The position numbers and the translations under genes were made by a program. Positions 1-54,101 of a stretch of DNA of 54,101 nucleotides are shown here, piece by piece. How positions within the stretch are numbered: position 1 is the first letter of the stretch; each line of letters opens with the position of its first letter. Source of the DNA: Prorocentrum cordatum (taxonomy: Eukaryota); assembly GCA_963575745.1 (NCBI GenBank), contig CAUYUJ010000263.1, positions 62,001-116,101 of the forward strand. The letters are read 5' to 3'. The notes beneath the pieces are model-generated. The model had not been told where the DNA came from, ran no database searches, and saw nothing but the letters and a program-made list of their open reading frames with translations.

Positions 1-534
1 GATTCCGCCCAATTCCTCCAGATCGCCTTCGTCCAGATCCTGCCCTGTTTTTTCAGATGTCGCCAAGCTTTTCCAGATAGTGACACGTCCGTCGCCCTCA
101 TGTTTCGATTTTTATTTCATCTCGCATGATAACTGCAAACGTTATGTGTGGTCACGCAAGCGACGGGATCGTGCGCGGTACCTATGCACTCATTTGGCGG
201 CGCGAATGTGTGGAGAAGAATACGGAGGACGTGAACGAAGAGGTGGATGAGGAGAACCATCCCCATCAGCATCGCCCGTATACTCACGACGATGATGGAC
301 AGACGGAAGAAGGGGAACAGAAGGGAGAGGATGAGGATGGGGAGGTTGACGACGACGAGGACGCACGCGACAAGGAGGACACTCGGCGCGCTGTTCCTGC
401 GCTATGTTGCGCGGTCCTCTCCGTTGAGACTCGGCCCGGCGGTTCATGCGGCGATGGCTTTTCAGCCACGGGTCATTCGGGTTTCTCTGCCTCTCCTATC
501 GTCTCCTTCCCCTCCCCTGGCCCCGTGTCTTCAC

Positions 535-925
535 GTCGTCGATGTCATGGTCGTCGTCGTCGTCGTCGCCGTCGTCATCGTCGTCGTCGTGGTCGTCGCC
601 GCGGGCGCGGTCATGATCATGGTCGTCGCGGTCGTCGTGGTCGTCGTCGTCGACGTGGTGGTGGTGGTGGTCGTTGTCGTCAATCTCGAATTTCGCGGTC
701 GTCGCGGTCGTCGTGGTCGTCGTCGTCGTGGTGGCAGTCGTGGTCGCGGTCGCGGACGTCGTCGTCGTTGTCGTCGTCGTCGTTTTCGTCGTCGTGGTCG
801 TCGTCGTCGCGGTCGTCGTGGTCGTGGTCGTCGCCGTCGTCGTCGCGGTAGGGGTTGCGGTCGCGGTCATGGTCATTGTCGTCGCGGTTGTCGTCGTCGT
901 CTTGGTCGTCGTGGCAGTCGTTGTC
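535..925. repeat. Degenerate (GTC)n/(GTG)n trinucleotide tract
   Basis: Long run of gtcgtc/gtggtc. Similar tracts occur at ~5010-5520, ~6040-6120, ~28535-28590 (as GAC) and ~44325-44400. Confidence 0.9.
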
Positions 926-1095
926 GGGCGTCGGGCGGCTTGCGCCACCCTGGGCGCGCGCTGCTAAGGGAGTGCCAGACTTTTCCATGTAATTCTCCCG
1001 TCTCCTCCGAAACGTTGTAGCGTATTCCAGAATTCTTCCGAATGGGCCAGCTAGTCCCAGAACTACCTCTGGGCGCGCCTGCGTGAAGGATCTAG

Positions 1096-1600
1096 TTAGT
1101 CCCGCGATCTCGATCCCCCAATCCTGGTTTGCTTTCTCGTTTCAGGAGTGGCCAGCAGCTGCGCACGCTCCCCGAGCATTGCCACCTGGATAATTTGGAG
1201 GCAGTGAGGCTCGGTCGTGTTCTGGCCGCTGCTACTTCCAGCACTTTGAGCTGATGCATCTACAGGAGTTGCGCGATAAAATTGAGAGCCCGGCCAGCTC
1301 GCGCTGTGGTTGTTGCCCCAGTTGCAGGAAGCGTTGGCTAGGACAACGTCTGAATACATCATCGCCGATCTGTGCAAATGAGGGACTCCATGGAAAATTC
1401 CCACAGGTATTTGCGGTGACCGCTTCCCCCTTAAACAGCCCGCGTGCAGGTGTTGTGGCAAGCTGCGATCGCGTCCTGGTCCCAGGCATGCCTTCATTCA
1501 AGGTGTAGCCGCGGGAGGAGGTTTCGGCGAACCTCACTCGGCTGGACGCCACCCTCTTCCGTTTTGCCGCGCCCTCGCTGCCGCTTTCGACCAAGCGCAC
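1096..1600 (-). pseudogene. Possible decayed RT/RNase H fragment of a DIRS-like retroelement
   Basis: Across two frames: GYTLNE..ARGLFKGEAVT / QIPVGIFHGVPHLHRSAM / ATPVDASAQSAG. This loosely resembles the DIRS RT C-terminus and the RNase H TDAS..G motif. Frameshifted. Confidence 0.3.
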
Positions 1601-2154
1601 GGCAACATGGAAACGAACAGATTAGATCAGATGTTTGCCTGAGTGTGTGTCAGCCCTTGTTGGCGAGACCAAAGGTGTGCGTGGCAAGGTTGGGCGGTAT
1701 TGTGCCCTCGTCTCTGGCCAATGCTTCTCGCCGGCGGTCCTCGAGCCGCTTTCGATTACAAGCCTCTGCCTTCGCACCTTTGCTGGAGCTCGGCTGGGCC
1801 ACGACCACGACGGTGACGACGTCCTCCCCCCGCGGGGTCCAGAAACGCCCCCTCCCACCCCCCCGACGATGTCAGACAACGATGACGACGTCCCCCAGCC
1901 GAGTGGGCGAGAAGTGCCCCTCCCCCGCTCCCCCCCCCCGCTGCCCCACCGGACCGACGACAGGCAAAGGCGCCATCTCCCTGCTCCAGGAGTTCGTGCA
2001 GTGTACGAAGACCTGCAGCGGCCCGCAGGCCCAGACCGCCGCGGCTCTTCGGGGGCGCCCGTCGGACGTCGCCATCAACGCCCGACGTATCCGTCGTCGT
2101 CAGCGTTTTACCGTCGGACTTGGACGCTGGACGTCGTCGTCGGGGGTCGAGGGG

Positions 2155-3500
2155 AATAGGAGGAGGAGGAGGAGGGAAATAATAAGGAGGAGGAGGAGGA
2201 GGAGGAGGAGGAGGAGGAGGAGGAGGAGGAGGAGGGAGGAGGAGGAGGAGGAGGAGGAGGAGAAGGAGGTGGAGTGGGAGGAGAAGGATTGAAAGGAGGA
2301 GGAGGACAAGGAGGAGGGGATAGTTAGCCATGTGCAAAGAGGAGAGGGAGGAGCGTGAGAAGGAAAGGGAAGAGGAGGAAAGCGAGGAGGAGGAGGAGCA
2401 CGAGGAGGAGGAGGATGAGGAGAATGCGGAGAACGATGAGGGAGGAAGGGAGGAGGTGGAGGAGGATGAGGAGGAAGAGGAGGAGGAGGAGTGCCGAGGA
2501 GGAGGAGGAGGAGGAGGAGAAGGAGGAGAGGAGAAGGTGGAGGAGGAGGAGGAGGAGGCGGGGGAGGATGGGCATCAGGGAGGAAGCAGCAGGAAAAAGG
2601 AGTCTTGAGCACGAGGAGGAATGGGCAACTTGATTAAGAGGAAGACGGGGAGAAGCAGGATTGGAGAAGAGGAGGGCAATATGTAAGAAAAAGAATGGGA
2701 GAGGAGGTCGAAGAAGGAATATATAAGAAGATAAGATGAGGGGTTAAAGGGGAGGGGGAGATTCCCTTTGTCTTCTTCGTTACCTGGTTTATAGTTTACA
2801 GTGTATTGCCTCCACGTCCTCCTTCCTCCTCCTCGTTCTCCTCATCCTGCTCTTCCTTATCCTCCTCTTCCTCCTCGTCCGCCTCCTCCTCCTCCTCGTC
2901 CTCCTCCTTCTCGTCCGCCGTGTCGTCCCGTTTCCCCTGTTCATCTTCCCCATCCGTATGGTCCTTCCCATCTTGCGTCCCCGTCTTCTAGAGATGATGT
3001 CCTCTTGCGGCTTCCCTCACTGACTCCCATTGCACTTCCCCAGAAGGAAGGGATGGAGGAGGAAAAGAGAAAGAGGAGAGCCTCTGCTGGGTCAGAGGGG
3101 CAGGGGGAGAAAGAGGAGAAGGAGCAGGAGAAGAAGGAGGAGAAGTTTGATGAGGGGGACGTGGAGGAAGGGGGTGAGGAGGAGGCGGGGGAGGAGGAGG
3201 AGGAGGAGGAGGAGGAGGAGGAGGACGACGAGGAGGACGAGGAAGAGGAGGAGGACGAGGAGGAGGACGAGGAGGAGGAGGAGGAGGAGGAGGAGGAGGA
3301 GGAGGAGGAGGGGAGAGTTACGTGCGAAGAAGAGGAGAAGCAGCAGGATGAGGAGGAAAATGATGAGGAGAGCGAGGAGGAGGAGGAGGAGGAGGAGGTA
3401 AGGGAGGAGCAGCAGCAGTACGAGGAGCGGGGACAGCTAGCAGGGTGGATCTTGGCAGAGGGAGGAGGAGAGCAGCAGCAGAAGCAGCAGAACCAGGTGG
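2155..3500. repeat. (GGA)n/(CCT)n microsatellite-rich low-complexity block
   Basis: Multiple pure and degenerate gaggag runs, with a cct-rich block at ~2810-2930. Confidence 0.9.
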
Positions 3501-6331
3501 ACTGGTCGCAGCAAGAGGAACAGGCAATTAAGAACCATCATCGTCCCCCCCATCTCCAATCCTCTGTCATCCTGCACTTCCACTCTTTTCATCCTGCTCT
3601 TTCCATCCGACCCTCACCTCCAGGAGCCACCGCGCTTTCCACTAGTAGACAAACCGATCACTCTTTGCACTCATTCGAGAACCTCGGAAGTTTCTATAAT
3701 ATTTAAATCAGCAGCGGTAACATCTAACACCGTTATCACCCACACCATCCCCCCTTTCACCCACACACTCCTCATCCTCCCCTGTGGCGGTAGCATGGCA
3801 CCCGTGGCACCACCGAGTGCACAGTAAGTATCTTCCCTCTCGTCTTCCACCTGCGTCCTCCCTCCTTCCCCCTCCCTCGTCCTCATTCCCTTGCCCGCCT
3901 CATCTCCACATCATCCCTCCTCCTCGGCACTCCTCATGCCTCCTCGTCCCTCCTAGCGTCCCCCCCCCCCCCGGCGTGGACGTCCCCCTCCTGCTCATCC
4001 TGTTCTCCCTTTCCTGACTCCGTCCCGCATGCGTCTCGGCGCCGGTTGTTCGGAGTTGTGCTTCTCCTACGTGAGCGCAAAAACCTCCTTCCCTCCTGAG
4101 CAGCAGGAGGGGCCACCGAAGGCACCCCTGGAGGAGGCGGCTACAATCACACAGTGCCTGCCTCTCCCTTCCTCCTGGCGCCTCCTTTCCTCCCCCTTCG
4201 TACCCTCCTCCTCCTCCTCCTCCTCCTCCTCCTCCTCCTCCTCCTCCTCCTCCTCCTCCTCCTCCTCCAGGAGGCCGCCCCCCAGGAGGCCTGGCCCGTC
4301 CGGGGGGCGCAGGGCAGAGCCACGCGGGAGGTAAGATCGGGTCAGGTCGCTGACCGCTGCACAGAGATCACGTCCTTCCTCCCCCTACAGATCTTGCGCA
4401 ATTCTTTGCATGTGGTTCAGAATTTGATGCATCCAGTCGCTGTCCTTCACTTGTGAAATGGCTGTCGAGCCTGACAGCCGTGCAATAGAGCATTTGGCGT
4501 CGAGGGGAACGCGCCGAATGTGGCGCTACTACCACCACCACCACCCTCAAAAGCGAAACAGAGATACGGTGGGTCCATGCAGCGATGGCGCGCCAGCGAC
4601 GCTGGCGAAGGGGTTCGAGGTTGAATTCTGCGACGCGGACGCACCAATGGACTCGGTAGAGCCACGGGACCCAACAGAGCTCGTTTTGAAACGGTCGGGG
4701 CCGCCATCGATTGAAGATTGAACGATCGACGCGGTGTGACAAATCTTTGCGCGCGCCGACGCCTCACGACGGCCAGAGCCGCGGCGGGGGCGACGACGGC
4801 GGCACGTTCGTGCACGTGGCTTGGCGCGCACGCCCTGCCTGGGCTCCCCGCCATCCTTCCGCCTGCAGCGGGCAGCACAGGGGCCGGGCGCGGGCGGCCG
4901 GGGGCGCCGGCGCCTGCCAGGACCGCCCGGTGCTGCAGTGGAGCTTCCAGCAGCGCGCCAGCGCCGGACCGCTCGAGTTCTGCGCGACGGCGGCGCCGAT
5001 CGCGCCGGCGTGGCGTCGTCGCGGTCGTCGTCGCCGTCCTTGCCGTCGTCGTCGTCGTCGTGGCCGTCGGCGTTGACACCGCTGTCGTCTTCCCCGTCGT
5101 CGCCCTCGCCGTCGTCGTCGTCGCTGTCGCTGTCGCTCGAGTCTGCGCGACGGTGGCGCCGATCGCGGCGACGCCGTCGAAGTCGTCAAAGGCACCGATG
5201 CTACTACCCTTCCTTCGTTTTCGCCTAGCTGGATTCGCCTCGAAGTTCAGGTGAGAACGCACTCCCGGAGAAGTCTGGGGAGTAGCGGTATCGGTGCTTT
5301 TTGCTTTCCCCACTTGCCGTCGTCGTCGTCGTTGCCGTCGGCGTCGACGTCGCCGTCGTCGTCCCCGTCGTCGCCCTAACCGCCGCCTTTCGTTGTCGTC
5401 GTTGTCGTTGGGTGGCCAGGAGGACTTGCTGCAGCATGCTGTCGTCGTCGTCGTGGCCGTTGGCGTCGCTCTTGCCGTCGTCGTCCCCATCGTCGCTCTT
5501 GCCGTCGTCGTCAGTCGTCGTCGCTGCTTCTCCGGGATGACGTCCGTCGGCCGCCGAAAGCATGCAGCTCTACAGCTTGCCCCCCCGAGCTCCTTCGTAG
5601 TCTATCGGAGGATGAGGGCGACCTTGCGTCCAGACGCCTGCCTGCCTGGGACCCGCTCAGAGGCGGGTCCGCCGCCTGAGTGCCTCACGTGCTTGCCTGC
5701 TCTAGCAGGTGGTTTATCCCAGTAATTACATCATCGTCGGCACTCACCCCCTCCATCACCGGCTTCCGAAGGAGGAGCATGAGGGGGAGGAGAAGGGTGA
5801 TGAGGCGGAGGAGGAGGCGGAGGAGGAGGAGGAGGAGGAGGAGGAAGCGCAGCAGCCAGCAGGAGCAGGAGCACGCGGAGACATCTGGCCATGGGGGTGG
5901 AGGGACTGTGGAGCGGGAGGAGGGGCGGGGTTCCGCAGCACGGCCTCTCGCCCCGGCGCTCCTACTCAGAGGTGGCCCTCGTGCTCGACGGGGTGCCGCA
6001 CCACGTGATGGGCGCGTGGCACGCGTCGAAGAAGGCCGTCGTCGCCGTCGTATCCGTCGCCACCGCCGCCGTCGTCTCGGTTGCCATCGCCGCTGCCGCC
6101 GCCGCCGTCGTCGTCGTCGTTGCCAGCTTTTCTGCGATTTTGGAGGTCGGGGAGCGAGCTGGAACCCCGGGGGCAGCCAGGGCTCGACGCCGCCTTCCAA
6201 AGGGCGGAGCTCGTGCTCCGAGTGGCCCTCTGGTGGGGAAGGCACGCCACGGCTCGTGCGAAGCCAGGTGCGCTTCGCGTGTCGCCACCGGCCCGTGCAA
6301 CGATGCCTGTGAGAGTTGCCTGGGTGAGATG

Positions 6332-6720
6332 TGGACGCCCGAGATGGGCACGGAAAGAATGGGTACGGAAAGATTTGGCGATGGGAGCGCCCGCTCCCGT
6401 TCCCGATTCGCTCCTCGGGGCCGCCTCGGGCAGAGGCCAGTCGCTCGGGGCCGCTCGGGCACCTCACGGGCCCCCCGTTGGGGCCGAGGCTCTGCGGCGG
6501 GCGAGGCAGGGCCAAGGCGCTGCTCTCGCACGGACAGAATGGGTACGATGCCCAACAGAAGTTCCTGTTCATTCTGAACAGGATTCGCTGTCCACGCCGC
6601 CGCGGCCTGTGTCCGTTCGAGACAGAAGGCCGCCTGTCCAACAGCGGCCGCTGTTGGTTTGGGACAACATTTGTTGTTGGGCATCGTACCCATTTTTGCG
6701 GTACCCATGTCGGGCGTCCA
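6332..6720. mobile_element. MITE-like element with imperfect TIRs (tggacgcccga...tcgggcgtcca), probably composite
   Basis: Left tggacgcccgagatgggcacggaaagaatgggtacg is an imperfect reverse complement of right cgtacccatttttgcggtacccatgtcgggcgtcca. There is an internal copy of aatgggtacgatgcccaaca at ~6538. The gggcgtcca terminus is shared with the 25.5-26.2 kb elements. No clean TSD. Confidence 0.65.
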
Positions 6721-7643
6721 AATGGATGAGGGGTGGAGGACGAGGAGGTGAACGGGGAGGAACAGCATGAGTAGGAGGACCAGGAGGAGGCGGAGGAGGA
6801 GGGAGAAGTTGGTGGGGGGAAAGGGTGGATGCTGAAAAGGACGAGGAGGACGAGGAGGAGGAGGTGGCGGAGGAGGAGGAAGAGGAGGACGAGGAGAGGA
6901 GGAGAAGGAGGACGAGGAGGAAGCGTTCGCGGATCCCTTGTTGTGAGTGCCGTATGGAGGTTTGTTGTGTTATCTTAGGATTTCTTGGAGCCCTGCAGGG
7001 CTCCTCTTGGGACTGTCTCGGGGCCTTCTTGGGGCTGTGCTAAGAGGTTTTGGCGCCCCCTTGGAGATCTTTGGGGGTGTCTCGGGGCCTTCTTGGGGTG
7101 ATCTTGGGCCTCACGGCTCAAAAAGGGCCCCCATCGGAGGCGGATACATTACATATTGCACTGGTGTTGTTGTGGCTTTGGAACGACGCTGGCGCGCTCC
7201 GAGAGCGCTTGAAGCTGCCTTGTCGCCGTATTCAGACCTCTCGGAGGCATGTCAGAGGCTATCATGAATACTATCCCTGTCTTGTGCCGCCTGACACATC
7301 GCGGGGGTGGGTGGGGGGCTTTGCAGGGCTCTCCTCTCATCTGGCCCTGCATGGGGCACGATCGACTCATCAAATGCCATCTTCTAAACTGTTGCTCTTC
7401 AGCCTCGTGGACAACGTCGTCGAGTGGGGTTCCCTGAGCTATCAAGCTCAACAGTCGATGGGCCTCTGCCGGGGGTATGGGCAGAGCATGGTGGAGGCTG
7501 CTGTCTATAGGGATCCTGAGTTTCAACCTAAGGAGGGTGTTGCAAGAAATGGAGAGTCGGAGGAGCAGCCTGCGTCGCCGCTGAGACTGACCCCTCTTCC
7601 TCACCGGGACGGGCAAATGATGTTTTTCCTCAGACCGCTCCAT

Positions 7644-7668
7644 CTTGAGCCAAAGTGCAGCGTTACGG
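7644..7668 (-). other. Relict dinoflagellate spliced-leader-like sequence directly before an ATG
   Basis: Minus strand reads CCGTAACGCTGCACTTTGGCTCAAG|ATG versus SL DCCGTAGCCATTTTGGCTCAAG. The 3' 11 nt are exact; the 5' part needs a gap. Confidence 0.5.
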
Positions 7669-8048
7669 CGAAAATCGGCCTGAAGCTGCTGACCTAGAGT
7701 GCAAAATACATTGCAACCCATCCCTGGAGGCGGCGTTGCCGCTGAGCCCCCAGAGATCTTGAGACACATGGCGGTGCAAGCTATCGTGCCAACCAAGGCC
7801 AAAGTCGGCCCACGGTCAACATGCGTTATCCCACTTTGTGGGACAAAGATCTTCCAGAAACTACGTCACTCCTCCTCTCTCCAGCGTGCTAGGGGCAGCA
7901 CCACGGGAACTTGTAACTACGCGTGCAGACATAGGGGCAGCACCACGGGAACTTGGTTAACTGCTACGCGTGCTGGAACTCAAATTCATTCCATGCGCAG
8001 CATGCTCTCCCATATGCTGCTGATGCTGATGCTACGCTCCCCGATCCA

Positions 8049-8079
<31 letters not shown>

Positions 8080-9439
8080 CGAACCCCAGGGAAGGCGTTC
8101 GGGGGAGTGATCAAGTCACCCTTCCCGCCCGCAAGCCGTCTCGCTCACTCCCACCTACGCTCCCAACACATACGTAGTACCCGAGCCTCGGCGTGTTCAG
8201 CGGTCTTCTTTCGGTGGAGAGCGAGTGGGAACCGAAACAGACCCCACGTGCGCGACGCTGGAGCGAGGTGCGCCACGCGTGCCAGGCGCGCCACGCGCAC
8301 TAGGTGCACCAGGTGCGCCAGGCACCCCTGCGGCCCAAGCGTGTCAGGCACGATTGGTCACATGCACCACGTGCTACACGTGCACCATCTGCACCGCATG
8401 TTCCAGCCGCGTCAGGTGCGCCACGTTCAAGGCATGCGCAGGGTGTGCTAGGTGCGCCCGCGCACGTGCCAGTACTCATCCGGAAACATGCTGGCCCCCA
8501 CCACCCTTGTCGAAAACCAAGCGTAATCGCGGCGTGGTGGCCGTCATTGTGCCTGGTTGGCCTGCGCACAGCACCCCCGCCGTCTTTGTCAAAAACCAAA
8601 GAACAGTGATCGCGGGGAGGCCTCGCATGACCCAAATTTAGTTGCGAAGTTGCACTTGTGAACTCTTTGTTGACAGTGATAGTGGCCCTGCGCGCAGCGA
8701 GCGATATGCTGGCACTGGCACCCCCGCCGTCCTTGTCCAAAAAGAGAGATATATGTGTGCCGAGATTCATACTTGTTTCTTGACAGGGATGGTGGGCGGG
8801 GGGAGTGTCATGGATGCCCTGATGGATTCGGGTTGGCTGCCGGTCGCCTCGGAGAGGAGGTGCTCGCTGATAGGGGACAATGAAAAACACCTGTTGGGTG
8901 CTCGTTGACAGGGTGCCCGAATAGGGGAAGAAGTGGTTTTGGTAGAAAGAAGTGCGAACTCGTTTCGCCACCTGCGTCCAGAGGGCTAGTTGGATCCGAG
9001 AGACGTCCCACGGCTTTGCACGATTCGGTCGATTCGATTACGCGTGCCGGTAAATGCGCGGGGCACCAGCTGTGTGGATGATACCCTCCATGACCGACCC
9101 CCGTCACGCACGGATGGGATTCGATCCGACTGGTTCGACCATGCGAATTATTCAGTCAATGTCGTGTGGAGGGCCACCGTTGGTCAGCCATAGTGTCGGA
9201 GCATGCGTACACCAGCAGGCGCAATTTCAGCCAGCGGTCGTGCCACAGTCAATGGCGAAATCCGCCAGCATGCAGATACCCATGGCTCGGAATCGACATT
9301 CAAAAATCGTTCCGGGCACCACACTATGGGAGCCACATGCAAGTCCTGTTGTCAGTCCTCCGCGCAGATAGCACGTTGGCTGCTCAGCCAGGCAAGCCTT
9401 CAGCCGCCACACCAGACAGTGCAGCTGGCTTCACGCGAC

Positions 9440-9598
9440 GTGCATGATCGGGTATACCTACTGCGAGCCACTGTCGCCCCCTGGCTCCTTGAAATGCTTC
9501 TGTGGCCAAATGTTTTGCTAGAGCCTGACCAAGCTATTGGACGATGTGTTCCCCCATCCGTTGTGGAAGCCCTCAAGGAAAGTCTAGGAGGCAGAGGA

Positions 9599-9632
<34 letters not shown>

Positions 9633-9740
9633 GGAGCGAGAGAGGGAAAGCGAGAGAGAGAGAGAGAGAGCGAGAACGAGGGAGAGAGAGAGAGAGAGAA
9701 AGAGAGGGAACAAGAGAGCGAACGAGGGAGAGAGAGTGTT
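9440..9740 (+). repeat. Dispersed SINE-like repeat ending in a (GA)n tail; copies at ~42930-43140 and ~43525-43750
   Basis: Shared core gctattggac(g/t)at(g/t)tgttccc...g(g/c)aagcc, followed in all three copies by a (GA)n or (GGA)n tract. Confidence 0.6.
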
Positions 9741-10823
9741 GACAAGGAACGCGCGCGCGCATCAAACCCACTCAGCATGATTGGGAGGGTAGGCTGCCCT
9801 TTTGCGCGTTCGCGATGCTCGTGACCCCCCCACGACTGCCTCGGCTGCGCCCGAGAGTAAAACCCTTCCTCGCCACAACCCCCACGCCGCCTGCTTAAAA
9901 GGGGAAGAGCAACATGCGTCGCACCCGCAAACATCTCGCCGTGCGACCGGGTCTCGCGCAGCGATTGAAATCTCGCGCGTCGCTGCTCGATTGGTCGCAT
10001 GTCGTGCGCGTCGCGCCATCCGCGGTGGAGCAGATGCGCCACATCGGCAGCGGAATATGAGTTTTCGCGAGTGGGTGTGCGCCAGGCGCAGAGCGGATTC
10101 CTCGCGCAAGCGGGCGACACTCGAGCGCGCGGGGAAGGACTAGCGCGCCGCATCGGCGGCGGTCTCAAAATGCGTGGGTGCTTTTTTGTTCGCGGGGGGT
10201 CGCTCCGCGCAGGAGAGCGCGCTTCGCTGCGCGATTGGGCGCGCGCTCACGGCGCGCGGGGGCCTCGCGACGATCGAGGCGTCCCTCTGCAAATTCAGAT
10301 GTGCAGTCGGGGCCTTGAAGAAGGAACCCGTTTCGTTGGGGAGGGGCTCCGTGTTCCTTAATTGCTTCGCAGCTTGCCTCAGGTTTTCCTTAGGTTTTCG
10401 ATACGAAATCGAAGTTTAACTTATGGAAAATAGGGGCCTCGTTACTTATTTAGGGTTCCTTAGGTCAACGCCTCGACTGTAGCGCAGGCGATTGGCGACT
10501 GATTGTGTGCCGCGCGCGCGTCGCGCCACGCGCGGTGGCGCCGTTGCGTCGCACTGAGGATACAGTGAGCGGCTCGAATAAGGAGCGCTTACTTTTCAAA
10601 AGGGGCTCGGTCGTTTCTTAGGCTTGCATGCGTTATTTCTCGCTCCCTATGCGTTATGTATGATTGGTTCATCGTTCCCTGTGCGTTATCCCTTGGAAGG
10701 AAGGGGCTTCGTTCCTTATTTCTCGTTCCTTAGGTCAGGCCGATGACTGTACCCTCAGAGCGCGACTGTCTCGTTGGGGTGGGCGCGCGGCGCCCGGGTG
10801 ACTCCTTGCACGACGGGGGTGCG

Positions 10824-10990
10824 TCAAGAGGGGAAAAAAAAACAGACACAAGTCATCGACGATCCCCAGGAAAATATGGGAACATATTGGGAAGTGGGGG
10901 GGGAAGACAAAAACCCAGAAAATATGTAAAAAAAAATGGGGAATCTTTTTATTTGTGTGTATTTATTTGTGTGTCCCAGGGGCCCCTTCA
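10824..10990. mobile_element. 167-bp insertion with 5-bp TSD GTGCG
   Basis: GTGCG at 10819-10823 and 10991-10995. The paralogous empty site (ggggtgcggtcgag) is visible at ~11972-11986. Confidence 0.85.
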
Positions 10991-11252
10991 GTGCGGTCGA
11001 GCGCGCGGGGAGGGACCTCGCGCGTCGCGTGGGCGGCGGCCTCGGCGCGCGATGTTCGCGCTCAGTGGTCGGCTCGCGGCGCCGAGCAGCCTCCTCGCGC
11101 CACCGCGCGGCGCCTCTGCTCGCGCCGGGAAGGGCTCGCGCGCCCCAGCGAAAGCTCCGGCGCGCGGCGCCAGGCGGCCTCCCCGCGCGAGCTGACAGCG
11201 TTTTGGAGCGCGCGGGGGGAGGGCTCGAGCGTCGCTTCGGCGGCGAGATCTC

Positions 11253-11421
11253 TCGGAGGGCACCAACTATACACCAACACCGATCCTGGGCCCAGGATCA
11301 CCCTGGGCCCAGGATCGGTGTATATGCCTTCTTGCGCAGGGCAGGAGGGCGTATACACCGATCCTGGGCCCAGGGTGATCCTGGCCAGGATCGGTGTTGG
11401 TGTATAGTTGGTGCCTTCCTA
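11253..11421. mobile_element. Palindromic MITE, copy 1 (ggcaccaactata...tatagttggtgcc)
   Basis: Near-perfect foldback, nearly identical to 12406-12573. The right-hand TSD is not retained. Confidence 0.8.
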
Positions 11422-11613
11422 TTGGGGCGCAGTGTTCGCGCGCCAGAGTGGGCGCGCGGCGCCCGGCGGACTCCGCGCGCGACTGGGCAGCTCGAGCGCG
11501 CGGGGCAGGACCCGCGCGTCGCGTCGGTGGCGGCCTCGGCGCGCGCCGCTCGCACGGGTTTCGGCGCGCGGCGCCAAGCAGCTTCCTCTCTCGGGGGCCA
11601 CAGGCGAACCCTA

Positions 11614-11724
11614 CCCCTAGCCCCCCACGATTTCTGAGGGGGAGGGGGTGGGGTTCACTTCATTCGGGAGCTCCCGAGCGAAGTGAACCCCATCCTCCCC
11701 CTCAGAAATCGTGGGGGGTAGAGG
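11614..11724. mobile_element. Foldback MITE flanked by TA
   Basis: ccccccacgatttctgagggggagg...cctccccctcagaaatcgtgggggg hairpin, with TA at 11612-13 and 11725-26. Confidence 0.75.
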
Positions 11725-11726
11725 TA

Positions 11727-11906
11727 CTCCAGATTTCGTAATAAAAGGAAGGGGGTCTGGACCCTCCAAGACAAGCCATTTCAGACCTCCCCCGTGGGAG
11801 AACCCTCCAAAACATCGTCCCCAGACCCCCCAGGCCCTCCAAGATAGCCTGGAAGAGACCCCCCCCCGAAATGAGACCCCCCCGCCCTTTATTACGAAAT
11901 CTGGAG
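11727..11906. mobile_element. MITE with 19-bp TIR ctccagatttcgtaataaa and TA TSD (Tc1/mariner-like)
   Basis: Perfect TIRs and TA on both sides. A near-identical second copy lies at 42552-42729. Confidence 0.85.
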
Positions 11907-12405
11907 TACCCTCAGAACGCGACTGTCTCGTTGGGGTGGGCGCGCGGCGCCCGGGTGACTCCTTGCACGACGGGGGTGCGGTCGAGCGCGCGGGGAGGGA
12001 CCTCGCGCGTGGAGGAGGAGGAGGAGGAGGAGGAGGAGGAGGAGGAGGAGGAGGAGGAGGAGGAGGAGGAGGAGGAGGAGGAGGAGGAGCTGTGGGAGCT
12101 GTGCATGAGCGACAACGAACGTCGCATCCCCGAAGGGAGCACTTAGGCGAATAAGTGCGACGGAACGGGACAAGGGCAAGACGCCTGGCCCACTCGCGTT
12201 CGCACGTGGCCCCCTACTCTCGCGACTGGGTGGAGTTCGCGGGCGCAGGGGGAGAGCTCGCGCGTCGCACTCGGCGGCGACGGTCTCGGCTGCCGTGTCC
12301 GCGCGGGGGTCGGCGCGCGGCGCCAGGCGGCCTCCCCGCGCGAGCTGACAGCGTTTTGGAGCGCGCGGGGGGAGGGCTCGAGCGTCGCTTCGGCGGCGAG
12401 ATCTC

Positions 12406-12573
12406 TCGGAGGGCACCAACTATGCACCAACACCGATCCTGGCCCAGGATCACCCCGGGCCCAGGATCGGTGTCTATGCCTTCCTGCGCAAGGCAGGAGG
12501 GCGTATACACCGATCCTGGGCCCAGGGTGATCCTGGCCAGGATCGGTGCTGGTGTATAGTTGGTGCCTTCCTA
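12406..12573. mobile_element. Palindromic MITE, copy 2, with 5-bp TSD ATCTC
   Basis: ATCTC at 12401-12405 and 12574-12578; long TIRs. Confidence 0.85.
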
Positions 12574-12624
12574 ATCTCCGAGTGATGCTTCGACGTTGTG
12601 GCCTCGATCTTCACCACCCACCAA

Positions 12625-12773
12625 ACCACCCAAACCCAACCCGAAGCTCTCAATCTGCCCTCCATTTCCAGTGGGGGGGGGTCGGGGAGCGTTGAAAAAA
12701 ACACATGGAACCCGCACCCCCCCCCACCCGAAACTGGGGTCAAATTCGGGTCTTCGGGTTGGGTTGGGGTGGT
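12625..12773. mobile_element. Small inverted-repeat element
   Basis: accacccaaacccaacccgaag ... cttcgggttgggttggggtggt. TSD not resolved. Confidence 0.55.
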
Positions 12774-12964
12774 CTTGTAGGTAGTCAGATCCGCGAAAAG
12801 GATCCTCGCTGGGCGACTGGACGCGCGCGCGTGCGCGCGGTTTTTTCCGGGGGGGGGGGGGCGCCGCAACTGCGTCGCATATGCAGGTGCCCCGCTGCGC
12901 GAGCACCGCGCGGGGGGGCGGGAGCGGGCCTCGGCGCGGCAAGAAAGGGAGGCGTTGTCTAGGG

Positions 12965-13159
12965 TGCGGGCAATACTTCTGTCCATATCCACTGCCGTAT
13001 GGAGTTTCGGGCTCCCTTCCCAAGAAGCCCGAGGCGCACCGGATATGGATAAATTTGCCCCCCAGAGGCTCGATGTTCATATCCAGTGCGCCTCGGTCTT
13101 GTGGCGCCGCTTCAAAAAAGTCCAAGAGGCACTGGATATGGACATGAATATTGCCCGCA
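12965..13159. mobile_element. MITE with TIR tgcgggcaata... and 5-bp TSD TAGGG
   Basis: TAGGG at 12960-12964 and 13160-13164. Imperfect TIRs of about 30 bp, with internal catatcca/tggatatg inverted motifs. Confidence 0.85.
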
Positions 13160-13782
13160 TAGGGATCCCTTTGTCCGCGCCAGGGTTCTGCGGGAGCTCA
13201 AGAATCATGCGATCGCAAGCATGGATCAAGGAGACGTGGATTAGCGACGGGCCCCGCTCCCACGGGGAACCGCAGATTTCCGCCGCCGAACGAGGCGGTA
13301 CTGGCCGCATTTTGGGGAGGACGCCGCCCCCGATCCATGTATTGCTAAGGCCTTACGGCCGGTGCCGCCGACCCTGGAGGCCTCGGCCCTCGACGGAAAT
13401 GTGAGGGAGCGGGCGGGCCATGGGCCCTGGGAGGGTGGTATTCCGACCCAGGATCCTCCCTGGGACCCCCTTCCGGGCACCCCCCCCTCCGCGGGGAAGG
13501 GATCAAAGGGAATGAGCTTTACTTGCACAGGCGAGTCCGTCATGGGGCCGCACTTGGATTGCAGCATCGGTGGTGGGGCATTCTTGGCCTCGCTTTACAA
13601 CGAGCTCTAGCTAGGTGTGCGCTGGGGCTGGGAGGTGACCTGGCCTATACGCCCCAGAGGCCTACATGCCCGCTCGCAGACTTGGAGGCGATTTAATCCT
13701 CCTCCTCCTCCTCGCCCTCCTCCTCCTCCTCCTCCTCCTCCTCCTCCTCCTCCTCCTCCTCCTCCTCCTCCTCCTCCTCTGT

Positions 13783-14148
13783 TTGTTGGTAGACCAGACA
13801 TGTATTTTCACCACATCTGCTAGCACCCGGCCGCCTTTGGAGTGTGCCATTGGGGTTTACGCCATCTCCGCTTGGTGCTAAATGGGCTGCAGCACGCACG
13901 GCATTTGCGCACTATTCCTCTGAGCAGATCCACACTAGCAAGAGTATGACTCCGTCTACTTTCGGGACCGTTGCTAAAATGACGCCAAGCTTAGCAGCAG
14001 CAAGGCAAAAGCTGAGACAGGGAGAGATGACACAGAGGACCCAAGACGCGAGAGAAACGAGGAGTGAGCTGAGCAAGAGATTGACATGCAAGACGGGTGT
14101 GCAATCAACTCTCTCACATAATGTTGCTTCTACTGCGGCTGCTGCTGC
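13783..14148 (-). repeat. Direct repeat (pseudo-LTR), 3' copy
   Basis: ttgttggtagaccagacatg...actgcggctgctgctgc, highly similar to 19093-19477 with small indels. Confidence 0.92.
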
Positions 14149-14334
14149 TGTACCCGCCACAACGACCGCAGCAGCTTGAAGGGCTACACAGCATAGTCCA
14201 AGGGCTGCGGCGAGACTTGCGCATCTGCGTAGCGGTGTGATCCGCTCGACCCCCATCGAGCAGACATCGAGGAGTAGAATTCCTGATAGGAGAACGATCA
14301 GGCACGTTATTTGAATCACTCGGCGCATCGTCAT
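13912..14334 (-). CDS. Small hydrophobic ORF (putative membrane protein) at the 3' end of the Penelope-like element
   Basis: 140-aa ORF with 3-4 hydrophobic segments. The same frame stays open in the second repeat copy (19226-19420). Confidence 0.35.
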   Translation of the reverse strand: MTMRRVIQITCLIVLLSGILLLDVCSMGVERITPLRRCASLAAALGLCCVALQAAAVVVAGTAAAAAVEATLCERVDCTPVLHVNLLLSSLLVSLASWVLCVISPCLSFCLAAAKLGVILATVPKVDGVILLLVWICSEE

Positions 14335-14383
14335 GGTTGGCGATTTTGATATTGTAGTGCTGTAGTCTTGTTTGGTTTGTCTT

Positions 14384-15576
14384 CTAGGCCATGGCGCCAG
14401 AGCCCTTGCCAGTAACGAGCTGGATGAGCTGCTCGATTTTCTTCGCTTTGGTCTTCCCGATGGACGTGCTCAAGCTGTTCTTCTTCAAGATCGTGTCCAA
14501 CTTCGCCTGCGCGGCTTCCCCGGCCAGGCGCGAGATGAAGCCGGCACTCTCTTGCGGCCAGCCCTCCAGCGAAGTGCCGGGGCAGACGGTTTTGGCTACG
14601 TGCTTCAGCACTTTTGCTTCCGTGCTTTCCGCATCCTCGGGCTCCTCATCCTGGCTGGGGACGGCCAAAAGGCACGCGGGCCCTGCGGGCCGCCCGATGG
14701 CGCGGCGCGACGGCCACTCCCACTTGCCCCTGACGCAGACCAGGCCTGCGTTCTCGACGACAGCGCCCAAGATGTCGTCGAGGCCCTTCTTCGTGGTGCC
14801 CTGTTTTCGGGGGCGGAAAAGAGGGGGGTGATGACTAGGGGGGGGTGGATATCATGGCGGGGGCCAGGATATTTCCCCAGATTTTATGGAGCCTTTTCTT
14901 ATTACATTACGTCCCTGGCCCCCCCGCTGGGTCGCGCGCATGCCGCCGGTCATGATTTGCACCCCCCCCCCTTGGATACCCCCCTCTTGGCCGCTCCCGA
15001 TGTTTGGCTGCGACGACTTCTTTGAGTCTCTCGACGAACTCCTCCTCCGTGTACTTGCGGGCTCCGGACGGGTTCCCCATCCCAGTCTGCAGGGATCTCA
15101 CCCGCTTGGTGACCGCATCCTCGGGGGTGGTCTGCTTCTGCATGATATTGCGGAGCATCTGCTTCATGAGGCCAAACCCGGCGCAGTCACTGTCCGAATC
15201 CTCGTCAGACTCCGACTCCTCAGACATGGCAAGCCTCTTCGACATCCTCACGAAGCGGAAAGGTGCACGCTTGCCGTCACGGTGGCTCTTCCTCCTTTTC
15301 TCGTCATGCTTGCTCTTGATCCCCAGGAGCTTGCGCACAGCTGCCTCCGCACCTGGCGAGATCTTTTTCACGAAGGACCGTTCTTGCTCCTCCATGGCCT
15401 TCAGCCTGCTCGTAGTCATACAGGTGGCGGTTCAAGTCATCGATGCCCGAGAGCCCGTCAGCCATCCATAGAGGCTGCTGCGATCCATGCGGCGTGTAGC
15501 CCATGGACTTGCCCTTGCCTTTGCCGTTGCCGTTGCCCCCCTGCCCGTACTGGTTGTAGCGGTTCCAAGATCCCAT
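14384..15576 (-). pseudogene. Accessory ORF of the Penelope-like element, interrupted by a frameshift and a MITE
   Basis: Starts MGSWNRYNQYGQGGNGNGKGKGK, followed by a basic/acidic region. Removing 14807-15000 plus one TSD gives in-frame VVAAKQGTTKKGLDDILG. The C-terminus LDTILKKNSLSTSIGKTKAKKIEQLIQLV resembles a helix-extension-helix (SAP/Rho-N-like) motif. Confidence 0.6.
14807..15000. mobile_element. 194-bp MITE with 5-bp TSD TGTTT
   Basis: TIR tcggg(g/a)gcgg(aa/cc)aagagggggg. TGTTT at 14802-14806 and 15001-15005. Excision restores the host ORF. Confidence 0.9.
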
Positions 15577-15799
15577 GAGACCCGCAATGGAACAGCACCA
15601 GGGCAGGGGAGGAGAGTTGTGCACGCGGCGAGGGCCGAGATGGGCTGCAGACACGATGGGCATACGTAACGGCGCATGAAGAATATTTAGGCTGCTCGGC
15701 AGATCCATGTACATGTCTCGTGGAGAACACGGTGTATGAGGACGAAATGTGAAGATCCATCTGCATGCAGGGGCCCCCCCCAAACCCTCTGGAAATAGT

Positions 15800-18700
15800 C
15801 TTGGCAGGATTCGGCCGAAAAACTTTGACGACAGCCAAGAATTCTGAGCGATGCTTCCGAGGAATACTGCGACGCGTCTTTGCAAGCCATTGCGGGGGCC
15901 ACTGCAAAAGTAATATCTCACAAACAAGGTCACCGAAAGCATTTCGAGCACGGCTCGGATCCCCTTCGGCCACACTGGTGTGACTGAGAACTCGTTCCGT
16001 GGTGAAATCCGAGTGTGGTAGACGAGGAGGGCTAATGAGGAAATTTTGCCAACTGGGGTTGTTCCGCCTGTCCACGGGCAAACTCTGCGTTCGGGGAGAA
16101 AGGGCGCACCTCGTGCGATAGGCCTTTCGGCCGGATGTGCGCCTGGAGGTATGTGAGAGGGAGGCCCCGACCCTCCACCGTGACCCCGATGTCCGGGGGC
16201 CAGAGCATACGCATAGCACGTTCAAGGCAACTCTCATAACAAAAAGAACATGCTAAATACGAGACTGACGTCGACGTATAAGATGCCTTGGATGAGCTCT
16301 GCTGTCGAAAACCCCGGGCATGCAAGACCGATGGAGGCACTATACCCTGCTTCTGTGTGTAAGCGATGGACGTTCTCTCCAAGGTCGCCCACGGTGGCGG
16401 GCTCAGACATGCTGCCACCCATGGGCCACCCCGCTTACGGCAGAATATGTCTTTGCCCACCATGAAATGGATGTCCTTGGAAGCGAACTTGAGGGCCCTA
16501 CGAATATCAGCGAATGTGTATACATCATGATCAGAGGGAACGTGATCTCCACTACGACATAAGAAACCTTTTGCCTTCGAACCCCGTTTGACTGCCACTG
16601 CTGTTTTTCCATGCCGTTTGAAGGCCCGGTCCAGGAACAACGAACACCGACGAACACCACGATCGACGTCAGCATCTTGAAACAATTGACTGCCATCGCA
16701 TTTAACCCAAGATATACACGAGTTTGGTTTTCCACAAGGGCACCGAAACGTGAAGGCCACTGGTGCGAAGACGACGGACACGCTCCGCCAACATTTTCGG
16801 TAGGAGACGAGGTTCCCAGAGCGACCAAGAACTATCTCCAGAATGCTGCTTGGCCAAACTTAGCGCGCGGGCAGCCTTCCAGAGGAACCTGCGCTGAGTC
16901 TTCTTGCAAGTGGAGGCGATCTCTCTGTGGTGTGCATGCGCGTGTGTACGCTTGAGTGCGCCACTCGTGCGATCAAGGCACTTGCCTTTGATGGTAAGGT
17001 ACGCATGCGGAAGATGATGTACGCGTGTGATTTCGGGCCTCCGGTGCGTTTTGGGGATGTATATGTCGACCAGTGTTTGAAGACGCCGGGCAACTTCTTT
17101 AGCACGTAGGTGCGGGCAGTGCTCGTAGTGTACGGGGTCTTCGCAAAAACACTCCCATAGTTTCCAACCGCAGCAAATACGGGGTATGCATACACGTCTG
17201 CGCGGGTCCTTATCCTCGTATATGGCATGCGTGCAGCTCCAGACCAGCAACCCAAAGTACATGAAATGCGTACCTGTCGCCCCAATGCTCGAACAACCAA
17301 TGTGCCTCGACGCGCCCCGGCAGTTGCAGGTACGAATGGTGCGAGGCAAGTTGCCGGCAAACATCGAAGAAGACGAAGGAGAGAGGCAGGGTGGCAGGAA
17401 CATCCCAGTGTTGATCCAGCCAAACAACGGCATGTGACAGGAAATCTTGGCAGCGAGGGGCATGTAGCAGATATTGACAAACTGTGTGGGAGAAATCTCA
17501 ACATACTTGCCGCTGTTGCGGAATATGATCAGAAACTTCAGGAGGTCGCACACTCAATATTTCTGTTTGTGCACGCAGGTAGAGAGCAACATTGGGAGAA
17601 CGCATTTTTTACATACCCAATGTATGTAGTGGTTACGCGTGCGACGACAATGTTGTACGAACGCGTGTGAGGTATCCGGCAATCTGAACAGTTTGATGCT
17701 CGACGGGAGAAGGTCCCCCGACGACATGAATCGTTCAATCTTTCTTCTTGCGATGACAGCACGTTCATACGTGAGGCGTGAGCAGAGAATCCAGACAGAT
17801 AGGAGATATTCGACCAACCAAACATGACGCCATGCGGCATGATAGCGCAGGCGGGTGTGTCGCTCCCCCAAGTGCGTTGCCAGCCAGAGCTCGTAGCCTC
17901 TGCGGTAGAGACGCTGCACCACTTCATCTCTGGAAAGATCGTAGCGCTGACGAGCCCAACCCAGCAAAGCAGCAAACGAGGTATCAGTAGACGGGAGACG
18001 GCTCCGCATCGCCTGATCTTCCCGTAGACGGCATACCAAATTGAGTCGAGACTCGTCTGCGAGAGTGGGACGCTTCCGGAACCTCGGGAACGGACGTGGT
18101 TTCGGACCCTGCCCTCGCTGAGTTGGTCCTGCTCCGCATTGGGTTGTGGGCCGCAGTACTCTAATTGCCAAGGACTCGTACTCGGCAGTTCTCGCCTCAG
18201 TGCTGAAGACCATGGGTGCGAGAACGAACGACCAGGACGAAGATGAACGCCAGGAACGATACCGCGGGCGTCCAGCTTGGTTTCCTTTCTCGCTGAAGGT
18301 GGCCTGGAAGTGTTTCCAAGAACGACCCTGCAGCCCAGAGCGCACGGTGCGACTGCGCGGACGAGTGCACTTGGCACGCCCCACATACCAGGCTCCAGAT
18401 TCCCAGGAGAACGCTGAGTAGCATAATGCTGCATGTGGTTGGGAGGCAGGGTCCCAGACCAGACGAACCATTTCAGTAAGATGCCGAGGCCAAGACTCCC
18501 CTCGAAAGTCAGATCGTAGAACGCACATTTGGAGATGAGGCGAAGCACATCGAAGAAGTACTCGCGTCCAGTGTTTTCGCTCGTGCTGTTTTGAAATCCG
18601 TTCGCATGCGATAGGGATGCCGGTAAAGACCAGGAGGGACAGAACAGCTTGTGATTCACTTTTGTGTTGCTGCCACGATGCGAGGGTGCACCTAATATTA

Positions 18701-18938
18701 ACTGATGTTTGTAACCAGTGTTGATCACGTACTGCACGCGTGCTGTATTTAAGTACCAGTATGCCAATCTTACGCGCTGTGGTGGTCGTGTCTGATGCAG
18801 CGTGATACTACAATACTGACAGAGACCAGATATAAGAGCGTGTTCAGATAAACACTGCAGAGCATGTAGAGGCAGGTGGCGGGGTAGGGAGGGAAAGACT
18901 TCCTGCGCACGACGTGACCGGGCTTCCATGCCTGCCAT
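15800..18938 (-). pseudogene. GIY-YIG endonuclease / reverse transcriptase polyprotein (frameshifted)
   Basis: LCYSAFSWESGAWYVG...R...EYESLAIRVLRPTTQ is a GIY-YIG domain (~18135-18430). RT motifs: DADVD (~16660-16680), KRG..MGGSMSEP (~16400-16440) and YVDV in place of YVDD (16267-16278). Thumb-like end LVCEILLLQWPPQWL. Confidence 0.75.
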
Positions 18939-19092
18939 GTGAGGAATGCCAAGGGGTAATTGAACAGGAGAAGGATAAAGAGGCAGACGAGCTTGGGGAC
19001 AGAGTCAGTGTAGATGAACAAATAGATGGGGACGTAGTAGTGATAGGAATTCATACTTCCACGCCAACAATATGGAACTGTGAAAGCGCTGC

Positions 19093-19477
19093 TTGTTGGT
19101 AGACCAGACATGCGTTTTCACCACATCTGCTAGCACCCGGCCAATTGTGGAGTGTGCTACTGGGGTTTACGCCATCTCCGCTTGGTGCTAAATGGGCCGC
19201 AGCACGCACGGCATTTGCGCACGAACTATTCCTCTGAGCAGATCCACGCTAGCAAGAGTATGACTCCGGCTACTTTCGGGACCGTTGTTAAAATGACGCC
19301 AAGCTTAGCAACAGCAAGGCAAAAGCTGAGACAGAGAGAGATGACGCAGAGGACCCAAGACGCGAGAGAATCGAGAAGTGAGCTGAGCAAGTTATGGTAC
19401 AACGTGAGACTTACATGCAAGACGGCTGCGCCATCAACTCTCTCACATCATGTTGCTTCTACTGCGGCTGCTGCTGC
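19093..19477 (-). repeat. Direct repeat (pseudo-LTR), 5' copy
   Basis: Matches 13783-14148. Confidence 0.92.
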
Positions 19478-19679
19478 CTGCTTAGTCGGTGCGTCGGGCC
19501 CGTCGCTGCAAGCGATCGCGCCCTTTGTTTCACCCTTCTGTTGCCGTGGCGAACTGGCCTTGTGGACCCTATTAGCCGCGAAAAAAAAAATCGCTGTGGA
19601 TGGGCTGGTGCATTTCGCTTTGGCTGGCGCGCTTGAGGACGATGGCCCAGGGAAAGGGGGGGGGGGGCGGCGACGGACT

Positions 19680-19830
19680 CAGGGGCTTCCCTTTGAGCAA
19701 CTACGACGTTGCTCAGATTGGCCCCCACCCCCCCCCGCATCGCGGCCGCTCCCCTTTCCCGAAGGGAGCTGCCCAGGCGCTCCTGCCCCCCTCCCTTTCC
19801 CGGCGCATCCAGGTGCGACCCCCCCCCTCC
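19680..19830 (+). repeat. Dispersed repeat; copies at ~27615-27745 and ~28398-28505
   Basis: ggggcttc...cgacgttgctcagattggc...cccgaagggagctgccc(a/g)ggcgctcc in all three. Two copies are followed downstream by cgcc(a/g)aaagggtcggcggattt (~20275, ~28628). Confidence 0.85.
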
Positions 19831-20193
19831 CCCCCCCCCCCTTCTCGCCAACGACCCACCCGTGACCCACCGACGACCCGCCAGCGGCGACCCACCCAGC
19901 GACGCTGACAGCGGTGGTTCTATGAAGTATTGGCGCCTGTCGGCGGAGGACGATGAGGCGGAGGACGAGGAGGAGGAGGAGGAGGAGGACTTGGAGGAAG
20001 AAGAGGATGAGCAGGAGGAGGAAAGAGGAAGAGGAGGAGGAGGACGACGAAAAGGAAAATAACGAGGACGATGACGAGGAGGAGAAGGAGGATGAGGAGG
20101 AGGAGGAGGAGGAGGAGGAGGAGGACCCCCAACCAAGGCAGAATGGCATTCTCCCTAGGGAGGGGTTACGATTTCCTCAGGACCCTCCCCCCG

Positions 20194-20226
<33 letters not shown>

Positions 20227-20339
20227 TGCCCCCCCTGCCCAGGACCCCTCCCCATGCAGACCCCCCCCCTCATACGCCAAAAGGGTCGGCGGATTTTGGT
20301 CGCGAGCTTTCGTCGACCAACATTGCAGTTGAGAGCGAC

Positions 20340-20349
20340 TTGGCTCAAG
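20340..20349 (+). other. Partial SL relict upstream of the Ub-HET-LRR gene
   Basis: TTGGCTCAAG equals the last 10 nt of the dinoflagellate SL. The match is short and could be chance. Confidence 0.35.
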
Positions 20350-20574
20350 CAGCGCCCTCGGCGAAGCCTCACGCGACCCCACGCCCCGGCGTGCACCGTG
20401 ATCCTCTCGCAGGGCGCCCAGCCCGCTCGCCGCGCACCGGCGACGGCCCCACAGGTGCTGAAGAATGAGCTCCCGCAGGTCGACGGCCTGAAGGAGGAGG
20501 GCGGCAGCTTGGCGGAGGCTGCGGTGCCACGCCTCTGCGGCTCGCCAGAGCGCAGGCTGCACACCCTGGCTGGC

Positions 20575-22690
20575 ATGTGCGGCGGCGGGCTGGGGGAGGG
20601 GACGCCGCCTGAGATGCCGTCCCGCTCCGCCGCCTCGGCCGAGGTCAGGATCGAGGCCAGCGCCCACGTGGCGCAGACGGACAGGACCTTCCAGCAGCCT
20701 CTCCAGATCTTCGTCAAGACCCTGGCTGGAGAGACGATCACGTTGCACAAAGTGATGCCGACAGAGCGCATTGAAAGTGTGAAGGCGCTCATTCGGCACA
20801 AGGAAGGCATTCCTTGCGAGATGCAGCGTCTCGTCTACAGTGGAAGGCAGCTTGAAGATGGACGTGCACTTGGCGACTACAACATCACGACAGAGTCCAC
20901 GCTGTTCGTAACTTCCGTTCTGGTTGGAGGTGTGCAGACCGGGGGCGCCAGCGCGTCTTCCGAGAGCGGGGAGACGGGCGCACGGGCGGCTTCCCCGCGC
21001 ACGTCCGCCGTCAGCTCGTTCGCGGGATTGTGCTCCTGCCTCCGAGGCCGCCAGCTGGGAACGGTTGGCGTCGCCGAGGCGCAGGCTCCCGCCGAGGACG
21101 CCAACGAGGAGCCCATCGACCCCAGCCAGTTCACGGACGCCGCGAGCCTGTTCGACGCGCTGGCGTGCACCGTGCAGGGCCTGCACCCCGTGCGCCTGGT
21201 CCGCATGTCGTGGCTGCTGCAGCAGCGCGGCACGGTGCTGAAGCGGCGCCAGGATCGAGGCCTCCTAGACGGGGTCGGAGCAGATGGGGTCGGAGGATCG
21301 CGCCGCATCGCCGATGCATCGCCGATGCGGCTCGATGCGGAGCCCGATTTTCTTCACGCGGACGTCGCCGATGCATCGCCGACGTCGACGTTGCATCGCC
21401 AGTGCATCGCCAGTGCATCGCCGATGCATCGCCGATGTATCGCCGATGCGGCGCGATCCTCCGACCCCATCTACTCCGAGCCCATCTAGGAGGCCTCTAC
21501 AGGAGCTGCCCGAGGAGGCGTTCGTACCTGCAGGGGAGCTCCGGCAAGTCTGGGAAGCTGGCGGGCGAGGAGGCCGAGACAAGGTGGCACCCATCATCAC
21601 CATCTCCTTCTGCTGGGATACACGAGACCACCCCGACCCCACGGGGAAACAGCTGGAGTTGGTGATCGATACTCTGGAGAAGGAGCGCCACAAGTACGCC
21701 GCACTCAGGTTGGGCTTCCCGGGGTTCACCGAGATGGGGATCTTCTGGGACTGGCCCTCGCTGCTGCAGGGTGACCCTGACAAGGCCGAGGCAGCGAAGA
21801 AAGCGGCACTGCAGGAGGGTAAAAGCGACAAAGAGGCCGAGGACGCCGCGGACAAGGCCAAGCGCACGCCCGCCGAAAAAGCTGCGTTCAAGCATGCGCT
21901 CCACAAGACCATGGATCTGTGGTATGCCCATCAGGGCACCACAGTCTTCCTCCTGACGCAGCACCCCCAGGACCGAGGCAGCACGCGCGAGTGCGGGTAC
22001 GACCAGTCGGGCTGGACGACGTACGAGCGGTGCTCCACCGAGCAGATCAAGAATGTGCATCGGCATGTGGCGAAATGGAGCGCCGTGGCCGACCTGGGGC
22101 AGGGAGCGGGAGCCAGGGCGGCGGGCAGGAAGTGGCCGGTGGGCCCCGACGAGTTCGACCGGCTCATCGAGGGCAAGACCTTCACGAATGGCTCGGACCG
22201 CGAGACGGTGAAGCAGATCTTCCGCCGGATGAGCCGCGTGCAATTGGGCAGCGTGACGGAGCTGGCCTTCGACGGGATGAAAGGACCCCTGAGCCCCGAC
22301 GAGGCGGCGGGCCTCGGCGGCTGCCTGCGCCTGTGCGCCCGCCTGGAGAGGCTGAACATGAGCGATTGCGAGATCGGCCCCGCGGGCGGCGAGGCACTTG
22401 CGGCTGCGTTGCCCTCGCTGACCGCCCTGCAACACCTGGTCCTGGACAACAATGCCCTGGGCGAGGTGGGCGGCCAGGCCATTGCGGCCGTGCTGCCCTC
22501 GCTGCCCGCCTTGAGGGTGCTGATTTTGCAGGGCAACGACATCGGCGAGGGGGTGAAGGCCATTGGCGCAGTGCTGCCCTCGATGCCCGCCCTGACGGAG
22601 CTGTATCTGGGCGTCAACAACATCGGCGACGGGGCGAAGGCGGAGCTGCGGGCCGCGTGCGAGGCGCGCCGCGTGCGTCTGAATATCTGA
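20575..22690 (+). CDS. Ubiquitin-like domain + HET/TIR-like domain + RI-type leucine-rich-repeat protein; exons 20575-21252 and 21503-22690 (621 aa if this ATG is used)
   Basis: Ubiquitin fold [14 protein letters not shown]...[34 protein letters not shown]...LVGG (20701-20931). HET-like motifs [35 protein letters not shown]. About 28-aa LRRs from ~22250. The true start is uncertain; candidate acceptors at ~20454 and ~20478 suggest possible upstream exons. Confidence 0.85.
21253..21502 (+). mobile_element. Introner-like element forming a 250-nt phase-0 GA-AG intron (TIR element 21255-21499, TSD CAGGA)
   Basis: About 70-bp TIRs. CAGGA at 21250-21254 and 21500-21504. Splicing cag|GA...tacAG|gag restores [11 protein letters not shown]. 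Confidence 0.85.
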
Positions 22691-25499
22691 GCCGGTGACG
22701 GCGGCCGAGGGCCGCCGGGGGCCACGCGTTTTGTTTCTCTTCTCCTCCCCCCCCTCCTGGCAAATCCTGCACCAACGTTGTTGGAGCCCCGCGCACGTGC
22801 CCCCCCGCCAAGAGGCTCGGCACTGAACCGGTTGCCTCGTATGTGAGCTTCTCAGGGACTCATTCTTTCCTCGCGCATCATCCCTCATGCATTTCGCTCC
22901 CCACGCGGCCAACCTTAATACCGACTGAGCCACTCAGCCTCAGCGACAGAAGGAGGATGCAGGAGGAGAAAGGGGAGGGGAAGAAGACGGGGGAATGAGG
23001 CAGGAAGGAGGAGGGAGGAGGAGGAACAGCAGGAGGAGAAGGAAAGAAGAGAGAAGAAGAAGGAGGAGGAAGGAAGAGCGAGGACAGAGGAGGAGGAGGA
23101 GGAGGAGGAGGAGGAGGAGGACGACGACGAAACATAGTTCCCCCTCTCTGCTTTCTGTTTCGGCTCTCCTCCTGGTCCTCCTCTCTTTCGCTCCATCCTT
23201 CTCCTGTGTTCTCATTGCTCTCCTGTCTTCTCCTTTTCTGTTCCTCCGCTTTTCGCGGTTCCTCCTATTCCTTTTTAGTTGTTCCTTCCTCTTGTTGCGT
23301 CTTTGCTGCCATTGTTGCTGCTATGATGCCTGATGCCCCTCTTCCTCTTGCCTCTCCTCCATGTTCTACCTTTGAGGGAGCTTCGATTCTCCCGAACGGC
23401 CTGTTATCCAGCAGAGGAGTCAGTGGAGTCCCGAGTCCTGAGTCCAGGGAGAGCCCGGAGGACTCCAGAGTCCGGGGGTCCAGGAGTTCGGAGCCCAGAA
23501 GGGGCCCAGACCCCGAGGAGTTCAGTCCAGGAGCTCGGAGTCCGGGGGGGGGGGGGGAGGGATGACGGAGAGGAGCCGAGAGCCCAGGATTGCAGGAATG
23601 TTTGCCATCGCTCACTGCCTGGCCTGCCCGCTTCTGCTCCAGGGCTAGGCGACTAGGCGGGAGCGGCAGCGGCGCCAGCGGCGCCCGCGTAGAGAATGTC
23701 GTAGGCCGCCTGCACCCTGTCGTTTTTCAACGACTGATCCGTGAGCAGCTTCTCCAGGTCGTTCATTGCTCGACGGCGCTGCAACAAGACCAGCTTCTTG
23801 AACCCCACCGTCTTTGGTCCGCTCGGCAGGCACGAAGCTGCCGCGAACCACCCAGGCGGCACATACATAATCTCGCCTGCCTTGATCGTCGTGACGAAGC
23901 AGTTCACCTTCCCTGAAATGAACTCCTTGGCCTTGTCAGCCTCGATGCTTTTCAAGAGCGTCGTCGCCCGCTCGAGGAATGTCGTGCCCTGGACGTGTGG
24001 AACTTGATCCATGAGCTGGCCGCCGTGGAAGTAGACCACCTTCATGCTGCCCTCAACGATGTACTTCACAGAGCCTAAAAGCTCCGCCTCGAAACTCATG
24101 TCCACGTAATTAGGTCGGGAGGTAGCCGATGAACCAGACCCGCTCCGTGGCCGCCTGCACCACGGGGTGCTTCGTGATGTCCGCACGCTGCGCCAACGGC
24201 GCCAGCTTCTCGAAGATCGACACGACTCGCGCGAGGCCATGCGATTCCTGCACGGGCGCCGAAGCTTTGTCCCCCCTCTGGCCCGCCTGAGCTGGGAACT
24301 TCACTTTGTACCTGTCGAGGCCCGCTTTGATCTCTGGCGCCGCGCAGGCTGCAGCACCGGCGGAGCTCGCCAGCAGCTTGAAGGGGATGTCCAGCATCTC
24401 TTTCGACTCCGAGCCCTCAAGCTGTTTCTCGAAAGCCGCCTCATCATGGTAAGTTTTGACCGCCTCACAACCAAGGCTAGACAAGTCGATCGCAAAGACG
24501 CCAGACGAAAGACTCCTTGGGGAGCTCCAAACTGCATCCGTAAATCAAGCATCTTCCCTCCTCACTCTCTTCTCCATTGCCCTCTTGGGGCTGAGGTTTG
24601 AAGAGAGCGGCGAGGGATAGGCTTGATTGGCGGGTGCAGTTGGGAATTCCGAGCTCCTCAGCGAAGTGATCTGCTTTCTCAAGCTCGCCGAGGCCGCTGA
24701 AGCTGCGGCCAGCTGATCCTCCCTGGCCTTGCTCTCCTGCTCCATCTGCTTGGCCGCCGCCTTCCTTGAGACCGTGCTGTGGGATGTCTTCGCAACCTTG
24801 GCAATGTCGACGATGGCCTTGCGGAGCTGCTCAAGGTTGATCTTGAAGTCCTCGATCTTCGCTTCGGTGCCCTCGATCTCCTTAGCGGTGGTCGCAGTAC
24901 GGATCTGCTGTGAGAGCTCCATCACGCGTGCCATACGAACGATCTGGTCCCTGTCGTCAACGGGCAACAGGACTGCTGCATGAAGTTTCAAGTGGAGTTA
25001 GTGGTCGCGATACTTGCCAAGGTCCAACAAGTGCTCAGGGAACTCGATGTTGTCCTCTGTCTTCCCCTCCTTGATGCATTCTTCCTTGAACGCTTGCTTG
25101 TCCTTGGTGAACAGCTCGTCCATCCCCAGGTCGGAGTCAGTGACGGTGCTGCTGCTCTCATCGTAGTCGAACTTCTTGTCGAGGACGAGGCTGCCAAGCA
25201 AAATCCGTTCCCGCAAGAGCGACATCTGCTCATTGTCTGCGCTGGGGCAAGTGGCGCTTGTCTTGCCAGCTGCTGCCAAAGCTTTGAACAGCTTGGTCTC
25301 CTCTTGACCCAAAGCCTTCTTCTGCGTCTCTGCGACCGTGAGCCTGGTGATGCCGACGTCGAAGCGGGCCTGGCCAACTGCAGCCTGCCCGCGGCCCCCG
25401 GCGAGCTTCGCCTTTGGCGCCGACCCATCACTTCCTTGAGATGCCTCACCAGTGCTGGTCTTGTCCGTTGCTGCTTGTGGTCTGACCCCGTGCGTCATC

Positions 25500-25723
25500 T
25501 CAGAGCCCCGAATCATCAGGGGTAACTCGGGTCAGGGATAACTCGGGTTCGTTTTTCGGGAATCCGAACCCGAATTATCCTGGACCCGAGTTACCCCGGA
25601 TATTTCGGGCGTCCAGAGCCCCGAATCATCAACCCGGGTCAGGGTTATTTCGGGCTCGTTTTTCGGGAACCCAAACCCGAGTTACCCCGGACCCGAGTTA
25701 CCCCGGATAACTCGGGCGTCCAA
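25500..25723. mobile_element. Dimeric palindromic MITE, copy 1, TSD TCATC
   Basis: Two ~110-bp tandem units. TCATC at 25495-25499 and 25724-25728. Removal rejoins MEVMM|THGVRPQ in frame. Confidence 0.9.
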
Positions 25724-25927
25724 TCATCATCACCTCCATCGCCTTCTGGTCGCCGTCACCCGTAGCATTGATGGCATCGGCCGATGCGCTTTGCACTGCA
25801 GCTGAGGTGCTGGCCTGCGCCGGCGGAGCGAAGCCCTTCGTGCAGTCCTTCACCGCCTCGTCGATGTCTGAAGCGGACATGGCTTTCCCTTTGGCCGCTG
25901 TTGTGGCAATCTCCTGAGTGTGGTAGT

Positions 25928-26157
25928 TCAGAGCCCCGAATCATCAGGGGTAACTCGGGTCAGGGCTAACTCGGGTTCGTTTTTCGGGAATCCAAACCCG
26001 AGTTACCCCGGACCCGAGTTACCCTGGATAATTCGGGCGTCCAGGGCCCCGAATCATCAGGGGTAACTCGGGTCAGGGCTAACTCGGGTTCGTTTTTCGG
26101 GAATCCAAACCCGAGTTACCCCAGACCCGAGTTACCCCGGATAACTCGGGCGTCCAA
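25928..26157. mobile_element. Dimeric palindromic MITE, copy 2, TSD GTAGT
   Basis: Same family and orientation as copy 1. GTAGT at 25923-25927 and 26158-26162. Confidence 0.9.
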
Positions 26158-27093
26158 GTAGTTCGTCGTCTTCTGCTCGAGCTTTGTCTCCCCCCACCAT
26201 CCACGCTGGAATCGGGAGGCGGAGCGGACATTCTGGAGGGCCTCGGTTGTCCTTGTGCTCCTCTGGCGTATCCAGCTCGATGGCTGCCCACTCTCTGTTG
26301 CACCTATCTTCGTTCCAGGGTCGAAGGGCCATCATTCTCTTGACGAAGATCTGCTTGTCCCACTTGGGCCTGGACGACAAATCAGAGTTGCTCCGCTCAG
26401 TGCCCTTGCGTTCGATGTAGCTGGAAAGCCTGACGTCAGATCCACGCGCCTTCGTGGACTTCGCGGCCAGAGACTCATTTATGTCTGGGCTCTTGGAGAG
26501 GATGTCAGTCGTCACCGTATCAGCCAATTCCCAGTCGGGCTCTATTGACACGCCACCCTTCTTCCCTGGCTTGAAACCGAAGATCTGCTTGAAGGACTTT
26601 GATTCATCGGTCTCTGTCTCGGGCTTCTTGTGGTCGACCGCCTTGAACGCGCGTCGCTCCAAGCATTCGTAGATCTGGTGGTGCTTCTTGCAGAACTTCT
26701 CGTTTCCCTCAATCCCCTCATCACAGGACGGAAGTGGGCAAGTCTTTTGAGTTGCAGTCTTCCGCGTCTGTTTCTTAGGAGGCTCGACATCAGAAGCATC
26801 GGCTGTTTCAGTCAAGGCCGCCCGGATTGTGCCCTTGGCTGCATCCTTCCTAGTCTCGCCAGGGCCAGCATCGTCGTCGCTGAAAGCTAAGTCGTTCTTC
26901 TGAGAGTCTGACGGCGCGCTGTGCTTACCAAGGCTCGCAGCGCTCCCTGGTGTGTTGACGTCCTTGGCTTTTTCTGGTGTTGCCGCAGCAACATCACCAG
27001 ACTCCATTTTCACATCGTCACAATCTGCTGTTGACATCCTCAGGTGACGCAATCAGGGTAAACGGCAAGCCAGGCAAAGTGTGAACTCCTTGG

Positions 27094-27115
27094 TTTGAGC
27101 CTAAATGTGTTACGA
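27094..27115 (-). other. Degenerate SL relict upstream of the minus-strand gene
   Basis: Minus strand TCGTAACACATTTAGGCTCAAA versus CCGTAGCCATTTTGGCTCAAG: 4 mismatches and 1 insertion. Confidence 0.45.
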
Positions 27116-27961
27116 CAGCAGCAAAGCAGCGCAGTGGCACACGCCACGCAGAGCAGAAAGCAGATCCAAGGATCCCAGGTGTTGTTGATGGTTGTTGATG
27201 GTGATTGCCGTTGATGGTTGTTGTGGTGTGCTGGTGTGCTGAGTGCTGCTGATCTTCCGTCTGCCGCGTGTTGGTGTTGGTGTTGGCCTTGGTATTGGTG
27301 TGTTGGTGTTGGTGTTGGTGTTGGGGTCCCAATCGGCAAGACAGTTGCCACTGTTGAGGGCGGTGCTGGCGTCTGCGGGCACGTGGAGGCAGGACGCAAC
27401 CCAGAAGATGACTCCGTTTTGACCTGAAGACCTGTCAAACCTGAAGCCGCTGCTAACACTGACCCAACCGTGACTCGCTCACTCACATGCCCAAGACGAG
27501 CATGAGGGCCCGGGCGCTCCTGCCCCCCCCCTTCCCCGCACATCCGGGTGCGATCCCCCCCCCATCCCCTCCACCCCACCCGACCCCGCCCCCCCAGGGA
27601 AGGGAATACAAGGGAAGGGGCTTCCCTTCGAGTAACTACGACGTTGCTCAGATTGGCTCCCCCCCGCGTGGCGACCGCTCCCCTCCCCCGAAGGGAGCTG
27701 CCCAGGCGCTCCCCCCACCCTCCTTCCCCGCGCATCCGGGTGTGACCGCACGGTGTGACCCCCCCCCCCATCACTGTTCCCTATTAATAAACACCCCCGC
27801 CCCCAGGCGACTGGTAGCCAACCAGGTACCATGAGGCCCCCCCCACCATCCCTTGTAAAAAACAATGCAAACACACACTCAGCCTCCAAATTCGGAGCAT
27901 GCGCAGCCAACCCGATGCGGCCCCCCACACCATCCTTGTCAAAAACAATACAAAGTACACT

Positions 27962-28222
27962 TGGCGGCGGCGGCGGCGGCTGCGGCGGCTGCGGCGGAGG
28001 CGGCGGCTGCGGCGGCTGCGGCGGCGGCGGCGGTGGACGGCGGGCGGCGGTGGCGGCAGCGGCTGCGGCGGCAGCGGCTGCGGCGGCGGCGATTTGGCAG
28101 CGGGGGCGGCGGCGGCGGCGGGCGGCGCGGCGGGCGGCGGCGGCGGCGCGGCGCGCGGCGGAGGCGCGGCGGCGGCGGCGGGCAGCGGCGGCGGCGGCGG
28201 CGGCTGCGGCGGCGGCGGCGGA
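27962..28222. repeat. (GGC)n microsatellite
   Basis: Degenerate ggcggc run. Confidence 0.9.
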
Positions 28223-28557
28223 TCGGCCCCCAGTAGCTGCCCATCCAAAGACGACTGCTGAATATGCTGAGGCTCGGGCCAGTCTCGGGTGTTACGCATG
28301 TGTTGGGAGGGCGGGTGAGAGTGAGCGAGACGGCTTGCGGGCGGGGAGGGAGTCTTGACCCCTCCCCCATACCCCCCGGGGAAGGGGATCATAGGAAAGG
28401 GGCTTCTCTTCGAGAAATTGCGACGTTGCTCAGATTGGCTTCCCCCCGCGTCGCGACCGCTCCCCTCCCCCGAAGGGAGCTGCCCGGGCGCTCCCCCCCT
28501 CCCGGGTATCCTGACGATCTCGTGGGCAGTATGGGCGACGACGACGACGACGACGAG

Positions 28558-28590
<33 letters not shown>

Positions 28591-29089
28591 CCACGCAAGA
28601 TGACGAGACCAGGATACGTCCTCCACACGCCGAAAGGGTCGGCGGATTTGGAGACCGCGCGACACATCCATGGATCGCTAATCCATGCTTGCGCGCCCCC
28701 GATCATGATTCTTCAATGTTCCACGCGGTTCCCCTGGCGGCGTCGCAACTGCGTCGCATCTCCTGGCATCCCACCGCGCGGCCACCGTGCAAGGTGGTGG
28801 GGGGGGGGTCCGAGAAGAGGTCTCGATCGAGGGCTTGTTCCGGAGAGCTCATGCTGCGTCAGGATCCCTCGGGATCCCGCAGTTCCCCTTGAGGGGTGTT
28901 CCTGGTCCTTCGGGTTGGTGAGGACGCCTCTGGATGATGCCAGGTCATTCGGTTGTTTTTGTTCCCGATTTCTCGGGTGCCTGCTGGTTCCCCAAGATGT
29001 TGTTGGATTCCGTTGGGTTCTTTTACGTGCCCGTGGGATATTCCACGCGGTTCTTTTGGCGGCGCCACAACGGCGTCGCATCTCGTTTG

Positions 29090-29710
29090 GCCTTCTGGGG
29101 CCGATGGTGGCATCCTTGGGGTACCTGAGGTTCCTTTGGGCCTTGTAGTGTTCCGTTGCGGGTCCTTGGGCTTTTTGGGGTTACCTATGTTTGTTTGTTC
29201 TTGCGGTTCCTTGGGTCTCCCCTTGAGCTCTATGGAGTTTCTCGGGGTCTCCTGTGGTTCCTTGGGGCTTTCTGACGCCTCCTGCTGTTCAGTTGGATTA
29301 TCTGTGGCGTCTGGGTGTTCCCTGGGGTCCTCATTGGTTTCCTGAAGCCTCCTGGGCTCCTTGGGGTTTCTTGAAGCTCGCCAGAGTTACCCGGAATTTC
29401 CCGAGGCTCCATGGGATGCCTTGGGGCTTCCAGGAGCCTGAAGCGGTTCCTTGGGGCTCCCCTGGGTTTCCTGTACTTTCCTGGGGGTCCTTGCAGTTCC
29501 CTGTGGCTTCATGGGCCTTCCTGGGGTTCGCTGAAGTCTCCTGGCTCTTTGGGGCTCATTGGAAATGCTTGCGGCTCTCTGAGGTTTCCTGGGCGTTCCT
29601 GACGTCTCCTGGAGCATCCAGGGAGCTCTGGTGGGTCCCTTGAGCTCGTCCTGCAGCCTCCCGGGGGCTCGTGGAGGTCCCGCGGTGGGTCCCTGGAAGA
29701 ATTTCGGGGA
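29090..29710. repeat. Degenerate ~10-bp-period repeat (ggttccttgg-like)
   Basis: Recurrent ttcc(t/c)tggg motif. Related low-complexity blocks at ~6960-7110, ~23415-23545, ~42360-42510 and ~43200-43380. Confidence 0.65.
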
Positions 29711-29875
29711 TGTGGATTCGTTTTTGGCCCGACTTCGGGGTGCCTCGGGGGGACCCCCGCCCCAAGCAAAAGACAACCCGGCGAACAAACTCCTCGTCCG
29801 TTGACGGAGCTTATTTGGCACTTCGCTGGCTGCCTGACTGTAGTCGGAAGCGGCGCTCGATCGAGAGAGGAGAAT

Positions 29876-29906
<31 letters not shown>

Positions 29907-30691
29907 GAGAAAGAGAGAAGGAGAGAGATAGAGCGAGAGAGAGAGAGAGAGACAGAGAGAGAGAGAGGGAGAGGAACAGAGAGGAAGAGAGAGAGAGAGA
30001 GGAGGAGGAGGAGGTGTAGGAGGAGCTGGAGGGGGAGGAGGAGGAGGAGGAAGAGAAGCAGGAAAGCGAGGATGAGGAGTGAAACGTTGAGGCCTCTTGA
30101 GGTTCTTGGGGTTACTGGAGTTTCCCGGAGGTTCCCTGGGGGCCTCCTTGAGGGCGCTTAGGGGTTAGAGGAGGCCCAGGGAGGCCAGGAGTGATCTCGG
30201 TAGGGGGGGATGCGCGGGGAGACAGGCAATTCTTAGTACAATTTCTTCTCCTGCGTCCTATCCCTCTCCCTCTCCATCTCCTTCCTCCTCCCTCTTGTTC
30301 CTCCCTTCTCTCCTTGCCTATTGTCTTGAAGGCCGTCATACAACTCGAAGGAAGAATTCCTTCAGCCTTCAAGAGCCTTCGGCCATGCGGAACGATGTTC
30401 GAACGTTATGTGGGATAAGTTCGACCCCGCCAACGTTGGAGCTGTCCCCTGTGAGGGCAGAAGTCTATGAATTCGTTCCCTCCCTTGTGGGTTGTTTGAG
30501 AAAAACTCTCATTCCACAGTTCCTAGTCATATTTCTACAAAAGTGAACGCATCACAGCATAATGCATCAGCATGTCTGGCGCCACATAACAATATAGCAT
30601 CGCGCATCACATCATAGTGCATCAGCATAGTGCATCACAGCACAGTATACCACTTCTCACAAGACAATGTTTGACGCTACTCGGCCCCACG

Positions 30692-30713
30692 TCCGTAGCC
30701 GTTCTGGCCCAAA
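30692..30713 (+). other. SL relict
   Basis: TCCGTAGCCGTTCTGGCCCAAA matches DCCGTAGCCATTTTGGCTCAAG at 18/22 positions. Confidence 0.65.
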
Positions 30714-30737
30714 ACAGTTCCTTAGTGGGTTCTGGAA

Positions 30738-30880
30738 ACGACAGGGCCGTTTTTTAAACGGTTCCGTTTTGCCGTTTTTTTGCCGGTTCCGACGCCGTTG
30801 TTTTACCGGTTCCGTCGCCGTTTTTTGACCGGTTCCGGCTCCGGTTCCAATCCTGGAATCGTTTTTTTGCCGTTTCCCGT
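30738..30880. repeat. Cluster of ccggttcc / gccgtttt sub-repeats, possibly transposon subterminal repeats
   Basis: About five cggttcc units interspersed with gccgtttt, upstream of the transposase remnant. Confidence 0.5.
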
Positions 30881-31272
30881 GTTGTGCCCACATCGGAGCT
30901 TCTCGCCTGAGCTTTTCCAGCCCTGGACAGCAGCATGTGCGAGGAGGCTACGTGTTTTGAGAGATCATGGCCCTCGTTTCCAGTTGCGATATTAGGGGAT
31001 TGCGGCAAGCCTGATCCATCCGATTCTGAGACGTTGTACTGTATGCACAATGGGCTCTTCAAGGATTCGCTGCCACTCTCTGATAATACATATTTGGTAG
31101 GTGTCGTTGTGTCAAGCTGGAGGCCACGTCAGCGTTGAGTGCTGCGCGTGCCTTTTTCTGAACAGATTCAGGGCGGCGCAGGTACTGCAGCCACACAGGC
31201 CTGCGCGAAGATCCGTACATTGACGGCCCGGCCAGCCCATCCCCGCAATAACTGCCAGGTGCAGCGGGTCGC

Positions 31273-31714
31273 GTGAGCGCTGGACAGGTACATCGGGCTA
31301 TCCGTCGAGACCCTGACTTTACCGCGTTATCGCGGAGGGTCGGTTTGCTTGTGTCAGAGATTGTTGTTAGATCGCTTGTGCTGGGTCGTTGTATCGTTCC
31401 AGACATACTGGCGAGTGCTGCATCGTCCCATTGTGCACGCGCAACAGAAGTGCTCTCTTCCCTTTAAACATCGAATCCCAGCCGACCTGACATCGCATCA
31501 TATTTGTCTCGCGCGCAAGAGTGCGAGCAAGATGCGTCGTCTTTGGTTTCTGAACCAGACGACTGGAGGGACGTTGCCGACTTTGGCAACGGCGATCGTC
31601 GCACAACACATGTGTCGCTGCATATGTTACGATTCATTCGGTGTACGGCTTTCTTGAGAAAGTTCAAGGACTTGGAGGAGCAGAGCGAAACTGCTTTCAA
31701 AGCTATTCGCCCAC

Positions 31715-31755
<41 letters not shown>

Positions 31756-34700
31756 GGCATGCTCGCTGAGTTGTTCAACGACGGGGTCTTTTATCCCAGT
31801 AGAACGCAGCTGCACGCTGCGCGTCCGAGGTTAGACATGGCCGCGATGAACATCGAGAGGAGGATGCTGAGGGTTGGGCCGCGGAGCCGGTCCAGAGTCG
31901 GGCGTCGGACCATCCACTTGCACGCCGACTCGAGTCCGAATTCGGGGGAAGAAATCATGGGGAGCTTGTGCGACATATTTTTCCCTGGCGCGTCAGTGTT
32001 GGGGCATTGATTGCCAGGCGCGCGCCTGTGGCAGCTGCGGTTGATTTTAGGTCCTCGCATGGAAACGCTTGAACACTTCCTGGAAGACTGCTCGTCGATT
32101 GCGACCGACATGGGCCACGAGTGTCTGATCGCAGATATGGGGAACTGTCTGAGTGTCTTTGCGAGCAAGCTTGGGCTTCAAGTTTCGGCCCAGTTTGCAT
32201 CGAACAATCGGCGGCTGCAGTTGTTTTGTGGCTGTTCCCGATTGGCGTTATCTTATTTCTGGGCGCCTGAAGGCATCGCTGCAGCTTCTGGACGAATGTC
32301 AGAAAAGTTTGACCATTCGAGCGCGCTGCAGGTTCTTTCCAAACGCTAGTTATCGCGAGGCGCTTGTGGCTTGGTTGGAAGCAAGGGGGCATGGGGACTC
32401 TTCGCAACAGTTGAGATACTTATCTGCGTCGTTCGCCAAGTGGAGCTTCGATGCGTTCCTGGATGTCTTTGTTCTGCTGAGCAGGCTTCGCAACGCATGC
32501 GCGCTGTTCAGACCTCGCATGCTCGGCGCGCCCCAGGGTGCGCAGGACTTCAACGAGACTCTCAAGCACGAGGGTAACAGTCATGTCTTGCGTTGGGTGA
32601 GTGGCTTCACCACGATGGCGAGGCCGATCGATCGGCCCGGGACTTGAGCGGCAGCCTGCCCACACTTCATGCACCAGGAAGCGCCCGTGAAGGGGGGGGG
32701 CGTCAAGTGCGAGCAGCTGGGCCGACGGCTCCACGAGGCATCTAAGAGGGCTCAAGAGTTGAGGACAGAACTCACTAGCCCACCAGGAACTCCGGGTGGT
32801 CGGCGACGTTGGGGGCGACGAGGCCGTATTCAGTGACTTGACATTTGCCCCGCGTTTTTGTCCTGCCAGATTTTAAGGACACATTTGCTTGAATTGGTAT
32901 GATGCCATGCGCGTTCGCTAATGCCGCGGACCAGGCTGTCGCCCGATCTATCATCCAAACGTGAGGAGTGATTTCTCGGCGAGGTTACCGCAGGATGACG
33001 GTCTCGCTCATGGGCGAGTCTGAGCAGGACAGAATGAGGATGGCTGTCGCTGATGAGGGCATCGGCGACGCCCCGGGCCGTCTGCAGGAGCTGGCCGGAG
33101 CCTTTCGGAGGACCCCACTGTCATCCCAAGTTGCTGGAGGCTATCACAGGCCAACCAAGCTCAGCAAAACTCGCGGCGGCGTCTCTCGCTTGCCGCCGTT
33201 GTCATCCGCCAACAGGATCTGGCAAAACCTGGATATCGCGGCGATGCTCGAGGACTGCCCCGAGGGGGAAACACGTATAGATTTCGAGCTTCGACGCGCG
33301 ACGAGGGTGTTGCAGACGAAAAGTAAGTTGTTCCTGAGGCGCGTCAAGACACCGCGTCGTCAGTGCACACGGCGAGTATATTGCCTCGGCGAGTTTAACC
33401 ATTTCGATCGAGCAGAAATCGTAGGCGGGGGCGCTGCTGCAGCCGCGATTGCGATTGCGGACGTTGCAGGTGGCGCTGACACAGGCGACGCGCCGCCTGT
33501 GGGCGGCGGAGATGCTGGCGATGGCGGCGATGGCCTTCCCCCGTCACCTGGGCGCGACGCTGTGCCGGTCGCGCCCCGCGGGGGCCCCCCCTTGCCTGCC
33601 GACCAGGGGGCCGGCTTGAAGAAGAGCGGCCTGGACGCCGCGATTCACCCCCGCTGCTTCTGCAGCGTCGCGGCCCCAGACAACGACGGCACCTTCGTGT
33701 TCGAAGTCTCGAAGGCGGTGGCGAGGCCATGGCTCGCGGTCAATCCCATCAGAGCGCAAGTAAGGGAGCCGAGATTTGAACTAGCCATTCAGACATTTGC
33801 GTTCCGGGGTCCCGACAGGGGGGCCCGTGCGATCATGTGCGCTGATGGCGGTGGACTTCGGACTGATGTCGCTGCAGTTGCCCCATGGGCGAATCTCATG
33901 GATGAGTTGTATGCGTGGGAGGTTGCGAGGAACCGCGACGCGCCTGGCTGCCTCGACTTGGAGGCATGCCCCCTGGCTCGACCAACGATGGCATTGGCCG
34001 ACTCGCAGTGCCCGCCCCCTGTCATCACGACAGAACTCAGCAGCCGAGGCTCTGTCATGTCCGACACCTTGGTCGTCCACAAGTCTGAAGGTGCACCCCT
34101 GACAGAGCACAACATTAGAAAAGTAAGATCCTGCCGAGAGAGCCCCCAGTTCTCGCTATCGCGGGGCCCCTTGGCGGGGCAGGGCTCGGCGGAGATGCGC
34201 AGCGACGCCCCCCATCAATTATTGTGAGGACTCGCTCCCCGAGAACATCGCCCTCCTTGAACTGCCAGCGAAGGTGCGCGGGCGAATTCTACCAGGGGAA
34301 GCGATCGAGGACGCGATCGCCGAAGTAGGCCACCCTGAAGCAGTAGAAGACGGCAAAGTCCCTGCGGGGAGCCCAAGCCTGCTGCTTTGGAGGACGGATC
34401 GGAATCTGGCGGGCCCATTGGCGACGAGCCGCCAAAGTCCGACTCGTCTTCGGCATCGAGCGGCTCGTCTTCGAGCACCTCTTCGAGCTCCAGCAGCTCG
34501 AGCCCGAGTACCTCTGACGAGATGCTGGCCCCAGAGGTCGAGGTCGTCGCTGGCCCCGCCCCTGCAATCCTAGAATTTATCGGGGGCCAGCGCCTCGCCG
34601 CTGAAGGTCGCCTGGCCGTCTCGGAGTATTTCCGATACCGGCTGAAGTGCGACAGCCACTCGAATTGTGCTCGAAGGCGGAACGCGATGGCTGCTCAGTG

Positions 34701-34875
34701 TGCTAATCTTGGCATCTACCAGCCCATTGCGCACCTGGCCGCGTGGCAGGAGATGGGCCGACGCGTGGACAGGGCTGCCCGTGGGAGTCGGAATCCAGAG
34801 ATTCTTCCGGGAGACCAGAGGGCGCGGCTAGTTGCGAACAGCCAAATACGATGTAAAAAAGCTCTGGCTGTATGA
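31273..34875 (+). pseudogene. Decayed DDE (hAT-like) transposase
   Basis: Collinear frameshifted ORFs with IHLHADSSP (~31915-31938), IATDMGHE (~32100), SFAKW (~32430), PLSSQVAGGYHR (expected catalytic Glu position; ~33115-33150) and C-terminal C-x2-H-x2-C...QPIAHLAAW. An (AT)n tract interrupts it at ~31720. The superfamily call is by recollection of motif spacing. Confidence 0.5.
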
Positions 34876-35391
34876 GCCTGGGCGTGCCTCTATCGTTTCC
34901 GTCTGCTGCGTCCAGTCACAGATTCATCGCCGTCACCAGCATCCTCGTCATCAGCCTCATGTGCGTTGCAGCATGTCAGTGCGTATTCAGCGCGCGTGCG
35001 TTTTGACCGTTGCCTTCGTCGGCGTTCCCACTTCCCACCTTCACTAGCGTCAACCTCATTATCTTGTCTGTTATGCAGTGTGTCGGCGTCGGGAGCCGCG
35101 CCCCCTGGCCTGATGTCTCCTGGTGTAGTTCGGCCAAGAAGTCTCGGAGTGCCCGACTGTGCGATAGAATGGCCCCTCGCTCCCGAGCTTGCGCCTGGTA
35201 ATGATTTCACCTTTGACGGACGCCCTCTTCATCATTCTCACCAGCATTACATTCTTCATCATCCGCATCTTCCCATAGCTGTTTACAACCCAAGCGTTCA
35301 GCGCAGAGTTGGTTGCCCCGACGCCGACGCCAGCTGGGCCAAGCCCTCTGGGCCCAGCGCAGGCCCGAGTAGCAGCGCCCCTCCTGGAGCA

Positions 35392-35596
35392 GATGGTGCT
35401 CACCTTGAAGGAGCGCAGACTTCAGTCCGTCATCATGGCGAAGGATACGGAGATCAATCTCCTCACGCGCGTCGGCGCGAACTTAGTGAAATTCCAGCTC
35501 CAGCACCACACGACGGTCGGGAAGTGCACCAAAGCTGCCGCGAGGCACACGGGCGTCGATTACCAGAGGCTCTTCAACAAGTACGGCCAGACTTGA
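35392..35596 (+). pseudogene. Possible SUMO/ubiquitin-like domain fragment
   Basis: INLLTRVGANLVKFQLQHHTTVGKCTKAAARHTGVDYQRLF resembles the SUMO beta2-helix-beta3 pattern. Truncated by TGA. Confidence 0.25.
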
Positions 35597-36694
35597 GACT
35601 GGCCCGGGTTGTCAGGCTCAGCTGAAGAGTCCCGGAACCGCACGCTTGGTGACGGTGCGCTTGGTCGTTGCAGAGTCGCAGTTAGGTTTAGCCCGCATTC
35701 CAGTTTTGCATGGGGCGCCGCAGGGCGCGCGCCCACGCGACTTGCGCGCAGTGGCCAGACAGTTCAGAACCATAGCAGATGCTCAATGTTCGAGTTGAAG
35801 TTGCGAGACGCAGTGTCCGCTGCTGCCACGCTGCTGCGTCTCCTCGCTGGGCCCCGCTCCAATTGCCTAGTGCTTCTCTGGTCCCTTCTCTACTCCCGCT
35901 CGTCCACGCCCAATTCGCCTTCCCACGCTGACCCCGACCCCCGACGCACTTCTCTGTTTGGCATCGTTCAGAGATGGCCCTGCCTCCGCAGCAGACCGCG
36001 ACTGGCAATGCTGCTATCCTGGAAATGCCGCTCGCTGAAAGTGACACTCGGGTTACAGGTGCGCGCCCTTGCTTCCATCATTTCCCTTCTGCGCGAGGGC
36101 AAAATGGCAATTCCAAACAGCTCGAAATCTCGTCTCAATCACTCCAGCCTTTCAGAACCTCCCCGAAATCATTCGAAACCATTTGAAATCATCTCAAAAA
36201 CACACCAGGCCTCTCCGAAATCATGTGAAAGCATTTGGAACCAGTTCGAAATGACTTCGATATCGCATGGGATCACCCCGAAATCATCCGAAATCATTCC
36301 GACACCCCTTGGGGTCCTCTCCAACTTTAAATGTGGTTTGCATTGTTCATGGTGTGTAGCAGCAACATCATATCTCGTCGTTTTGCTTTGCTTCATCATT
36401 GTCTCTTACCTCTCACAGGCTCGCGCAAGGCCAAAGGTGATTTCACATGGCACAGGGGGGGCAACTGGTCACGGGGTGAGCGCGGGCGCGGGGGCGCATG
36501 GCAATGGGGGGATGGGGGGCCAGCGGCAACGCATGGAGGGGGGGGGGGGGGGGGGGACTGGCAACGATGGAAGGGGGGCAAGTTGTAGGAGGAACAAATA
36601 GTAACAGAGGGAGGGTGGGCCAAATGGTAACCCAACGCGTCGTCGTCGTCGTCGCCGCAGCAGCTCGAGACTTTCTACCGCTAGTTTAGGAGAA

Positions 36695-36945
36695 GTGGCC
36701 CTCCCAGGTGGGGTGGCTCTAAGGACCTCCGTGAGGGGGTGGCTCTCGGTGGCCTCCAGGTGGCGGCTCCCGCGCGGGATGGCCCCCAGGCGGGGCGGCT
36801 CTCAGGGCCTGCGAGGGGGCGGCCCCCAAGCGGAGCGGCTCCCAAGCGGGGTGGCTCTCAGGACTTCCGTGAGGGGGCGGCCCCCGGATGGGGTGGCTCT
36901 CAGTGGCCCTCCCAGGTGGGGTGCCTCCCAGGTGGGGTGGCCCCT
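36695..36945. repeat. GC-rich minisatellite (gtggctctc / cccaggtggggtgg units)
   Basis: Repeated gtggccctcccaggtggggtg and ggac(c/t)tccgtgaggggg motifs. Confidence 0.7.
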
Positions 36946-37006
36946 TCTTAGGGCCATTCGGGGTCGTCCAGGCTACTTGGCGACCCTTATTGGGCCCTCC
37001 CGCGCG

Positions 37007-37028
37007 GTCGTAGCCGTTTTGGCTCGAG
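37007..37028 (+). other. SL relict upstream of the plus-strand gene
   Basis: GTCGTAGCCGTTTTGGCTCGAG matches the dinoflagellate SL at 19/22 positions. Confidence 0.75.
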
Positions 37029-37114
37029 CTATTTCTGAGGTCAGATGGCAGCCAATCTGAGGTGCATTCGCCGAACCAGGCAATAGCCGCCTCATCTTCA
37101 GAGGCAGTCGTGGG

Positions 37115-40339
<3,225 letters not shown>

Positions 40340-42551
40340 AGGGGGCCCAGTTATGCGCTGCAGCTTTTGAAGCTCCGGTGATCGCGGAGTGAACAACAGC
40401 AGCGCATTCTGATCAAGCGCGACGGCTGCCTTGGGCGGCTGCACGTTGGGGAGGGGGGGGGGGGGGGGGGGGGCAGAACAACTGTCCAGGGGGGGCATGA
40501 GAAGGCGCCCTGGAGGAATGGGAACAGCGGTTCTCTCAGATACTTTCCACGTCGGGTACCGTCAGTTGGGCTCGGCGTGCTCGCGTTTAAATAGCAACCT
40601 CCCTTGGTAAGCCGGCCTGGAACATGCGACGCCCGCATGGGTTTGCACGCCCCTCCCCGCTCCTCCACCATCACCCCGCGAGGGGGCGAGGGCGGGGGCG
40701 TGGATGGGGCGAGTGAGGAGAGGGGCAGGCGGGGGGAGGAGTGATTTGACTGCGATGAAACAGCCAGGGGCCCAAATCGCCCGGGATTTTGTTTGGGCCG
40801 CCCTCTCGGTCGGCACTGGGCCGAACGGAGCCGCGTTTGAGGCGCAAGCTCAGAGAACTGTTGGCGAAGATGACTACATCGAATATCACCGAGGTCGGCG
40901 ACGACGATGACGACGGCGCATGGGACTGCGGCGGCAAGAGCATTTGCGACAGCACGCCCGTGGACTTGTGGACGGCGCCTGATCCTGTTTCGACACCGAG
41001 GCCTCGTGGAAAGTTGATCTGCCCCGAGAGTGAGGCTGCCGCGCTGCGCCAGCCCGAGCGTCGCAGGGCCATTTACCGCACGCACGCCTGCGGCGCGTGG
41101 CCCCCGAGGCTAGGCTCAAACATCAAGCGAGCTGCCCCGTGGATCGTTCCCCGCGCCGCGCATTTGAGTCAGGTGGCGGCGGTGCCGCGACAGGGGCACT
41201 AACACTCAGGAGCCGGGTTTCCTAAGGAACAGAGCGTCGACGAGACGGGGGGCCGCTGGGTGGGGGGGGGGCAGGGAGGGGGGCCGCGCTCGGAACAACG
41301 GACACATGCGCGCGAGGATGGGCGCGGCAATGTTGCCCCGTCCGTCCGAGCATGGCCAGGAGACCCCGGCTGATACGACCAGTCCTACGTAAGAGTTGCC
41401 GCATCGCTGTCGGGCCCCGTGGGTTCTGAAGCAATGTCTGGGAGGTCCTGAAGCGCTCCCTTGGGACAATAGAGGGCCCCAGTGGCCCCTAAGGGGATCG
41501 GAAGGGGCCCCGCGGACACTCTTGAGCTTGAGGGGACCGATCATGCCCACTAGAACCCACAGAGGGCCCCAGTACGAAGCCGCGCGCGTATCCAAACATT
41601 GTATGCGCTGTTTCAATGTCCATGTGTACGGTGACAACCTGACTTCCAAACGTATCCATATTGTCACGCAGCGCGTATACCCTGACCCCCACCCCCCACC
41701 CCCCACCCCCTAGGCCAACTTCACCCGCGCGTGCACGGCCCGCCCATTTCCTTAGCATCTCTGCCACGACAAGGCACACACGAATACGAACTATGAGCAA
41801 AACAAGTACGCACGTCAACATATCCGCCATTAGCGGCCGAACTAAATCATACATTGTGCTACGGCCAGCTAGTAGCAAGCGGCTCACCATCATGGGGTGG
41901 GTTTAGGGTCTGTTCGAGACCCGTTGAGGCCATCCTGGGACCTTTTTGGGGTTTCCTCTGGAACACTCTCGCGGCCTTCCTGGAGCCCTCCTTCGGCCAT
42001 GGTTGGGCTCTCTTCACGCCCTCGCGGGCCGTCGAAGCTCGTTCGCCCGCCAGCGGGCGAGTGATCCAATCGTTTTCTCGACGTTGGCAGCGCGCGCAAG
42101 CGATCGCAATCAGGCAAGTGAGCGACTGGCCCCATCGCAACCGGCCCGCATTACAAATAAACAAGCAAGCAGTTCCCCCTCCCCCCCTAAGGGCAAGCGC
42201 TTGCACCGACTGAATTGCGCAAAAAACTGAAGAAACCCACTCCCGAATCGTTCGGGGAAGCCAGAACCACTCCAGAACCAAGCGGCCCCCTCCAGAATCA
42301 CTCGGGGCCCTGGTTGTCCCCCCTAACCGCAACGAGCCCGCGAACGCGGACATCACATCTTGGAGCTTCTGTGGGGCCTCTTAGGGACTCCTGGGGGGTC
42401 TTAGGGCTTCCTTGGCCCGTCTGACGACGTTGGAGGCCGTGCTGGGGGTTTTGGGGCCGTCTTGGGGGCTTACTGGGCCGTCTTGGGGCTCCATTGGAGG
42501 CGTCTGGGGCCCGCTTCGGCGATCGGGCGCCAGAAACGGTGAGAATGCGAA

Positions 42552-42729
42552 CTCCAGATTTCGTAATAAAAGAGAGGGGGTCTGGACTCTCCAAGACAAG
42601 CCATTTCAGACCTCCCCCGTGGGAGAACCCTCCAAAACATCGTCCCCAGACCCCCCAGGCCCTCCAAGATAGCCCGGAAGAGACCCCCCCCGAAATGAGA
42701 CCCCCCGCCCTTTATTACGAAATCTGGAG
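42552..42729. mobile_element. Second copy of the ctccagatttcgtaataaa-TIR MITE
   Basis: Near-identical to 11727-11906; flanked by AA on both sides rather than TA. Confidence 0.85.
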
Positions 42730-45153
42730 AACTGGATTCACCAATTGTTGTTGATCACGGATGTTTGTGCCTCCTCGGGCCCTTTCTTGGGGTCCTCTTG
42801 GGGCCCTCTTGCTCTCTATCGGGGGCCTCGTGGGCCGTGCCAGGGCGTCTTGGGGCCCGCTTGGGCTGTATTGGGAAATTCCAGCAAGAGTTTAAGCTTC
42901 GACGAGCCAAGCATGACGAGCCAGAGGGGGCGGATCGAAGACGCTTACGGCGAAGCGAACCACCGCCGCCCCCTTCTTTTGGAAGCTCTGGTGCTGCGGC
43001 CAAGCGATGGGCCAAAGCCTGGCAAAGCTATTGGACTATGTGTTCCCCCAGTCGTCGTGGAAGCCCTTGGTGGGAATCGCGGGAGGAAGAGGATGGATGA
43101 GAAGGAGGAGGAGGAGGAGGAGGAGGAGGAGGAGGAAGAGAGGGAAAGGCATAGAGGAGGTGAGGGAGGAAAGGAAGGACGACTTGACCCGACTGACGCC
43201 TTCGGGTCCTCTTGGATTCCTTTTGGGGCGTCTTCGGAGCTTTTTGAGCCGTCTTGAGGCGATCTTGGGCAGCCTTGGAGACCTCTGATGCCGTCTTGGG
43301 CCATCTTGGAGCAACATGAGATCCGCTCGGGGCCATCTCAGCCGTCCTGGAGGCAACTTGGAGGCGGCCATCTTGGGCGGGATTGCCAGCGGAATGTACC
43401 GTTTACGCGGCCTTCCGGGTGGTCGGCTGGATGCGCCGAGACCACACTGTCAGCGCATAGGATGGGCCAAAGATCTTGATGGCACGCCAGGTTGGCACAC
43501 CGAACATGCGGCAAGCCAAAGTTGGTGGCGGATCCAAGACACCTACGGCGAACCACCGCTGCCCTCTGCTTTTTAGAAACGCCAGTGCGGCCGACCGTTG
43601 GGCCGAAGTCCTACCCAGCTATTGGACTATTTGTTCCCAGAGCCGTTGCGCAAGCCGTTGGGGGAGCACTCGCGGGAGGCAGAGAGAGAGAGAGAGGAAG
43701 AGGAAGAGGAGGAGGAGGAGGAGGAGGAGGAGGAGGAGGAGGAGGAGGAAGATGATGAGGAAAACATGGAGTAGGAGGAGGAGGGAACTGGAGGCCTCTC
43801 GGAGGCCTCCTGAGGGTTTCCTGGTCGCGTAATGCCGACCGTCTCGCGCGCCGCGCTGGCTGGGCGGGCCCAGGTGTTCTGCTGCTTCTCCCATGTGTGC
43901 ACGGCTTTGCCTGTGCCCGTGCGTCGCCAGTCTTCAGATGCTTTGCCCTTGTCCACAGGTTCCCAAGATTGTTTCCCTCCTTCGCCTCACTGCCCCCCTC
44001 TCTCTATATTCCCCCTTCTTTGTCTCCGTCTTCCCCCCATCTTCATCTTCCGCCGAATTGCCGCTTCTCCGACTAAGTATTTGGGCGTTGTTCGTCTCCA
44101 GCCTGGAATGCGTGGGCCCACGTGCTGCGGGGACTGTCCCGCGCTCGTCAGCATCACATCCCCGCCCCCCGCCCCCTCTTGATCGCCGTCCTCTGCAAAC
44201 CCGCACCCTTCCTTCCGCGGCCCCCAGGGAAGCGGTGTAGACAGATCTTTGGTGGTCCACGATGTGAACAGAACACGGCATCGGAGATCTGGATTCGTCG
44301 TCTGGCGCTGGCGTCAGGAACGGCGTCGTTGTCGGCGTCTTCGTCTTCGTCGTCGTCGTCGTCGCTGTCGTCGTCGTCGTGGTCGTCGTCGTCGTCGTCC
44401 CCCTTTCCTCTGCAAATCCGCGCCCGCTTCCCCGCGCGCAAGTCCTCTGCTCATCTCTCCCTGGCCCCCGCTCCACGGTCCGGCCGAGCCCGCCAACGGT
44501 GGCGACGCACGGCCTGCAGCAGCACCCGCGCCGCGGGCGAACAGCAACAAGAATCGTTCGCCCGCGGCGCGGCGCGGTTTCCTCCTCCCCGCTATTTCCC
44601 CCCCCCAAGACCCCCTCGCGCCGTGAAAATATACCAGCGGAAGATGTTTCCAGATTTTCGGCCTGCGGGGTCCTTCCCCTGGCCTCGGGGCCGTGGATGG
44701 AAGAACCTGGCTTGGGACAAGGGTCCTTTAGACGTAAGAGTGACCTTTCGCCGGAATGGCCTTTGGTGTGGGTCCACTGGGGTCTCCCGATCGCCGAACG
44801 CGAGGCGGCAGTGGCGTCTTGCGCGCTTGTGCGTGGTCCCCCCGCGGCCCCCCAAAAGCCGCGCACCAAAGGACACTCTCGCCCAGGGTCACTCTTGCGT
44901 GCAGCCGAAAACGTAATGATTTCCACACAATATTGAAACAGTTGGGACATCGGATGTCTGGGTCCTCATCCCCTCTACTCCCCCCCTCCACCCCGCCGCT
45001 CGCTCGTTCGCTTCGTTCCCGTGCCGGTTCATGGCATCAGTCAGGGTGGTCTCAGCAGCGGCTGGGGAAAATTCGCTCCGCATCGGCAAAATCGAGATGC
45101 GTGTGTGTGTATGTGTGTGTGTGTGTATGTGTGTGTGTTTGTGCTTGCGTGTG

Positions 45154-45184
<31 letters not shown>

Positions 45185-45630
45185 AAGAGGTGTGTGAGAG
45201 AGGTGTGTGTGTGTTTGCGTGCGCGCGCGTGTGTGGGCATGTGCGTGCGTGCGTGCCTGTGTGCGTGCATGTGTGTGTATGTCTAGGTATGTGTGTGCGT
45301 GCGTTCGTGCCTGTGTGTGTTCGTGCGTGCGTGCGTGCGTGAGTGCGTGTGTGTGTGTGTGTGTGTGTTCGTGCGTGCGTGCGTGCGTGCGTGGGTGGGT
45401 GTGGGTATGTGTGTGTTAGTGTGTGTTGGATCCACGTCCCTGGCCTCTGAAGGGGGCCGGCCGCGAGCGTTTCCCGCTTCAACCTTTGCGACCCTCTGCG
45501 CCTCGATGCTGCGCGCGAGGCCGCGACGCCCGAAAAGGTGGTGCGTGTGTTGCCGGCGTGGGCGTGGGTGTGAGTGTGTCGCTCTCTCTTTCTCTCTCTT
45601 TCTCTCCTCTCTCTCTCTCTCTCTTTCTTT

Positions 45631-45666
<36 letters not shown>

Positions 45667-46551
45667 GTTTTCTTTCTCTCTCTCTCTCTCTCTCTCTCCC
45701 TCTCTGAGGAGGAGCAGCATGGGGTGGAGGCAGAGGAGGGGGAGGAGTAGGCGTAGGACGACGCGGCAGGGGTGCCTTCCGAGGGCCCTCCCCCCAGGAA
45801 GGCCCGCCGTGGAGGCGGGCGGGGAGGAGGAGGAGGAGAGGCGGTGCAGCAGGGCGTGAAGGCACGAGGAGGGGGAGGAGCAGGAGCAGGACGACAACGC
45901 CCGACGTCCGCGGACATGGTTGCCTTTCAGTCCGTGGGTTCTCTTTCTCCTCTCTCCCTCTCTCCCCCTCTCTCCCCCTCTCTCCCCCTCTCTCCCCCTT
46001 TTCTCTTCTCTCCCCCTCTCTCCCCCTTTCTCCTCTCTCCCCCTCTCTCCCCCTCTCTCGCCCTCTCTCGTTCTCTACATACACACTCACAAATCTGTCG
46101 TTATGTCTAGCGCGTGGGGTCGGCGCCAAGGCCGCCCAGCGCGACGCGGCGGACCGCGCCCTCGCATACTTCGTGGGCGCGTGGGGCCAGGCGCTGCAGC
46201 GGCAGGCGCTGGGGCCAGAGGCGCCCTGGCGTTCCTGGCCGGGTAGGGCCAGGGGAGGCGAGGCTCGGGGGCGCTAAGAGGGAGGAATGATTGAACGGGG
46301 GGGGGACCATGGCCAGGGCCATGACATCATGCCATCTCCGAGGCATCACGGTGCTTTTTATGTTTGTTCTTATGTACGTGTTGGTGTTATCAATCGTATT
46401 AGCCGTATGCGTCTGCTTCTTCTTCTCATTCGTATTTTGAATGTTATTATTTGTCTCACGAGTATGACATCATTCGCTTGCGTTTATGACTTAGTAGTGT
46501 GTGATGTTATGTATTGTTTAGTGTGTTCTATGCTTGTCATCATGTTAATAC

Positions 46552-47087
<536 letters not shown>

Positions 47088-47656
47088 ATAGTCTTCCCAA
47101 CATATTGATCAGTAGTATACTTAATAGTGTTCGTATGATTTCAACGCGTCCCCTAATCATTAGTATACTTAATAGCGTTTGTATTATTTCAACGCGTCCC
47201 CTAGTCTCCCCCCTCGTCGACGCACGTCCATGCTGGTGCAGAGGAGGCTAAGGCTACGTTCTGGCGGTCAAGGTCCAGTTGTTCCACCGATTAGCTTCTG
47301 GAACTGCCCATGTTGCGGCCAAAAGCTGATATCGCAAACAAGATCAGTTAGAGAGTCGCGAGCAAGGCCAGAAGCAAGTCGCACGCCACCGCCGCATCGC
47401 CCGCCCTGTTCCGCCCACCCCGTGGTGATGACGATGCCGATGTTCACGACTCTATGGTTTTGATGGTGCTGGTGACGTGTGCGAGCTCTGCGAGGCCTGC
47501 TCGTGTTGTTGCCTACTGGCGGCAGCCCGCACAGGGCGCGCCTCTGCCCACGTCCTGTCCTTCGCCCCAACCCCGTCTCGGACGGCAGGGGAAACAGGCC
47601 TCTGATGGCCGCTCCCGGCCGCCTTCGCGGGCCCGCGCGGGCAGGGTTACGACGCT

Positions 47657-48703
47657 GAGAGGAGGAGGAGGAGGAGGAGGAGGAGGAGGAGGAGGAGGAG
47701 GAGGAGGAGGAGGAGGAGGAGGAGGACAAAGCTTGGTGGAGGAGGAGGAGGGGGAGGAGGAGGAGGAGGAGGAGGAGGAGGAGTAGGAGGGGCACGAGGA
47801 GCTGCCCCGAGAAACAGCCAGGCCTGTCTCCGATCCAGATGGCCCTCTCGGATCTGCCCCGCAGGGGAGTCTGGTTCACGATCCAGCTTCCGGCGTCCCC
47901 GTCCGTCCAGTGCGCCTCCCTGGCCTGCCCTCCTCCCGGCCTCCTTTTCCTCCTACTTCTCCCCCTCCCAGCCTCCTTCTCCTCCTCCAAGCCTCCTTCT
48001 CCTCCTCCTCCTCCTCCTCCTCCTCCTCCTCTCCGCTCCTCCTCCAAGCCTCCAAGCCTCCAAGCTCCAAGCCTCTCCTCCCTCCTCCAATCCTCCTCCT
48101 CGTCCTCCTCCCGCTCTCCTCCGGCAGGCAAGCCTCCTCCTCCTCCTCCTCCTCTCCTCCTCCTCCTCATCTCCTCCTCTCCTCCTCCCCTCCTCCCAGC
48201 CGCCTCCTCCTCCTCCTCCTCCTCCTCCTCCTCCTCCTCCTCCTCCCCTCCGCCTCCTCTCCTCCTCCTCTTTCTCCTCCTCCTCCTCCTCGTCCTCCTC
48301 CTCCTCCTCCTCCGCCTCCTCCTCCTCCTCATCCTCCGCCTCCTCATCCTCCTCCCAGCCTCCTCCTCCGCCGCCTTCCGCCCTCCGCTCCGACGCCCAA
48401 GGCCGACAAGGCCCGCCCCCCTGCCTCCCCGGCGGGCGAGCGGCGGGACCGTGCACCTCTCCGCGCGGCCGCGGGGGGCGAGCGGCGGGCCCTGGAGGAG
48501 CACTGCGCCTACGAGGGCGGCCCGTGCGGCGGCGAGGGGGCTGGGAGGAGGAAGAGGTGGGAAGAGGGAGGAGGAGGAGGAGGAGGAGGAGGAGGAGGAG
48601 GAGGAGGAGGAGGGAGAGGAAGGACGAGGACAGGGAGGCGAAGGAGAGGAGGAGGATTAGGAGGAGGAGGAGGAGGAGGAGGAGGAGGAGGAGGAGGAGG
48701 AGG
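47657..48703. repeat. (GGA)n/(CCT)n low-complexity block
   Basis: Alternating gga and cct tracts. Confidence 0.9.
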
Positions 48704-49022
48704 ACCAGTGTAAACCCAAGAGTCATCAACGATGTTGGAATTAACCCTCCCCCAAGCTCCCTCTTCGTAGGCCCCTACAACGGGTCATTTCCATTGAGGG
48801 AACTGCCTCGTTGGAAGACAACCGTTTGAAGACCGTGAAGCATGCCAAAACATTTTTCTCAGGATTTCCACGCCGTGGTTCAACCTGACTGCTGCGTCCT
48901 GACGATCTGGAATCGTACAAGAACGCCAATTGTGGGACTTCAACACCGCGAATCAACCTAACTAGTGTTCCCGCATAATCCTGAATCCTTCCAAACGCAA
49001 TTTCTGGTAAGTTGATCATGGG

Positions 49023-49403
49023 AATCCGTGAAACTCTTCCAAAAGGTTAGAACGAATTCGCGCGGCGCTAAGTCGAGAGCCACCTTTTGAAACGGAACCG
49101 CCCTCAATCCGTGAAACTCTTGCCCATCTTGAAAAGGGAATGTGTGCGGCGCTAGGGCGAGAGCCACAGTTTGAAAACCACCCGCCCTCATGTGTGCGCG
49201 GCGCGCAGGCGAGAGCCACATGTTGAAAACCGCCCGCCCTAAATCCGTGAAGCTCTTGCAAGTCTTGAAATCGCATGTGCGCGCTCAGGCGAGAGCCACA
49301 TGTTGAACATCACCCGCCCTCAAGCCGTGAAGCTCTCGCAAATGTTTAATACGAATGTGCGCGGCCCTCAGGCGAAAGCCACGCGAAACGCCCGGCCCGC
49401 CCT
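49023..49403. repeat. ~80-bp diverged tandem repeat (four full units plus one truncated)
   Basis: Unit aa(t/g)ccgtgaa(a/g)ctct...gcgc..ggcgagagccac..ttgaaa..ccgccct. Confidence 0.85.
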
Positions 49404-49694
49404 AAGACATTGCTTCGGGGTGCGACAGGGAGATTTATTTATAAGGAAGGAGGAGGAGGAGGAGGAAGCTTGGAGGAGGAGAAGACGGAGGAGGAGGAGG
49501 AGGAGGAGGAGGAGGAGGCTGGGAGGCGGGAGGCGGGAGGCGGTAGGCGGTAGGTGGGAGGCGGGAGGCGGGAGGCGGGAGGCGCAAGGAGGGCTTTTTT
49601 TGACTGCACTTGGCTCGTTGCAAGTAGCTTGAGCTGGGTGGCCGAGGTCGGCCAGGCGGCAGACAGAGCCCGCCTAGCGGGCACAGCAAAGGTT

Positions 49695-51287
49695 CTCCGC
49701 TCCTGGTCCGTCCGCAGGCAAAAGCGATTCTTCGCCATTGGACCTGCATGATGGGCGGGGGAGGTATTGGCACCGAAGGGGAGGGAGGGGGAATAATATG
49801 AAGAGAGGGGATCGGTGCCGTGCGAGAAACACTGAGCGCGCCATCTAGGCGTTGCCCTATGCGGGCAGCGCTGCACGACCGAAGAGCAGCAAAGCTAGCC
49901 TCAGGGACGGCCACCTGGGAGCATGGCTTAACCATGGAAATGAGCGGGATGAGTAGGAAGAGGGCCAAAATGGCTTTGCCGCGCTGTAGGGCGGCCGTGG
50001 GGGAGCGGACCAGGAGGGAGAGGCTGGCGTTGCCGCCAAGAGATTAGGAAACCCCATCGGTAACGTATGTGACCGGAAAAGGGGGCAGGTGAGAGAGCGC
50101 CTGTGCTGTGCTGGACGTCTTGGAGTAAACGAGGGAAGAGGGGAGGGATGAACATAAGGGAGGGATAGGGATTATCTTGTCCAGCCAAGCAGCGCTAGGG
50201 CGCGGTAGCTGTCAGTAGAGGTACGCCCCTCTGACGGCCAGCATTAGCCGAGAGTTGCTCGGCAGGTGGGATGTACTGAGGCGGCATCTTTACTTGCCGC
50301 AATAGCCATGAGACTAGGAAGCCCCATCGGTTACGCACGTGACCGGAAAAGGGGCAGGTGAGAGAGCGCCTGTGCTGTGCTTGGCGTCTAGGTGTAAACG
50401 TGGTGAGAGGGGAGGGAAGAATATATGGGAGGGAGAGGGATTATCTTGCCAAGCCAAGCAACACTAGGGCGCGGTAGCTGTCCGTAGAGGTACGCACCTC
50501 TGATGGGCAGCATTAGCTGAGAGTTACTCGGCGGGTGGGATGTGCTGCGGTGGCAGCTTTGCTTGCCGCAGTATCGACTCAGCCGTGGCGAGTCTGCGAA
50601 TTGCGCTGTGAGCATTGCTCCGACCGCTCTTCTGGTAGCGTGGCTGCTCAAAAGTGTCGCTTTGGCCTGGCCGCAATGCTGCGGCAAGAATGAGTGAAAC
50701 TAGAGACTGGTGCTGGCTACAGCTCTTGCAGCTGGCCCGCCCTCTGGATGGGGCTGAAGAGAAGAGCTGAAGGGCCCGCTGCGACGAGACTATAGGACAG
50801 TTCGGCCGCCCTTAGATTGGAGCAGCATAGCTCCTCAGCTGGTGAATTACGGTACGTGTGGCTGGCTAGGGCTATCTAGGTGGTGGGCTGCCGATATAAG
50901 CAGAGACTAGGGTATTAGGCTGGCCCATCACCTATGAAGACTCAGCCGTGGCGAGTCTGCGAATTGAGCTGTGAGCATTAGCTGTCCGCTCTTCTGGTAG
51001 CGGGGCTAGCTAAAAGTGTCGCGTTGGCTGCACTAGTGCGGCAGAGAGGTGTGAAGCTGGAGACTGGTGCTGGCTACGACTCTTGCAGCGGGCCCTTGGA
51101 ATGGGGCTGAATGAAACAACTGAAGGGCCCGCTGCGACGGGATTGCAGGACGGCTCAGCCGACCTTAAATTGGAGCAGCACGGCTCTCCAGCTGTAAATA
51201 TTCGGCTCGTGTGGCTGGCTAGGGCTGTCTAGGTGGTGGGCTGCCGAGGTGAACAGAGACTAGAGTATTAGGCTAGTCCACCACCTA
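49695..51287 (+). ncRNA. Putative tandem array of structured RNA domains: A0 (~49695-50020), A1 (50041-50310), A2 (50311-50575), B1 (50576-50938), B2 (50939-51287)
   Basis: Tandem diverged repeats with many stems and compensatory changes. G-U pairs favour the plus strand. Expression is not shown. Confidence 0.55.
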
Positions 51288-51359
51288 TTGGTTGCGCCGA
51301 GGTCGCCCGCGTCGACCTGGGATGGCGCCGGCTGAGAGGCGGCACGCTCTAGGGCTCGC

Positions 51360-51880
51360 TCATGCACCGCGCGGCTGCCGTACGGCCGCCGCCGCCGCCG
51401 TTCGCGCCCTGGCCTCCTGCGCTGCGGCCTGCTGCTGGCTGAAGTGGTCCAGCATCATGGTCTCGACCTCTGAGATGGTCGCCAGGCCTGGAGCCTCTAT
51501 CCATTCCCAGTCCCAAGTTTCGACGACCTGGCCGTCGATGACGTCGAGCGACTTGAGCTTCCAGACGAACGGGTAGAGCATGCCGTTAGGCATCTTCCAC
51601 TCGCCAGGGTACGTAGCTGGCCACCACTTTTTGAACTCCTTGGTGGCGGCAGTGCACTGGGAGCCCTGCCACGCCGAGCCCGACCGCGTGTCGCCTGGTA
51701 GGCCGAAGAGCTCCAGCGCGTTGGGCGGCGCCTTGCCTGGCTCGGCCGCGGCCCCCTGCGGGGGCGTGGTCCCCTCTGTCGCCGCCGAAGCGCGCCCGCC
51801 CGCAGGAACCACGGCTGCGTTGCGCGCGCTGAGAGGAGGGGGAGTGCGGAAGGCGCGAAAAGAAATAGCCCATAAGCCAA
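51360..51880 (-). CDS. Orphan Trp-rich protein (start uncertain)
   Basis: Non-repetitive, globular-looking sequence KKWWPATYPGEWKMPNGMLYPFVWKLKSLDVIDGQVVETWDWEWIEAPG with GC3-biased codons. Confidence 0.45.
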
Positions 51881-51909
51881 CGGCCAGATATGAGTGAATC
51901 CTAACTGGC

Positions 51910-53048
51910 TTATGCGTGCGCCTGGGTGAGGAGGACCCTCCTGATGGGCCGACTGATGCATGCTTGGCCCGGCGCTGGGTCGATAGGGATGAGGATGGTT
52001 CCGCTGCGCATGTTGACCCGCAGCGAAAGGCCAGCGCGAAAAGGTATGCCCGTGCCGAATAAAATGGACCGTGCATCGGTCTCCTGAAGAATGGGGAGGT
52101 GAAAAAAGCGTGGCCTCTCCACTGAAGATGGCAGCCGGGTCTCCTGCCCGTGGAATTGCTCCATTAGGAGTCCTACATTGATGGGCAGTGGAGACCAGAG
52201 CGGAATGTGACCTGCCGTGATCACTACCAGCCACTGTACGACTGTAGGCTGCGGTGGCACGGCCTCAGTGGGTGCGCAGCGGACGTCGCCGTGCTCGAAC
52301 TGCGGCAGGTGCTGCGCATCTGGGGTCGGCATGGCCTGAGGGGCTATGGTGCAGGGAGGCGGAGGATTCGAGAGAGGTAGGACAACGGAAGGCAAAATGG
52401 CCGCACCAGGATCATGGCCTGGAAGTCAATTAGGATGGGGCTGCCAGCCGCTGCATCCTCCAAAAGACGCTGAGGGATGAGAGCAGGCTGTTCCCAGGCC
52501 CCCGTGTGGAGGAAGTCCAGAAACATCTGGTCGGGCACGTAGACAGTGACTAAACTTATAGCGGGTGAGAAACGGGCAGCATAGGGGCCTTCACCCGCTG
52601 CGCGATGAGGAGAAATGTGGAGTAAGTTGGGAGAGTTGGCCTCGCACCAACGCCCATACCACCGCTCGACTGTGTGATTAGCGACATCGGGCAAGTCCAT
52701 GTGGAGCTCGGGGCCTACGGTAGCGCGGGCGTGTGGCAGAGCAGGCGGCCCGCTCTCGAGCTGCCATGTAGCTTGCCATTGGGGTACCGAGGCAGGCTGG
52801 TACACAGCGGTAGGAGACAGTAAAAGAGCGTGGCGTCTCGAGCCGCCGCTGAGAAAGCGGTATGCCTGCTGGTGGGCCAGGAGAAGCCGTTCCGCCAGGT
52901 ACTCCCAAAAGGGCCATGCGCTGCGAAAGTCTGGGGGCAGCCGCTCCATAATGCGGAGCAAATCTAGGTGCCTCCCCGGGGCCGCTTCAGCAGCGGGCAT
53001 GTCCTCGTCTGCGTCGGCGTTGCCCAAGGTGCTGAGCTCGCGCATCAT
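51910..53048 (-). CDS. Orphan protein(s): ORFs 53048-52344 and 52395-51910, probably one gene with a frameshift
   Basis: ATG start, overlapping collinear ORFs and complex composition. No recognised domain. Confidence 0.4.
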
Positions 53049-53141
53049 GGCCTGTGGGGGGAGAAGCGAAGGAAAGGAAGCTAAGAGAGGTAAGGAGGGA
53101 AGAGGTAGGCCTGGGCTGAATTACAGCTGCATGGCGTAAGT

Positions 53142-54092
53142 TTAACGCCTGGCGGCATCGCCTCCTTCATGAGGCTTGCGCGGCCGCCTGGGCGAGAGGC
53201 GCTGACCGCAATGCGAGAGGCTTTCGCCTTCTCTTAACTGAAGTTTGAGGCGCTCCCTGTGTATCCTGTCGATACGGAGCTGGTCCTGCCTATGCTCCTC
53301 TTTGAGCTGGGCAATCCTATTCTCGTGCGCCTTGAGGACTGTACTGCGCTGCTCGTCCGATGCTGCGTCTGGCGCTTCGGCAGGCAAGTGCGAGCGCGGA
53401 GCCGCATGGGCAGCACGGTGAGACTTGCGGGCCTTATGGTGCCTTGGAGGAGGAGAGGCTGGAGGCGAGGCCGTGCCGCGGAATGCCTGCGGGCTGCTTT
53501 GAGCCTCGGCTGGTCCGCGGCGCTGTGGCGCCGGCTGCTTGAGTGCACTCTTGCGCGGCCCCGTGCTTCGGCGCGAATTGTATGCCACCCTAGGGGCTTT
53601 GGCCGTGAATTCGTCTGTAAAGGAGACCTGTTTGCGCTTGCGAGTGGCAGAGGCGCGGGGCACTGCTGGCTGTTCAGCTGGCCCCGGAGAATCCTGCGGG
53701 GGAAAAGGGGAAGAGACAGAGGAATATGAGGCATCGTCTACTTGCGCAAGCCTCCTAGGAAACGCTGGCGAACTGGAGGCCCTGCGCGGCTGACGCCTGT
53801 GGGGGGCTGCAACTTTGCGTGATTCGCGCGGAGGTGGAGGTGAGGGACGCGCAGCATGGGGTGGAGAAAAAGGAGAGGCGGCCTGGCCGATCCAGCCTTC
53901 CGGAATGGCGGCTTTGGCCTTCACTGTGGGATGATCAGGGGGAGGCAAGGGGGGCATGGCGCGCGGAGGTGGCGGAGGATGAAAGGTGGCTCCATAGATG
54001 TGCCTGCCGCGTCCCACGGGGGGGCCGTTGAAATCGCCAGGTGGGCGTGGGGGGCCTGAGGCTGAGGGGGTGCTAGACAGGGAGCGCTGCAC
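53142..54092 (-). CDS. Pro/Arg-rich disordered protein with a C-terminal coiled coil (may begin beyond the window)
   Basis: 316-codon ORF with heptad-like VLKAHENRIAQLKEEHRQDQLRIDRIHRERLKL. Confidence 0.4.
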   Translation of the reverse strand: MQRSLSSTPSASGPPRPPGDFNGPPVGRGRHIYGATFHPPPPPRAMPPLPPPDHPTVKAKAAIPEGWIGQAASPFSPPHAARPSPPPPRESRKVAAPHRRQPRRASSSPAFPRRLAQVDDASYSSVSSPFPPQDSPGPAEQPAVPRASATRKRKQVSFTDEFTAKAPRVAYNSRRSTGPRKSALKQPAPQRRGPAEAQSSPQAFRGTASPPASPPPRHHKARKSHRAAHAAPRSHLPAEAPDAASDEQRSTVLKAHENRIAQLKEEHRQDQLRIDRIHRERLKLQLREGESLSHCGQRLSPRRPRKPHEGGDAARR

Positions 54093-54101
54093 TGCCTTGG
54101 C

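Follow-up and report, generated by a model that had tools for sequence, protein, structure and literature searches.

Positions 20575-22690 on the plus strand of the window, by which we mean the whole 54,101-nt stretch of Prorocentrum cordatum DNA analyzed here, hold an expressed two-exon gene that encodes a ubiquitin-like domain (UBL), a linker, a central domain containing the sequence GWTTYE and RI-type leucine-rich repeats (LRRs). The features of the locus are collected in Table 1. No RNA depth was seen upstream of the gene at 20000-20302 in the RNA runs, and the region 20343-20600 contains two ATG codons, one at 20465 that is out of frame and the other at 20575, which is the first in-frame ATG inside the RNA contigs. 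P0003, a 621-residue transcript protein encoded by a 2290-nt contig and 99% identical to the P. cordatum product, begins at the same Met. The start at 20329 given by the NCBI model (P0230) is thought unlikely because the codon is not ATG and lies outside every RNA contig.

The open reading frame is interrupted by a 250-nt intron (21253-21502), left implicit in the initial annotation, across which translation passes from frame 1 to frame 2, the joined product reading RRQ/ELPEE (the slash marks the junction). The spliced joint with the 250 nt skipped was present in three of four RNA runs, one of them a polyA RNA library, and the same junction is found both in P0003 and in P0230, an uncharacterized P. 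cordatum record identical to the gene product. The spliced contigs together with the P0003 join place the ubiquitin exon on the same mRNA as the central domain and LRRs, as the initial annotation of the locus had taken it to be, and the contigs rule out a chimeric or misassembled gene model.

The intron resembles an introner element in that each end has an inverted repeat and a short direct repeat is also present. The arms start 4 nt inside each intron end, and the direct repeat CAGGA found at both borders of the element comprises the five letters left ambiguous by the RNA joint. P. cordatum introners are described in PMC10666404 as having inverted repeats at both ends, a direct repeat of 3-5 nt and a G-A donor. 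The end inverted repeats, the short direct repeat and the G-A donor are common to these dinoflagellate elements and the intron of the present gene, although its arms are 72 nt in length versus the 8-20 nt that were searched for in that study. Further copies of the element were absent elsewhere in the window, as was a second copy of the gene (tblastn), and the 25 neighboring open reading frames of the window gave only sub-threshold, low-complexity matches to Pfam.

Table 1 Features of the P. cordatum gene, in window coordinates
Feature	Positions	Strand	Basis
mRNA, approximate extent	20343..22951	+	RNA-run contigs: 5' ends 20343-20377, 3' ends 22904-22951
Short upstream ORF in 5' leader, ATG...TGA, 8 codons	20465..20491	+	Read from sequence
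Coding exon A: 42-aa N-terminal stretch, UBL, linker, first ~46 aa of central domain	20575..21252	+	Translation
Ubiquitin-derived UBL, 77 aa, ending LVGG	20701..20931	+	PF00240, E 1.8e-18
Low-confidence linker, begins VQTGG (second di-Gly)	20932..21114	+	pLDDT and alignment A1
Central conserved domain, N-terminal part (exon A)	21115..21252	+	Alignment A2 from P0003 residue 181; pLDDT >85 from ~180
Intron, 250 nt, GA..AG, introner-like	21253..21502	+	RNA contig joint 21249->21500, 5 nt ambiguous (runs X9, X1, X5)
Inverted-arm element: 72-nt arms 21257-21328 and 21426-21497, 92% complementary, 11-nt tandem units	21257..21497	.	Sequence repeats
Central conserved domain, main part (exon B), to P0003 residue 484	21503..22276	+	Alignments; profile matches over positions 2-292
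GWTTYE, family-wide G-W-x-x-x-E	22010..22027	+	Alignments; helix start after third core strand
~5 RI-type leucine-rich repeats	22277..22687	+	LRR_6 E 4.1e-11, LRR_4 E 1.6e-7
Stop codon TGA	22688..22690	+	Sequence

The ubiquitin-like domain with an intact di-Gly reported in the initial annotation is well founded, and so is the linker that follows it. The PF00240 match scores 66.5 bits (cut-off 25.4) over profile positions 1-67 of 72, and UBL residues 1-77 align end to end with residues 1-76 of ubiquitin (76-residue ubiquitin chains were matched at E 1.6e-23) with identity at ~47 of 76 positions (62%, counted on the match line). The C-terminal Gly-Gly typical of the ubiquitin family is encoded by codons 20926-20931. 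However, the features of a bona fide conjugatable ubiquitin, K48, K63 and an LRLRGG tail with R72 and R74, are lacking; the substitutions relative to ubiquitin are K48R, K63T, K29L, I44V, H68F, V70T, R72V and R74V. Judged by its sequence, the N-terminal module is a UBL and not ubiquitin.

In the structure model residues 1-175 have pLDDT values below 50. An 11-residue segment of the linker aligns with the MGCCMASRQ N-termini of paralogs that lack the ubiquitin part (alignment A1 columns 157-200), but the Met-Gly start of the paralogs has degraded to Ala-Gly in the UBL protein. The UBL tail is VLVGG with Val directly following the Gly pair, and the old Gly is reached only 34 residues further on. 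Compared with the P0003-like allele, 18 of 678 nt differ in exon A and 6 of 1188 in exon B. Three differences fall inside the UBL and all three change the residue, whereas the LVGG di-Gly and the V/A-QTGG that follows are kept in both alleles while neighboring residues change.

The C-terminal RI-type LRRs of the initial annotation were likewise recovered, PF13516 (LRR_6) scoring 42.5 bits versus a cut-off of 23.4. The model has alternating strand and helix units over residues 479-620 (pLDDT >90), the strands recurring about every 28 residues (509-511, 537-539, 565-567, 592-594 and 618-620). The P. cordatum protein also proved free of NACHT and NB-ARC domains, as had been claimed, in that the open reading frames of the window gave no NACHT, NB-ARC, TIR or HET match to Pfam at E ≤ 1. 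The LRRs could act as a sensor or an autoinhibitor of the central domain.

The central domain is a conserved alpha/beta domain of ~300 residues with a helical insert of 40-70 residues. Gly396 and Trp397 are invariant and Glu401 is at least 90% conserved among 29 aligned sequences, and the corresponding residues of domain alignment A2 (G216, W217 and E221) are invariant in its 16 sequences. In the model GWTTYE lies at the start of helix 396-408, which comes after strand 373-376. By sequence, the domain belongs to a very large unnamed haptophyte and dinoflagellate family of which GWxxxE is the hallmark; searches gave 3739 clusters at E ≤ 1e-3, narrowing to 1993 at E ≤ 1e-10 and to 326 at E ≤ 1e-30. 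The family is without a name in Pfam, NCBIfam or PADLOC, and we found no paper describing a GWxxxE-LRR family in the literature searched, which is no proof of absence. All clusters recovered from the ESM Atlas (scores ≤ 0.86) were haptophyte ones that are unnamed or named after LRRs, and when LRR families were skipped and only named clusters kept there was no usable match. In a prokaryote scan the patterns matched 45 stretches, none of which encodes a relative, whereas a viral scan gave one 26-residue match (E 8e-4 relative to the candidates only) that was not counted as a relative.

The arrangement of domains in the relatives is informative. Of 35 long relatives, 27 have the central domain N-terminal to LRRs, two (P0153 and P0213) have NACHT, which is also present in P0225, and two others (P0184 and P0185) have EF-hands. 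Such placements support an effector-slot role for the central domain. Among 70 members lacking the ubiquitin part and having complete N-termini, 30 start with Met-Gly and 27 of these fit MGxxx[STAGCN]; the MGC... with which the family often starts is a predicted lipid-anchor signal.

The initial annotation had called the central domain HET-like. The GWTTYE motif on which the label was based is indeed present, but PF06985 was unmatched in every member scanned with HMMER. No HET, TIR or other named Pfam model was found on the central domain of 29 members at E ≤ 10, of 35 members at E ≤ 0.01 or of 4 members at E ≤ 10, although HMMER filters discard most weak matches and remote HET homology could escape. 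Neither HET nor TIR was among the 25 families listed, out of 48 Pfam families matched, for 96 further members. PADLOC and NCBIfam gave nothing meaningful on the 16 domain sequences (no TIR family was matched among the PADLOC models), and the sole PDB sequence-profile match of A2, to succinate-semialdehyde dehydrogenase (E 0.028 over 40 residues), was judged to be due to chance. The label HET-like is thus an interpretation rather than an observation.

Structural comparisons gave weak matches. The Foldseek search of PDB that had been proposed together with the HET-like label failed to give any match to the central-domain model at E ≤ 0.001, and its top rows (ORC, CYPOR and ArsA) had TM values below 0.2. 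In a wide VIA structure search (48161 chains) the best Z was 5.2, and the matches were weak and covered model residues ~62-258. Among the 50 matches listed, 12 name TIR or SEFIR (99-111 residues aligned, rmsd 3.4-4.5) with Z values of 3.6-4.8, a Z of 4-5 being too low by the standard of the tool to indicate anything beyond a widespread arrangement. The 12 include IL-1RAcPb (Z 4.8, 106 residues aligned, rmsd 3.5), SpbK (4.7) and SARM1 (4.4, 104 residues aligned, rmsd 3.4). Another seven of the 50 name nucleoside deoxyribosyltransferases. In a second VIA comparison the SPARTA TIR chain ranked first (Z 4.7), the next row having a Z of 3.4. Among these weak matches of the central domain a TIR-type fold recurs most often, and the HET/TIR reading is partly supported.

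Note that in VIA the halves of GT-B glycosyltransferases (FUT8, Z 4.7; glycogen synthase, 4.0; NodZ, 3.8) and LOG/DprA folds score nearly as high as the TIRs. The central domain might then be another Rossmann-like module, either a nucleotide-sugar or nucleotide-binding enzyme or a noncatalytic scaffold, in a family that carries out ordinary membrane-proximal signaling or trafficking through LRR contacts rather than immune-type NAD+ chemistry. The uniform weakness of the fold matches, the lack of an HMM link to HET or TIR, the EF-hand fusions and the N-terminal lipid-anchor signals all fit such a general signaling role. Yet TIRs and nucleoside deoxyribosyltransferases take most of the leading places in two independent rankings, the invariant W-x-x-x-E falls at the helix after strand 3 and the domain occurs together with NACHT. 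Moreover, in a protein described below an NAD-using ADP-ribosyltransferase takes the place of the central domain after a UBL cassette shared with family members, and the very large paralog expansion of the family is of a kind that is usual in immune-type families. We consider this other-Rossmann assignment a serious but lesser possibility. Our preferred, though tentative, reading is that the central domain is an extended TIR/HET-like effector or signaling module belonging to the Rossmann-like N-glycosidases, for which Glu401 (22025-22027) is the candidate catalytic residue.

This TIR/HET-like assignment can be set against the known systems. Fungal HET proteins (PF06985, including the HET-NACHT-WD NLRs) and the algal family both have an N-terminal effector-type alpha/beta domain of 150-300 residues, which occurs alone, with recognition domains or before NACHT, and both form large and variable paralog families. 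The order of motifs in HET proteins, which we take to be SYxW ... WIDxxCINQ ... IYxxA ... RGWTLQE, resembles the algal SFCW ... FWDWxSLxQ ... DLWYAH ... SGWTTYE. However, the PF06985 model has 146 positions and the algal domain with its 40-70-residue helical insert is about twice that length. The partner domains also differ, being RI-type LRRs in the algal proteins and WD repeats in the fungal HET NLRs, according to reports on HNWD (PMC4986451) and HET-D/E/R (PMC10890737). The former source also describes HET homologs outside fungi, including in Haptophyceae, and a remote similarity of HET to TIR.

The TIR NADases (SARM1, the TIRs of plant TNLs and AbTir/ThsB/SPARTA) are the best, albeit weak, structural matches to the algal domain. 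The algal W-x-x-x-E may correspond to that of the TIR C helix, as judged by sequence and model placement, and both kinds of domain have NACHT and LRR partners. In TIRs the Glu of the C-helix WxxxE is required for NADase activity, according to a preprint (bioRxiv 10.1101/2023.05.19.541320). Extended TIR-like NADase domains with inserted helices upstream of NACHT are described in the TeTIR preprint. By comparison with TIR, the algal domain has an N-terminal extension (RYT...VRL... followed by a 10-residue segment) and a C-terminal one (WPxGPDDF...FTNGxD) that are without TIR counterparts. In the TeTIR of TEP1, according to that preprint, an RWG loop lies in the BB-loop region, whereas by position the algal GW precedes the helix after strand 3. 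The effector-sensor reading put forward in the initial annotation thus gains from the placement of the domain before the LRRs and from the occasional NACHT, whereas membership in HET or TIR went undetected by HMMER.

A second, independent UBL cassette was found in haptophyte-type relatives, where it ends RGRGG immediately before GCGNSK, the junction in P0091 and P0226 being RG(R/F)GG/GCGNSKGSVQP. P0051, the tree sister of P0091 that lacks the ubiquitin part, starts MGCANSKAVQP. Since RGRGG directly precedes GCGNSK, the UBL would stand in for Met1 of a myristoylation signal. A homologous cassette heads P0229, in which it is followed by an ADP-ribosyltransferase (PF01129, 24.2 bits versus a cut-off of 22.3). 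The replacement of Met1 and the reuse of the cassette at the head of an ADP-ribosyltransferase suggest a removable cap, and the junction in these relatives lends indirect support to the idea that the P. cordatum protein is controlled by removal of its ubiquitin moiety. The Prorocentrum-type and haptophyte-type UBL fusions are independent, and the tree places the P. cordatum fusion on a single recent branch within the Prorocentrum clade.

Natural ubiquitin fusions such as ubiquitin-ribosomal protein, and UBL proteins, share with the P. cordatum protein an N-terminal ubiquitin fold ending in Gly-Gly and followed by a polypeptide. In contrast, the P. cordatum unit is preceded by 42 residues, lacks K48, K63, R72 and R74 and has an effector-LRR partner, whereas in the P0091 lineage the residue following Gly-Gly is the Gly of a myristoylation signal. 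N-myristoylation can be post-translational and protease dependent, as with caspase-cleaved proteins. P0091 and P0226 are similar in that cleavage would expose an internal Gly and an NMT-type consensus (GCGNSK), but here the cut would be made by a deubiquitinase at a UBL that is part of the protein itself, an arrangement that is not evident for the P. cordatum protein. A natural ubiquitin fusion exposing a myristoyl-Gly was not found in the literature searched, which does not prove that there are none.

In its broadest form the cap idea would make the UBLs built-in, protease-removable masks on a TIR/HET-like effector-LRR family. In the haptophyte-type lineage a deubiquitinase would expose the Gly for N-myristoyltransferase and thereby provide a deubiquitinase-gated membrane-targeting switch. 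The cassette, which also heads a divergent paralog and the ADP-ribosyltransferase, would mark a modular UBL-effector-LRR immune-type architecture that the P. cordatum gene had reinvented independently from ubiquitin. As a whole we regard this scheme as unlikely. For P. cordatum itself cleavage is uncertain because the UBL has neither R72 nor R74 and is followed by the old Gly only after 34 residues, and with a VLVGG tail followed by Val the cap-to-myristoyl logic of P0091 is not directly transferable.

The ubiquitin part might also be devoid of regulatory meaning, an accidental 5' fusion with a ubiquitin unit that is either clipped cotranslationally, as in other natural ubiquitin fusions, or carried as a decaying passenger. 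A UBL is carried by only 2 of 160 Pfam-scanned members and the Prorocentrum fusion is confined to one young branch, as might be expected of an accident. The residues relevant to conjugation have been lost (K48R, K63T, R72V and R74V), exon A has diverged more than exon B with every UBL change altering a residue, and the Met-Gly start has become Ala-Gly. Nevertheless, the UBL reading frame is unbroken and expressed and has been retained in two alleles or strains and several runs, and the di-Gly and QTGG persist amid changing neighbors. In another lineage an unrelated UBL has independently become joined both to this family and to an ADP-ribosyltransferase protein, which argues that the combination has been selected. 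We therefore think a meaningless UBL improbable.

A different role for the tandem di-Gly motifs (LVGG then V/A-QTGG) kept in both alleles would be that of an integrated decoy, cut at either motif by pathogen deubiquitinases or Ulp-type proteases with release or activation of the effector-LRR part. A ubiquitin body that is still 62% ubiquitin-like, joined to a tail that housekeeping enzymes would seem to handle poorly, would suit such a bait, as would the immune-like context provided by the NACHT and ADP-ribosyltransferase relatives. However, the literature searched yielded no pathogen protease for P. cordatum, and a simpler explanation of the P0091-type junction is that processing by the host restores a Gly that can be myristoylated. 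The decoy is the least probable of the readings, and we give it very little credence.

Our tentative preference is for a 621-residue protein of three modules, a UBL cap, a TIR/HET-like effector domain and an LRR sensor, under protease or UBL control. The protein, which is expressed from a Prorocentrum-type dinoflagellate gene and in which the UBL is followed by the alpha/beta domain and five LRRs, would be cytosolic. The family would be an NLR-less effector-LRR module of the innate-immune type, usually lipid-anchored through its MGC... N-terminus. The UBL would be an N-terminal regulatory cap that arose from a genuine ubiquitin unit by a separate acquisition in this lineage. Through removal at LVGG or QTGG, or through recognition as a UBL, it would then govern where the effector-LRR part resides or how stable it is.

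Ocean blooms are driven by haptophytes and dinoflagellates, algae that fall victim to viruses and parasites and whose cell-autonomous defense proteins are, to our knowledge, almost unknown. The locus points to several thousand unnamed sequence clusters built from an effector plus an LRR sensor, sometimes with NACHT. If cleavage after Gly-Gly exposes a myristoylation site, deubiquitinase activity would be coupled to membrane recruitment, a coupling that we have not found described in the literature searched. Should the GWxxxE domain prove to be an enzyme of the TIR/HET type, the family would provide a third branch for the link between HET and TIR and would extend NAD-based immune signaling to two more major eukaryotic lineages.

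The ubiquitin domain (PF00240, E 1.8e-18; Rad60-SLD, E 1.1e-7) and the RI-type LRRs (LRR_6, E 4.1e-11; LRR_4, E 1.6e-7) detected by Pfam lie in two long open reading frames that are joined through splicing. Contigs from three of the four public sequencing runs aligned (X9, a polyA RNA library, plus X1 and X5) join 21249 to 21500 and skip 250 nt, with five ambiguous letters at the joint; run X14 gave no contig across it. Only one of the six possible cuts has an AG acceptor (the intron of the table), and its donor is GA. The same join is spanned by P0003, a 621-residue protein from a 2290-nt JGI contig that is 99% identical to the window product and starts at the Met codon at 20575. The initial annotation had proposed a ubiquitin-HET/TIR-like-LRR fusion lacking NACHT and NB-ARC domains. 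Its ubiquitin-like (UBL) domain and RI-type repeats were borne out, as was the placing of the ubiquitin exon on the LRR mRNA, and Pfam gave zero matches to HET, TIR, NACHT or NB-ARC at E<=1 in both reading frames.

RNA contigs cover about 20343-22951, with none on 20000-20302, and ATG 20575 is the first in-frame ATG within their span. Public databases already contain the gene, as an uncharacterised entry. P0230, a member of the protein's 90% cluster (NCBI 'unnamed protein product [Prorocentrum cordatum]'; UniRef 'Ubiquitin-like domain-containing protein'), is identical to the window product, has the same exon join and begins 82 codons before ATG 20575. The identity makes this species, or one very close to it, the most likely source of the window. 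In the window the codon at the start of P0230 is other than ATG, and no RNA contig reaches it (region 20329-20574); this public gene model is probably over-extended at its N-terminus. One X9 contig skips 32 nt of the 5' leader at 20439-20472 with GC..CT ends, which looks like a strain indel rather than an intron. Contigs of other transcripts in all four runs match only the 30-nt QIFVKT-coding ubiquitin start (20684-20714) and then diverge, presumably being other ubiquitin genes. The gene flanks (19700-20330 and 22880-23330) consist of simple purine/pyrimidine-rich repeats with E/R/P/S/L runs in several frames, which yield long spurious ORFs on both strands. Two minus-strand ORFs at 23653-24484 with ordinary-looking protein sequence, neither having a Pfam match at E<=0.001, may be exons of an opposite-strand neighbour gene.

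One element makes up nearly all of the gene's only intron: its inverted arms are 72 nt long and 92% complementary, and it contains 11-nt tandem units resembling GCATCGCCGAT. CAGGA stands as a direct repeat on either side of it, and no second copy was found elsewhere in the window. By these features we classify it as an introner-like element; G-A donors and introner elements have been described in P. cordatum (PMC10666404).

Features of the ubiquitin-LRR gene (window positions) and of related proteins (residues)
Sequence	Feature	Position	Strand	Remarks
Window	Long ORF 1	20071-21489	+	Carries ubiquitin domain
Window	Long ORF 2	21284-22690	+	Frame differs from ORF 1; carries RI-type LRRs
Window	Short uORF	20465-20491		In 5' leader
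Window	Exon A	20575-21252	+	
Window	Intron	21253-21502	+	Ends GA..AG
Window	Exon B	21503-22690	+	
Window	UBL domain	20701-20931	+	Ends LVGG
Window	Second di-Gly	20932-20946	+	V-QTGG; A-QTGG in P0003
P0227, P0228	UBL junction			RGRGG, then GAG(T/A)GK
P0226	UBL junction			RGFGG, then GCGNSK
P0229	UBL junction			RGRGG, then APSY, then ART ADP-ribosyltransferase domain
P0153	NACHT	613-766		Family domain N-terminal, then LRR, then NACHT
P0213	Family domain	241-506		
P0213	NACHT	1173-1322		

The UBL domain aligns full length with ubiquitin 1-76 (E 1.6e-23, 76-aa chains), 47 of the 76 positions being identical as counted from the match line. K6, K27, K33, L8, L73 and G75-G76 of ubiquitin are retained; the substitutions are K48R, K63T, K29L, I44V, H68F, V70T, R72V and R74V, and at position 11 the window has E where P0003 has K. 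Judged from these residues the domain, which has 42 residues N-terminal to it, is a ubiquitin-derived UBL that would hardly be conjugatable. Its tail is probably no longer of the kind that housekeeping deubiquitinases usually cleave, and because of V72 and V74 cleavage of the UBL would have at most an even chance. The second di-Gly directly after LVGG is the same in both alleles, with differing flanking residues; QTGG is the C-terminal motif of SUMO type. A comparison with a P0003-like X9 contig shows 18 differences in the 678 nt of exon A and 6 in the 1188 nt of exon B; those that fall within the UBL, three in number (20731, 20791 and 20882), all alter the residue (E/K, I/V and N/S).

The central domain belongs to a large family. 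Searches with the exon-B protein gave 88 relatives at E<=1e-3, including dozens of P. cordatum paralogs (62-75% identity), sequences from Emiliania huxleyi and Prymnesium polylepis, and an MMETSP transcript; the remainder were many unnamed marine sequences. A profile built from 16 trimmed central domains and searched against 1.84 billion representatives found 3739 clusters (50% identity) at E<=1e-3, 1993 at <=1e-10 and 326 at <=1e-30. The domain falls within no named family: Pfam gave none in 29 members at E<=10, in 35 at E<=0.01 or in 4 at E<=10, and for 96 further members none was among the 25 of 48 families listed. PADLOC and NCBIfam models gave no meaningful match, a PDB profile search gave one match, judged chance, and the ESM Atlas gave only unnamed or LRR-named haptophyte clusters. 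Among the invariant or near-invariant residues (P0003 numbering) are S261, W264, P270-D271-P272, F307-W308-D309, Q315, M363-D364-L365-W366-Y367-A368-H369, G396-W397, E401, W437-P438 and F453-T454-N455. G-W-x-x-x-E is invariant in intact members and retained in the majority consensus of the 96 more distant ones. Pfam LRR families occur in 27 of 35 long relatives, NACHT in two (P0153 and P0213) and N-terminal EF-hands in two; NACHT is also present in P0225 (1605 aa). An MG start is found in 30 of the 70 Ub-less members whose N-termini seem complete, and 27 of the same 70 fit MGxxx[STAGCN], typically as MGCxxSK or MGCCMAS, which we take to be an N-myristoylation/palmitoylation signal.

A full-length AlphaFold model of P0003, computed from a 29-sequence alignment, has pLDDT mostly >85 over residues ~180-621; a domain-only model has mean pLDDT 77.9. 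In the model, strand 257-261 is followed by helix 275-292, strand 305-307 by helices 318-368, strand 373-376 by helix 396-408, and strand 421-423 by helices 441-448 and 459-476, after which come the LRRs; G-W-x-x-x-E lies where the helix following the third core strand begins. Foldseek, which had been suggested as a check against TIR structures, returned zero PDB matches at E<=0.001 for the central-domain model. VIA-align against 48161 representative chains gave a best Z of 5.2, and by that method's guidance Z <8 may reflect a common arrangement only. Among the 50 rows listed were 12 TIR or SEFIR chains (Z 3.6-4.8) and seven nucleoside 2'-deoxyribosyltransferases (Z 4.1-4.9), together with ThsB, a STING-TIR fusion, an IL-17R/ACT1 assembly, LOG, DprA, MilB and YpsA, all folds of the same Rossmann-like group. 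GT-B glycosyltransferase halves scored Z 3.7-4.7. When Foldseek's own list was re-examined, a TIR-bearing SPARTA chain (residues 2-110) came first at Z 4.7, the next row having 3.4. As these values are below 8, the TIR-type matches are a consistent hint, not proof. The HET/TIR-like assignment survives in part, in the weak fold matches and the invariant GWxxxE, with no HET or TIR model matching; the family's four motifs may resemble the HET motifs of the Pfam model. The glycosyltransferase rows would suit a rival reading, in which the central domain has a different Rossmann-like function.

In TIR domains the C-helix carries WxxxE, and NADase activity depends on its Glu (bioRxiv 10.1101/2023.05.19.541320). 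HET has been reported to be remotely homologous to TIR as far as helix C, and to have homologues in several lineages, Haptophyceae included (PMC4986451; PMC10890737). NADase domains of an 'extended' TIR-like type, 200-350 residues long and with inserted helices, are described upstream of NACHT in a 2026 preprint (10.64898/2026.09.21.753143). Most likely, at a probability we put just short of even, the effector is a TIR/HET-like domain of extended form, Glu401 being the candidate catalytic residue; the overall reading to which this belongs is more tentative still.

UBL fusion is not confined to the window gene. P0091, the best profile match, has an N-terminal ubiquitin domain (PF00240, E 3.8e-7) with 29% identity to the window UBL over 48 residues. 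It ends in HLAMRGRGG, with R72 and R74 retained and GCGNSKGSVQP directly after. Its first 125 residues as query gave five cassette proteins, P0091 itself and P0226 to P0229. P0091, P0226 and P0229 share a UBL-plus-linker cassette with 78-81% identity across the aligned stretch of these residues (81% between the N-terminal regions of P0226 and P0091), and the same cassette heads distant paralogs or a different fold. The effector domain of P0226 is a divergent family member (hhalign probability 99.8%), and that of P0229 is the ART domain (PF01129, E 2.4e-5, 24.2 bits against a cut-off of 22.3; ADPrib_exo_Tox, E 1.3e-3), followed by a C-terminus that by eye looks like RI-type repeats, with no Pfam LRR match.

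In a maximum-likelihood tree of 131 domain rows (22 near-identical cluster members dropped), UBL-fused proteins take three separate positions. The window type falls inside a Prorocentrum clade (SH-aLRT 100) amid paralogs starting MGCC, the P0091 type is sister (99) to the Ub-less P0051, and P0226 lies in a distant clade (97). P0051 begins MGCANSKAVQP, and this start and its sister placement indicate that the UBL of the P0091 lineage replaces Met1 of the lipid-anchor signal exactly. In the window protein the former N-terminus, which aligns with MGCCMASRQ of paralogs, sits 34 residues past LVGG, so that a cut after GG would not bring its Gly to the new N-terminus. The P0091-type cassette also passed from one effector to another; that it heads distant paralogs and an ART protein suggests exon shuffling or a shared 5' exon.

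The UBL, LRR and introner are known kinds, and a TIR-like fold, also a known kind, is probably present in the gene product. In the excerpts of the literature searched, four points appear undescribed: how large and coherent the GWxxxE family is, that it often carries a lipid-anchor signal, that UBL caps recur (including GG followed directly by G-C-x-x-S-K), and the UBL-ART sibling; supplements of the P. cordatum genome paper could list the window gene. On rival readings the ubiquitin part would be a meaningless passenger, or a decoy for a pathogen protease. We favour a regulatory cap, because UBL fusions recur independently and Met1 is replaced exactly in the sister cassette. We read the gene product as a UBL-capped member of an effector-LRR family, in which the LRRs, judged from architecture, may act as sensor or autoinhibitor of the effector and the UBL would be removed or recognised.

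Follow-up and report, generated by a model that had tools for sequence, protein, structure and literature searches.

Can a transposon that has inserted into the coding sequence of a gene be lost from the message to the base, and can the short target duplication made by its insertion provide both of the splice sites at which the message is cut and rejoined? These questions are raised by a locus of the dinoflagellate Prorocentrum cordatum contained in a 54,101-nt stretch of genomic DNA, hereafter referred to as the window (assembly GCA_963575745.1, contig CAUYUJ010000263.1, positions 62,001 to 116,101 of the forward strand; all coordinates given below are counted from its first letter). A preliminary description of this stretch, drawn from its letters, had proposed that an inverted-repeat element interrupts a gene at this place and is tolerated there as an intron of the GA-AG type, both of whose splice sites are furnished by the duplicated target.

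An inverted-repeat element within a conserved coding frame

The inserted sequence is 245 bp long (21255-21499, no strand assigned) and is flanked by two copies of CAGGA, one at 21250-21254 and the other at 21500-21504 (both on the plus strand), which on direct reading agree in 5 of 5 letters. Its ends are formed by inverted arms of 72 nt (21257-21328 and 21426-21497, likewise without strand), the right arm being 92% complementary to the left. The outermost letters of the element also pair (T...A), and its second position is a single mismatch. A 15-nt duplication is present inside each arm, the one in the left arm being a tandem duplication at 21267-21295, and a tandem-repeat core made of 7.9 copies of the 11-nt unit TCGCCGATGCA (21365-21449, no strand assigned) overlaps the right arm. 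When a 24-mer from the terminal arm was searched in the window with up to 3 mismatches, the only matches were at the two arms, and none of 100 shuffled sequences gave any match. The insert is short, bounded by terminal inverted repeats (TIRs), flanked by a target site duplication (TSD) and devoid of a transposase ORF, as MITEs are; its small size, its repetitive make-up and the lack of any ORF of its own leave no room for coding. We therefore class the 245-bp element among MITE-like TIR transposons, non-autonomous and with a target duplication of 5 bp; the coordinates, the inverted repeats and both 5-bp copies reported in the preliminary description were confirmed by this reading. An assembly artefact was considered as the source of the insert and rejected, as it would not yield matched TIRs together with a TSD. 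Two mir-33-like matches to Rfam, located in the tandem-repeat core on both strands, reached 23 bits, where the gathering score is 50, and were dismissed as chance hairpins.

Folded as RNA, the segment 21240-21515 is predicted to form one long hairpin of -191 kcal/mol, as compared with -119 +/- 5.5 kcal/mol for its shuffled versions (n = 200; z = -13.1, with 0 shuffles as good). The stem opens at position +5 of the proposed intron, 3 nt beyond its donor, and closes 4 nt short of the AG.

Other copies of the element appear to exist, since short unitigs of 43-48 nt, as well as loose ends, carry its arms in different surroundings in the four sequencing runs whose assembled contigs are described below (X1, X3, X15 and X17). 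One contig carries a variant terminus before 21281, and another follows the element as far as 21496 and diverges beyond it. Within the window the element is single-copy: a sensitive BLAST search with it recovered nothing but the element and its arms, and the match ranked after these had E = 0.036 over 28 nt. A 20-mer common to both arms was found at 0 loci in JGI metagenome contigs and at 0 in viral contigs. A scripted search of the window brought up further elements with TIRs and a TSD, none of them in a convincing coding context; of 12 coding-like ORFs in the remainder of the window, 10 were without a Pfam match and the other 2 had matches below threshold only.

The G+C content of the host window is about 61%, and that of the P. 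cordatum genome is given as 59.7% (Dougan et al., Genome Biol 2023, PMC10666404). Two reading frames overlap in the element: the frame-1 ORF (20011..21489) enters it and stops at a TAG (21487-21489), and the frame-2 ORF (21269..22690) exits it and continues to the TGA stop at 22688-22690. As 250 nt equals 3 x 83 + 1, removal of this length joins the frame-1 and frame-2 ORFs, in phase 0, into a spliced CDS of 1866 nt and 621 codons that runs from the ATG at 20575 to the stop at 22688-22690. Coding exon 1 (20575-21252, plus strand; 226 codons, frame checked) carries a ubiquitin-like domain at about 20707-20910 on the plus strand (Pfam PF00240, E = 4.5e-19, residues 30-97 of the translation of 20620-21252). 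Coding exon 2 (21503-22690, plus strand; 395 codons and the stop) encodes a conserved family domain and then leucine-rich repeats, the latter at about 22343-22630 on the plus strand (LRR_6, E = 1.8e-11, and LRR_4).

A search with the exon 2 protein found 88 relatives. The best of them, P0001 (source jgi, 2290-nt contig), is 621 aa long, exactly the length of the spliced product, from which it differs at 14 residues; it represents a diverged strain. Next after P0001 came proteins that NCBI names Prorocentrum cordatum, 63-75% identical. Fifteen of the 88 matches were aligned as homologues, and in all 15 the alignment runs ungapped and collinear through Q|E at the junction; residues R219, R220 and Q221 are nearly invariant among them. 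Given this collinearity, the insertion falls inside a conserved domain, and taking it out exactly re-forms a conserved motif. The cut at 21253-21502 that had been put forward as restoring the frame is thus borne out by the 621-codon CDS, by a transcript-derived protein of 621 aa and by the collinear homologues. When P0001 was used as the query for related loci, 1 locus was returned, a 44%-identical relative. No near-identical public gene model was found among proteins of 217-692 aa (best NCBI proteins 67-75% identical) or among those of 693-2000 aa (best 71%).

Between the window and the contig of run X15, which stems from a diverged strain, there are 24 differences within the CDS, 11 synonymous and 13 non-synonymous; for the exon 2 CDS the figures are 4 and 3, respectively. 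Since the 621-codon frame is intact in both strains, we consider the gene to be expressed and not decayed, which upholds the earlier statement that the ORF is otherwise undisrupted on both sides of the insert. The accompanying claim, namely that the element splits a HET-like domain and shifts the frame, held in part: a conserved region with near-invariant columns on both sides is indeed split and the frame is shifted, but the HET label found no Pfam match. HET (PF06985) was not matched by the domain of the window, by P0001 or by three homologues at E <= 10, nor by any of 38 family members at E <= 1. An AF2 model of the conserved domain (pLDDT 70.2) gave no Foldseek match at E <= 0.001. In VIA-align the best Z for this model was 4.9, and protein TIR domains appeared amid unrelated rows at Z 3.4-4.6 (100-109 residues aligned, rmsd 3.9-4.6). 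The best named match in the ESM Atlas, to a MORN cluster, had a score of 0.75, under the trust level.

Transcripts across the insertion and the register of the cut

A search of public sequencing runs with 20600-22700 as the query listed 24 runs. In each of the best 14 of these 24 (6 studies), 0.86-0.87 of the sampled words were present, 0.87 being the top share, and simple arithmetic predicts a share of 0.865 if the only words missing are those that touch 21253-21502. The word shares therefore fit the loss of intron words alone, which we take as a hint, four of the runs having been aligned. For these four (X1, X3, X15 and X17), the assembled contigs were aligned to 20300-22990. In X1, X3 and X15, which belong to three studies, one contig each joins 21249 directly to 21500 and skips 250 nt. 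Five letters at this joint fit either side, so that the cut can be placed anywhere within the TSD, including 21252/21503. The joining contigs extend over 46-48 letters on the short side of the joint and 272-1430 on the other, with a depth of 24.6 in X1, 30.3 in X3 and 74.2 in X15. Those of X1 and X3, runs whose library kind is unrecorded, show 0 differences from the window over 868+1444 (2312) and 875+1476 (2351) aligned letters, respectively; X15, recorded as polyA RNA-seq, has 31 listed differences, as befits its diverged strain. The contig of X17 starts at 20343, and its cover does not reach the junction. No contig bridging a boundary between exon and element was present among the listed contigs of the aligned runs.

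The junction 21252/21503, singled out in the preliminary description as the one to look for in RNA, was thus found as a 250-nt skip in the contigs of X1, X3 and X15. These observations support the conclusion that the 245-base element is absent to the base from transcripts and acts as an intron; as to X15, the genome of its diverged strain may lack the element. The contigs run collinearly with the genomic sequence between 20352 and about 22950, some 2.3 kb, the element alone being left out. The span under transcript-like contigs is 20352-22951 on the plus strand, with 20352 as the shared first base in X1, X3 and X15; the last base is 22897 or 22929 in X1 and X3 and 22951 in X15. This common start and these ends resemble those of a transcript, which amounts to a weak hint. 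Part of the element is at zero depth in X1 and X3, and the flanks outside 20352-22951 are uncovered by contigs, neither of which is evidence taken alone.

The direct repeat permits six registers for the cut. Only one of them, cag|GA...AG|gag, has an AG acceptor; the others (CA..TA, AG..AC, GG..CA, AT..GG and TC..GA) each lack one and were rejected. The intron is accordingly placed at 21253-21502 (250 nt, plus strand, phase 0, GA...AG), where it comprises the element and one TSD length, in agreement with the contig joints. In this register exon 1 ends after the CAG of the left TSD copy and the intron starts with its GA, the right copy contributes the intron-final AG, and exon 2 opens with GA(G). 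The exon letters that follow the cut, GA, match the GH context of dinoflagellate 3' splice sites. GA donors, as well as G-H after the 3' site, are described as normal for dinoflagellates by Roy et al. (bioRxiv 10.1101/2020.10.14.339549) and in a review (PMC11453091); the GA donor is regarded as suboptimal by Roy et al. The earlier proposal that the duplicated CAG|GA gives a donor on the left and an acceptor on the right stands, this being the sole register with an AG acceptor and one that the contig joints fit. Of the gene's own 5-mers, 276 of 1861 (14.8%) would allow some G[TCA]..AG cut with the ends of the element; at this proportion, the likelihood of a spliceable target is about 7 times higher under dependence on the dinucleotides than under independence from them.

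Upstream of the gene lies what appears to be a relict of the dinoflagellate spliced leader, consisting of the last 10 nt of its 3' end, TTGGCTCAAG, as an exact 10-mer (20340-20349, plus strand). The ATG follows it at a distance of 226 nt, and the common start of the contigs at one of 3 nt. Two copies of TTGGCTCAAG are present in the window, where 0.19 would be expected; a count of 2 was attained in 1 of 100 shuffles. Song et al. 2017 (PMC5585692) count as a relict DinoSL a match of at least 9 exact nt no more than 500 bp upstream of an ORF, a definition that includes the copy at 20340-20349. On this evidence from sequence, the relict suggests that the gene is an otherwise intronless retrogene, i.e. 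a recycled cDNA. A retrogene would have been intronless at birth and, if the gene is one, its present intron would therefore be a later, polarised gain.

From insertion to intron: a proposed route and its alternatives

The anatomy of the insertion, the exact 250-nt skip in the contigs and the restored conserved frame are direct observations, and the account that we favour to unite them, and hold to be probable as a whole, is that the insertion of a MITE gave rise to a spliceosomal GA-AG intron built from its TSD in an expressed gene. A miniature cut-and-paste DNA transposon would have inserted into a coding exon of an expressed ubiquitin-like/LRR gene and duplicated the 5-bp target CAGGA, which is of the form N-AG-G-H. 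In the left copy of CAGGA a G-A donor would then stand right behind CAG, and in the right copy an AG acceptor ahead of a G, so that the spliceosome, for which GT, GC and GA all serve as donors in dinoflagellates, could remove 21253-21502 in phase 0 and leave the message without a scar. The long hairpin would presumably help by drawing both splice sites to within a few nucleotides of each other. We infer that the removal is spliceosomal and depends on GA and AG. Two features count against this model, namely the donor itself, GA being regarded as suboptimal, and the stem, which would hide most of the intron, any branch site included, from the spliceosome.

The same hairpin might instead set the cut itself, together with the flanking direct repeat, in which case the GA...AG would be coincidental or merely permissive. 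Such structure-guided removal would draw on the 72-bp stem (-191 kcal/mol, z = -13), whose base lies 3-4 nt from the TSD copies; it would have a parallel in the introners of Amoebophrya, proposed to join exons without conserved dinucleotides (Farhat et al. 2021, PMC7789003); and it could count the 14.8% of the gene's targets that look canonical by chance. We nevertheless judge it unlikely, in view of the legitimate dinoflagellate donor and acceptor that stand in register here, with a G after the AG, and of the Polarella classes with the same TSD form, which are read as ordinary splice-site recruitment (bioRxiv 10.1101/2020.10.14.339549). A smaller probability still attaches to an insertion polymorphism, whereby the contigs would derive from cells or strains whose DNA lacks the element and the joined form would be the empty site. 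The joined contigs do come from runs of unrecorded kind (X1 and X3) or from a diverged strain (X15, and P0001 likewise). However, X1 and X3 are letter-identical to the window over 2312 and 2351 letters, yet they are without the element; their contigs start at 20352 just as those of the RNA run X15 do, a weak hint of transcript-like ends; the filled site is seen in none of the 24 listed runs, for which the top word share is 0.87; and, in the assembled strain, an intact 395-codon frame past a frame-shifting insertion calls for loss of the insert from the RNA.

Direct repeats beside a strong hairpin are also the classic setting for template switching, the artefacts of which are usually a minority of products. 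Here the two CAGGA copies and the very stable hairpin would suit a jump of the reverse transcriptase from one copy to the other, in which case the mRNA would keep the element, and the evidence for the joined form is all cDNA-based. Yet the joined form is the sole bridging form in three runs of three studies, parts of the element are at zero depth in X1 and X3, and between strains the exon 2 frame is constrained (4 synonymous and 3 non-synonymous differences), a pattern that presupposes translation beyond the inserted element. We thus see very little room for a reverse-transcription artefact, the least probable of the explanations considered, and retain the TSD-built spliceosomal intron as the preferred reading of this locus.

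Relation to known introners and significance

The conversion of a transposon into an intron by this mechanism is already published, as the NAGGH route of Polarella, and the present locus is a clean new example of it. Roy et al. (bioRxiv 10.1101/2020.10.14.339549; journal version Curr Biol 2023) distinguish 15 introner classes in Polarella glacialis. In their account, class 12 has a 5-nt TSD, NAGGH or NNAGG, from which both splice sites are taken, with donors that are mostly GC by way of the element's initial C, and classes 13 and 14, with the 4-nt TSD AGGH, follow the same recruitment route. The same preprint predicts a phase-0 bias from the recruitment of splice sites out of the TSD, notes that GH follows the 3' splice site in dinoflagellates and describes GA donors as over-represented in recently gained introns. 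The case presented here resembles class 12, as described there, in that a DNA transposon inserted into an exon with a TSD of the pattern N-AG-G-H and the duplicated target furnishes both sites: CAGGA fits NAGGH, with a donor GH in the left copy and an acceptor AG in the right copy. It further shares with the Polarella introners of Roy et al. its phase 0 and the GH after the 3' site, GA being the donor of recent gains. It differs from class 12 in its Prorocentrum host, in an element that starts with T and in its GA donor.

The introner-like elements of Symbiodiniaceae, which according to the same preprint (bioRxiv 10.1101/2020.10.14.339549) have frequent GA and GC donors, are similar to our element in their inverted repeats, short direct repeats and TSD-derived 5' site; they are described as having a 4-nt TSD and a 3' site formed by the end of the element, whereas here both sites lie in the TSD. 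In P. cordatum itself, "introner elements" make up 2.4% of introns (Dougan et al., PMC10666404, supplementary file 1), and such elements are reported in 10-11% of the genes of free-living dinoflagellates (Dougan et al., PMC10666404). The definition used by Dougan et al. (PMC10666404), i.e. inverted repeats plus direct repeats of 3-5 nt at the intron ends, describes the present intron as well; theirs is a pattern count on gene models, and ours concerns a single insertion read from TSD to splice site. The introners of Amoebophrya A25 and A120, in which hairpins formed by the inverted repeats are proposed to bring the exon ends together without the aid of conserved dinucleotides (Farhat et al. 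2021, PMC7789003), are likewise MITE-like, with direct repeats of 3-5 nt over the borders. Their inverted repeats are given as 8-20 nt, with no conserved boundary dinucleotides (PMC7789003), in contrast to the 72-nt arms and the possible GA-AG of the present element. The introners of Aureococcus anophagefferens and Micromonas pusilla (Huff, Zilberman & Roy 2016) also derive from DNA transposons that became introns with the TSD as part of the signal; unlike ours, they are summarized as having one element-borne site and canonical boundaries (bioRxiv 10.1101/2020.10.14.339549).

The locus illustrates, at a single site, how the insertion of a transposon can yield an intron at once and without a scar, with the whole splice signal coming from the target duplication, and its GA donor is of the type that the literature ties to young introns. 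The retrogene background, if true, would also identify the change as a gain with unusual clarity. A Prorocentrum-type example is thereby added to the rules drawn from Polarella and Symbiodinium, which it leaves unchanged. There is also a value for annotation, in that exonic introners of the GA-AG type are easily mistaken for frameshifts. Finally, the locus is a defined test case in which the hairpin can be weighed against the dinucleotides as the guide of the cut and, if the structure-guided reading were true, it would point to a route of splicing beside, or through, the spliceosome in free-living dinoflagellates.

An apparently composite gene with a restricted N-terminal part

The ubiquitin-like N-terminal part of the 621-codon gene (20575-21110) was found, among the aligned relatives, only at this locus and in P0001, the transcript-derived 621-aa protein closest to its product. 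In place of the ubiquitin-like part, most of the P. cordatum paralogues in the alignment have MGCCMASR at their start. By its sequence, the gene looks like a fusion. The same N-terminal part (20575-21110) carries 10 of the 13 non-synonymous strain differences.

Depth was several-fold higher at 21190-21243 and 20684-20714, and in all runs many unitigs of 37-41 nt had their ends within these two stretches. Both stretches are common to transcripts of paralogues, and 20684-20714 is additionally common to a highly expressed transcript containing the same part of the ubiquitin-like domain.

Strain differences and the flanks of the gene

In X15, a polyA RNA-seq run from a diverged strain, A>G or G>A changes account for 17 of the 31 differences, located at 20507-22877, that set it apart from the window. 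These changes could reflect either strain divergence or RNA editing. The X15 contig also skips 32 nt of the 5' untranslated region (20440-20471, with GC..CT ends), a skip absent from X1 and X3, the public runs whose contigs match the window at every aligned letter; it is most simply explained as an inter-strain indel.

The gene is bracketed by similar purine-rich (GAG/GGA)n arrays in the same (direct) orientation, at 19950-20125 and 22950-23125, and a C run of 53 nt lies upstream of it (20183-20235). These features could conceivably delimit a retroposed or duplicated unit.

Other TIR elements and spliced-leader-like relicts in the window

Three further elements with TIRs and TSDs were recognized: one of 195 bp (12965-13159; arms of about 47 nt, TSD TAGGG), one of 168 bp (12406-12573; TSD ATCTC), apparently nested or duplicated, with a related left end at 11253, and one of 365 bp (18097-18461; TSD GACG). 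None shows sequence kinship with the 245-bp element inside the gene, and no convincing coding context was found around them within the window.

Besides the relict just upstream of the gene, two more spliced-leader-like relicts, each matching at 13 of 15 letters, occur at 7644-7658 on the minus strand and at 37014-37028 on the plus strand. The former contains the exact 10-mer that ends the dinoflagellate spliced leader; 33 nt downstream of the latter starts a coding-like ORF (37061-37735) with a GC3 of 0.79. As read from the DNA, several genes of the window may be retrogenes.

Follow-up and report, generated by a model that had tools for sequence, protein, structure and literature searches.

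Repeat units and open reading frames at the locus

The window, by which we mean the whole stretch of 54,101 nucleotides that was analyzed, carries two adjoining head-to-tail pairs of repeat units, A1-A2 and B1-B2, flanked on one side by a self-complementary module (A0) and on the other by four open frames of the minus strand (Table 1). Tandem Repeats Finder (TRF), a repeat finder and self-BLAST were concordant on both pairs, so that the tandem array claimed in an earlier note on this DNA is real, and the stems quoted there are indeed present in the sequence. A1 and A2 repeat with a TRF period of 269 bp and 87% matches (34 substitutions in 269 ungapped columns), and B1 and B2 with a period of 353–363 bp at 83% identity (66 substitutions in 353 ungapped columns). 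Within the B pair, the first 41 nt of B1 are 98% identical to B2, as compared with 83% overall, and this is also where coverage is deepest in the family. No significant sequence similarity was found between A and B when their alignment was compared with shuffles, and according to self-BLAST the A and B units are confined to this one locus within the 54-kb window.

The A0 module had been described as a far more diverged A unit built on the same plan. The stems on which this description rested exist and fold: ctcctggtccg at 49700–49710 pairs with cggaccaggag at 50007–50017 in the closing stem, ggcaccga at 49769–49776 pairs with tcggtgcc at 49812–49819 in an inner stem, a hairpin with a tatgc loop occupies 49851–49869, and all three are part of the minimum-free-energy fold. 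The kinship with A, however, did not stand. Local alignment of A0 gave z = 1.3 to A1 and 2.5 to A2, neither value exceeding what shuffles give. A covariance model built on the 146-nt core of A, which scores A1 and A2 at 180 bits, reached only 6–7 bits (E 5.7–7.9) in A0, among 44 noise hits. A0 is a separate, strongly self-complementary module and no diverged A unit.

Table 1. Positions, in the window, of the repeat units, the terminal features and the adjoining open frames.
Feature	Position	Strand	Basis or remark
T8 run at the family edge (A8 on the minus strand)	49594–49601		flanks diverge here; read as poly(A)-tail remnant
Terminal segment with short hairpins	49602–49689	-	sequence; covered by X2 and X9 contigs
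A0 module	49690–50034		~335 nt self-complementary, ~20-bp closing stem; non-homologous to A1/A2
Unit A1	50035–50304		TRF, repeat finder, self-BLAST
Unit A2	50305–50575		TRF, repeat finder, self-BLAST; 87% identical to A1
A helix	A1 arms 50110–50117 and 50178–50185; A2 arms 50379–50386 and 50447–50454		encloses purine-rich loop
Unit B1	50576–50938		repeat finder, alignment to B2
Unit B2	50939–51295		TRF, repeat finder, self-BLAST; 83% identical to B1
Final open frame, with its stop at 51360	51360–52163	-	copies continue from the array into the frame
Further open frame	51910–52395	-	orphan family, shifted reading frame
Further open frame	52344–53120	-	orphan family; relatives P0002–P0007
Further open frame	53142–54101	-	orphan family; cut by window end

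Three of the four minus-strand frames lie in one reading frame, with 51910–52395 shifted against them. The two frame shifts are conserved among copies and could mean either introns or separate frames, of which introns would fit simple retroposition badly. The C-terminal ~110 amino acids of 51360–52163 are conserved in an unnamed protein of 180 amino acids (P0001; 78% identical in the pairwise alignment), and the likewise unnamed proteins P0002–P0007 share 37–58% identity with 52344–53120. The frame ends of the relatives coincide with those of the window frames. At most four relatives per frame searched were detectable among 1.8 billion representative proteins, and a search for longer relatives of the frames found none.

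Domain searches were of little help in naming these frames. Pfam gave no usable match for most of the minus-strand frames of 51360–54101 at E up to 10 (51711–51909 and 53142–54101 were searched at E up to 0.1 only, and 53049–53120 was left out), PHROGs gave nothing usable for the minus-strand frames at E up to 1, and sequence searches of the PDB with the frames returned nothing below E = 0.45. The 2.7 kb of the element inside the window showed no reverse transcriptase, endonuclease, integrase, transposase or RNase H domain; the element continues past the window, so that its 5′ end and any target-site duplications fall outside it. Two ESM Atlas candidates, Pam3_Gp34 for 51360–51710 (score 0.95) and phage tail tube families for 52344–53048 (score 0.91), were rejected, their recognition values being below threshold and hmmscan lending them no support. 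AlphaFold models of the frames, with mean pLDDT of 57 and 33, were too poor for a fold search. As to the setting, the window has a G+C content of ~60% and dense microsatellites, and is eukaryotic, because a ubiquitin domain and leucine-rich repeats occur among its open frames.

Copies of the region and where they end

Parts of 49600–51350 are present in 17 of the 19 listed public runs, belonging to nine studies, with word shares of at most 0.27; among those listed, none that contains the array is on record as RNA. Contigs of four of the runs (X1, X2, X9 and the marine metagenome run X3) were aligned to 49590–51500, which gave 161 contigs from X1, 64 from X2, 78 from X3 and five from X9, the last, possibly an RNA run, covering 49597–50125 together with small GC-rich bits. 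Across X1, X2 and X3 the contig identities extend from below 90% to above 99%, and the X1 contigs are spread over all bands (32 at 99% and above, 61 at 95–99%, 50 at 90–95% and 18 below 90%). Based on this spread in X1, the region therefore belongs to a multicopy, diverged repeat family.

Several contigs join parts of the array that are apart in the window, each joint resting on one contig per run. A joint from 50043 to 50314, found in X2 and X3, represents a copy with a single A unit, one from 50304 to 50939 in X3 fuses A1 to B2, one from 51245 to 50938 in X1 and X3, with a B-end variant in between, represents an extra B unit, and a fourth leads from 51051 to 50246 in X1 and X3. Such joints are in register, and the number of A and B units thus differs among copies. 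Further, at 10 of the 14 listed A/B variant sites the other copies show the letter of the sister unit, and much of the divergence between A1 and A2 and between B1 and B2 is therefore private to the window copy. The earlier guess that a mobile element is involved fits a dispersed multicopy family in which the number of units varies and which has a definite end, and the host of the array is a multicopy, probably mobile, element.

The family stops at about 49602, next to a T-run whose length varies between copies. In the only three copies concerned, the flanks diverge at 49595–49602 next to T-runs of at least 5 (X9), 8 (window) and at least 16 (X2) residues: one X2 contig has T16 ahead of 49595, the match of one X9 contig begins at 49597 and is preceded by 435 nt of unrelated sequence, and another X9 contig begins exactly at 49602. 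The X1 and X3 contigs have no depth in the bin 49590–49653 and depths of 30.6 and 5.15 in the bin 49654–49717, one X3 contig spanning 49687–50037. Given such thin coverage of 49602–49689 in X1 and X3, the end may differ between subfamilies.

At the opposite side of the array, contigs extend beyond B2 and enter the minus-strand frame whose stop is at 51360 (depth in bins 51382–51500; loose ends at 51491). In the minus-strand sense the flanking T-run becomes an A-run after the element, and we infer a minus-strand orientation and retroposition of the element. Based on the end of the copies at the T-run near 49602 and on the orphan frames of the minus strand, the array has the appearance of a non-coding tail at the 3′ end of an element that terminates in poly(A); an A-tail is likely, and membership among the non-LTR (poly(A)-type) retroposons is possible.

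An exact 22-mer from the start of B had no match in metagenome contigs and none in genome contigs, and protein-guided scans, with one alignment against metagenome and viral contigs and with a second against viral contigs, found no relatives. A viral-contig locus that emerged from a 17-mer search (L001) was dismissed as a chance match, the shared stretch being only 21 nt long. The spurious minus-strand frame 49928–50188, used as a protein query to reach variants of the A helix arms in other assemblies, had no match either, and the literature on haptophyte repeats yielded nothing specific. The repeat family appears to be undescribed; full-length copies could allow it to be classified.

Fold stability and base changes between units

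The earlier note had recognized no rRNA, snRNA, tRNA, group II intron or hammerhead core in the region, and both the Rfam scan that it had proposed and ARAGORN agreed with it in coming back empty. With Rfam 15, no match was obtained in 47000–54101 at E up to 1. When the limit was relaxed to E = 10, nine matches in 49590–51360 scored 13–19 bits against gathering scores of 44–83, falling 26 to 66 bits short of them. The families covered by these scans, with no match near the gathering score, include ribozymes, snoRNAs and the tRNA-derived and 7SL-derived heads of SINEs. Models of the hammerhead and other self-cleaving ribozymes gave no match even at E up to 10, and ARAGORN found no tRNA genes.

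The stability of the predicted folds, expressed as z on the plus and minus strands, was -2.7 and -2.9 for A1, -3.7 and -2.2 for A2, -1.3 and -1.1 for B1, and -4.6 and -4.0 for B2. For A0 it was -2.65 and -6.92, with none of 100 minus-strand shuffles as stable. In 31 control windows of 300 nt taken from the rest of the window, z had a mean of -0.8 and a standard deviation of 1.8, three of the 31 lying below -2.5 and one at -6.4. Inverted repeats in the region are thus above average, yet within the local range, and the strand is not readable from fold stability. Consensus folds, compared with column-shuffled alignments, gave z = -3.0 (plus) and -3.6 (minus) for A, and -7.8 (plus) and -4.0 (minus) for B.

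The units had been said to differ at many positions and still to keep their stems. In our substitution test, one unit was folded as the reference and the changes of the other were set against random placement. On the plus strand, 11 pairs were broken from A1 to A2 (9.9 expected), 14 from A2 to A1 (13.5 expected), 21 from B1 to B2 (23.6 expected) and 20 from B2 to B1 (24.8 expected). Broken pairs were near random in seven of the eight tests, the exception being A1 to A2 on the minus strand (7 vs. 12.0, P = 0.011), and the units cannot be said to keep their stems when pairs are broken at about the random rate. From B2 to B1, five doubles were seen on the plus strand (P = 0.015), and substitutions at paired positions were rarer on the minus strand (P = 0.004).

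The counts from an RNAalifold pipeline were compared with those of 80 column shuffles. Double-changed pairs in A numbered three, as against 1.3 expected on the plus strand (P = 0.087) and 1.2 on the minus strand (P = 0.062), and in B two against 3.3 (plus, P = 0.875) and one against 3.25 (minus, P = 1.0). Pair-count covariation, computed from two sequences per unit, was matched by 64 of 500 shuffles for A and by 129 of 500 for B, values that formally cannot reach significance because there are only two copies per unit. One-sided changes that keep a pair, again compared with column shuffles, amounted to 6 (7.2 expected) for A on the plus strand, 2 (4.0) for A on the minus strand, 15 (14.0) for B on the plus strand and 6 (9.7) for B on the minus strand. 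G-U pairs had been taken to point to the plus strand; the one-sided changes are at chance on both strands, and A0 is relatively more stable on the minus strand, which leaves such a marker unsupported.

Variants found in other copies were placed on the same folds, using 28 of the 40 that were listed (214 in all) and leaving out the 12 in 51381–51461. Among the 14 listed for A and B, nine are unpaired, three keep and two break a pair. The 14 listed for A0 comprise seven unpaired and six pair-breaking variants and one kept as G-U, with none compensated, and none of them falls in the main A0 stems. The two breaks in A and B fall on two of the five pairs that RNAalifold called compensatory (A columns 87/98, B columns 86/118), which are T-T mismatches in other copies, among the variants listed.

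One helix of the A units behaves differently. Its A1 arms, GCTGGACG and TGTCCAGC, become GCTTGGCG and TGCCAAGC in A2, which verifies the two compensatory changes that had been reported there; both are Watson-Crick to Watson-Crick doubles within 8 bp, and the helix belongs to an interrupted stem of ~20 bp. In a structure-free test covering all helices of at least 7 bp compatible with both copies, with 600 column shuffles, A contained one helix with two doubles, which five of the 600 shuffles equaled (P = 0.008). B contained no helix of this kind, and with A and B taken together the probability of finding one is 0.08. Template-switch mutation is reported to yield multibase compensatory changes (PMC8794818). 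The change in the A helix may be a trace of selection acting on a stem in the RNA or DNA of the element, or equally of a single template switch between the arms, and the direct repeat CCAAG-CCAAG that the altered 3′ arm also makes in A2 hints at a local copying event. As in the template-switch hairpin mutations reported (PMC8794818), a multibase complementary change affects both arms of an existing stem, whereas here the arms are ~60 nt apart and the two copies are too few for ancestral reconstruction.

The terminal stem of B, whose partner was said to change between the units, gave a different picture. Other copies have a perfect partner, GCCCACCACCTA, from which the partners in B1 and B2 are each one C-to-T transition away, a different one in each unit, leaving G-T. 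These are two independent changes off a perfect stem; the B terminal stem is a case of one-sided decay, and neither compensation nor a strand marker.

Cumulatively, the proposal that selection acts on the RNA fold is met by pair breakage at about the random rate and no excess of compensation, one A helix alone standing out. The evidence for RNA-fold selection is weak, and we infer a lack of fold-dependent function. Compensatory-looking changes between just two tandem copies are, more generally, weak evidence of selection on RNA.

Nature of the array and comparison with known elements

We consider it probable that A1-A2 and B1-B2 are an internal variable-number tandem repeat, located in the terminal, non-coding part of a dispersed element that a GC-rich, microsatellite-rich marine eukaryote has in many copies. 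The array is thus most likely nothing more than a variable-number repeat of the usual sort within a repeat family. Read along the minus strand, the element would consist of the orphan frames, the stop at 51360, then B2, B1, A2, A1 and A0 as an untranslated tail of ~1.75 kb, and the A-run 49601–49594, and would be a poly(A)-ended, retroposon-like unit. Unequal recombination in register, or slippage during replication, would have duplicated its units, and gains and losses of units among copies would come about in the same way. The hairpins would then be inverted repeats carried along with each duplicated unit, and most of the differences between units would represent ordinary decay. Repeat families commonly carry tandem duplications outside their coding parts, and satellites are known to arise from these.

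We counted several observations against an internal variable-number repeat, namely the doubles in the A helix, the z of the consensus folds, the minus-strand z of A0, the absent reverse transcriptase, endonuclease, integrase and transposase domains, the frame shifts, the position of the 5′ end and target-site duplications beyond the window, and the thin coverage of the end in X1 and X3.

Some of these bear on the idea that the tail has a function in cis as a structured RNA or DNA, for instance as a set of 3′-UTR stem-loops for the replication machinery, which we regard as unlikely. The RNA would then be the minus strand, in the sense of the open frames, and selection would maintain the long A stem and the closed A0 module. 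The two compensatory pairs in an 8-bp helix of the ~20-bp interrupted stem are what such a structure might leave behind, as are the minus-strand z of -6.9 for A0, a stability that none of 100 shuffles reached, the main A0 stems free of the 14 variants listed, and the first 41 nt of B at 98% identity vs. 83% overall. The helix, however, has a family-wise P of only 0.08, compensatory pairs in B are rarer than expected by chance, six of the seven listed variants at paired A0 positions break their pair with none compensated, and other copies, among the variants listed, have mismatches at two of the five pairs that RNAalifold called compensatory. Stems that are invariant are uninformative either way, and template switching can make paired double changes without selection (PMC8794818). 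Distinctly unlikely, in our judgment, is a poly(A)-type element, as yet undescribed and confined to a lineage of marine algae-like eukaryotes, that encodes only orphan proteins and has in its tail modular cis-acting RNA (A0 and the long A stem) needed for copying and kept by compensatory evolution. If cis-acting modules of this kind were real, the duplicated modules would be functional dosage variants and not junk.

That the 1.7-kb region is the 3′ LTR of a minus-strand LTR retrotransposon, with the tandem repeats lying in U3, seems very doubtful to us. Tandem repeats are common in LTRs, the region directly follows the last open frame, and its minus-strand end ...GTCA fits a TG...CA terminus, but no second copy of the region lies in the 49.6 kb on one side, integrase, reverse transcriptase and RNase H domains are absent from the 2.7 kb upstream, and the three visible flanks open with a T-run of variable length, for which A-tails are the better fit.

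We hold it to be highly improbable that the array is a row of non-coding RNAs, each a structured molecule in its own right, or of ribozymes or guide RNAs, all transcribed off the plus strand, and the earlier reading of it as an array of selected structured RNAs draws no support from the fold, covariation or Rfam results. The consensus fold of B is steadier on the plus strand (z of -7.8 vs. -4.0), and this G-rich strand offers several possible G-U pairs, but its shuffles also give G-U pairs and the one-sided changes that keep G-U are at chance. Moreover, no Rfam family matches, self-cleaving ribozymes included, A0, A and B have no significant sequence similarity to one another, with A0 missed by the covariance model of the A core, and the number of units is free to vary among copies. 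A purely local minisatellite or segmental duplication outside any dispersed element, compatible as it is with units at one locus only within the 54-kb window, is scarcely credible, being already contradicted by hundreds of diverged contigs, from several runs and different studies, that cover both units and flanks.

Considering known systems with structured tails, non-LTR retrotransposons and the SINEs that depend on them have 3′ stem-loops, which the element's reverse transcriptase recognizes. The array resembles them in being a hairpin-rich non-coding tail between the last frame and an A-run, with one compensated stem, but the tail is unusually long (1.75 kb), the part of the element in the window holds no reverse transcriptase, and the role of the stems here is putative. 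Penelope-like elements and retrozymes contain hammerhead-bearing repeats; they share with the array the tandem structured non-coding modules on a retroelement-like unit and differ from it in the ribozyme, the array having no match to the hammerhead or any other self-cleaving ribozyme at E up to 10.

Among known kinds of repeat, the array comes nearest to the tandem repeats that lie inside transposable elements. Such repeats include the VNTR of SVA and the monomers of mouse L1, and the array would work as they do, with unequal exchange altering its number of units. The foldback transposon Tetris of Drosophila virilis has internal tandem repeats (PMC4079207), and the MITE DTC84 of Donax trunculus contains tandem repeats (PMC3879986). 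Unlike these two, the present element has two unrelated unit types side by side and orphan frames adjoining them, and no expansion into long satellites was seen. In common with Tetris and DTC84, it carries short arrays of units of a few hundred base pairs inside a dispersed element, with in-register junctions and a variable number of units.

Conserved start of the B unit

The first 41 nt of the two head-to-tail B units in the tail of the element (50576-50616 in B1 and 50939-50979 in B2) are 98% identical, as compared with 83% over the whole unit, and contain a small hairpin, GACTC..GAGTC. It is at these same 41 nt that summed contig depth peaks in all three DNA runs (3/3). For X1, one of the public runs whose contigs were aligned to 49590-51500, the summed depth reached 978 at the B-unit start vs. 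72-364 in the remaining B-unit bins (50614-50933 and 50998-51317).

Open frames and outer flank of the element

The ends of the minus-strand frames of the element are conserved positions. For the last frame (51360-52163), one near-length relative was found, and a search of 1.84 billion representatives gave four relatives of frame 52344-53120 with an E-value of 0.001 or lower. ESM Atlas feature matches of these frames to Pam3_Gp34, from a phage, and to tail tube families were set aside; HMM searches gave no confirmation of them.

On the outer side, close beyond the end of the element (~49602), lies a separate tandem array at 49023-49400, with a unit of 80-84 bp, ~4.5 copies and 62-84% identity, which may be part of either the element or its insertion site. 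From this array to position 49584 the sequence consists of (AGG)n and (GGAGGCG)n microsatellites.

Other features of the window

Coordinates of features in the window
Feature	Position	Strand	Remarks
Open frames	20011-22690	plus	ubiquitin domain; leucine-rich repeats
Orphan open frames	51360-54101	minus	very few relatives
Two tandem arrays	25524-26156		periods 107 and 113 bp, 86-96% matches
(TAG) x180	46552-47092		92% matches; very long simple repeat
(GT) x146, overlapping (GTGC) x77 array	38877-39222		very long simple repeat
C-run, 53 nt	20183-20235		very long simple repeat
G-run, 30 nt	8050-8079		very long simple repeat

The two tandem arrays are made of the 16-nt motifs ACCCGAGTTACCCCGG and TCAGGG.TAACTCGGG, which are mutual reverse complements and thus give a foldback-like structure. 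The plus-strand frames, in which the ubiquitin domain was matched at E = 1.9e-18 and the leucine-rich repeats at E = 4.3e-11, are ordinary genes of the host, and the leucine-rich-repeat frame contains an 81-bp coding tandem repeat (22476-22641).
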